From: Octopus vulgaris
Taxonomy: Eukaryota
Length of the DNA: 64,000 nt
Assembly (NCBI GenBank): GCA_951406725.2
Contig: OX597832.1
Location: 12,214,001-12,278,000, forward strand
Reading direction: 5' to 3'
Below the pieces are notes generated by a model. The model ran no database searches and was not told the DNA's origin. It saw only the letters and a program-made list of their open reading frames with translations. Both the position numbers and the translations under genes were made by a program. This document shows positions 1 to 64,000 of this stretch, piece after piece (the first letter of the stretch is position 1; each line of letters begins with the position of its first letter).

Positions 1-493
1 ATTAAATAATAGACGAATAACCGTAAATAACAGAATCCATAATTTCAGAGTGTCTTGAGTTTTGGAGAGCAAGGAAGCAGACAAAAGCATTAAAATATCC
101 CGGAAATCAACAGAGCACATAATACAAGAAACCTAATGAAGCATACAAACACAATACAAGACTGGACCCCAAACGGCATAGCTGTACGGACATCGTTAAT
201 ATCGACGCGTACATGATTGTGCATAATATTAGCATTTCGGTATTGAAAATAGAAACAAAAATAATCATAATACTAAACCTATTATATAGTATAAATAACT
301 GAATTAATTTTTAGATTCAGATTACGACTAAAATGGCAGAATTAGAGCGTCACAAAAACACGTTGTCTTTTATTATACCAGCTGCAATAGAATATATAAT
401 CAATCGAATAAATACATCGATAATATTGACGAGCATCCTACTTTCAGAACAGCTTGACTTCAGCTTAAGTAAGAACTTACTGTGTTCTATCGC

Positions 494-690
494 TAAAGCT
501 GTGTGCTGGCAAAACGTTTAGATATTTGCGATATTTACTTCAGCTCCTTTACGATCTATGTTCAAATCCAGTCGAGATTTACTTTTCCACTCATTTCTCT
601 GGGGTCGCTTAATCATTGTACTGTCAGGTAATAGTTGACACAAGTGATAAAAACCGGAGTCCTTGAAAGTTACTGAACTATTGCCTAAAT
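494..690 (+). mobile_element. Degenerate SINE family A copy
   Basis: gctggcaaaacgtt...tgttcaaatccagtcgag...tcatttctctggggtcg resembles the clean copy at 28358-28587. Confidence 0.45.
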
Positions 691-744
691 CAGAAAACTA
701 GTAGTGGCTATTATTTCTTTGAGTATTCAGATTTCTACTAGTAG

Positions 745-748
<4 letters not shown>

Positions 749-807
<59 letters not shown>

Positions 808-825
808 TGATGATGATGATGATAA
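749..825. repeat. (AAT)n then (GAT)n microsatellite
   Basis: Seen directly. Confidence 0.95.
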
Positions 826-1249
826 TACTGCTTTTGTTATCATTATCATAATCATGCTAAATTTCCAGGGAATTAACTAAGTTGCAATATTAGAAAAGGA
901 AATGAAACGTGCGATATACATACAACATTTAAAGTCATTTTTGCAATATATAATGAAATATATAATTTAGCAGAGGCAAGGGTAGTGGTGGGAGGCAAAT
1001 GAAATAATTGAGAGAATGAAACTCAATTACATTTAATATTAGAAATTGTAAACACATGATAACTTTTTGCAATGATTAAAAGCTCAAAACGAAAAACAAA
1101 GAAAAAAAAAACCCTATTGGTTTTCATAACAGCTATGTAGCTCTAACATATTGTTATCTTCCAACAATAGAGAGGAAATATGATTGTATTATCATAGTAT
1201 CAAAAATATATAAATCGGAATGAAAAGTGAGTATATAAATGTATGTGAG

Positions 1250-1291
<42 letters not shown>

Positions 1292-1677
1292 TCTGGATTA
1301 ACTTGCTACAAAATGAGTTAAGAATTAATACAATTTCGAAACGGGAGACAGGAATCTTATAGAATGTAATTTTAAGCTTTTCATTGGTTGTATAGTGTAT
1401 AATGAATGGAACGAGAATTACATTTAGAAAGCCACTATTGTGTTTTGCTTTCAATTGCATACAGGAAAATTCCTGAATGCTATGGATATACGTGCTTACA
1501 AAAACATATATAATTACGAACATATAAACACACAAACACACATACACACATATGTGAGTGTGCGTATGTATTTATACACGCGTATATATGCACATATACG
1601 TATACACATACGTACGCACATATACATACAGATATATGAATATATACATATAACATGATATAATATAATATAATATA

Positions 1678-1723
<46 letters not shown>

Positions 1724-2032
1724 GGACTCATTTCTAGACCAGATATACGTCTGAGTATGCATATATTTATACATATATATCAAGATGTGCAATTGTGTAT
1801 ATGAGTTGTTTGATCGAGTGCATAGAATTTTGGTCGCTAAATTTTCAATGTGCGAAACTAGTGTATGCTTGTTCATTAGTCTGAGTATTATATATATATA
1901 TATATATATACAGGTATGTATGTATCTATGTATATACATACGCATTTCTATGTACTTTCCCCAAATAAGCTTATAAATTAAAACATTTTCCATCTTTGTG
2001 TGTGTATCCGTACACACACACACACACACACA

Positions 2033-2071
<39 letters not shown>

Positions 2072-2144
2072 CATATGTGTGTGTATGTATATATGTGTAT
2101 ATATACATAATACATACATATATATATATATATGTATCTATCTA

Positions 2145-2219
<75 letters not shown>

Positions 2220-2516
2220 TATATGTATGTATGTATGCATCAATATGTATAATTCTCTTTCTATCTATGTATCTATCTAACTATGTATATGTATATATGT
2301 AAAATATAGGGTAGTGAGTTTTTTTAGAAATTTCACTACCAGTAGCCTATCATGTATTAAAAGTCAATAGACAATATATTCTCAATATAAAATAGCGTAC
2401 ATTTAAACATAGGAGAAAACAGCCTTCTACAGGCAGTTTTTACACGCTAGAAGGAGTAGTCAAAACGACCAATACCATATTTAATAGCAATCTTCAAAAG
2501 GAACGTAAAATAAAAA

Positions 2517-2587
2517 CTGTTACCTTGGTTTGAAAATGTTTTTAGGAAATAAAATAATTTCCTCGGCGAATTTCTCATCAGTAACCG
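2517..2587 (-). ncRNA. Degenerate hammerhead ribozyme (left arm)
   Basis: Minus strand reads ggtta CTGATGA gaaattcgcc gaggaaa..tttccta ..CAAA ccaagg ta; GAAA is mutated to CAAA and stem I is eroded. Confidence 0.6.
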
Positions 2588-2627
2588 AACCATAATACTC
2601 ACATGCAATTAGGAGACAAATATGGCG

Positions 2628-2699
2628 CGGTCACTGATGAGAAATTCGCCTAGCAAATTATTTTCTTTGCTAAAAAATGTTGAAACCTAGGTCTGACCG
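2628..2699 (+). ncRNA. Type I hammerhead ribozyme, intact core
   Basis: Stem I cggtca/tgaccg; CTGATGA at 2634-2640; stem II includes tagcaaa/tttgcta; GAAA at 2682-2685; palindromic stem III cctagg; GUC cleavage triplet at 2691-2693. Confidence 0.8.
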
Positions 2700-3216
2700 G
2701 AAAAAATAACGAACTAAAAGATTTTATTTTTCATTCCTTTTGAAGATTTCTCTCAAATGTGGTTTTGGCCATTTTAACTATTTCTTCTAGCGTGTAAAAA
2801 CTGCCTGTGAAAGGCAGTTTTCTCTTGTGTTTAAATGTATACTATATACGTGTGTGTGTGTGTGTGTGTATACATATATGTATATATATATATGTGTATG
2901 CATATATAAATATATACATACATATACTCCTACATACACACATATATGCATATATACATACATAACAGATATATGTCTATGTAGAATCATACATGAATGT
3001 CGCTGCATATCTACACGTGTAATCGTATAGAATCGTATAGATATGTATATATACGTATAGATATAAATCTTTAGTTATTCGTTTAACACGAGATACAAAA
3101 CTGAATGTCTTTAGCATATATTATGCTAAAATTATTTTACATTTCACTCAAATATCGCATTTCTATATCTATCCCTTGGGAATATATTAATATATGCAGC
3201 AACTATATTAATATGA

Positions 3217-3262
3217 AAGGCGGTGCTCCAGCATGGCCGCAGTCAAATGACTGAAACAAATA
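3217..3262 (+). mobile_element. SINE family B 3' tail fragment
   Basis: aaggcggtgctccagcatggccgcagtcaaatgactgaaacaaa matches the tail of full copies (61408-61865, 63561-63886). Confidence 0.8.
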
Positions 3263-3329
3263 ATAGAGTAATAATAGAGTAATACTAATATTAGTATAAC
3301 CCTTATTTCCTTCGATTATCTACAAAAAT

Positions 3330-3800
3330 GCGTTTATCTGTCGGAACTAAGATCACAAGTCAGACATCATAAGTGAATGCTGGCTTGTGTCTTAAGCACA
3401 GACATTGTTTAAATTGAGTTGCCCACACACTCTCTCATCTGTTACCATCGTTAATCGAGGAGCGTTTCCAGTTCTATGCGATTAATAATAGAGACATCTG
3501 TTGTGGATGATCAAGAAGTCTTTCCTACCTTATCTTGCTCCCTGCACTCCATTATGCGTTGGGCATCGGCCTTACTGTTGAATGACGATGCTTTCTTCTG
3601 CATCTTTCACCGGTTCCAGTTCTCACATGCATTAGTAGGGAGGTCTTAACGCACGTATATAGGCATTGTCTTCACGCACGTATATAGGCATTGTCTTCAC
3701 GCACAAAGACGTATATAGCCATTACATTGTTTATCCACCCAGTCGAAATAGTTCAGCAGAATATGGCCGCCGTTAAATGCAAGCAGCTACGTGGAGGTAT
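3330..3800 (-). pseudogene. Highly decayed mariner-type transposase remnant
   Basis: Broken minus-strand pieces resembling TAAIFC..DWVDKQ, IVIQQ, RLLDHPQ and ETLLD*RW occur in the order of mariner motifs (TAEVYCQQLDR, ILQHDNARPH, EVLPHPP, KLPERW). Confidence 0.35.
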
Positions 3801-4169
3801 ACGCGAAAGTTATCTGTCAGATGGACACCAAATGACACGTATCACAACTTATGCGCTTATTGCAGCTGACCAATACAAGTAGAATGAATGGGAATGCCTC
3901 TTCACAAATCTTGCCCCGATAATGATAATCATTCTACAGGTTGTTTAGCAAACCAACATTCTACACCAGCTCTATTGAACTTGCGTCAAATGGCCACTGG
4001 CGATAACGAAAAGTTGTCTGGGTCAGGTAAATGGTTCTTTTTATCTGACCCTGCACACAAGCAACCATTGAATTATAGTCACTTTTCACATTGACCGAAA
4101 AGAACAGAACGACGTGCAGCTGTCATGCTACTGCAGCATTCCTCAAAACCGCGTGACTGTCTACATATG

Positions 4170-4237
<68 letters not shown>

Positions 4238-4284
4238 CCTATCTATGCAAATATGTATGTATATAATATATATTTATTTTTATT

Positions 4285-4348
<64 letters not shown>

Positions 4349-5373
4349 GAATGAGAGAGGGAAAGAGATAGATAGATAGATATACTGTATGAATATATAT
4401 ATGTATACACATATGTGTGCATGTGTGTGCATGTGCGCATATGTATGTATCTGTGTATGTGTGTGTTTGTGTAACTATGAATTCGTTTATGTATATTTGA
4501 AAGCATGAAGGTATCTAGCAGTAAATTGATATTAATAACATCATCAATATACACCCTGTTGGTTTGTAGAAACGGTGATGAATTCTTTAATGTGTAATAA
4601 TATATTGAGAGCTAAACATTTCGGCGCATTATATCTGATCACCACTTTCACAGGAACTATCTTTAGTAATCTTATTACTTATAAAACATCCATCAAACAG
4701 CAGCGATGTTGTTTAACATGAATCTATCTCCATGTTTTAGTGTATTTAATTCTAGTATTAGTACGCGTCCTTCGTTGGATCATGCCTCTCCTATTACTAA
4801 TCAGATATAGTTAATGTTGAATTTAAACTTCATATCTCTTATACATATGGGAATAGAATACGCGCGGTGGGATTTTAAATCTGTTTTTCAGGTGAGAAAT
4901 AATTGTCAGAATGCAGAATGTGTATGTGTGCGAAATAGAAAAGTGGGGAAGCGATACAGCAGAGACATTAAATGGTGGGGCTTAATATCGGATGAATGGA
5001 ATTCGAGAAGCGTATACCTTCCTTGTTCGTAGAAGCAGATAATTTGTGCTGTGCAGGAAGCCAAGAGAAGTGAAACAGTACATGTATGAGGAATTAGTTA
5101 TAAGATACGTCAATAAGACGAACGTGAGTTCCTGAAATTTGAGCAAGTTTATTTTTTTGTGCGTGTGTGTGTGTGTGTGTGTATGTAACAATTTAGAATT
5201 TCGCTAATATATATTTTAGTTTTTGCCTGCCCGTGTGTATAATTAACGCAGGCGCACTCAAAGGGAATCACACACAGAAACACACATATTATATTTATAC
5301 ATCTTTCATAATTTACTTACATCTTTACAAATATATTATGTTACATTCATATCTCTGTTTAAAGGTATGTCAG

Positions 5374-5568
<195 letters not shown>

Positions 5569-5768
5569 TATATATATATAAACATATATAAATATATATA
5601 TTATTTAACATATACATGGTCACACAAGACCCGCATTAGATTCGTCATACGTATCATTATCGAGCCAGGAATCTAACTTCGGTCCTCCCGTAGCACTTAC
5701 ATAAGCCTTACCTACCATGTTGGGTCTCTCATATTTATGTATGTATAATAATATATAATTATACATAC

Positions 5769-5842
<74 letters not shown>

Positions 5843-6372
5843 TTAGAGAGATGCATATGTATCTAGATGCACGTCTATATGTGTATATGCGAGTCTGTGT
5901 GTGTCTGAGCCTGCTTTTGTGTGCGTGTTTATGTATACATGCCTGTAAGTACGAATGCAAATATATTAATCTGTATCATTTCCAGCCACATAGCAACGTG
6001 CTGATGATAACCGTAAGATAAAATTTATCTGCAAGTGGAATCACGATGTGGGAAAGAGAAGACAACTCGTCGCTAATTTAATCTGATGGTGCAGAAGAGT
6101 ACAACGAAAAAGACAATTAGGTTGAGCGAATACAGTGATAATTGCTTTATGGTTGACCAAGCTAATTTCTGATATCAGCATTTGCTGAGACTTATTCTAA
6201 CACATACAGATTCTGTTCGTTCGTCTTGCGTACCGCAGAATTATATCAGAGAAGCATAGACACAGATTGCTTCATAGAGATAAACAGCGTTGCGAAAATA
6301 ACACAAGCAGATAAACACTAAGAATTAGGCATACAGCATACACTTAGATGTATACATACATATAAGCATAAA

Positions 6373-6429
<57 letters not shown>

Positions 6430-6544
6430 ATGTATTTAGGTATATATATATATATGTATATATATATGTGTGTGTGTGTGTATTTATGTATATATATATG
6501 TGTGTGTGTGTATGTATCTATGTATATATATACATATATGTATG

Positions 6545-6668
<124 letters not shown>

Positions 6669-7156
6669 AGATGAAACAGACACACAGACAGAAGTACACA
6701 CGTCTACTACCCCATGAGAAGTCATTGTCTACGTGTAAAAGATAACGCTAACTATTAATTTGCCTCACCGCATGAAGATAGATAGATAAACCGAGAGAGC
6801 GGCGGAGATACACATCACGCAGATATACGTGTTTCTGCGTGTGTTTCCTTTTGTGTGTGTGTGTGCCTTCGTATATGTACACGCACAACCGCACACATAT
6901 AAACACACATATACACAGACGCGCAAACACGTACAATTATAAATATGTTTAGCGGCCTAATGCTAAAACACTAAATGAAAACATACACTGAGATTTAATA
7001 TATAAGCTGCTAAATTTTAGCAAATGCCCGTTATCCAAATAATTCATAGCAAAAAATAAATAAAAATTTTACTAATGCAACGTGGTCTACGAGAATATTT
7101 TTTCATTTTCTCATTCTCTTGCCCCGCTCCTCTTTAATTCCCTCTGTCTATCAGTT

Positions 7157-7230
<74 letters not shown>

Positions 7231-7286
7231 TTCATTTCTTTCTTTCGTTCTTTTTTCTCTTATTCTGACATCTTGCCTACTTTCAT

Positions 7287-7327
<41 letters not shown>

Positions 7328-7407
7328 CGTTTGTTTCTGCAACTGTTTCCCTGTTTGTCTGTAATATTTGACTGCGCCACTGACTGGTCCACCCGCTTCT
7401 CTACAAG

Positions 7408-7445
<38 letters not shown>

Positions 7446-7449
7446 CATA

Positions 7450-7560
7450 ATAAAATAGGGTAATAAAAAATAAATTATTATTAACAGTAGCCTAGCACAA
7501 AAGACGAATTAGTCATTAGACTATATATTATCCATATAGCACAACGCTTCCTTATTCGGA
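7450..7560 (-). mobile_element. 3' end related to the repeat end at 2303-2390 (possible PLE terminus)
   Basis: aaaatagggtaat...cagtagcctagca resembles aaatatagggtagt...cagtagcctatca at 2303-2352. Confidence 0.4.
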
Positions 7561-7568
7561 AGCCTTGT

Positions 7569-7617
<49 letters not shown>

Positions 7618-7873
7618 TGATCAAAACAGTTTGAGTTAAAGCCAACTTTTCTCTTGAGTTGCAAGTGTGATGCTATTCGTCGCCCATTTTGAATTTGAAT
7701 AACAGAAGATAACTGTTATTACCGTAAAGAAAGCAGCAATTGGTCGACTAGCATCACGCCTGAAACTGAAGAGTACCAAAGATTTTGAATTATGGTGTCT
7801 TTATCCATGCCTGTAACTCCCAGTAAATTGGCTGAATGACTTACTTTCATTAGTCCACTCATGTGTTTATATA

Positions 7874-7913
<40 letters not shown>

Positions 7914-7969
7914 TATAATATAATAGAATAGAATATATATATATATATATATATCTTTCTCTCTTTCTA

Positions 7970-8165
7970 TTTTACTTGTTTCAGTCATTTGACTGTGGCC
8001 ATGCTAGAGCACCGCCTTTAATCGAGCAACTCGACCCTGGGACTTATTCTTTGTAAGCCCAGTACTTATTCTATCGGTCTCTTTTGCCAATGTGACGGGG
8101 ACATAAACACACCAGCATCTGTTGTCAAGCGATGTTGGGTGGGACAAACACAGACACACAAACAT
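7970..8165 (-). mobile_element. SINE family B, 3' half
   Basis: ttttacttgtttcagtcatttgactgtggccatgc...gacaaacacagacac is closely similar to 61408-61610. Confidence 0.85.
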
Positions 8166-8168
8166 ACA

Positions 8169-8216
<48 letters not shown>

Positions 8217-8679
8217 AATAAACATTTATATATAAAGAAACAACAAGAACGTGAAATACACAGAAAAAAGACAGGTCATTCGAAGCCTTTAATCTTCAGT
8301 CAGAAACCGGATCATCATAGCAAATTTCAGCTAATCAATTCTGATATTTGTTCCAACGCGACCAGCCCCAAGGAAAAACTAAGCTGTGAGCATTAATATT
8401 TCTTGGAAAAAGGAACGAATGTAAACGCAACAGAGATGAATATAAATTCTTCATTCGCCTCAGTCTAATACATACATAAATATATATGTGTATATATATA
8501 TACATTGCCTCAGTGATTCTTTATGAATTTATAGAACTTAATGATCATTCTATGGTGTGTATCAAACAGTCATGTGATGAGGATTGAGATTACGACCTGC
8601 TTGTGGGCGTTCAATCAGAAAACATTTCATCGTCTTTTAATTACGGTAACGATGGTCGAGAGCCATCAATCTCTCGCTA

Positions 8680-8687
8680 CTACAACA

Positions 8688-8758
<71 letters not shown>

Positions 8759-8825
8759 AAATGATAATAATAGTGATGTTGATGATGTTTATAATAACAA
8801 AAATAATAATTACAAGTATAACAGC

Positions 8826-8869
<44 letters not shown>

Positions 8870-8880
8870 TAACAATAATA
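8680..8880. repeat. (ACT)n and (AAT)n microsatellites
   Basis: Seen directly. Confidence 0.95.
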
Positions 8881-9560
8881 AAGAGAGTATTTTTTAAAAG
8901 TAATGACTTTCTGGCATATTTAATGATATGATTCGTGATACACATAAAATGAGAGCTTCAGAAACGAAAGATATATCTGTTTTTTTCTTTGTGTTGTTTC
9001 ATTATGTACTAAATTTACTCTCTTTTTAATTATATGAACTTATTTATAATATTATTATTATTATTATTTTAGTAGCAGTAGTTGTTGTAGATGTTGTAGT
9101 TGATGTTGTTTTGTTCTTGTTGCTATTGTTGTTATTGTTGTTGTTATTGAAATTCATAGGCGTTTATTTAACTGCGCAATAAAACGGATATTTTAAGCTA
9201 TTTCATATTTTTGACAGTAGCATTATGAGAAACAATTTTTTTTTTATAATTAAAGAAATAAAAATAAAACTTCAAAACCAAAAACGCTTAGATAAAAATC
9301 GCGAGTAATGTATTTTGACCGTTGTATGTTGCCATAAATCCGATAGTAAAATTACCGTTACATGTTTACCAGACTGTTATAACAAATATCAAATGATATT
9401 TGTTTCATGGTAAATATATTTTAAAATCCAGCAAAACAACGAATGAAATTAACAGGAAAAAAATCGATATTTCTTTGAATAAAACGATAGATTATAATGA
9501 AATAAACTTACGTACACACTTATACAATTGTGTTAGCATACATACATAAATATATATATC

Positions 9561-9603
<43 letters not shown>

Positions 9604-9771
9604 CCTTTTCAAAACTAGATCAGATATAAATGAAAAACATATCTCATATTAAACTCATTAAATATCACATTAATACATCAATCGAATTTATTGTGCATAC
9701 ACACATACATAAATACTTACATATATATATATATTCATACATACATACAGAGACATACATACATACATACA

Positions 9772-9807
<36 letters not shown>

Positions 9808-10552
9808 TATTTCCATACATATATTTATAAGTATGCGTAGTTATGTTCATGTATATGTGCGTATAAAATTATGCAGAGACACACAGACATTTATACATAT
9901 ATAGGGCTTTTGATTTACCGAGCGATTGCTTTGTCGACCGAAGCGTTTTATAATTATCATTATAGCCAATTCTAAATTCGTTGCTGTTGACAGAATGTAA
10001 GATACAAAACTCATTTTATAAAACTTGTTCTAATTGAGCCTCTCCACCCAAGCCTTTGTTCTGTCATTTGTTAGCATATTGATTGTTATATATAAAATTA
10101 TAAGGGATAGCTATAGCAATTAATATGTATGTATGTATATATATATATATATATATGGTACAGATTAAGAAAATTGGAGCACGTGAATCGCATGTCTACT
10201 CACTTACTTTATCCATCACATTCTTCTATATTTCCTATAAATTATGAAGTCCTCGTTATCAAACTTTCATCTGAAATAGGTACACACGAAACGTAAACTT
10301 ACTTCCAAATTCTATGACCTGGTAAGCTGGTAATTAACTTGAAAATTATTTTGACATTCGGATAACCATGAAGAAATGGAAAACACCATCGACTTGATGG
10401 AACACATTCTCAAAGTATATTGGAGTATCGATGTTGCTTTATAAGTTGTCTCCAACCAGTTCTAGAGTTTGTCTCCATGAACAAAAGCTTTCATTTTAAA
10501 ACTACGATGACTGCCCTTCAGTTATATTTATTCTTATTCTGTTCTTCTCTAG

Positions 10553-10747
10553 GGACAAGGCCCGAAATTTTGGGTGAGGGGGACCTGTCAGTTCGATCTG
10601 GCTCCAACTGGTACTTAATTTATCAACCATGAAAGGATGAAAGGCGAAATTGACCTTGGCAGTATTTGATCTCAGAACGTAAAGGAAGACGATATACCGC
10701 TAAGCATTTCGACCAGCCTACTAACGTTTCTGCCAGCTCGCCGCCTT
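10553..10747 (-). mobile_element. SINE family A
   Basis: Minus-strand head ggcggcgagctggcagaaacgttag and central cctttcatcctttc..gataaattaagtacc. Confidence 0.85.
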
Positions 10748-10862
10748 TATTCTTGTTATATAAATTGTAATGTATGTCAGGGTACGACTTAAAGAACCAT
10801 TTGCAATAGCTAAAAGGCCTAGCAAAGGATAAGACACTCCCTATCTTGCTTGGTTTAGGATC

Positions 10863-11145
10863 ATGTTTATGTGGAACTCGTCGGAATTTGAACGACGAAG
10901 AAACAGACGAAATAACTATTTCTTTAGTACCCACAAGGGGCTAAACACAGAGAGGACAAACAAGGACAAATAAACGGATTAAGTCGATTATATCGACCCC
11001 AGTGCGTAACTCGTACTTATTTAATCGACCACGAAAGGATGAAAGGCAAAGTCGATCTCGGCGGAATTTGAACTGAGAACGTAACAGCAGACGAAATGCG
11101 GCTAGGCATTCCACCCGGCGTGCTAACGTTTCTGCCAGATCGCGG
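10863..11145 (-). mobile_element. SINE family A with a partial tandem second unit
   Basis: Near-full unit at 10916-11145 followed by a headless partial unit; junction gacgaaata|actatttcttt. Confidence 0.85.
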
Positions 11146-11325
11146 TCTTTCTGAACTCTCAATAATGGTGCAAGAATTTCGTTGTGAATAATCAAATCGC
11201 ATCAAGGAAATTCATCTGCGTCGGTAATTGTCTCTCATGTTATACATACACACTGTACTTACCGATGTAGTATTCTGCTTGTTTGTGTGCTTGTCTAATA
11301 TTCAATCTATCTACTTATCTATCTT

Positions 11326-11377
<52 letters not shown>

Positions 11378-11532
11378 CATATTCCTCTCTGTCACTGAAT
11401 CGATAGAATCTATAGACATACGTACATACAGATGCACACAATTATATATACTGCCATATTAATGCCTGTGTGTGTGTGTGGTGAGTGTGGTCTCTGTATG
11501 TATATGTGTATATGTGTGTGTGTATATGCGTG

Positions 11533-11564
<32 letters not shown>

Positions 11565-12306
11565 CACATATATATGTTTGTGTGTGTTTGTAAGTGCGTG
11601 TATGTGTAATAATCTTCAACCACAAGTATATCTTCAAAATAAATTTTAAACACATGAAAACTGACAGCCATCCTACCATCCTATGTCTGTAGGCAGCAGA
11701 GCATTGTCTGTTCATGGTTAATCTTGAAGCATTGAGCGAACATGGACTGTGACAGACATTAAGAAGAATCAGATGGATAGTATCTGTTGTAAGAACGTCT
11801 CCATGTCTGGCAAAAACAGAGTGTGTTTCAGAATAAATACACATTTTAAAAACGTGTCCAGAATTTCTAAAATTTAATTCGGGACAAAGAACAAAGAACA
11901 CAATTATTGACACACACTTGGTTTTTTTTTTTACTAAAGTCATGCTTATATAGCCTTACATGGACTCGCGCACACGCACACATACATACACACATGCACA
12001 CATATACACACACGCTGATATACTCATACTCAAACACACACGCGGACGCATTTTATATTCTCTTTGTTTCATATATACATATGCATACACATACTTGCAT
12101 ACATATATACATACATGCATACATAAATACATACCTACATATGTATATATCAGTATGTATTGTATGTGTGTATGTACATGTATTCGTATGTGAATTTGAA
12201 TTTATGCATATATACAGTAAATACATGCAAAATAATTTTAGCATGTGGGTTTATAAGCAAAATTGTCATGCATAGATCAATTCAATAGACCTATTTATCA
12301 TATACA

Positions 12307-12355
<49 letters not shown>

Positions 12356-12406
12356 GCATATATATATGTATATTATATATATACATACATATATATATAC
12401 ATATAT

Positions 12407-12443
<37 letters not shown>

Positions 12444-12450
<7 letters not shown>

Positions 12451-12530
12451 CGGATTTTCAGGTCCCCTGTAGGGGCAATTGTGGCGGTTAATTGAACGAT
12501 TTTATTTGAATGTGGCCTCATCACTTCACA
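12444..12530 (-). pseudogene. Short maT/DD37D-type Tc1/mariner transposase fragment
   Basis: Minus strand reads [25 protein letters not shown], like the FSDEAHFHLNGxVNRHNCRYWxxENPH motif. Confidence 0.65.
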
Positions 12531-12534
12531 CAGG

Positions 12535-12954
12535 TTGAAAAAATGTAGCAGGTTGAAAAAATGTAATTGTAGGGTCTCATCAGAATGTCCTATTAGCGGA
12601 AATTGTCGCCAGGAAAATGTAGTTTATAAATGTAGTGTTGAGGCTCAAGGAGGCCAGAGAAAAATATACATTGGAAGCACAGTACCCTTTAAACAGAGGT
12701 ATCGATCCCACCTGAGCTCTTCCAACAATCCTAAATATAGGACTTCTACAACATTGGCATTAGATGTTAATGACCTTAAGGAAAGGAATGTTGAATTTAA
12801 AATATCATGGGCTATCCTTGCGCATCACTCCCCTTATAGAATTGGGTCCACTAGATGCGGTTTATGCATAAGGGAGGCATATACTATATTTAAAAATTAC
12901 AACAACGCAGTGTTAAATAAGTTCACTGATGCAATACCGGCGTGTACGCATTAG
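12535..12954 (+). pseudogene. Penelope-like GIY-YIG endonuclease domain, N-terminally truncated
   Basis: CNCRxxxECPISGNC..VVYKC..IYIGST..FKQRYRSH..CGLCIRE..LNK..CTH motifs typical of PLE endonucleases with a Cys-rich linker; no true ATG and no RT domain. Confidence 0.88.
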
Positions 12955-13388
12955 ATCCACTCGACGTTCCATAGGAAATTTAGAAATAGCAATAAAAGTT
13001 AGAGCTAAGCAATAACAATTGAGTTAAGTTTAGTAAGTATAGTGAGTGTTAAACGAGATAAAAATAGAATTATGTAATTATAAAAAAATAGCTGTTAGTC
13101 GAGGACTCGAACCTGAATATGTGGCTTTGTATGTATGGGAGAATTTATAAAATTGAAATGAAATAAAATAAAATAAAATAAAATAAAATAAATTAAATTA
13201 ACTGCTGAAGTGAAATGGTCCAGGTGGCGCTGTGTGCCTACAATTTACTATGGCGGCTGGATAGAGTTGCATGCGTATAAAGTTCCATTCAGGATCGACG
13301 AAAACATTTCCGGGAGTACGTAAATGCCGTGTTCTGAGAATGGCCGGTATGTGATTGTGTATTTGTTCATGTATTATATGTGTTGTAT

Positions 13389-13495
13389 AGGATATCCTAA
13401 TGAGGGGAGTGCCAATTGTAAGTACTATTTTAAGTACTTATATGTCTAATATTAATTGGCACATCCCCGAAATGGTCCGTAGATGGATTTCTGTA
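13389..13495 (+). ncRNA. PLE-associated type I hammerhead with long stem II; core mutated (CUAAUGA)
   Basis: CTAATGA at 13397-13403; stem II gggga/tcccc, gtgccaatt/aattggcac and taagtact/agtactta; GAAA at 13469-13472; short stem III tggtccg; GUA at 13479-13481; stem I atc/gat. Confidence 0.72.
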
Positions 13496-13904
13496 TATCT
13501 TATATTTTTGTAAGCTTGTATATATATTATATTCTATGTACTATTCGCCGGAATTTTATTCGTCTTTTGATATGCCATATTTTTATTTTATTATCATTAT
13601 ATTTATTTCTCTTAATCTAACAGTTTTAAGCGTGTTATATGCAAAATTTATATTTATATTTATATTTTTATTTGTATATTATACTTACATATTACTCAAT
13701 TAAATTTTTTTTAAATGTCGGACTGTATATAAGATTTGTATGTGTTTGGTCTATCTTTGAATTTTGTAATGTTCCTGTGGTTGTTGCTCGCATTGCCTCC
13801 CCTTGGATAAAAAAGTGTATACAGCTCATTGGAGCACTTCTATTTCCAGTCCGTTGTATATCTTGAGCGTTGTTGTAACTCAAGATATAACTTGATATTT
13901 TGTA

Positions 13905-13935
<31 letters not shown>

Positions 13936-14025
13936 TGGTAGATTTTCCCGTCGTAGACAATGTATGAACATTCAACTTGGTCCTTAACGACCTGCACAAA
14001 TGATTGTTTCTAATAAATAATTCGT

Positions 14026-14175
14026 GCTATAAGACAGCGAACTAGCGAACAATCTAAAAGATATACGATGAGCAGGTGCAGTCAATAATGTTTATATATA
14101 TATATATATTATCAACCGAACATGCTTATCGTAAGTCTTTTTGTTTGTTTGCTTGCTAGTTCGCTGCCTTATAGC
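14026..14175. repeat. Foldback inverted repeat (about 65-bp arms) around a (TA)n loop
   Basis: gctataagacagcgaactagc... versus ...gctagttcgctgccttatagc. Confidence 0.75.
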
Positions 14176-14453
14176 TTTTGCAGAGGCTCGCCTATGGCTT
14201 TTATGTGTTTTAATACCTAGTGTTCTGAGGTAGTCTTCCCCACAAGGACTACATCTGAGCAAACCGGCGAACGAACAATGAACATAAATCGAATATGTGT
14301 GGTCGATAATGTTTACAACGCTGACGATGCTTTTAATGCGTTACTGAATATATGCGCGCGCGTGCTGTATATAAGTATATATATATATATATATATATAT
14401 AAGTATGTATATATATATATATATATATATAAATATATATAAACAACAGACAA

Positions 14454-14499
<46 letters not shown>

Positions 14500-14504
14500 A
14501 ACAG

Positions 14505-14566
<62 letters not shown>

Positions 14567-15376
14567 AACAGACACACACACACACATATATATATATACA
14601 TACATATATATGTTATATCTGATATATCTATTTGTATTTTTGTCTCTCTCTATATATATTTATGTGTATATATATAACTATATAAATATAAATATATATA
14701 TAGTTATATATATATATATCTATCTATATATATATATTTAATTAAAGGTATCATATCATTTGGCTTCTCACAAATTAACTAAATTATACTTCTCCTACAC
14801 TGTGTCTTTCACTTTGTTACTTTTCTCTCTCCATCAGAAATTAATTCCTTATCTCTTTTAAAGTGTCTATAGCCTTGTCTGTCAGTCTAACTATCTGTCT
14901 CTCTTTCTCTCTCTCACTCTCTATCTTCCATATATACATTCCCTTTCACTCCCTTTTTGTCTGAAACACTATTGCCTCTTATGATTAATACCCGCCTACG
15001 TCATTCATATGTGCTGTATCTCAATTTGTACGTATTTCATTTAGATTTTGATATGGCGTGCTCTTTCTCTTTAAAATCTTCAGTAAATTTCTTTATAAAC
15101 ATTTCTAATTCTGCACACTGATTCCATTATTAAATTATTCCCTCACTAAAGAAAAAATCTCTGAATTTTTTCTTCTTCCTAAATATGTAGCTTCTTAAGT
15201 AATGATGATGTATAATGAAATGTAAATTGTGTATACATTTGAAAGTATATCTATCTTTGTATATAAAAACACACACACACACATATATATCTATCTATAT
15301 ATATATATACATATATTTATATATATTAATGCAACTATGTTTATGTAAATATGTATATAAACGCTTATATACACAT

Positions 15377-15442
<66 letters not shown>

Positions 15443-15459
15443 GCTTGTGTGTGTGTGCA

Positions 15460-15605
15460 GGTGTGGCTGTGTGGTAAGAAGCTTTCTTCTCAACCTCATG
15501 GTTCCGTGTTCAGTCCCACTGCGTGGTACCCTGGATAGGTGTTTTCCAGTATAGACTCTAGTCAAACAAAAACTGTGAGTGTATTTGGCAGACGGAAACT
15601 GAATA
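15460..15605 (+). mobile_element. SINE family B, 5' half (tRNA-like head)
   Basis: gtggctgtgtggtaag...gttcagtcccactgcgtgg...gacggaaactgaa. Confidence 0.8.
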
Positions 15606-15621
15606 AATACTTATATATATA

Positions 15622-16279
15622 TAGAAAATATGGTAAAGGATGACTCGTCCAAGGAAATAACATTCTTCCATTGGTCTAGGGACCAATTCTGTAGGATTTT
15701 ACTCCGCTGTAAACGCTTTGCAGCATTTGTTTTTGAAAGTAGTGGTTCTCCCATGAAATCCGGATTTGTGCATCTCCCGGCGAATAGTTTTTGTAGAAAC
15801 TGGGTTCTCGAGGTGGTCATTAAGCTCTGCAGTAGTTTGGAGAGCTGCACTTTTGTGATCCTTTCTAACAATTCGCGTAAGAGTCCGACGGTTCCTATCT
15901 GAAAGATTTAGTCTTTTCCCTGAGTTTTGTTTCGACGAGATTTTTCCGTCTTTCTCAAAGACTGCCATTACTTTCGAGGCAGTACTTCTTAATACACCAA
16001 GCATTTCAGCTGATTTGTAACGCTAGCCCCTACCATACTAGCACCAACAATTTGACATCTTTGAAAGTTCGATACATCTGCAACTTTAATGAGTTTTAAT
16101 TACATTTTTCCTATGATATCTGAAAAGACAAAGCAATTTTCACAAAACATATAAATTAACACTAATAATAAATTTTAAAAAAACCATAAGAATAAACAAG
16201 CTTTCGACGGTTTTATAGATATTTCAAAAAATTATGATGCTACGATGCTAGGTGTTTCCATCATTTTGTCCAACCCCTG
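15622..16279 (-). mobile_element. Tc1-like transposon, 5' part with one terminal repeat; frameshifted transposase
   Basis: Terminus caggggttggacaaaatgatggaaacacc at 16251-16279; peptides FQRCQIVGA, NSGKRLNLSDRNRRTL, VSTKTIRREMHKSGFHGR and WSLDQWKNVISLDESSF across frameshifts. Confidence 0.9.
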
Positions 16280-17959
16280 AGAGTTGGATTTAAATGACTA
16301 AGGAATAGAGACTGTTGCGCTTTTCCTGATATCGTTGCTTGCTGATCCAAGATCAAACGACAGTATTCCAATCCTTATCATTCTTTCGTTTTCGGTAAGA
16401 TTAAATAATCTAGTGAGTTATATATAATATCTTTATTTATAATATTATATATATATATATATATATAATATCCTTATTTATAATAGTGGATTATGTGGTG
16501 AAGTAATTGAAGAGGTTGTAGTAGTAGCAGTGGTGGTGGTGGTAATAGTAGTAGTAGTAGCAGCATCAGTATTACTAGTAGTAGTATTAGCAGTAGAAGC
16601 ATCAGCAGTAGAATTAATAGTAGTAGTTGTTGTAGTAGTAGTAGTCACTGTTATTATTGTTGTTGTTGCGAATATCTGAGTATGTGATGCTTAGGAATTG
16701 CTGAGTAACTGCTCATCAGATGTTTCATTTCATTATTTTATGAGATCGATATAATTTGCCAATCAATAATCCAACGGCAGTCAAGTCGCTCGTGAATTTC
16801 TGTAGGGTTAATAACCGAACACCACTTTTTATTATTTTCTGGTTCCCCAACCGGGACTTAATATTTCTCAAATTTGATATGTAGTTGAATTAGCAAGCGT
16901 TACAGATCAGGATGCTCTGTATCTGATTTAATTTAATGAGTTTCATGAATTATCAAATCTATGCTGTTATGTCTCCCATTGGGAGACATTCTGAAGTATT
17001 ATGTTTATAAATGCAATACAGATAAGCTTGCTGGACTTAGGAGAGATTCCAGATAGGTGACCTTCTTAGACCATATTCTAGCTAAATATGTGACGTCAAA
17101 AGTTCTCCGATGAAAGTAAAATATGTTTCTTATCAGTAATGAAGGAACAGTAAAACACTGCTGGGACTCCGGTTATTTACCTCTTTGGGATCTACAGTAT
17201 AGTTCATGTTTGAGGTGGGATCATTAACTTTGACGGTTACGCGTAAGACAATATAACAGCGCATGTATAATGATGATGAGCTAAAAGAACAAAATGGAGA
17301 TGAGAAAAACTGCAATGTTATTTAGTATACATGTATTTTGGAGAAAGATACAAAGAAAGTAACTGGTACAAAAACTTATTATTCCTGAAGCATCTACCTA
17401 CGCAAACATTCAAGAAAACTTGGGTGGAAGGATGTCCATAATATGGATGATGAATGTGTCAGCAATGTACATTACGTGAGAGAAATATCAGTTGAGGTTG
17501 ATCGCAAAACGGCTTGTTGTTTTGAAGATATCAAGATGAAGCTGAAAACAACAGCTGATTCATAACGATGGGTAAGCTTAAAACAGCAAGTGCAGATCAA
17601 TAATGCTGATAACCAAATAAGTATTTGTGGAAATGTATTTTTTTGTATTCATAAGCATCGTCTTCAGAATGTATAGCACAACATTTACAGTTGTGACCAG
17701 ATAAATATAAAGCATTGTAATAGCAATCACTGCAGAATTTCGCTTTACTCGATGTTTCCAATTGCCTATTCAATCAAAAATATTCACAAGTAGCATTCGA
17801 GCATAGATGTCGAAGTTCTCCCACTAAAATTTCTAGCCCCGAGCCAAAATTTCACACATAATTACCATATAATTAACAGACTGCTCGACGAAATGCCTTG
17901 TGAATATACTTCGCTTAAAATTCAAATAAATTCCGGGACATATTTCCATTTTGATTATA

Positions 17960-18186
17960 CAAGGTTAGCCAAAAGTCAACTGACAGTAAATCAAAACCGT
18001 TTAATTCAAGATTTATTTATGTATAACAACTGAGTGAATTTAATAAAAACATCTAAATATGAAACATGAAAGCTGTTCAAACTGAAGACCTTGAGCGACA
18101 CCATTTTCCCCAAATGTATAAATAAATTAAATATTAAGTATTTATTGAATTTTTATTTACTGTCGGATGACTTTTGGTCAACTCTG
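17960..18186. mobile_element. Tc1/mariner-type MITE (227 bp) with TA target duplication
   Basis: About 32-bp TIRs caaggttagccaaaagtcaactgacagtaaat / atttactgtcggatgacttttggtcaactctg, flanked by TA on both sides. Confidence 0.85.
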
Positions 18187-18344
18187 TATCTGTGTATAGC
18201 AAAAGATTCTATGCAAGGAATATCCTGTAGGCCTCTGACATCAATTAGCCATAGTTGAAAATAATGAAATGTTATTGTACTAAATATTGTCCTTCCACTT
18301 TGCTTAAGTTATGTAAATATATAAATTTTAAATATTTTAATAAG

Positions 18345-18548
18345 TTTTGGCACAATACCATCAGTTTAATGCAGAAAGATGAGTTAATTTTATCGACTTC
18401 TGTACTCGACTGGTACTTACCTAATCGACCTTGAAAAGATGTAAGGCAACACAGAATTTGGTCACATATGAACTCAGACCGCAAAGCCAGAAGAAAAGCA
18501 GTTAAGCATTTTGTCCGGTGCCGTAAAGACTCTGCCAGCTCGCCACCT
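18345..18548 (-). mobile_element. SINE family A (diverged)
   Basis: ctctgccagctcgccacc head end and ctggtacttacctaatcgacc central block. Confidence 0.75.
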
Positions 18549-21500
18549 TTATAATATATGATTAATGCATTCATTTCTTATCTTTTCTGATCTAATCAAC
18601 GAGCATTTCAGTGCTCATCTAACTCAATCCCATTTCATGTAGCTGAGTATTCCAAAGACAAAGTTGACTTGTAATACATTTGTTAAGCTGAAATTGTATT
18701 ACACAATGTACGAAGACTGGAGCGATGAATTACTGGTGAAATCTTGTGAGAAAGAGACATAGGCACAAAGAGACTGGGCAGGGAGAGATCTGTTGAGAAA
18801 GAGAGATAGGAGGGGGAGAGAGAGTGGGGAGAGAGGGGGAATTGTTTCAGTACTGTATAGTATTATATATATATGTATATATATATATATATATATATAA
18901 ACACCGAAATTACCACTTGTAAAGGTTGATCTGCTCAAGAATTGAACACGAAATGCAAACATTTGTAATGAATAGGGCAAGATATTTTATCCGATGCTTC
19001 AAAGATTCTATCAATTTACAACCTTAAAAAGTAAATACTTTACATGGAAAATATGATTGTAAATGTTAATTAACAGAACAGTTTAAATAACAATTTCTTT
19101 TTTGTTTTTGAGTAATGAACTATACGAGAATATATGTGTGAAAGAGAATCATTAATAGACATTCTTGAACCCACACTACATTCTTCTATACGTAAGAATT
19201 CAATGAATCTATTTGAAGCGTATGACTTACTAATGCAAGGTCAGTTTTTTCTGGTTTTACTGGCTATTATTTGATCGATTTTTAAAATTAGTTTGCAATT
19301 TTTCATTTTTTTTTTCGTTTTTGTTCATATATCGATTAATTTGTGTGAGCAAATGTTGATCAAAGATCACTTAAGCGTTAGTGGAGATTAATTTTATATT
19401 TTCAGCTTTAAAAAATATATATAAAAAAATCAGCTATACAAAATAATAGAGTGATGATAAGAAAATAAAGTAAAAGATTCTTGAAGGACAAATAATTCTT
19501 AGGAAATAATTATGAAAATAATTACTAAACTTACGAAACATGATTGATTTTTGCTTCTTATTTCTTTGTCTTTCTTTTCATTTTTACAAAGTATAGCCAA
19601 ACTTTGTTAAATGGCGAATTAAAAATAAAGAATTATACAAAGCAAAACAATAAGAAATAAAAGAAGATGAAAACAACTTTAGTTTATGTAAATACATTAA
19701 TAACGACATGATGAACAAGAAAATGTTCATTCTGAACATTTTTAGATTTAACGAAGCTTAAAGTTTCATTTTTCAAGAGCGGAAATCCTTTTCTGTATCG
19801 TATATCTAGGTCCAGAAATAGAGGGTTCGATAGCCTTTCATAAATACATTATATAATTACAAAAATAATTTCCTCTCAACAACAGGATATAAAAAAACCT
19901 GTATTAAAGCATTAGAGAAAATGGATCCGTTCACATTATGTTATTCTTTTAATGCCTTATAATATTAATAGATTTTTCATACAGGAATAAATACCGTCTT
20001 TTATATTGATTGATAAATCCATTGCACAAATTTCAGGATCATAGTAATATTCTTTGTGCATAACGCTTAAAAGTCATTAAAACAAAATTGATAATATATA
20101 AGTAGAAAGGTTATCAGAGGCCGAGTTTCTGGGAATGTGTTGGCGACCGTACTATTTCTTACAAGGTTACTATCTATTTTTTTGTAGTTTATGTGGTCGT
20201 TTGTGTATTTCTTTGTAATGGATATATCTTTGCCTTTATAAATGAATGAATTAAAGCAAGGCTGTTATAGGTTATTCGTGGCTGATATGCATTTTAATGA
20301 TGATTCTTACGTGGGGAATTGATCTCATAAAGCCAAGGTATACAAAACAACTTCCACTACATTTTATCAGTTCTGCTAATCCGTCAACCTATAAATATTA
20401 TTTATATATCTTCTCGAAAATGTGAAAAGCATAATCATACACATTGAAATTTAAAATCAAATTGTAAGAAACCAGCAGAGATAATGAAAAGCATTTTATC
20501 CGATACCTTCACGATTCTGCAATTCGTCACGTGAAAGACCGTATTGTTCAATAGAACAAAATACTTTTGTAATTGTCAAAGCAGTACCTTTCTTTTAAGA
20601 ATACGCACTATTGCTCCCTTTTAACTCTTTCTTACTATTTCTTCGGTTACATGCAAACTTTCAAGTTTAACACCATCTGCGTTAATTACACCAGACTGGT
20701 AAGATCAGTGATGCTAATATACTTAGCTTGTCTAACTTATACGGTAAAAGACAGTACGAGCGGTAATACATTACGTCACATATGATTAGAATCACAGTTA
20801 CAATGGAAGCATACTTTTGTAATCTTCTTTCTTCCCATAAGCATTGTGACTAATTTATTTCAAATAAATTTTTTGCTAAGAATTGCTGGTTAACAACAAA
20901 TATTTAACCCAATCCTTCTGCTACGATTGGCTCATATTAGATGCACCTCTCTACGAATGATCCTTTACTTGAGTTATAGGAAATATGTCTGAATATAATT
21001 TAAGTGTCCACTACGTCATGAAGTGTAAATAGAAGCATGCATTAAAATTTACCTGTCTTACGCGGTGATTCACTGAAATGATGATAGCATTTAAAACTCA
21101 CGAGTCCATAAATTTCTTTTTTCCCCCTATATTTATAGCCAATTAAAATGGTCTCTACCTGAATGGAGGAAAGGAGGAAGTCCTCTTAATAAAGATGTTC
21201 AATTGAATAATTCTAACAGCTAAATATAATGAAAGATCGGAGACTCTGTTAATATTCGCATCTAGTATGGTCTGAGGAATTGTCCTTCGACAGACTTCTA
21301 CATAACATTTATCAATGGAATGTTACTTTGACTGCAATAGTGATACAGTTACTATGTTTAAACCCTATACACATAGACTCAGATAACTTCTACTACCTAT
21401 GAAAACAGTGACACAAGCATTTTGCAGATATTTCTTTGTGTCTAGGGAAATGTTTCAATAAAGGAAATATAGCGAGAACGATATATAATTTGTTCGCATT

Positions 21501-21937
21501 TACATTAATATTTTTAGGAATATTTATTCAACATTAAACACAATCCCTGTAGATTGGCGTTTTCATTCCTCCTTTAGAAATAAATACATTTATCACGTGA
21601 TATAATCTGTCATGGACAAAAATGGGTTTTTAGTGCCTGAGATGTAATAGATATTAACAAAATGCAAACGTTAGGTCATTCAAAATTTAACAATGCATTT
21701 GGTGGTATATGATTCACAAAGCATATAAAAATGTCACTACTTTAGCAGTGAATAATAAAATCTACGTTCCTTATTGGTTTTTTCTTTGTGTTTTTTTTTT
21801 GTAGTTAATCATTTAATCATTATGCAAATATGTAATTTCTGCACAGCAGAATATTTTGGACAAAGCATGCAGCTAGATTGTCAGAGAAGTAATTTTAATA
21901 ACAATAACTGCTCTAATTTAAAAGAGAAAATAAAAGC

Positions 21938-22320
21938 AGCCTCAATATAACAGAAAATATTTTATAGCAACGAGTTACCATTTGATTTGAAAATACCACT
22001 AAATCAGGAAATCATACAAGAACAGTCAATTGCAGTGAAAATATCATTCGTGAATACAATAATAAAAGACGACAAGGAAAAGAAAGCCAAAACAAAAACA
22101 CCTTAGCTGTAACAGAAAACATTTTACACAAAGCAAGTCACCTCTGTAGTTGAACATAAAACAGGAAATCAGACATTTGCAATGAAAATATCATGCCGTA
22201 CACGAACACAGTATTAAATTACTACAAAAGAAACGACAATCACCTTAGCAATAGCAAAATGTATTTTATATGAGAACTGGCTAGCATTAGAGTAGATCAT
22301 AAACCAAAAAACTTAACAAA
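21938..22320. repeat. Degenerate tandem repeat, 2.5 units of about 145-165 bp
   Basis: Recurring blocks taacagaaaa.atttta, caggaaatca, ttgca.tgaaaatatcat and caccttagc. Confidence 0.6.
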
Positions 22321-22389
22321 ATTTTCAGAAAACCATTAGTGTTATGTAACAATGCTTTAATCATCTCTATACCCTCAACACTCATCATC

Positions 22390-22760
22390 ATCATGATTAT
22401 CAAAGAACCCCCTAACTCGACATGCTGTCACGGCTGTCTTCAAATAAAGCTTCGTGTTCTGTGCCACCAAGTGCATTAATAATTCTGCACTTTTTAAAAG
22501 CTTTCACAAAAATATCAACTCTTAGATTTTCCCAGTCATTTATTCTCCTATGCACACAAGTATGGTATGGTGAGACACTTCACATTTTCTTTTGCTGTGA
22601 GGCTGCAGACCGGATTCTAAGTCAATTTTCTAGTTATTTTACTCGAAGTTACTAAATGACGCGTTTAGTGTATATATCTGAAGTCAGCAATTAGCATTCA
22701 GCACCACAAGGAATGACAAATACTTAGATTTTTCAGTTGGAAAATTGTACTTTCATGTAT
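22390..22760 (-). pseudogene. pogo/Tigger-like (DDE_1) transposase C-terminal remnant
   Basis: Minus strand VIPCGAE..SDIYTK then WENLRVDIFVKAFKKCRIINALGGTEHEALFE, like IPGGxTxxLQPLD and IIVKSFKKCGISNALDGTEDDxLWE. Confidence 0.7.
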
Positions 22761-24184
22761 TCCATTCTGTGAAGTCTGGAATTATCCTATGAACAGAATA
22801 GGAGGTTATATAAGCAGATATATCCATACATTGTGTAGCGGAAATTCGTATTAGACTCAGTGGAGATCTTTAAGTAAAACAACGTATTTCTTTGTGCATA
22901 TTATATACAGGAATATAAAAGCTCAAATTCAGGAAAAATACGATGAATTGTATACATATATATTTCTCAGATTATCCCTTCTATATATAGAGACATGCCT
23001 CCCCACACACACATACATACACACATATACATACACACACACACACACACATTTCGGCGAAATTTCTTCGCGTAATCTTCACAGTATTCATCCTAAGTAA
23101 AGTGAAAACTAGTCTGATAAAAGAACTTCGAAATTATGTTTAAAATCATAAACAAAACGTATACGAAATTAAGAATGGGAACTAATTACAAAAATGTGCA
23201 TTATATATATAAAGAATACTGCACAAATATTTTGAGAATTTAATGAGAAAAACACAAAGTTTACAAAGAACAGTATGGGGTAGATTATTCATATTTCTAT
23301 CATATACAGAAATTATAAAATATAAATATATACGCATCTTCTTGTGTATATATAGGTGTGTGTGTATATGTGTGTGTGCTTATATTCGTATGTATGTGCT
23401 TATGTATCGATGTGTATATATGTATTCAATTTTTAATTCCTTATCATCGTATCTGTCTGATGATAGATCACATGATGCGCTGAGAAAAACTTTCTGCAAA
23501 GTGTTTTTTCGACTTTAATACATATGCGTGTGTATGTGTTTGTGTATATGTATATATGTTTGTATATATATATGTATATATATATATGTGTATATAAATA
23601 TATATATATATACATATATATATACATATATATATGTGTGTGTGTGTGTATGTACATGTGTAAAATATATATATATATATATTCATATATTTATATTTTC
23701 ATATATATATATGCACACACACACACATATACATACATACGTACATATAAATGGTTTTGATAAATACTGTAGATTCGAGTCTTGCGATTTTATATATATT
23801 CCATATCATAATTATATGATTTTTAAGGAGAATGTTATCTAGCTATCACTCATATGTTTTAGAAATGAGTTTATTTCTGAGAAAACGCCACTATGTCTGC
23901 GATATCGAAATTTATATGTCTCCTCTAAATAGTAAAATAGAATAACAAATAGAGAAATTTTGAAATAGTAAAAATGAAACACCACGCTGAAGAATGAATA
24001 TTGAATTAGGAAACATTATACGAGAAAAAGAAATTTTGTGGCGAATTAAAGCAAAATTGTAAATTATGAATTCCTTTATACATGCCGTTTCTATTTGATT
24101 TGCCACGACAATATCTCTTTCCAATAACACCATGTATGTATGTGTGAGAGTGGATGTCAATACAGTTATGGACCTATCTTCTAT

Positions 24185-24535
24185 TTCTGTCTTTTACCTA
24201 TTTAGTTATTGTACTGTGGCCATGCTGGGATACCACTATGAAACATTTAGACGATCGAATCGACTCTTGTAATTCTTTTCATCTTTGTTTCTTATCTGTC
24301 GGTTTTTTTTACCATGGGACTGGGAAACAAACTGACACCTATAGTCAAGATGACATAGGACAAAGGCACACACGCACACCCACATATACACACACATACA
24401 TACATACTGTACTTACGACTACCAAATTTACAAATTTCGGGATTACACAAGAAGGTACCTCTCTAATGTTTCGCGCAATGAGAACGAACCTGAGACCGTG
24501 TGATTGTAATGCAATATTCATAACCACACAGCCAC
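24185..24535 (-). mobile_element. SINE family B (old, diverged)
   Basis: tgtggccatgctgg tail and aaccacacagccac head end, with internal (CA)-rich tract. Confidence 0.6.
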
Positions 24536-24688
24536 ACACACATGCACATACACACACACACAAACGCACACACACATACACACACATATGTATATATGTA
24601 TGTATTCTTTCATCGTAAGTTGAAGTTAACTTTAGTGTCTTATAACGCTAGAGTTACAAATCCCAAAATTGCAGAACAATTTGTTACT

Positions 24689-24761
24689 GGGCAGTTTAGC
24701 TTAAAGGTAAAGCACTTGATGCGTAATCACAGGGATGTCAGTTCGAATCTCATGGGTGACC
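24689..24761 (+). pseudogene. tRNA-like sequence (Thr-CGT-like pseudogene or isolated SINE head)
   Basis: D arm gctt/aagc with GG, anticodon arm tga-tgCGTaa-tca, T loop gttcgaatc; acceptor stem pairs poorly. Confidence 0.5.
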
Positions 24762-24852
24762 GGTAACGAATTTTTCTGCAATAAATCGATAGTTTATTCT
24801 GTTCATGTTATTGTATAAGCATTATCATGCTTTTTAGATGAAACTATTTTTT

Positions 24853-24899
<47 letters not shown>

Positions 24900-25424
24900 G
24901 AATAAATTCTATAAAACTTTGATGTAATTAAACAATTTATGCCATATTACTGATCGCGGGATATGATTTAATTAGTAATACAAGTCTCTGATTTAATGAG
25001 AAAAACACAAATTTTAGGCTAAACACAGAAATGAAGATTATGGTCAAGGTTTTATCAAAAAAGTTAGCACATGTGGTGGATGGACTCGTTGGGGAGGCAC
25101 AAACATGTGCCGTTCCCGGCAGATCCATACAAGATAATCTTCACCATCTACGCTGCAACTTATAAACCTAATATTGTTAGGTTTATCATTTCAAAACGCC
25201 TAAATAACCCGTTCGGTCGGTTTTGAATTTTTTAAAATCTTCATTTCATTACTGTTCTACGGAGTACTGTATATACGCGAAGAAATTTAAACAAAATTGC
25301 CTCCATATTTCCCCATACAAAATTAGCATGTATGTCCCGACAACGATTCGAAGATAATGTTTTGTATCAAACTACCAATGCGAAAACGAAATCATATTGA
25401 TGGTATATCTCATACAAAGATAGT

Positions 25425-25936
25425 ATAAATGGCACCCTTCAGTCGAAGTATCACCATACATATTCCTTTCGATAGGTGATATTCATCAGAAAATATATTA
25501 CATTGAAAGTGTACGAAACCGCTATATAAATATTTATAGAAAATTTCTTCTTGCCCGCGTAAAAGAAAATATCTGCTCGTATCCTCCACTATCTATACTG
25601 TGATATAAAATACAGATATACATATAGCATAACTTATTCAAACGTTTATTGCAATGAAAATGATGTACCTAATTTATAATCATCTGCCTACCATTAAACA
25701 TATTCGAAGCATTTTGTATATGATATATTCAGGTGTAGTCGAACTTCTGTTACATGTTTTGTATCACACTATAGATATTGGAGGATACTATCAGATATTC
25801 CGATAGCAAGAAGAAATTTAGTATCCATATTTATATTGCAGTTTCTTATGCTTTTAACGTAATATGTTTTCTGATGAATATCAACTATAGAAAAGAATAT
25901 ATATGGTTTTACTTCGACTGAAGGGTGCCACTTTAT
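25425..25936. mobile_element. Foldback/MITE-like element with about 190-bp terminal inverted repeats
   Basis: tggcacccttcagtcgaagta versus tacttcgactgaagggtgcca; complementarity continues inward (gtatcctccactatctata / tatagatattggaggatac). Confidence 0.85.
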
Positions 25937-27078
25937 TTGAATATTGCGCTAAAAATTTAGAAAATGCCTCCCTGTAAGAAAATATATGTCCTATATTATT
26001 TGTGATATCTCTCTCTCTCTCTCTCTGATGCATTCTCTCTTTCTCTTTCTCTCTATCTTTCTTATTATATATATATATATATATTCAGAAAGAGGGAGAC
26101 AGAGACAGAGGGAGTGAGAGAGTGGTGTCGTCACAGATAAGAACTAATATGTATATGTATATATATGCGCGTAAGTACAAATATAATTGTATATATACAT
26201 GCATATGGCGTTTTTAATATAATTCCTAGAAAGAAATCCAATCCGATAGAAATAATTCTACGGTGAAAAAAAAAACACTTAGTGGATTTCTGAATATACC
26301 ACCTTACACAAACAATCAGCCGCATATTCACACAGAATAAGTATGTGCTTACGCGCGTGTATGTGTGTATATCAATGTGTATATACATATGTTTACATAC
26401 AAAGCTAGAGAAATATCATAGACAAAAACAGAAAGTTACATAGACAAATAGATAGTAAGTAAGATAAATTTAAAGATAGATAGAAAGGTAGATAGATAGA
26501 TAAATAGATAGATAGATAGATATATAGATAGATGGATAGATCTGTGAAGATAAATACACACACACGTGCACATACACGCGCGCGCAGTAAGTATACTTAG
26601 TGTCTACAAATTTCTTGATGGAATGATTTAATATAAGGATCTAACAAACGCAAATCTAATAACAAACAGAAATTGATGCTAAGCACATTACACATACCCT
26701 TGGTTTTCATGTCAGTGTGCCTACATGTTTGAAAGATTCTTGGACTGAATAGAGAACTTTCCACTATCTATTGCGTCAGAAGAAAGAAAAGTAAATATAC
26801 AGTAAATAACAAAAAAAAAACCAAAACAAAACAAAGACATTATCAGCTGAGAATACAATTATGTAATCGAAGGAGTGCAACTTAGCAAAAGAATGCACAA
26901 GCAAATACACACATATTGAAAATGCTTCTATGTAGTTGCACACATTTGTGCGCATATATATATATATATATACATACATATATATATATATATATGACTA
27001 TAAACATATATACTCACAAAAATGTATATATGCCTCTATCTATCTATCTATCTCTCTCTCTATCTATCTATCTATCTA

Positions 27079-27174
<96 letters not shown>

Positions 27175-27199
27175 CTGTCTGTCTATGTATCTATCAATG

Positions 27200-28020
27200 C
27201 ATCCATCTTTTTATGACAGACTGGCTTTTTTTTCGCTGGGCACAGATCTCATTTGCGGACCCATGGGCGAATGCAGATCATTGAGATTGTAGGGCGTGAC
27301 ATGTTCAATTCGTGTATACCCACCATGGGTGCTCATAACAGCCATATACCATCAGTACATGGGCTGCATGAGGCGGTTCATAAATGCTTTTGGCACCTGT
27401 ACCCGCATCTTCAGGAAAGCTGCCTTCAGTTCCACACGAGTTGTCGGCGTTGAGTCCCCCTGGTTCAGCACTCTCTAGATTTCATCCCATGGGTGTTCAG
27501 TTGGTTTCAATTCTGGGATGAGAACCGGCTATGGCATGGTTCTGATGTTGTGCTGACCGTGTGGGAGGGAGCATTGTCCTGCTGGAACACCTGGCTATGG
27601 TGACGCACGAAGAACTGCACGACGTGAGATATTAGGATATGTTAATCGTAGTGCTGCAACGATATTTTGGAACACATAGGGCACAGTTCTCCGATTCAGG
27701 CTTTAGCACCCCCAAACCATGACTCTTTGTCCACCACACGCGTCTCTCTCCATAACACATGCATCTCTATAGCGTTTTCCCCTCTTACGACAAACCATCA
27801 CTCTGCTATCAGAGGTGGAAACGCAGTACTGGGTCTCGTCAGAGAAGCCTATCAACTTTCATTGTTGATGCTGCCAATGTCGGTGCTGTGTAGCCAACTG
27901 TAGTCGTGCTTGACGGTAGCGGGTGGTGAGGACAAGCCCTCAAGCAGGACGACGGCAACGCAGATTGTTGGCAGCCAGTCGACGTTGTACTGTGTCGTCA
28001 CTGATGACTCGCTGCCCAGT
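27200..28020 (-). pseudogene. Decayed Tc1 (DD34E) transposase catalytic region
   Basis: Minus strand FSDETQY, VMVWGA, VFQQDNAPSHT and PELKPTEHPWDEI with stops and frameshifts. Confidence 0.85.
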
Positions 28021-28312
28021 GTCTATGGTACTCCTTCTCCACCCTTATCTTCCATTTTAGGTGAGAGGATAAGAATTTTACCAGACCAAGGCAGGAGATG
28101 AAAGTGCCTGTCACAATACATTTCGCACAAACCTTCCGCATGACCTCTTTCGCAATAGCAACTATAGTGAGAAGGACATGCCTGACTCTCTTCGTCAAAG
28201 GTGGAAGAGGGATCAATAGCAGAAGGCATTTGACGAAGGTGCCACTCAATGGGACTGAACACGGAACCGCCTGATTCTTAACACACAACCACGCATATAT
28301 ACACATACACAG

Positions 28313-28357
<45 letters not shown>

Positions 28358-28358
<1 letters not shown>

Positions 28359-28587
28359 AGGCTGCGAGCTGGCAGACGTTAGCACGCCGGACGAAATTCG
28401 TAGCCGTATTTCGTCTGCCGTTACGTTCTGAGTTCAAATTCCGCCGAGGTCGACTTTGCCTTTCATCCTTTCGGGGTCGATAAATTAAGTACCAGTTACG
28501 CACTGGGGTCGATGTAATCGACTTAATCCGTTTGTCTGTCCTTGTTTGTCCCCTCTGTGTTTAGCCCCTTGTGGGTAGTAACGAAAT
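28358..28587 (+). mobile_element. SINE family A, full-length clean copy
   Basis: A-box-like gagctggcaga and B-box-like gagttcaaattcc, central gcctttcatcctttcggggtcgataaattaagtacc, tail ccccttgtgggtagtaa; more than 10 related copies in the window. Confidence 0.9.
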
Positions 28588-29211
28588 ATATATATATATA
28601 TATATATACATATATTTATAAGTGTAAATATCACCGAAGGTGAATAGGTGTATGCTTCACGTGGATTTATATTACAGTTAGCTTCATGTATACGTCTGTT
28701 ACTTTCTATGAATTTGTGAATTTTTGCGTGTGTGTGTGTGTGTGTATTCGCTCGTGTTTTTGTATATGTATGTGTGTTTGAATGGGTACTTGTTCATTTC
28801 AAACAAGATTTTCAGGCATCTCAAACTTAGTTATTCCAAAATTTATCTCGTGGACCTGAAGAACGGTAAAACCTCCATTATTAATTATTTAATATGAAGA
28901 GCACTCTTTGCTTCATTAGCCTATTCTTTGTTTTTCTCTACAATCAGCAAACTAAAGTCAGTGCTTGTTAAATATTAAAATTTGATCATCTTTCAACAAA
29001 TATTTCAATTTCACGACTGAAATTGAATCATGAAACAGTGTATGTATGTATGTATGATTGCATGTATGTATGTTTGTATGTATGTATGTACGTATGTATA
29101 TATGTGTATGTATATATGTGTATGTATGTACGTACGAACGCATATATATATATAGATGTATGTACGCATGTAAGTATATACGTACGTATGTATGTATGTA
29201 GGTATATATTC

Positions 29212-29247
<36 letters not shown>

Positions 29248-29252
29248 TATTA

Positions 29253-29322
<70 letters not shown>

Positions 29323-30594
29323 TATTCATATGTATATATATATATATATATATACATACATACACACATACGCATAGATACACATCTATACATATATACA
29401 CACATATATATACTTATATAGACACAATTTTTTTTGTATATATACATATACTAACATTCATCGTACATACGTACACATGTGTGCGTGTATGTATATGTAT
29501 GTATGTGTGTATGTATGTATGCATGTATATATACGTATGTCTGTATGTACTTGTGTTTGTTTGCGAAAAAGTGCTTTTTTGCTATAGCGTTTTTAAGTAT
29601 TAATGAAAACAGTATCAAGAAAATCGGGAATTAGAGTTAGGGGATGTTAATAAATTATGGAACATATCTTCAACTTTTGAGTGCAGCTAAGGTGATATAT
29701 TTGCCAAATAGCGGATAAACATACAGCCACGTGCAAACGTTCAAATTCTAAACACTTTTGACAAAACAAGAAACGCTAGAAAACATGAAAGAGTTCTGTA
29801 GAGACGGGAGAAGCAGAATAAACAGAGAAAGATAAACAAGGATTTATATACAGACGCGAAACATTGCGGAAGGACCTGAAGTATGTCGAGAACAAAAGCA
29901 AATTTGTAGGTGTGAAAGTTTTATATAGGAAAGTGATACGAGAGAAAACCATGAAGTGGTGAAAATATTGTTCAACACTATGCTTTGCAATCTATATAAT
30001 ATGTTTTGTTGAGAAGAAGCCAAACAATGTTATCGTAGAGAATGCAATTTCTGGAAATGTATGAAGAGTGCTGTGATGATGTACGTATTCGGAATTGAAT
30101 CAAAGCTAAATAGTTCGCAATGAATGAAATATGAGGACACTGTTATATTCACAATTTCATATTGGATCAAAGCCAAATTTTCGATGTTGGATATTTATAG
30201 GCAATTTTTTCCGATAACATTACTTCTCAGGTATTTACATTATCGACCTTAGTGTTGGTAATGTGCAAAATTTATCCGTTTCCGCTTTTGAAATCCACCT
30301 GTATAACACCACATAAACAGTTTTATATATATTTTCGCCATTGCTACGAAATTTGGCAGTCGAATTCGAATATTCCATTTCCAAGAGACAATTTAGCGTG
30401 CACTAGAATGTTAGATAAAAATGAGGGATCAGATGGCATTTGAATATCTAGAAGTCAGAGATAACAAATTCGTAGAAATATAAGTAGGAGCTAATTAATA
30501 GCATTGGACAATCGCCACGTTAAACCAGACAAGTAAAATTTTGCTAATTCTTTCACATGTAAACCCTTCATTATAATAATAAGGATTTTAAATT

Positions 30595-30790
30595 TTGGTA
30601 CAAGGCCTGTAAGTGAGGTGGGGAATATTCGATTACATCGACACCAGTACTCAACTGGTACGCATTTCATTGATCCCGAAATGGATGAAGGGTAAAGTGG
30701 ACCTCGGCGTGACCTGAACTCAGGACATAAAGGACTAAATACTGCTAAACATTTTACGCGGCGCTCTAACGATTCTTTCAGCTCTCTGCT
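30595..30790 (-). mobile_element. SINE family A (diverged)
   Basis: Similarity to 28358-28587. Confidence 0.75.
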
Positions 30791-31285
30791 TTACTTCATT
30801 ATAATAATAATTTTTATTAGTCCTACTATTTATATTATTCAGTTTCATAATTATAGTAATATATTTTTCATGCCCGAAGACAATCGAAAATAAATAGGAA
30901 AAACTTATAGCCATCTAGTCAAAAGTAAGATGTACTGAGTTAGTTTGATCTAACAAAATTTACAGGAAGAATGTATTGCGTTTTACCGTGCTTACGTCTA
31001 TCTTCAACGGTAATCTATTAGTACTCCTACATTAATAGATGTACATCATTCTCTATACACCAATTACGAACAGAATAGCAAGCACACATTCCAGAATTGA
31101 CGTTATGTGTTTGGTTCAAAAGCTAATGTTTTAAATTCTATAGCTAATTCCTCGGCTTTTTGAGCTTTATTCTCTCTGGCACCATAATAATGTGGTATTA
31201 CAATGTCGATTAGTACTACACTAAGAATACATGATATATATATATATATATATATGTGTATCACACGCATTCTTAAACATTCCTC

Positions 31286-31328
<43 letters not shown>

Positions 31329-32039
31329 CGTATGTTTATGTGCGCGCATGCGTGTATGTACATATTTGTTCTTTTCTTTCATCTTCGGCTTTAAAGATCT
31401 TTAACACATAATGTTAATACTAGGGAAAAAGACAACATGATTACAGAACAGAACAAAGTTCAATATTTCAAATGCGAGGCAATTAATTTAAATAACAAAT
31501 ATTCTTGTTGCTAGACAGGATTAAATCCTAGCTATTTAAAAAGAAAACAAACAGAAAAGTCTCCATTTATATTTCGAACAAACTTAGAACATTGACGTTC
31601 AAATAAAACATTTGTTTGCGTGTTGTTTTTTTGTGTGTCGCTCCAGGCAGACCATACTACGACAGGCCTATAATAATCACTGATAAATTGGCCGTTACTA
31701 TTCCATCTTTTATTCTGTCATAGTTGTTGCGTAGTAACAACTTAAAAGAATGAATCAGGATTCTTTTAAGACGTTTCAGTATGTTTTCAGGCAGATTTTG
31801 CTCATGCTCGTAACACCTCAGAGTCCTCGTGCATGTCCTTCCGGTTACTATGTTTGTTCTTGTCATCGTTTTCATTCGTTCCTAGGTCATTATAAGCAAG
31901 TTTATGATTTAAAAAAAAATGTCTTCTAAATAGAATAATTCTATGAATCATCATATTTCACCAGTGAAGCAATGTTGCACTTTGTGGAGATTTAGCTAGA
32001 AATTCGAGCGACCGCAGTGAGTTAATAATGCATTAAGAT

Positions 32040-32413
32040 GTTGTTGGCACTCCGTCGAATACGTTGATGAGGGTTCCGGTTGATCCGATCAACGGAACAG
32101 CCTGCTCGTGAAATTAACTTGCAAGTGGCTGAGCACTCCACAGACACGTGTACCCTTAAAGTAGTTCTCGGGGATATTCAGCGTGACACAGAGTGTGACA
32201 AGGCTGGCCCTTTGAAATAGAGGTACAGCAGAAACAGTGAGAGAAAGTTGTGGAGAAAGAGTACAGCAGGGTTCGCCACCACCCCCTACCGGAGCCTCGT
32301 GGAGCTTTAGGTGTTTTCGCGCAATAAACACTCACAATGCCCGGTCTGGGAATGAAACCGCGATCCTACAACCGCGAGTCCGCTGTTCTAACCACCGGGC
32401 CATTGCGCCTCCA
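32040..32413 (-). mobile_element. SINE family C, body type 1
   Basis: Minus-strand tRNA-like head ggaggcgcaatggcccggtggttag...ggtttcattccc; (AAC)-like tail. Confidence 0.75.
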
Positions 32414-32499
32414 CTGCATTAAGATATAAAAGTTACAAATTGGTTGATATTGTTTTTATATAGATTCATGGGGAATTTGTTGTTTCTACTGTTGTTGCT

Positions 32500-32868
32500 G
32501 TCGTTGTTGTTGAGCGTAGCGGTCTTTGTCCAGTGAGAGAAGTCCGAAACGTGGTCCTTCGCTATTCGTAAGACCCGCAGAAGAGAAAATAGATCAACCC
32601 CCGACACCGAAGGCATCGACGGATGGATGAATGCGCATGCAGGCTCAGCGGTTGCATAGGAAGTCGGGGACAAGAAACAGGAAGAAAGAGTAAGAGAAAT
32701 TTGGAGCGAAAGAGTACAACAGGGGTCGCCACTTACCCACTGCCGGAGCCTCGTGGAGCTTTAGGTGTTTTCGCTCAATAAACACACACAACGCCCAGTC
32801 TGGGAATCGAAACCGCGATCCTTCGACCGCGAATCCGCTGCCCTAACCATTGGGCCATTGCCCCTCCA
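32500..32868 (-). mobile_element. SINE family C, body type 2
   Basis: Same head of about 175 bp as 32240-32413 with B-box ggtttcgattccc; unrelated 3' body; (AAC)n tail. Confidence 0.75.
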
Positions 32869-33774
32869 CTTGCTGTCGTTGTTTAGCCACAGATAAACCA
32901 TGCATTTGAACGTAGCGCTTGCCAAAGCTTCTCAGCAATTATAATTCCGTCATTCTCTAATATAACTCCATAATATTCTCATTTTTGATATTTATGTTAT
33001 ACTAGAAACTTCAGCTACCATTTCTAATTAGGGTCTTACACTTACTCCGTCGCCCGGAGCAGCTGATTCTTCGACTACTTTTAGCCAAATTCACTTGATT
33101 TTGGACAGGCCTAAAGTTTGAGAAAGAATTTCCACTATTCGTTTCATTATTCCTGGAGTCTCTGATCAATTATGGGTCACGGACGCGGCCTTGCATTTCT
33201 TTAATGATTTAAAGACAAACATCGAAGAGAACTTTCCGTTTGCCTCATCAGTACTGATTCAGCTAGAGTAGTGATTGATAGATAACAAATCTGCGACACA
33301 TTATGTAAGTATTCTAATCGATAGAAATCGTCTGAACATTATGACCAACTTTAAGTGTCTGGGGAAACACTGCTATACATAATAGATCGATATAATAGAA
33401 GTTGTGACAGAAATACTACCAGACATAATGCCTCACAATTAATTTAGTGAGTTAAAAGAAAATTGTTGGAGTTTTCGCAATTAGTGTTTTATTTCAATTA
33501 GTCCAATTCACGTAACGATATAAGGAACTGGTAATTTTGATGATCACACAGACTTTATCGTTGCAGACGTAAAGACAATAGTCGCACAAGTGGGTGAACT
33601 GTAATGAATTCATTACGGAAATCTAAATCAGTCATATTACTAACTAAACCATTAGTTCAGATCGTTAAACACAGCTCTGATTCGGAGTTATTAAGAGATA
33701 AACATACGGCAGTGCCACTAATATAAAATGACAACGATGTAACGATGTTTATACATCCCCCCACACACACAGCC

Positions 33775-33854
<80 letters not shown>

Positions 33855-33985
33855 GTATATATATATATATACGTATATAGATATACGTGTGTATATAAAT
33901 ATATATGTATATATATGCATATATATACATACATATATATATATATGTGTGTGTGTGTGTACATATGTATGCGTGTGAATGTATG

Positions 33986-34016
<31 letters not shown>

Positions 34017-35199
34017 GTGTACATATAGGTACATATATACTGTACTTACGTAAATATACATATATATACTTATGTATGTATATGCATAAGTATATATGTA
34101 TGTATATATGTATGTAAGTGTATATATATAATACATATCATGATCAATTCATCTGCATGGACCTCGCGAGCTCCAAATGATGGAAGACATTCTCTTAGGT
34201 CGCTTTTTGCCAGATTTGTTAAAGCATCGGATATAATGTCTTGTGTAATTTCTTCTTGTTTTATTTCTAATTTTGAATGACGCGGACGTCAACATTGCCT
34301 TTCGTCTTTTCTTGGTCGATATTCCGTCTACGAGTCAAAATCCCGTTGATAGCTATGATGCTCGGAAAAAGGAGTCAAGTCCGCAACAATAAAGAATTGG
34401 GTCCACTTTTCTCTGCAATGAGAGAGGACTCCGATCACCTAAGCATAGTTGTGCCCAGTCCTGTTATAAAGACATTGGATTTGAAGTCAACAAACAATGA
34501 GAATCAAACTCGCCACGCTTTCCCACTCGTACGAAAAGTCATTGGTCAATTGCTTCCGTGATATCTAGGATACTTTCTAGAAAACAACGCATTTCTTTCC
34601 TTAATGCTTTCAATCGCTATTTCGATTTAAGTCTCGTTAAAACGGTGCGAATTTTTTTTCAATATATAACAGAAGGAATACATTTGTTTTAGAGTCTCCC
34701 CGTTGAAACATTTTTGCTAGGAAATGCAGCTTATACAAAATTGATAGTAATATTCATATTGTTACTTACTTTTATACTTCTCTACGCTCTTTGTTTTTTT
34801 ATTTCTATCTGTACCGCATTTTAATGTAAATCAGTTTGCAAATCATGGTATACATATATTTTAGAATAGAATATTTATTGCAGTGTTAATGACTTTGGAA
34901 TTAATATATAATTATCATATGCATTCAGTACAAACGTCTTTGAATCACTAGAACATTATGATGAAGTCTTTGGAAGATGAAAGACAGTAACTTTTGAAGA
35001 CCAAGAAGCAATAAAATGGCTGTATTCATTTGAAGATTCTCTTTTCTGAAATATGTACATGTGCGTGCATTTGTGTGTCTTTTGGAAACAGTAGAATAAG
35101 ATCGAGGATATCTTCTAATTCCTTGTGCTAACACTTTTGTTCTTGGATAATTAACTAACATTCAACATGCAACATCTAGTCGAGTTATTTACCTTTATG

Positions 35200-35600
35200 A
35201 CCTTACTCCGGAGTGTGCGCTATAGTGCTTTTTCCAGGGTCAAGGATGCATTTCCTTTGTATCTTTAACATACGTGTATGTTTCGTGTAGAAAAATCCTT
35301 TCATAGAGTTGTATTTCTTGAATTGATTTGCTGAAAATAATAATGACTTTGAATAGAAGCCGATTTTATATTGAATCTATTCAGAATGTTTGAGTTAATT
35401 TGAAGATATTACTCCCTATGCACTGGGAGATCACACCATTAGTAGCCTGAAAGAACTCATTACTTTGCGGAAGGAAAGAGCTGAAAATGCTAAGATTCTA
35501 TCTGCATGAAGCAAGCTATTATTCACATACACATTGACTGAGAACATGACATACAGAAAACAAACCTTAGGGAATAATGTGTCCATAGCTTTATTGAGGA
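35200..35600 (+). pseudogene. Possible very decayed Tc1 C-terminal remnant
   Basis: ESIQNV*VNLK, SLKELI and LTENMTYR echo NPIENxWxxLK and LVESMPRR. Confidence 0.3.
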
Positions 35601-36029
35601 AAATTTAGAAACGATGGAAGGAAAATTGATGTATTTTCTTTTATTTCCTTTTCAGTGTTATGATCTTCATTTGCTTTATCCGCAGCAATGATTTCAAGAT
35701 ACACATTCAGGTTTTCAAATCTGTGGTTAATGGATGGCTGTATACTTGTATAATGGCAATCAAAAACTTTTCGGCAAGTGATTTAATAATATAAAAAATC
35801 AGGTCTTTATAAAATTATGGCTTTGATGTGTTTTGCGCATTTTCTTTCTTTCTTTCTTTCCTTCTTTCATTCTTTCTTTCTTTCCTTTTTTCATGAGAAT
35901 TTTCTCCTTCCCAGTTCCACTTTGGAATAGCCTATATCTGTTCTTATATCAATTTATTTTGAATGGCAAATGTATAAATGTGTTATAATATATTAATACA
36001 TATTAATACATATATATACATATATATAT

Positions 36030-36095
<66 letters not shown>

Positions 36096-36680
36096 GCGCA
36101 TGTCTGTTTCAAAAAGAAAGAGAATGGCGTTGATAGGCAGTGAGAAAGGCAGAGAGAAAGACAAAGTCGTATAGACTAAGATGGGCATCTATCGATGTGT
36201 TATGATATATAGAGCTGTGATCGAAATAATGATTGTTAAATCATTAATTACTTCTATTGGCACATGGAGATCAATTAATGGGAGGAGATTATAGTCGATT
36301 AATCCGACTCAGTCATGTTTTAGTATGTACTTTAAATGACACTCACGTTATTTGAATTCCGACTCAAGTGAAGACTATATTAGATCGGTAGTATTTTTTT
36401 CGTAAAATCTTATCTCAGTCAAACACAATATAATTAATCAGTAGCAATGGTTAACTGTATAATACCGGTTTCGATGAAATGTAAAATAGTCATCTAAGAT
36501 ATTGATTTGGCAACATACACCTTCTTATATTAAAGAAAATATGTGCATGTAAGTTTATATTTATACACACATACACACACGCATGCACACACACACTCAC
36601 ACAGACACATATTTATATATCGAGAGAGAGAGAGAGAGGCAGATTGATAGACTGACAAATAGACAGATAGATAAATAGTA

Positions 36681-36757
<77 letters not shown>

Positions 36758-38569
36758 TGTTTCTTTATTAGCCATACAGTGTTGGACACAGACGGGAGAA
36801 AGTACAAAGTAGAGCTTTTCTTTTTGGGAAGGGAAAAAATAAGAGGGATATAGAATGATAGATAGATAGATTGATTGATAGATATATCTTTGTGTTTATT
36901 ACATCCACTCTAAATCCTTATATGAAGATTTTTTACTGTGAAGCTTTATGAGTATAAGTAACTGACATATTGGATGAAAAGCAACGAATGCAGTACTGAG
37001 GTTGATATGACCGATTATAAACCGTAGTTCAATGACTGAAACCAGTAGAAGAATAAAAAATAAAATAATCATTTGCAATCGAGTATAAATAATGTCACAA
37101 TATGACATTAAATACAAAAAGCTGCAGATAGCTCTTATACTTATTTAATAGGCGTTTCGAGAGCTTACGCTCAGCTTAAGTATTTGAAACACTAATAACC
37201 GTTTTTGCATCCATATATTTATTGGGAAGAGAGTTTGAGAGCGTAAGAGAGAGATAGAGAGAGGGTAGAAGGAAGACAGAACGAGGGTGATAGTGGATTG
37301 AAGAGTAATATATTTAAATGTGAGAAGCGAGGAAATTATCCTTCTAGGGAAGCAAGCTGCAACATGAACAAAGTGGTTATTTTCCTGTCACTATCCATTA
37401 AGATAATTATGATTTTAATCCTGATATCGTGGGTATATTAATCAAAGTTTGCAGACCATTATCCTCTCACTTCTGCTGTTTTCAACAAGCTATATTATCA
37501 AAAAAACACTTTCATATTGAGAACCATTTATAATACAGATCCCACTCCAAATACCCAAAATGAATGCCTTACGAATTTAGTCGCTGCATAAAGAAACCCT
37601 TCGAAATTTATTCCATTAAATACAACCTAAACATGTTATGATTTTACGATGCCAAATGAGTGAACGACAAGAATGTCACATTCTACTCTATTATTTCCTT
37701 GGAAATCACGCTTACTTTAAGTGTTGTTTACAAACCATTATAGAGATCTCTGCCACCTCTTTCTCTGCATTTATTTATTGTAGTTTGTCTTTAGTTTTAT
37801 TCCGTTCCGTTCATTATGATAACTAACTAGGCGATGGATTGCCAGTAGGAATATTGGCAGGTAAAATACCTTGTGGTATTTAATAACCACACTTTACACC
37901 AAATCAAACTTAGGTCAACCGTTCCTTTCTCCCTTCCCTCTATTAGACAAAACGCTAGTTTTCTTATTTCGTGTATTTCATTCATTAATATTCTGATTTT
38001 CAATGTGAGCGAACGAAAAGGAAAGGAGAAAACATCTTGGTACATTTAGTAAACTTCATTTTATTATGGTTTCACTCGTATTACGATGGCGTTTCCTATG
38101 CTATATCTGAGATCTGTCCACTCGTCTGTCCTTCCCTCTAACTTCTACATTTGTATCTTTTAATTTTCCTTCTTCAGCTGGGACAACGATGAAAAAAATC
38201 TACGCTGGTTTTACAGATTATTTTTTTAAAGTTCAAATTTTGTTGGTACTGGGATTTGTGGACTCAGACATGAACTGAGATAAATGGGTAATGATTCTAA
38301 ATTGTTACTTACGAAAGACATCAGTCTCCGAGCCTATCTATAGACCTAGTAAGTGCTAACTTAAACGGATAAGTTCATGTATTTCTACTCATCAAATTAT
38401 GTCTGACATATTCTTCAAATCTCTTCAGACTCAATGATTAAATTTGTAGATTGCAGTATTTGTTTTAAATATTTTAGATGTATCAAAGGCTGGGAAGATG
38501 CATGGTGCATACAAGTTTATGTTGTTCTTGACATCATCGGTGGTGTCACCATTATTTTATTTAATCCCT

Positions 38570-38780
38570 AAGGCAGCGAGATGGCTGAATCGATAGCACA
38601 CCGGTCGAAATAAAGCGCTGCATTTCGTCCGCACTTCTGAGTATGCAATTCCGCCAAGGTTGACATTGCCTTTCATCCTTCTGGGGCCGGTGTAATAATA
38701 ACCCGTAAAGCAATGGGTCTCATGTAATCGACTAGCCCCCGCCTCCCCCAAATTATAGGTCTTGTGCCTATAATAAAAAG
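38570..38780 (+). mobile_element. SINE family A (diverged)
   Basis: aaggcagcgagatggc head and ttgcctttcatccttctgggg central block. Confidence 0.75.
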
Positions 38781-40065
38781 GAGTATTTTGTTTAATCCCA
38801 GACATTGCAGATGATTTGTTATATTTTTCTCCCATTTGTGGAGTGGTATATCCAGAAATACACTTTCAAATGGGTCCTTAAATTGTTTAAGAGTTTAGAG
38901 TTTGTTTTGAAGGTAATTTGGCCACTCTCTTTAGCTACTATATTGATCTCGTTTACACGTTTGCATTTCTGGGGTATGATTTAGTCAGGGGCGGAAAAGT
39001 AGCGCCCGTGACCTTTACAAGGGTCTCTAAGTGTAGTGATCATCTGGATCAAATCATGCAGTGGAGTAGGCACCCATAAAACTATCGAGGTCACCCAATT
39101 AGTACTTTGAAAGAGTATAACAGATTGATTCTACAACAGAATAACAGTAAACAACTCTCCGGCCGAGTATCACGCCAGTTTTCACTCACAAGGCTTTTGT
39201 TGACAGGAGATTACAGTATTTAATACTTTCCTACAGTTTTCATGTGGTGTGACTGAAGCAGAAATCATGTTGTTGAGATGTGAACAACTTAACCACTGCA
39301 TGCACCAATTACTTGTAAGATAAATCCATGAAAACATGAATTAGAGAATCTCTCCCATCCCCACTCTCTCTCTCTCTTCTGGTAACTCAAGTATTACTTC
39401 TTAGCGTGTATTTCCTTAACGTGATAGATGAAGCGGAATTTCTACATGTATAGTTCTACAACGACGTATAGTTTGAGAATTTCTTTTCAGATGATATTCT
39501 AACAGAAGAAAGAAAAAAAAAAACGGTGTCATATTTCCAGTGATTTAAACTTTGAAGTCATGATTCAAAATCTGTTAAAAGGATTTTGGATATTTTCCTG
39601 AGGCAAAGAACTTAAGTCAGTCATGACTCATTTTATAAAGCTTGAGAAACGCATTCCTTTCTTCTACTGGGAATATGTTCTGATATAAATCTGATACCCA
39701 CCGTATGAAAACGAGATATGCCCTTCAGCAATATTCGTCATTATTCGACATGAATGAGGAAGAGAGTTTGGTAAGCTTTTATAGGGTGATAATGTTCCTA
39801 ACTGAAGCAAAAGTAGTTTTGATTTACGGAATAGTATGCTATCAACAATGTTTACACCCTTTCTCTAATGACTACTGGAATATCGGACATCTCGTTACTC
39901 TTTGAAGCAAACAGACATTATATATACCTACTCACACACATAAGCATATATGTTCATATATGTATGTGGTTCCTTGCAGACTGCTTATCTCTTACCTTGT
40001 CTACTTGCTTTAATCATTATACTACGGCCATGCTGGGCTGCTGCCTTCAAGTATTTAGCTGAATA

Positions 40066-40662
40066 TATTTCTTTACTGCCCACAAGGGGGTAAACATAGA
40101 GAGGACAAACAAGGACAGAAAAACGGATTAAGTCGATTACATCGACCCCAGAGCGAAACTGGTACTCTATTTATCGACCCCGAAAGGATGAAAGGCAAAG
40201 TCGACCTCGGCGGAATTTGGACTCAGAAGGTAACAATAGACGAAATACCTATTTCTTTACTAACCACAAGGGGCTAAACACAGAGAGGACAAACAAGGAC
40301 AGACAAACGGATTAAGTCGATTACATCAACCCCAGTGCGAAACTGGTACTCTATTTATCGACCCCGAAAGGATGAAAGACAAAGTCGACCTCGGCGGAAT
40401 TTGAACTCCGAACGTAACGACAGACGAATTACCTATTTTTTTACTACCCACAAGGGGTTAAACACAGAGAGGACAAACAAGGACAGACAAACGTATCAAG
40501 TCGATTATATCGACCCCAGTGCGTAACTGGTACTTAATTTATCGACCCCTAAAGGATGAAAGGCAAAGTCGACCTCGGCGGAATTGAACTCAGAACGTAA
40601 CGGCAGACGAAATACCGCAAAGCATTTCGCCCGGCGCGCTAACGTTTCTGCCAGCTCGCCGC
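40066..40662 (-). mobile_element. Tandem trimer of SINE family A (one headed unit, two headless units of about 183 bp)
   Basis: Three near-identical units starting near 40066, 40249 and 40431; only the last carries the head at about 40615-40662. Confidence 0.92.
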
Positions 40663-40699
40663 CGCAAGTGTTTAGTCGAATTAAATACAACTTAAACAT

Positions 40700-40820
40700 G
40701 CAGTTCTATATTTAAGAGATGAGGAATTATGTACATTATTGACATTATTTACATTTGACGATATTTGTCCTCATCTTGTTTGTTGTTAACACAACGTTTC
40801 GGCTGATATAAACTCCAACC
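40700..40820 (-). mobile_element. Probable PLE-type terminal fragment with the 3' half of a hammerhead
   Basis: Minus strand ggttg-gagtttatat-cagcc GAAA cg TT gtgt; the CUGANGA half is absent. Confidence 0.45.
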
Positions 40821-40821
40821 A

Positions 40822-41000
40822 AAAGCTATAGACATGAGCGGAGAGGAGGTTCCAAGGCTTAAGAATATTCTAGATATGAAAGACAGGGTATGAGACTTAG
40901 ATGGGTGATTGACCAAATCATGGTGACCACGAAATGGAGTGATAGGTGGAAACCGCGGTGCCTCTAAGAAGGCAAAGCAAGTAGCAAATTCAGACATCAA
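40822..41000 (-). mobile_element. Old LINE (CR1/L2/Jockey-group) ORF2 C-terminal fragment
   Basis: Minus strand SHTLSFISRI then WNLLSAHVY in a shifted frame, like SFxPRTxxLWNxLPxxV. Confidence 0.5.
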
Positions 41001-41604
41001 AATATTGACGAAATGTTATCTGAAGTTAGGGAATATAGACATTTGAACATAAAATATAAGAGAATAAAGTTTAAGCAGACATGTAAGAAAGCGATCGTGC
41101 GTGTGTAATACACACACTCACATTATACACACACATTCAGGTATTGATCTAGACAATAAGGTACATAGAAAGTTGTGTGTTAGAATTTAATATATTGTAT
41201 TTGCATTCGAAAAATTATAACTTTCCAAAACTTTGTCTTTCGTTATTTCCATGAAAGCAATAAATGAAACACGTAACAAGATGTTTATTCACATATAAAA
41301 TGCCCAAAGAACAAAAATGTTTCCTTTTAGGCGGAATTCAAATATATATAAAATACATATACATACATGTGCGTATATGTATGCACATGTCTATATAAAT
41401 AAACACATAAATATAGCTATAAATACATGTGCGTGTGAGTATGTGTGTGTGTATGTGCATCCTATTTTATTTTATTAATTTTTGCCATATCCTCTTTCTC
41501 TATTTCCTTTCTCTTATTTATAAAATGGTCTTCTAGCTTCATCCTTGGTTTCCTTTCTTGTATTCTGATTATTGTTATCATTATTATTATTATTATTATT
41601 ATTA

Positions 41605-41639
<35 letters not shown>

Positions 41640-42394
41640 GAGTACATTTCGACAAACGTACTGCAACATTAATATTATGGGTAGTGCTATTACTTTTAAT
41701 ATCACGAATGTTATCATACACACACACATATATATATATATTATTTTCTTCAATATCTTACCTTGTCTTTCTTCAAAGTTATTCAGTCTTTTTACGTTAG
41801 TCTTTCGTTGTTGCTTTTTTTTCTCCTCTTATTTCGCTTCATTTTCTGCATGGTCTTATATTTATTCTGACTTGTTTTATTTAGGTTTTCTTAGACATAT
41901 TATTTATTTTCATATCTCTGATTTTCTATCTGGGCCACCATATTCGGAATATTTATTCTTACTGTTTAGTTTCTCTTCACATTTTTTTTTCTTTCATTTG
42001 TCAATATTTTCTTTATTGCTGTAAGATTTTTCTCTAACTTAATGGATGTTATGTTGCTGTATACAGCTGGATCATCCTCCTTAACGTTCAAATCATATCG
42101 TCTCATTCACTCTATATTTTTCAGGCACGAATGATTAAATGTGTATACAATAGACAAATCTCTTCTAATGTAAATAGATGTTTATTGCTAGAAAAAGAGA
42201 GGATAAGTACGTGTAAACATATCAAAACAACAAGAAAGTCAAATCGTAAGCACAATGTCTGATAAATTTGGGGTGGAAACACCTCCCTTGAGTAACAGGC
42301 TACCGAATTAGACAAAGTTATGATGGCACCTATTGGAATTGCCCGTTCACTGAATAGCCGTGTTTTGTGTTACACAACTATCATGAATGATACT

Positions 42395-42610
42395 CTTTTA
42401 CTTGTTACAGGCATTTGACCGCAGCCATGCTGGAGCACCGCCTTTAGTTGAGCAAATCGAACCCCAGACTTATACTTTGTAAGTCTAGTACATATTCTAT
42501 CGGTCTCTTATGCCGAACCGCTAAGTTACGCGTACGTAAACACACCAGCATCGGTTGTCAAGTGTTGTTGTGGGGAAAAAACACAGCCACACAAACATAC
42601 ACACACACAC

Positions 42611-42665
<55 letters not shown>

Positions 42666-42824
42666 TAAATACGACGAGCTTCTTTTAGTTTCCGTCTACC
42701 AAATCTACTCGCAAGGCTTTGGTCGCCCGAGGCTATAGTAAAAGACACTTTCCCAAAGTGCCACGCAGTGGGACTGAACCCGGGACCAAGTGGTTGATAA
42801 GCAAGTTACTAATCATACAGCCAC
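42395..42824 (-). mobile_element. SINE family B, near full length with internal (CA)/(TA)n
   Basis: Aligns along its length with 61408-61865. Confidence 0.9.
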
Positions 42825-42904
42825 TAGATTTTATTGCGAATACATGTTTTATAGCGATTTTCTAACTACCTACATTGCTCAATTAGCTTTCATTGCTTCA
42901 ATAA

Positions 42905-43205
42905 TTTTACTGTGGCCATGCTAGCATACGGCGTTAGGGGGTTTCTGTGGATCAAATTGCCACCCGTACTTAAGTTTTTGTTTTAAGCCTTGTACTATCG
43001 GTCACTTATCTCGAATCTCTAGGTTACAGGAATGGAAACAAACCAACATTTGTTGCCAAGATGTGGGTGACAAAATCATAGACATAAAGGCACCGTAGAC
43101 ACAACACTCCTGCCCATAATATAAGTATATATATATAATACAAATAAGAAAATGGAGGAATAAATTCATTTCGATCATCATCCTCATAACCCCTATCTTA
43201 CTTTG

Positions 43206-43241
<36 letters not shown>

Positions 43242-43350
43242 ATGCATAACTACAACGGTCTTCCACACAGTTTTTCACTGCCAATTTCACTCACAACACT
43301 TGGACTAAGTGGGCCTATACCAGAAGGTGGAAACCCATGGGACAAAAGCT
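42905..43350 (-). mobile_element. SINE family B (old, diverged)
   Basis: actgtggccatgctag tail and caatttcactcacaa block. Confidence 0.5.
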
Positions 43351-43798
43351 GAAATAATGTTGTTTCTTCAGAATGGAGTGATTCTTGCGCCAATATATTA
43401 ATAGATGCCACATAGCTCATGGCGAAGAAAAAAACATTTCCGTATATAGCCATTAAATATTCATATAGAAATTGTGATGCGATTTAAGCCTCTTATTCCT
43501 TATCTCTTGAATCTTACACCATAAACACTCAAACTTATACGTCAAACAGAATGTGCGTACGACTGAACATTGGTCGCCATTTTTTTTCTTTTTCTTTAAT
43601 GTGTTGTTGGTTGACACAACAAATATAGATAGAAATGTCTAGTTCAGCTTTAAGCCCACACCCAGCCGCAAGCACACACACAGACCTGCACACTAACACA
43701 CCCTCATACACATGCATGTACACAGAAACACATACACACAAACACACACACATACACATGCAGGCACACATAAATATATACATGCATATGTATATATA

Positions 43799-43865
<67 letters not shown>

Positions 43866-43869
<4 letters not shown>

Positions 43870-44046
43870 CATTACTACCCACAGGGGGCTAAACACAGCA
43901 GGGACAAACAAGGACAGACAAACGAATTATATCGATTACATCTACCCCGGTGTGTAACTGGTACTTAATTTATCGACCCCGAAAGTATGAAAGGCAAAGT
44001 CGATTTCGGCGTAATTTGAACTGGGAACGTAACGACAGACGAAATT
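43866..44046 (-). mobile_element. SINE family A, headless unit
   Basis: Ends at gacagacgaaat, the same boundary as the headless units of the trimer. Confidence 0.85.
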
Positions 44047-44163
44047 AAAGGGAACATGACAAAATAACTAAATTAGTATAGAATAAGGGTCTCATATTTT
44101 TTTTATAATTAAGATCTAAACTGTTAATATACGAATGCGAAAAAAACCTACTTTGGGGACAAC

Positions 44164-44165
<2 letters not shown>

Positions 44166-44224
<59 letters not shown>

Positions 44225-44252
44225 TATATGTATATGTTATATATATATATAT

Positions 44253-44284
<32 letters not shown>

Positions 44285-44325
44285 GTATATATATGTATAT
44301 GTATATACATATATATATGTATATG

Positions 44326-44370
<45 letters not shown>

Positions 44371-44371
44371 G

Positions 44372-44414
<43 letters not shown>

Positions 44415-44483
44415 GTATATGTATATATATATATGTATATATATATGTATATATATATATGTATATATATGTATATATGTATA

Positions 44484-44526
<43 letters not shown>

Positions 44527-44533
44527 GTATATG

Positions 44534-44632
<99 letters not shown>

Positions 44633-44660
44633 ATGTATGTATATATACGCACAAACATAT
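44166..44660. repeat. About 500-bp interrupted (TA)n/(TATATG)n array
   Basis: Seen directly. Confidence 0.95.
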
Positions 44661-45039
44661 ATATATATTTGTGTATGTATGTATCTATGTATATGTAGAT
44701 GTGTGTGACTGTGTATGTAAACTGTTCTGTTTGGTGGAGCTTGTTTTCATATGTAAATTATAAGATTATTAGGGAGTGCCATGTATTGTCTGCCAGAGGA
44801 AAGTGAGAAGCAAATTAAACGCATCAGAATATTTAGACACGCCCACTTGAATTTTACATTCCTTAGCATCAGCAATACATTGAATATTCCTCAAAATACG
44901 GCTGAATTCATTAAAAAGGATTCATGTACTTGTAGTGATTCTTATTGAATCTCATTCTTCTTGTATGAATCCATAGCCTTGTAAGAAACTAAGTTACACT
45001 TTTTAAAATTTCCGCTTTGTAATCTTTGTAGTTTTATTG

Positions 45040-45081
<42 letters not shown>

Positions 45082-45096
45082 ATTATTATTATTATT

Positions 45097-45462
45097 GAGT
45101 GAGAGAACAGTGCATGCCATCAAAGTGACACTGGCGTAAAATATACGAAGACCAGTATACTCGTCATGGCTACCTGTCTGATAAGGGTTCACTAGGCACA
45201 TGCTTCACAACCATATATACATACACATATATAGATATGTGTCCAGAAGTGAATCATTCAAACCTGAAAGAATCCCTCTCAACACATGGCTATGATGCTC
45301 CCCCACTACTTCTGCTCGTGATCAGAAATGCACATGTCGTCAGCCACTAAGGGACATGCTCAATTGGTTAAGGGCAAACAACTGACAAGCATATTTACTG
45401 TAGCCCATCTTTTATATCAAGACAAAACAATGCACATGATAATACTTCCAATCAGTTAAGAT
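45097..45462 (-). mobile_element. SINE-like family D, copy 1 (5'-truncated, internally deleted)
   Basis: Similar to 45488-45992 but lacks much of about 45600-45745; (AAT)n tail on the minus strand. Confidence 0.75.
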
Positions 45463-45487
45463 TATTATTATTACTATTATTGTTATT

Positions 45488-46092
45488 GACTGAGAGAGCA
45501 ATGCATGCCATCAAAGTGACACTGGGGTAAAATATACGAAGCTCAGTATACCCATCATGACTACCAGTCTGATAAAGGTACATGCATCAAAACCATATGT
45601 GTGCGACATAGTGATCTCATATCAAGATAAACAACACATGACCATGCAAGTGGGACCCAGTTATAATTTTCTTTTGGTCGAGTAACCCATCCAGCTCAAA
45701 AAGTCCCTGAATAAGGGTTGTTTAAGGATGTTGAACGAAACACATGTTTCCAGATGTAAATTATTCAAATCCCGAAGAATCCCTCTCAACACATAGCTAT
45801 GATGGTCCCCGCAATTCCTTCTGCTCATGATCAGATATGCACATATCGTCAGCCACTAAGGGACATGCTCAACTGGTTAAGGTCAAACGACTGACAAGCA
45901 AATCTGTGGTATTGAGCAGAATATTTGCTGTAGCCCATCTTTTATACCAAGACAAAACAATGTACATGATGACACTTGCAATCAGTTAAGATCAGAGGCC
46001 ATGAGAGCCAATGCCTGGTACTGCTTCAGGGCAACGGTACTAGATGAGGGCATGGTACTGCATGAGGGCAACTGGTACCTGCATTAGAGCAT
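45488..46092 (-). mobile_element. SINE-like family D, copy 2 (near full length)
   Basis: Direct repeat of copy 1; minus-strand tail ccccagtgtcactttgatggcatgc followed by (AAT)-rich run. Confidence 0.75.
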
Positions 46093-46126
<34 letters not shown>

Positions 46127-46884
46127 GCTACTACTACTGTTGGTGTTGTTGATGTTGTTATTATCAATAACATTGGTATTGTTATTAACTGCAATCATTT
46201 TGTAGTTGGAGTAAATCGTCCACACTCATTTACACAAATGCATTCATTTCGCATACCATTAACGAAAATGTATTCATTGTTCCTCTACTATTTTCTAGAG
46301 AGCAACAGATACGTTAGGTAGATAACGTAAAAAATATATCAACGAAATTCAAATGCCGACAAAGAGTTGGGAATCCACCCAAGAATGATCATTGCAGTAT
46401 AAGAACCTAACAATCATTTTCACTTTTTCTTCTCCTCCTCGGATTACAACATCCATTCAAAGAATAATAGGATAAATGATGACAAAATCATTGCTAGTAT
46501 TTTTAACGCCGCTACTCGAAACACGGTAATAATATCTCCTTTCGTTATGTTCTGTTATTTTACTGTTTATTAACACAGTAAAATAAGCTTATTGTGAACA
46601 GTGGAGCAATTTATCAGTCTCAGAGGAAGTAATTACGTTTCGGCCAAAAGTGTAATCATAAAAGCAGAATATATACCATCATATGAATATACACAAGAAC
46701 ACAAACGTAAGCCAAATACATACACACTAACTTACCCACTCATAAACAAACACATTAATACAGCTGCGTGTGTGTGTGTTTACCCGAATATTTATTACAT
46801 TAAAGAATTATATGTTCCTTGTGTACACCTGTTATTTCTTTATAAAACAGTATATTACGCAAACACACACACTCAATAATAAAT

Positions 46885-50929
<4,045 letters not shown>

Positions 50930-51151
50930 ACACTTTAATTTGTTTCTGTCATCAGACAATGGCCATGCTGGGGCCTCAGTTACAAGACTGAACTAATTTT
51001 AGTCGATTGAGTCGAATCAGGGATTTATTTTTTTTTAAAGCCTTTTATTTATCTGTCTCTTTTGCCGGCACGTACACATTCCAGCAACGGTTGCGGAGTT
51101 TTGGGGTAGGAACACACACAGACACGTATACATTCACATTCACACACTAAG

Positions 51152-51188
<37 letters not shown>

Positions 51189-51338
51189 GTCGGGCTTCTT
51201 TCAGTTTCCGATTACACGATCCACTCACAAGGCTGTAGTAGAAGTGCTATAGTAGAAGGCACTTGTTTCAGGTGCCATACGGTGAGATTGAACCCGAATC
51301 CTCGTATCTGATAAGCAAGCTTCTAACCAGATAGCCAC
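50930..51338 (-). mobile_element. SINE family B (diverged)
   Basis: atggccatgctgggg tail and cgggcttctttcagtttccg block after the internal (TA)n. Confidence 0.75.
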
Positions 51339-51691
51339 GTGTATGCATATATATCATTTATTTTATATATTATACACAAACGTATACATACACACGTGCA
51401 CATATATGCATACACACGCACGCACGCACACACACATACATCTATATATAAAATCATTAATCCCTACACCACATTTTTTGTTGTCTCTGTTTCTTTTTGT
51501 TGTTGTTGTTGTTGTCTATATCTTTTTTTTCTTCTGAAACCTTTCTGTCGAAACGCGTAGGCTCGAAACATCAAAGACTTTTCCATTCTTCTTGAGTGTT
51601 ACACTAATACACCTGGTTGTTGTCGCTTCATCTGTTTTCCTCTTTTGTTTTCTGTAAATTTGAACTCTGTGTGTGTTTGTGCGTATATGTG

Positions 51692-51739
<48 letters not shown>

Positions 51740-51916
51740 TGTGTGCATGTGTGTGTGTGTGTGTCTGTGTGTGTGTGTGTGATATAGTAATCATTCTGAA
51801 TGGTAGAGACAGATAAAATAACTGCGTATATACACATACGTGTGTGTATGCGTAACTAGACACAGTTTCACCAACAAATGATGTATCAGTAGAAATGTGA
51901 GTGCATGCGTTCATGT

Positions 51917-51973
<57 letters not shown>

Positions 51974-52848
51974 TGTGTGTGTGTGTGTGTGTGTGTTTGT
52001 GTATGCATGTGTGTGTACACATATTTGTATGTCTCAATTAGCTGGAACGTTCTGCGTGCAGAAATGAAAAAAATAAGAAAATGGTGTCTTAATGCTTTGA
52101 AAGAGGTTCTCATTGATTTGCGCGCTCTGGAAAGTATTTCAAAGTAACATATTGCCAAACGAAAATACATTCCTTGGAATGTTTGAAAATTCTGTATAAG
52201 AAAACCGTTTGTTGAATAACTGTAATTACGTTCTGCTTATTGCTCGCTGATGCAAGATTTAGATTTAAGATTATAACATTATATATATGACATAAGAAAT
52301 AAAGGCAGCAAAGTGATAGAGAAGCAGGGAGGAAGAGTGAGAAGTCGCAATAGTTAGGATAGAGAAAAGTAGAAATATTAGATGACAATATGGTGATATT
52401 GAGGTGATGATCATTGGAGATTAGAGATAAAAATCTTAGCGATATTAATTCGCAAATGTCATTTTGTTCCTGCTATTGCGATTTCACTTCCAATTCGTTG
52501 ATAATATATTTTCATATGACTGGTTAAAAATGATAGTATCCGATCTCATTATTTATCAATCTAGAAAGGAAATGACGTATAATCAAGTAAAAGAAAATAG
52601 GATTAACTAGAAAAATGTAATTCCGATCTCTGGTGGAAATTGTGACAATCATTAGAGCAGAATGAAAATTTACTGAATCTTGCTGTTTCCCTCCACGCAC
52701 GCGCATAAAATTATACATACACACACACCCTCCCACACACGCACACACAAGCACACACACCCTCCCACACACGCACACACAAACACACACACACCACACA
52801 CGCGCACACACGTACATTTCAATACATATTTATACATATATACATAAG

Positions 52849-53105
52849 CGCAGGCATGGCAATTTGATAAGAAGTCTGTATACCATCCATTTGATTTCGG
52901 GTTCGGTTCGACTATTTGTGATCACGCGATCCTGTGTCTGTTACCCACCATTTGACGACTGGTGCGTTTGTTTACGTTCCCGTAAAATAACGGGCAACAT
53001 AAGTACGAGGCTTTAAAGATTACTGGGAAGGATTTGTTCTACTAAGCGCTGTGAAATGCGGTGCCCCAGCATGGCCACAATACTTTGACTCAAAAAAGTA
53101 AAAGG
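52849..53105 (+). mobile_element. SINE family B (diverged, internally deleted)
   Basis: cgcaggcatggc head and gcggtgccccagcatggccac tail. Confidence 0.65.
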
Positions 53106-53146
53106 TACAAGTAAAAAGTTATACGTGCATACCTACACACATGCAC

Positions 53147-53458
<312 letters not shown>

Positions 53459-53534
53459 GTGTGCCAGTCTGTCTGTCTCTCTGTATGTATGTCTGTCTAT
53501 CTATGTGTATGTATATAAATACATGCATATACAA

Positions 53535-53578
<44 letters not shown>

Positions 53579-53715
53579 CCTGAGCAACAAATACAAGCGT
53601 GCTTCATTTTTTAAAATGTTTTCGTATAACATAACGTTTGCACTCTATATTCTGTGTATATTTCCTTCTGTGGATGTCCGCTAAACGGATGTGAAACACA
53701 CACACACACACACAA

Positions 53716-53747
<32 letters not shown>

Positions 53748-54124
53748 CTATCTACCTACCTATAGCTCTGCAGTTTTACCTCATTCTGACCAAACTACCG
53801 TCTGTTACGAAGTCGCATCGACGACTGACAACCGTTTTATATTTCACTGTTCTTACGAATGAGCGTACCCAACTAAATGAAATACATTGGATAAATATAT
53901 ATGTCCACTTGTTCACAATATTACATCATAATTATTCACTGTTATATATCTAAAATTTGAACAAGACAGAAAATTTTAATAAATTTAACATCTGTCTAAG
54001 CTCGGCTTGGGCCGATGAAAAATACCTCACGCATGTCTCTCAGATCAGAGATAGGCTTTATTTGTTGGGCAATATAGCCGTAGATATCATTTGTTTATTG
54101 TAAAAAGAATTACATACACAGTAC

Positions 54125-54530
54125 TTAGGCATCGAGAGTTACACAAACACTAGAACTGGGCGCCACTGCATAGTGCCAAGGACTCCAAATTTGCCATCAA
54201 GATGTAGGACAAGATACTACAATAGCCTGGGCTTCAGAGGTCCACAGCTCTTCAATATCCTCCCGAAGGACCTGAGAGATCTGCATGGGGTAGATGTAGG
54301 TGTCTTCAAAATAAAGCTGGACTTCTTCCTGTCAGGTGTCTCAGATGAACCAACTTCGTGGCAAGAGGTGTAGATGAGGGCACCTGCATCAAACTCTCTC
54401 ATGCACCAAATGGCAATTGCTAAAAAGCATTCGTGAAGTAAAATCATGTAGCAACATCAAATGTCGGTGCCCCAGCATGGTCACAGATCGTGAGCTGGAA
54501 CTAAATGAAATAAAAAAAAATTAAATTAAA
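54125..54530 (+). mobile_element. 3' fragment of a second CR1-like LINE family
   Basis: RTGRHC..YYNSLGFRGPQLFNILPKDLRDL..FKIKLDFFLSGVSDEP..SNSL is homologous to the C-terminus of the 48-kb ORF; A-rich tail. Confidence 0.85.
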
Positions 54531-55484
54531 AAAATATATATATTTCTTCAAAAGTCAGGAATAGCATGATAACAGTAACAATAAGTGTAACAACAATAAC
54601 AAAATCCAAACGTGTGATAATGGAATAATTGTCCATAATAACCCGACGAATAATAACGTTGTATAGAGAAGCATTCGTGTGACTGTCATATGTTTCTATA
54701 AAACGGCCAACGAATACAACATTTTCAATGGTCTAACAAAGTCTATCACAAAGAAACGCATCTCATTTAAAATAAGTTCGATATGCGGTGCTTAATAAAA
54801 ACTTCATGGTTTTAAACCACTACTTTGGAAAATGACAATTCACCGGTATCAAATTAATGGAATTACACTAAAAAATCATTTCACTGTCAGTTAATTAATT
54901 ACGCAAACATAAGATCAAAAACGTGCACTGGTTGTTAACACTAAATGACATCAATAAACGGAATGATAAAGAAGATAGCATCAAATAAGGAAAAATATCT
55001 GGCAACATCAATGACATTAATCGTGTACATCCTCATTGATAGCAACTAAATTGTTGAAAGACTACACCATTGTTCTTGAGACAGGAAATACTGATGATGT
55101 AATTATATAGTTTCATTGGCAGATTCTAAGCGTAGTAGAAGTAAACTTTAAATTTGATATGTTAACGTTGAAATTGATATAATTATTAATGAATGTACAC
55201 ACGATAGTTGAGTAATAACGCATACACTTATACAAAAACAAACGCACTCATGTACCACATACAGGAACACATATATTGTTAGATATATGCACGTATATTT
55301 CTGTATGTGTTAGAGGATGCGTTTCTGTGTTTTCCAATCTATGTAGATATATATATATCGAGAGAGGGAAACGAGAAAAGAAGAACAAAGAAGAAAGAAA
55401 GAAAGAAATATAGGATGAACAGGTAAAGCAGGAAGGCTTAGTATTTGCGGAAACTAATATTCAATAAACATGCACACGATTCTC

Positions 55485-55531
55485 ACGCATTTGACCGCAC
55501 GCATTTGACCGCACGCATTTGACCGCACGCA
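55485..55531. repeat. Three copies of the 14-mer cgcatttgaccgca
   Basis: Seen directly. Confidence 0.9.
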
Positions 55532-57549
55532 TACACACATCGGCACATGTCAAAACGCATAAACACACACATGAATTCGGTGTAGAGCGAGACTGCGTCG
55601 ATGTCTCACATTCTGTCGATATAATATCTTCAGATATACATTTATATGTGCATATATATATATATAAGTGCATATATATATATATATATACATATATATA
55701 TAAGTGCATATATATATATATATATATATAAGTGCATATATATATATGTGCATATATATGTATATATATGTGCATGTATATATATGTGCATATATATATA
55801 TATATACATGTATATATGTAAAAATATTAAGTAAGATTGTATTTGTTGCTCAGGTAATATATATCTTGATATATATGTGTATATATATATAATATATATG
55901 TATATATGTATGTGTATATATATATATACATAATGTATGTATGTATTTACCGTATCCCTGTGTACCTAATGTATTGATCACTGATTATTTAGATACATCT
56001 AATAATCAATTGATATCACTTGAGAGCAATATTTTGTCACATCTGAAGAACTTCACAGAGTATTGTTTTGTTTTTAGATATATTCATTCGATAATGTGAA
56101 TTCGCTTTGGCTTCTTTTTAAGTTGACGTATTCCATGTGACTATGGAGAATATCTATGTAGTTGCGTTGCATGGTAAAATGCGTTAAAAGAATTATGACG
56201 CAAACGATATCAAATGTTTTTGGTACATATATATAACTACGCATATAGGTGTTTGTTTGAATATGTGTGTTTGTGAGTGATTATATATACATAGATATAT
56301 ATATATTATATTCATGTATAGGTATCTATATAGTTATTTATAAATGTATATATATATATACCTAAGTAACTCTAAGTATATATTTATTAATATGCATATG
56401 CACATGCTTGAGTGTATGTATGTCTGTAAATATATGTATGTTTATACACACATGTTTGGATATATAGATGTGCGCTTGTGTGTACATGCATATATGTAAT
56501 CTCTCGCTCAGCGAATTATGTTGCTACATATGTATATATATTTACATATATATATATATATTTATATATATATGTATATATGTATGTATATATATATACA
56601 CACATATGCATATATGTGCGTATATATACACACACACACACACATATATATATATAGGTACACACACATATTCGTATGTATTTATGTATACACATTTACA
56701 GATATCTATATATATTTTTTTTTCTATAAATATATACGTCTATATATATCTATCTGTCTATGTATCTAACTATATATATATATATATATATGTGTGTGTA
56801 TATATATATATATATATATGTCTGTATGTGTGCCAATACGTATATACTTGTACTCATGTACATATAGCAAAGTAATGTTCAAATATACCTCCATGTGTAT
56901 TCATCATATAATTACATTTTATGATCATGAATATTTCAGGGTCACATAAAGCTCTGTGTTTATACTAGTAATCAATAATAGAAAGACACCAAGATGTAAC
57001 AAATCACACCCAGTGATCATTTATATTTCACTTCGAAATATTGTTAAACATATTTAGTTTCTTTATCACCACATTCATACGAGAGCATTGAAAATGTTTT
57101 TCTTCTCACACAAATGCCTTGTTTTCATGTGTTAATAATTCTCTTATGGACATTTTTGAAATGTAAAACGTTGATGATTTCGTCACCCAAATAATAATCA
57201 TGGTTCATATTTTATCGACTTTGCTTATATAAAGCTAAAATGAACACATTGATCTTTGTAATATAAAAAAAAATGTCGTAAATAGTTATGAAGTACTAGC
57301 TTCGTTTGATTTGTGGTGATTTCAACTCATCTCTTTATCAGTTGATATGAATCAATAAAGAGACTTACGAAACTCTCCTGCTGATACAAATGAGACTATC
57401 TCTCAAAAAAAACAAACAAAAAAAAAAACAAAGATTTCAGCGTCTCTAAAATGAAGAAGCAAGTTGGACAATATAGTTTTAGATATACAAATAGAGATGT
57501 TATCTACAGCTCGACTTTTCTTTGGTCATATGTTCATTGCTTCGTCTAC

Positions 57550-58500
57550 AAATCAATCATGGCAAAAACGACAGAAATAACAATGAAACAGTGATTAAAA
57601 CGGACCAATGGATTTTCGCGACGTATCGGCAGTATATGTCCACCATGCTTGTTTTCTATATAAGCCTTCTATAAACCAGGGTTAATCGCGTAAGTTTACT
57701 AGGAACTTCTGTAGAGAATAGGTTGCCATCAAGAATATTTAATCAAAGAAGTATGTATCTACATACTACCACCACCACTATTGGCGAGAATTTCCGTTGG
57801 TAAAATCAATTTTCGATAAGTATTCGCTATATTATAGTCGCAGGTGTAAAATGAAACAAAAATGCGAAAAACTGCTTTGACAATTCCACTGATCAACTGT
57901 TAGGGACAAGTTTTGTCGCAAAGCATATCTCAACTATGGTGATTACAAGTAATCAATATTACAGTTGTTACATGTTCCTTGTATTTTGTAAAACTGTAAA
58001 GTTTTTAACACCTTTCTAGTGTAAAGATATCTACTTTTATAATTCTGGCTTCGATACCTGTAAACAGTAATTTGTAGTGTGAATGATTTAATCACCTGTT
58101 CTTTCACATTTAATTTTTGGACTTGTGTCTTAAATTCTCGTTCTACAAGAAATAGCTATGAGACTTTTATCAAAATAGCTTCTCATCTATTAAGAAATTG
58201 AAACACATTACATAACAGAGTAAGAGACACATTCTGTGTGTATAAAATACGAAATGTTCGGGATTAGATTGTTTACGATAACAGGTCAATTTGATAAGAT
58301 CTAGCCAAGTGCTCAAGATGCCCATAACTGCTCTTATGATAAACCAAATGCTCGACTGTTGTGTAAAAGAAGTGAACTTAATGTAGATTCATTGACAGTG
58401 CGTAATATCTCAGTTCGCAGTGTAAATGAAATATTCCTAAATGGTGATTCAAGAGGAATAAATCATTTCGGTCTTCTCAAATGCTTAAAACACATGTATA
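57550..58500 (-). pseudogene. Possible very decayed piggyBac-like remnant
   Basis: Faint ordered echoes of VTTDNxFTS, GGVD and RRWP-like segments on the minus strand; heavily broken. Confidence 0.2.
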
Positions 58501-58634
58501 TTGAGATATTGGGATTTACTTAAATGATCATCGCGCATTTCAAAAGTTTTGGTTTGAAAATTAACCTTCATGAAGCCAACCTGTGAACATCTATGTTGGT
58601 ACTTTTAAGACACAAAAGCGAGCAAACAAATATA

Positions 58635-58865
58635 CCTATTTCTTTATTACCCACAAGGGGCTGAACATAGAGGGGACAAACATGGACAGACATAGGTATT
58701 AAGTCGATTATATCGACCCCAGTGCTCAACTGGTACTTAATTTATCGACCCCGAAAGGATGAAAGGCAAAGTCGACCTCGGCGGAATTTGAACTCACAAC
58801 GTAACGGCAGACGAAATACCGCTAAGCATTTCGCCCGACGTGCTAACGATTCTGCTAGCTCGCCG
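58635..58865 (-). mobile_element. SINE family A, full length
   Basis: High similarity to 28358-28587. Confidence 0.9.
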
Positions 58866-59677
58866 TACCAGTACCATTTCCTCAAATTTGGTATTCATAC
58901 CTCATAAAATATTGAATGGCAAGACTTTGAAGACACTTGCAATCCAAGAGAAACCTAGGTAGAAAAAGTTTTCAATGCACTTTACTGTAATTCTGTTCGT
59001 TGAAGATTGAAGAACAAAAAGAGCAACTACAAATACAATAACAAAACCAACAGCAACATTTTGCATTGATAAATTCAACATATTTGGATAAAATAAGGCA
59101 TGGAATTTTAAACATTTGTCCGTCCACTGTACTTAAGATGTTAGACTACTCGACGTTCGACATTTAAGTCAGTGATCGAGGATATTATAGAGCGGAAAAC
59201 ATCATGCAGTGTAGAATGTCATGGATTCAATATGAACTATGAACATTCTCAGCAGTTTTATTAGAAAATATCTTGCGTTTACCGATAAGATATTTAAGCT
59301 CTCTCAATCCATTTTAATTCATACGTAAAAAAATGTTTCTAAGTGAATTGAAAATTACACGATACAGCCATAAATTGGCACTTAACACGTACTTTCAAAA
59401 GAATAAATAGCAACAAAACGTTTGGATAAAATTACCAGGAAAAAACCATTTTAGTGACGTTAGATTACATTCATTGGTCAAGTTAGCAAGGGAGATAAAT
59501 ACTATTGCACTTAATAAAAGGAATCCGATAATAAAGGAGAAAGCATTACTTTTTAAATTTCAATTTTATATTTGAGGCTGCTGCGTAGAAATAACTCCAG
59601 GCTTCATTTTCAATTTGAAGTCATCGTTTTAGATACGATGATGAAAACAACTTCTGTTTTTTTTTTTTTCAAATTTC

Positions 59678-59850
59678 GAAATGCTTAGCGGTATTCCGTC
59701 TGCCGTTACATTCTGAGTTCAAATTCTACCGAAGTAGACTTCGCCTTTCATTATTTCTGGGTCGATAAATTTAGTGCCAGTTGAGTATTGGGATCAATAC
59801 AATCAACTTAAACCCCTCTCCCCAAATTTCAGGCTTTGTGCCAATATTAA
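59678..59850 (+). mobile_element. SINE family A (5'-truncated)
   Basis: gaaatgcttagcggtattccgtctgccgttacattctgagttcaaatt. Confidence 0.8.
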
Positions 59851-59880
59851 AAAGGAGTATCATCTTCATCATCATCACTA

Positions 59881-59884
59881 TCAT

Positions 59885-59957
<73 letters not shown>

Positions 59958-60107
59958 ATTACTGCAAATACTGCTGCTACTACTACTATGCCTACTATTA
60001 CTACTACTATTACTACTACTACTACGACTACTATTACTGCTGCTGCTACTACTACGACTACTATTACTGCTGCTGCTGCTACTACTACTACTACTGCTAC
60101 TACATCG

Positions 60108-60156
<49 letters not shown>

Positions 60157-60185
60157 TTACTGTTACTGCTGCTGCTACTACTACT
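59881..60185. repeat. Compound (ACT)n/(GCT)n trinucleotide array
   Basis: Seen directly; explains the poly-T/V/Y ORFs here. Confidence 0.95.
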
Positions 60186-61407
60186 TTTAAACAGTAGAAA
60201 AGAGCAATAACCCTAAACCAGAACAATATCAAATACAAATTAAAAGGCGTACCAACACAGACACACCAGCAGCAACAAAAACTCACTTTAAAAGAGAAAA
60301 AAAAAAGAAATCAGCACGACTAGCAACACACGTTTAAATGCTAATGATTGAAATTTATTGAAGAGGTGTAGTAAGAGGAGGATGTGTGTAAGAGGAGAAA
60401 TATGAATACAATTCGCCATCACCTAACCATCCATTCAGTCCAGCTATCCATCATTTCAGTGATTAGTTCAACCATTCAATCATAACAATTTCCCCGCTTC
60501 TTCTAGCCTCCGTCGGTACCAACATCTCCACTTCCACAGTCACGATTACAATTCTATCTTTGTTTCTCTTAGAGTACAAATGCACGCAATGTATGTTTAA
60601 TGAGCTAGATAAGTACAAATACACATGAACATTTATGGACGTTCGAACATTCACATAGATGCATATACTCACACATGCGTACATACAGACAGACAGACAG
60701 AAAGGAATACATCTATACATATATGAATACAATCATAATTATTCGCACAAGTGAACTTTTGTGCATGAGCATATAGATTGTGTAGTGCATCTTCTGTGTA
60801 CAAGCCGAAGTACGCCTTCTACTGTTAAGCTTATTGCACCACATAGTTTATCATAGTCGAGCCAACTTCCATTATAGTGGTTAAGCAACTAATATACTTA
60901 ACAGTATTATTAGTTACGAAATATAGAGCGAATGTGAGACAAACAGCGATAAACAATTTTATATTATTAGTTCCTGCGTTTCACCATCATGGTTACTAGG
61001 AATCCTGCACTGGATTTTCCGAGTGTATTTGGATGCTTAACCAGAAGGGATAATTAAGGAACGCTTTATCGCATTAACTAACAGAAAACTAATAGCTTTA
61101 GTTCTTCGTAAATTAATACCATAAACCATTCTGCATAAACCGTTGTGGACTTTCAATATCTTTGAAATGAAGGTGTCAAAGCAGCGCTAATAATGAAACG
61201 TAGAAACTAATAATATGAATTTGTGTCTGTCGTAATTTCTCATTCATGCTTACATACATACATACGTACATACATACATACAAACATACATACATACAAA
61301 CATGCATGCATACATACAAACATGCATACATACATACATACATACATACATACATACATACATACATCAAAAGCAGAAAGAAGAAAGATCCGATCCATCA
61401 CTGGAAT

Positions 61408-61652
61408 TCTTTTACTTGTTTCAGTCATTTGATTGTGGCCATGCTGGAGCACCGCCTTTAGTCGAGCGAATCGAGCCCAGGACTTATTCTTTGTAAGCTT
61501 AGTACTTATTCTATCGGTCTCTTTTTGCCGAAGCGCTAAGTTACGGGACGTAAACACACCGGCATCAGTTGTCAAGCGATGTTGGAGGGGGACAAACACA
61601 GACACAGTAATGTATACACACACATACATACACACATACATACATATATATA

Positions 61653-61702
<50 letters not shown>

Positions 61703-61865
61703 GACGGGCTTCTTTCAGTTTCCGTCTACCAAATCCACTCACACGGCTTTGGTGGGCCCGAGGCTATAGTAGAAGACACTTGCCCAAGGTGCCATACAGT
61801 GGAACGGAACCAGGAATCATGTGGTTCTCAAGCAAACTACTTGCTACACAGCCACTCCTACGCCT
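61408..61865 (-). mobile_element. SINE family B, full length (tRNA-like head, CORE-like block, internal microsatellite)
   Basis: Minus strand ggcgtaggagtggctgtgtagcaag..gttccgttcc..accttgggcaagt (CORE-like)..(TA)n(TG)n..ggcggtgctccagcatggcc tail. Confidence 0.9.
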
Positions 61866-63560
61866 ATATGCTACGAATAATATTGCCTTAGTATTATTCT
61901 TATTTCCTATCCAAATCCATTATTCCGTTGTGGTAGGGTGAAATAGAAGCAAGCAGGCAATTCAACGGGGAATGGATAAGTCACAAGAACGTGACCCTAA
62001 AACGCTAGGCAGAGAATGGAGACCAATGACGACAGCTGACTGCCATAGCCTATACAGTGTCACTCCAACCACTGGTTGCATCACTTAAACGAACTTGATG
62101 ATGGTTGTTCCTACTAGCATAGTATGCATTTTAAAAGAAACCGTCCATAGATTATTTGAAACAGTTATGAAAAAATACCTGCTTTACTCATATAAGTGGT
62201 ATATTCATATTTAGTTTAAAGAGTAGTAATTATAGTTGTATTTTTATTTTCCGTTACAGACAAATAGAGAATCAATAATATTTGACAGAAATGTGTTTAT
62301 GTAACACGCATGATGTTTAGGAGGAAATGCAGTTTGTTATTATTTTGCCAAAACAAATCTGTCTAACTAGTGTTTGATTTTGGAAGGTTGGTGTAACATA
62401 TCCGGTTTAGAGTATTACTCTAAGGGCTTAAAAGATTAGAAATCTGACCAATTATATCTGGAAATTAACGGGTGCATTCGTAACAGAAACCATTCAATAT
62501 CAATCAAAATACAAGCTAGTGTTAAGACGATATTTGATAGGTTTTCCTAAAAAATTAAAGGTTCATATTTTAATCAATATTTGTATATTAATTAATTCAG
62601 AGCTATTGCTGAGCTGAGATTACATTGTTTTAGAAAAATAAATAAAATTTCCTATTTTAATTAATAATTTAATTTTTAACTGAAAAATCATCCGTATATT
62701 GTTTGAAATCATGCCAGTTTTTATAAAACCTATTATTCGTAGAATGCAGAATATCCCGTCCTAAGAGGATAAAATAATATGAAATATACGGGTTCCTCGT
62801 TTTTTAATTAAGCGGATTAGAGAATCTAATTTAGGGTTTAAAAAATAGTGTTTTCATTGATGCACAACATTACGATATTCCATAATACAAACAAAATTAG
62901 AATTTAATGAGGCTTAGATGAGAAAGGAATATTTAATATATTTAAGACAAAAGCTACATAAAGGATACTATCAAAAGTTAATTGCATTTAATGTTTCATA
63001 CAATATATGTAAATATATACATAAGATATCAAAACAAAGAGGAAATTAATAATGGAAAAGTCAAACAAATTTACTCTTGCCTTTATTTAGGTTTAGAGTC
63101 GAGTATAACAACTTAAAAAATTGGCTTCAAAGTAAAATAATTGCTAATTCACGTTGTACAAACTGGTTTTTAGCGTAAAATCTATATGCAAATCAGATTT
63201 AAAAAACTAGAAGAATCACGCCTTCGGAATAGACTTTGTTATTTGTATTTTAAAGGATTTGTCACAAGCACAGATTTCTGTTTAAATATCATCTCTATAT
63301 TATAATTTCGTAAAAAAATTTAAAGAATGTATTCTAACTCAAACTGTATGTAACCTAAACTACACATTCATGCTCACACTCGCACATGCGCACATGAACT
63401 CGCGGAATCACCTCTTTTTCCATCCCACATATCTTCACAAACATCATAATTTCTTTAAATGGCATGAGCTCATCTCTCTCGCGAAAATCCTAGCCGTGTA
63501 CCAAAATTAGAACCCAATATTTAAACGCTCTCTTAAAGTTTTCCAAGTAATATATATTCA

Positions 63561-63886
63561 GGCGCAGGATTGGCTGTGTGGTAAGAACCTTGCTTCTCAA
63601 TAACATGGGCACAGGTTCAGTCCCACTGAATTCACCTTGGGCAATTACCTTCTACTATAACCTCGGGCTGAGCAAAGACTTGTAGGTGGACTTGGTAGAC
63701 GGACACTGAAAGTATATATTTATGCGTTTTTTGTTTGTCCCCTCGCCATCGCTTGATAACCGATAAGTACCCGTAACTTATCGGCACTAGGCTCACAGAG
63801 AATAAGTCCTGTGATCGATTGTTCGGCTAAAACAATTTAGGGGGGTGGTCCAGCATGGTCGCAGTCAAGCGACTGAAACAAGTAAA
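63561..63886 (+). mobile_element. SINE family B, full length (diverged)
   Basis: ggcgcaggattggctgtgtggtaag head, accttgggcaa block and ccagcatggtcgcagtc tail. Confidence 0.88.
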
Positions 63887-63897
63887 TGATTATACAT

Positions 63898-63961
<64 letters not shown>

Positions 63962-64000
63962 TGTGTGTGTGTGTATGTGTGTATATATATGTGTATATAT

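What the first reader, a model, noticed from the sequence alone, without database searches (positions are those of the whole stretch)
2303..2846. Inverted pair of repeats carrying back-to-back hammerhead ribozymes, one apparently intact
Seen: a fold-back of about 450 bp whose right arm has a complete type I hammerhead (cggtca-CTGATGA-stem II-GAAA-cctagg-TC-tgaccg) and whose left arm has a diverged copy on the other strand. Established: Penelope-like elements carry hammerheads with short palindromic stem III in their pLTRs, such ribozymes can cleave as dimers, and inverted pLTR arrangements occur. Inference: this is a protein-less PLE relic. The arms look too diverged for a recent self-duplication, so two related subfamily ends may have joined. 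A + strand transcript could self-cleave or form a long dsRNA, an ADAR substrate in a lineage with heavy editing if the octopus assignment holds.
Basis: partly seen in the sequence, partly recalled or inferred. Interest (0 to 1): 0.72.

Follow-up and report, generated by a model that had tools for sequence, protein, structure and literature searches.

The report
Decayed Penelope-type hammerhead retrozyme insertion
The fold-back is two shortened, head-to-head copies of a common 471-base non-coding repeat that carries a hammerhead-ribozyme motif, likely pasted in one step by Penelope-type retrotransposon enzymes; the kind is known and this old copy is probably inert.

Summary
The fold-back and both hammerhead motifs are real. 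The right one is not pristine: all core letters are present, but stem II starts with G•U instead of G-C and has a private A×G mismatch. The left one is broken (G12 lost, 23-nt deletion over the cut site). Both arms are 5'-truncated copies of a dispersed, non-coding, 471-nt circularly permuted repeat and belong to the same subfamily, so "two subfamily ends joined" is not supported. Head-to-head pairs are the family norm (53 of 126 loci). Of 26 pairs with both ends defined, 24 use one short and one long 3' end, the Penelope "tail" mark. Four subfamilies keep the hammerhead fold through compensatory changes. No Penelope ORF is linked in register. This is a non-LTR retrozyme / non-autonomous Penelope derivative, a published kind, and the scan has reported it many times on other DNA of this genome. 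A read-through RNA is predicted to bury the ribozyme in a duplex; transcription and editing are not shown. One family-level lead: 6 of the 9 longest copies begin at the next upstream cut site, hinting at a cut, linear template.

The parts
2301..2622 (-). Left arm: 5'-truncated copy of the 471-nt unit (subfamily W), ending at the long 3' site (B)
2621..2845 (+). Right arm: 5'-truncated copy of the same unit (subfamily W), ending at the short 3' site (A)
2301..2391 (-). One-sided 'tail': the stretch between the two preferred 3' ends, present on the left arm only
   Evidence: PMC11167929 for the meaning of the tail
2621..2622 (.). Head-to-head junction of the two 5' ends, about 2 nt overlap, no host DNA between
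2628..2699 (+). Type I hammerhead motif with long stem II; core complete, G•U at 10.1-11.1 (2641/2681), A×G at 2643/2679, predicted cut after 2693
2685..2692 (+). Palindromic stem III (self-complementary 8-mer), the usual dimer-type feature
   Evidence: PMC4209133
2520..2587 (-). Broken hammerhead: G12 lost at 2532, 23-nt deletion over the cut site and stem I 3' strand
2797..2821 (+). Hairpin about 25-30 nt upstream of 3' end A (left-arm copy at 2416-2440); candidate recognition element for the reverse transcriptase (inferred)
2310..2340 (-). Hairpin just upstream of 3' end B; candidate recognition element (inferred)
   Evidence: 9-bp helix 2310-2340
2140..2300 (.). Left flank: (CA)n/(TA)n-type microsatellite; the right flank from 2846 is also microsatellite; no target-site duplication can be read

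Best explanation
This is one old insertion of a non-coding 471-nt hammerhead-carrying repeat, likely copied into a TA-rich microsatellite in a single event by the reverse transcriptase-endonuclease of a Penelope-like element. Shown: unit length, circular permutation, variable 5' truncation, two fixed 3' ends about 92 nt apart, head-to-head pairs with one short and one long end, microsatellite flanks, four subfamilies with compensatory stem changes, no coding frame. Inferred: both cut DNA ends primed reverse transcription inside the RNA, one at site A and one at site B; the two short cDNAs were joined by their truncated ends, giving the fold-back with a one-sided tail. The master RNA was probably a longer-than-unit transcript. 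Afterwards the arms decayed independently (7% and 10%); the left ribozyme is dead and the right one is predicted weak and masked by the antisense arm.
For: 1799 first-look candidates, 40 scored, best non-self 86-90%. Period 471; about 446-460 in the sibling. 154 of 201 segments end at site A or B. 53 of 126 distinct loci have a head-to-head junction; 24 AB, 2 AA, 0 BB among the 26 pairs with both ends defined, 12.9 AB expected if independent, P 5e-6. Both window arms are subfamily W, and the left arm finds no closer subfamily among 40 scored candidates. Stem I and II change on both sides across subfamilies while the core stays. Coding PLEs of this genome carry hammerheads of the same long-stem-II, palindromic-stem-III build. 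PMC8557442 describes the inverted 5'-truncated copy and one-sided tail; PMC11167929 ties the tail to two internal start sites; PMC4209133 reports opposite-strand hammerhead pairs 100-700 bp apart.
Against: The arms differ at 15.9% of 201 sites, the highest of the 24 inverted-arm comparisons (range 2.5-15.9%; between-locus mean 12.2 ± 2.5%), and share no derived letter (0.8 expected), so one common RNA molecule is not shown. No autonomous partner was found: the unit has no match to 50 PLE loci (best E 0.51). 27 of the 53 pairs have an end outside A/B and were left out of the AB count. Pairs with a two-sided change (4) do not exceed the shuffles (483 of 500 as high), and they stand for few events. 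PMC11167929 saw no strand difference in start site in vitro, which does not explain the AB rule. Copies were picked by similarity, so counts are biased samples.
Confidence: 0.85

Rival explanations
1. The arms are leftover pLTRs of a protein-coding Penelope element whose ORF was lost here by 5' truncation.
For: Inverted truncated pLTRs are standard (PMC8557442); about 16,800 first-look candidates for PLE endonuclease in G000.
Against: Long copies continue upstream into the unit's own tail, up to 1.6 units. In 144 family loci (some duplicates; flanks 1.5-3 kb) tblastn with two PLE ORFs hit 8 loci, all outside the elements' 3' ends, none upstream in register. Only two PLE proteins were used as probes.
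Confidence: 0.07
2. Two separate insertions or two templates from related subfamilies met head to head.
Against: Both arms carry W states (left 5 W, 1 U, 2 gaps; right 4 W, 0 U) and the same linked haplotype; the junction has no host DNA; ends are A and B as in 24 of 26 pairs; four other pairs are 14-16% apart. Two RNA molecules of the same subfamily cannot be excluded.
Confidence: 0.05
3. The locus is a functional host RNA: an active ribozyme or an ADAR-edited hairpin.
For: A transcript would fold back at -231 kcal/mol with perfect helices of 33, 24 and 18 bp; the right core is complete; an axolotl hammerhead with a U·U mismatch at the base of stem II still cuts weakly (PMC7229834).
Against: Both arms have drifted as far as or further than other copies (7% and 10% against a mean of 6.7%); the left ribozyme is destroyed; the right core is paired in the fold-back.
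Confidence: 0.03
4. A fold-back DNA transposon (MITE) or Helitron-type element that happens to hold a hammerhead-like string.
For: Palindromic overall shape; hairpins near the 3' ends.
Against: Inner ends vary from copy to copy, outer ends are unequal, 73 of 126 loci have no head-to-head junction, and copies are tandemly permuted; the hammerhead fold is kept by compensatory changes.
Confidence: 0.02

Closest known systems
Metazoan non-LTR retrozymes (PMC7229834, parts 2-3 of 6 read; bioRxiv 10.64898/2026.07.22.740005, parts 1-3 of 5 read)
   Same: Non-coding repeat of a few hundred bases, AT-rich, type I hammerhead with short palindromic stem III, monomers and partial tandems, proposed non-autonomous PLE derivatives; a mussel family of 350-390 bp is described.
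   Different: Here copies are mostly under 1.6 units, often inverted, with no long arrays seen; stem II is about 40 nt with an internal loop; subfamily W lacks G10.1-C11.1; circular RNA and cleavage are untested.
EN+ Penelope-like element insertions (PMC8557442, 12 passages; PMC11167929, parts 1-2 of 4)
   Same: 5' truncation, adjacent inverted 5'-truncated copy, one-sided tail, microsatellite targets, priming sites downstream of the hammerhead.
   Different: No ORF; the tail is about 92 nt rather than 30-40; the mobilising enzyme is not identified.
PLE hammerheads in Schistosoma and other animals (PMC4209133, parts 1-2 of 4)
   Same: Opposite-strand pairs 100-700 bp apart were already reported; palindromic stem III; dimer-type design with low activity.
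   Different: Those are minimal motifs with 7-8 bp helix II; this one has a 2-bp stem III insert and a long helix II.

Membership tests
Type I hammerhead ribozyme | Core C3-A9, G12-A15.1, U16.1, H17 in type I order with stems I-III | tested here: met
   Right arm; not met for the left arm
Type I hammerhead ribozyme | G10.1-C11.1 pair at the base of stem II | tested here: not met
   G•U in the right arm; subfamily W: G•U 18, A·A 9, A-U 4, G-C 1, other 2 of 34; sibling S: G-C in 20 of 24; majorities of S, T, U are G-C
Type I hammerhead ribozyme | Stems kept by compensatory change | tested here: met
   88.6% of cells paired against 18-41% for slid pairs; 4 two-sided pairs, not above shuffles; four subfamily majorities with different, paired stems. 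Few independent events.
Type I hammerhead ribozyme | Match to an Rfam hammerhead model | tested here: inconclusive
   No hit, but a canonical sibling also fails (14.1 bits)
Type I hammerhead ribozyme | Self-cleavage | not testable with these tools
   Needs a bench assay; indirect hint only
Non-LTR retrozyme | Non-coding unit of a few hundred bases with a type I hammerhead | tested here: met
   471-nt unit; no ORF of 120 aa or more over the element; none in register in 144 loci
Non-LTR retrozyme | Head-to-tail units, at least two hammerheads in tandem somewhere in the family | tested here: inconclusive
   Partial tandems are common; two sibling copies (L128, L133) hold two cores 449 and 454 nt apart, both upstream ones clipped or damaged; no long array found; this locus has none
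Non-LTR retrozyme | Linear and circular unit-length RNA in cells | not testable with these tools
   Only contigs of runs guessed to be RNA were available
PLE-mobilised element | Inverted 5'-truncated copy and one-sided tail from two fixed 3' ends | tested here: met
PLE-mobilised element | Microsatellite/AT-rich targets, no clear TSD | tested here: met
   Flanks printed
PLE-mobilised element | Sequence shared with the pLTR of an autonomous PLE | tested here: inconclusive
   No match in 50 PLE loci of one endonuclease group; most PLE families of the genome were not sampled
Autonomous Penelope-like element | RT plus GIY-YIG ORF | tested here: not met
MITE / fold-back DNA transposon | Fixed terminal inverted repeats with target duplication | tested here: not met

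The most novel reading that the evidence does not exclude
The family's copies record the ribozyme cutting in cells and show the template: reverse transcription stops at the second cut site upstream (6 of 9) but not at the first (1 of 25), which points to a linear, once-cut multimer rather than the RNA circle of the rolling-circle model. Subfamilies that lost the G10.1-C11.1 pair, one with A·A there, still spread.
Probability: 0.35. Interest if true: 0.5.

Novelty: new member of a known kind. Interest (0 to 1): 0.24.

Why it matters
The locus itself matters little: it is one decayed copy among hundreds. The family is a usable natural data set for two open points in Penelope biology. One is how inverted insertions with a one-sided tail are made (24 of 26 pairs use both priming sites, one per arm). 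The other is whether the hammerhead cuts in vivo and whether the template is a circle. Its four subfamilies also give a series of natural long-stem-II hammerheads, with and without G10.1-C11.1, that Rfam models miss.

Tried and rejected
Rfam scans: no hammerhead hit, judged uninformative. A pattern for the window's subfamily with C at 11.1 found 0 matches in G000. Energy cost of the active monomer fold does not separate subfamilies (+7.2 kcal/mol here; medians 8.1 and 7.4), and the 84-nt right arm folds no better than shuffles (z -0.24). Pooled 5' ends are not enriched at the cut site (2 of 138, 3.5 expected; 4 of 63, 1.7 expected); the signal appears only among the longest copies, a post hoc cut. 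Search for the autonomous partner failed. Expression: no RNA holder listed; contigs of three runs guessed to be RNA cover the repeat, mostly other copies, which shows nothing on transcription or editing; locus-specific editing stays unexamined. No A-to-G excess in the arms' DNA differences. Pfam did not name two long PLE ORFs; the window's endonuclease piece matched GIY-YIG just under the cut-off. Scan notes by sequence and near this place: none. Two singleton rows were dropped from the subfamily clusters, and loci at the same genomic place were counted once.

Full report
Observation. The fold-back is real: arms 2392-2522 and 2715-2845 are 84% complementary over 131 nt, and the gapped self-match has E 1e-91. 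The left arm is 2622-2301 on the minus strand and the right arm 2621-2845 on the plus strand, joined by their 5' ends with about 2 nt of overlap; 2301-2391 has no partner. The right hammerhead has every core letter at the stated places, with the predicted cut after 2693. Its stem II reads G•U, A-U, A×G, A-U, U-A, U-A. The left motif has lost G12 and 23 nt including C17 and the 3' strand of stem I. Rfam finds no hammerhead, but it also misses a canonical sibling copy.

The family. The right arm has 1799 first-look candidates in G000; the 40 scored include copies at 86-90% identity on many contigs. A 43-letter pattern has 13 exact matches and a sibling pattern 41; from these I estimate a few hundred copies per subfamily, which is an inference. 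Long copies run upstream into the unit's own 3' end, with period 471 and about 446-460 in the sibling; the longest are 737 and 767 nt. Flanks are mostly (TA)n, (CA)n or (TATC)n. No ORF of 120 aa covers the element. In 144 family loci, two PLE proteins hit 8 loci, always outside the elements' 3' ends. So the template was a short non-coding unit.

Hammerhead under selection in the masters. Clustering 122 segments from 126 distinct loci gives four subfamilies (n = 55, 21, 14, 30; two singletons dropped), each 7.7-9.0% from its own majority and 5.8-20.8% from one another. Stem I and the fourth pair of stem II differ between them on both sides while the core is unchanged. On a 26-row alignment of two subfamilies, 88.6% of cells pair against 18-41% for slid controls; four pairs change on both sides, which is not more than shuffles give and reflects few events. 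Three subfamilies keep G10.1-C11.1. The window's subfamily W does not: G•U in 18, A·A in 9, A-U in 4, G-C in 1 of 34 copies with complete boxes, and the G•U and A·A types are linked to other columns, so they were two masters. That losing this pair lowers activity is recalled knowledge; PMC4209133 calls the pair highly conserved, and PMC7229834 shows an axolotl motif with U·U there that still cuts weakly.

Insertion geometry. 154 of 201 segments end at one of two sites, A (about 160 nt after the cut site) or B (about 255 in W, 227 in the sibling). 53 of 126 loci have a head-to-head junction. In 26 both ends are at A or B: 24 AB, 2 AA, 0 BB, against 12.9 AB expected (P 5e-6); the other 27 have at least one end elsewhere and were left out. 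The window is an AB pair. PMC8557442 describes the inverted 5'-truncated copy and one-sided tail for PLEs; PMC11167929 shows in vitro that the tail lies between two internal start sites of reverse transcription, that AT-rich DNA is cut on both strands, and that hammerhead mutants still insert; PMC4209133 already notes opposite-strand hammerhead pairs 100-700 bp apart.

One event or two subfamilies. The arms differ at 32 of 201 sites (15.9%), the highest of 24 inverted-arm comparisons, with no shared derived letter (0.8 expected); four other pairs are 14-16% apart and the between-locus mean is 12.2 ± 2.5%. Both arms are nearest to W and carry the same linked states, and the left arm's best genome hits include the W loci already held. 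Independent decay after one insertion explains this; two RNA molecules of one subfamily cannot be excluded.

What the locus can do now. The motifs are on opposite strands, so no cis dimer is possible. A plus-strand transcript is predicted to fold back at -231 kcal/mol, 75% paired, with perfect helices of 33, 24 and 18 bp, and the right core is paired with the left arm. It would be a plausible editing substrate if transcribed, but transcription and editing were not shown.

Template hint. Of 9 segments that reach within 13 nt of the next upstream cut site, 6 begin between 11 nt after and 2 nt before it (three W, three sibling); 1.1-1.6 are expected (P 2e-4 to 1e-3), and three run through. At the first cut site only 1 of 25 unselected arms stops, 2.6 expected. 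A circle gives no reason to stop on the second pass only; a transcript cut at the upstream hammerhead and uncut at the one nearest the priming sites does. The test is post hoc, n is small, the W starts are 4-11 nt off, pooled 5' ends show no enrichment, and a transcription start at that place would look the same.

Partner. Coding PLEs with a C-terminal GIY-YIG domain are abundant in G000, and several PLE loci hold hammerheads with a long stem II and palindromic stem III. None of 50 such loci shares sequence with the unit, so the enzyme is not identified.

Comparison and novelty. It works like, and fits, the animal non-LTR retrozymes, which a 2026 preprint (10.64898/2026.07.22.740005) derives from PLE pLTRs; there 1 of 9 tested dimers cleaved. 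Circular RNA, cleavage and a full tandem array are unproven for this family. Searches for a description in cephalopods and for twin priming in Penelope found none on this family; the library is incomplete. Earlier scan notes report the same kind and the same short-end/long-end rule at other places of this genome.

Noticed in passing
window 25420-25940: A second head-to-head pair of hammerhead-like motifs (CTGATGA at 25489 minus and 25871 plus), arms alike over about 190 nt, from an unrelated repeat; the family model does not match it.
   Followed up: partly
window 12496-13900: 5'-truncated coding PLE: GIY-YIG fragment (Pfam E 5e-4, under the cut-off) followed by a long-stem-II hammerhead-like motif at 13397-13485 with a G5-to-A change.
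   Followed up: partly
window 33233-33251, minus strand: Short hammerhead core boxes with a small stem II candidate; not analysed.
   Followed up: no
window 48074-49225, minus strand: 383-aa open frame with a non-LTR reverse transcriptase (RVT_1, E 2e-19) between very long (TA)n runs.
   Followed up: no
L091:987-3404: An 806-aa PLE frame without stops, RT plus C-terminal GIY-YIG with long Asn-rich inserts, not named by Pfam.
   Followed up: partly
L021 (two arms 1091-1438 and 1440-1721), L018, L040: Some inverted pairs share many derived letters between arms (10, 15 and 5 against 1.4, 2.7 and 0.4 expected), from a shared template or later gene conversion.
   Followed up: no
L174:2634 and 3418: A sibling copy starting just before the hammerhead core is duplicated with its flank at 784-nt spacing, a local duplication rather than a unit tandem.
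   Followed up: partly
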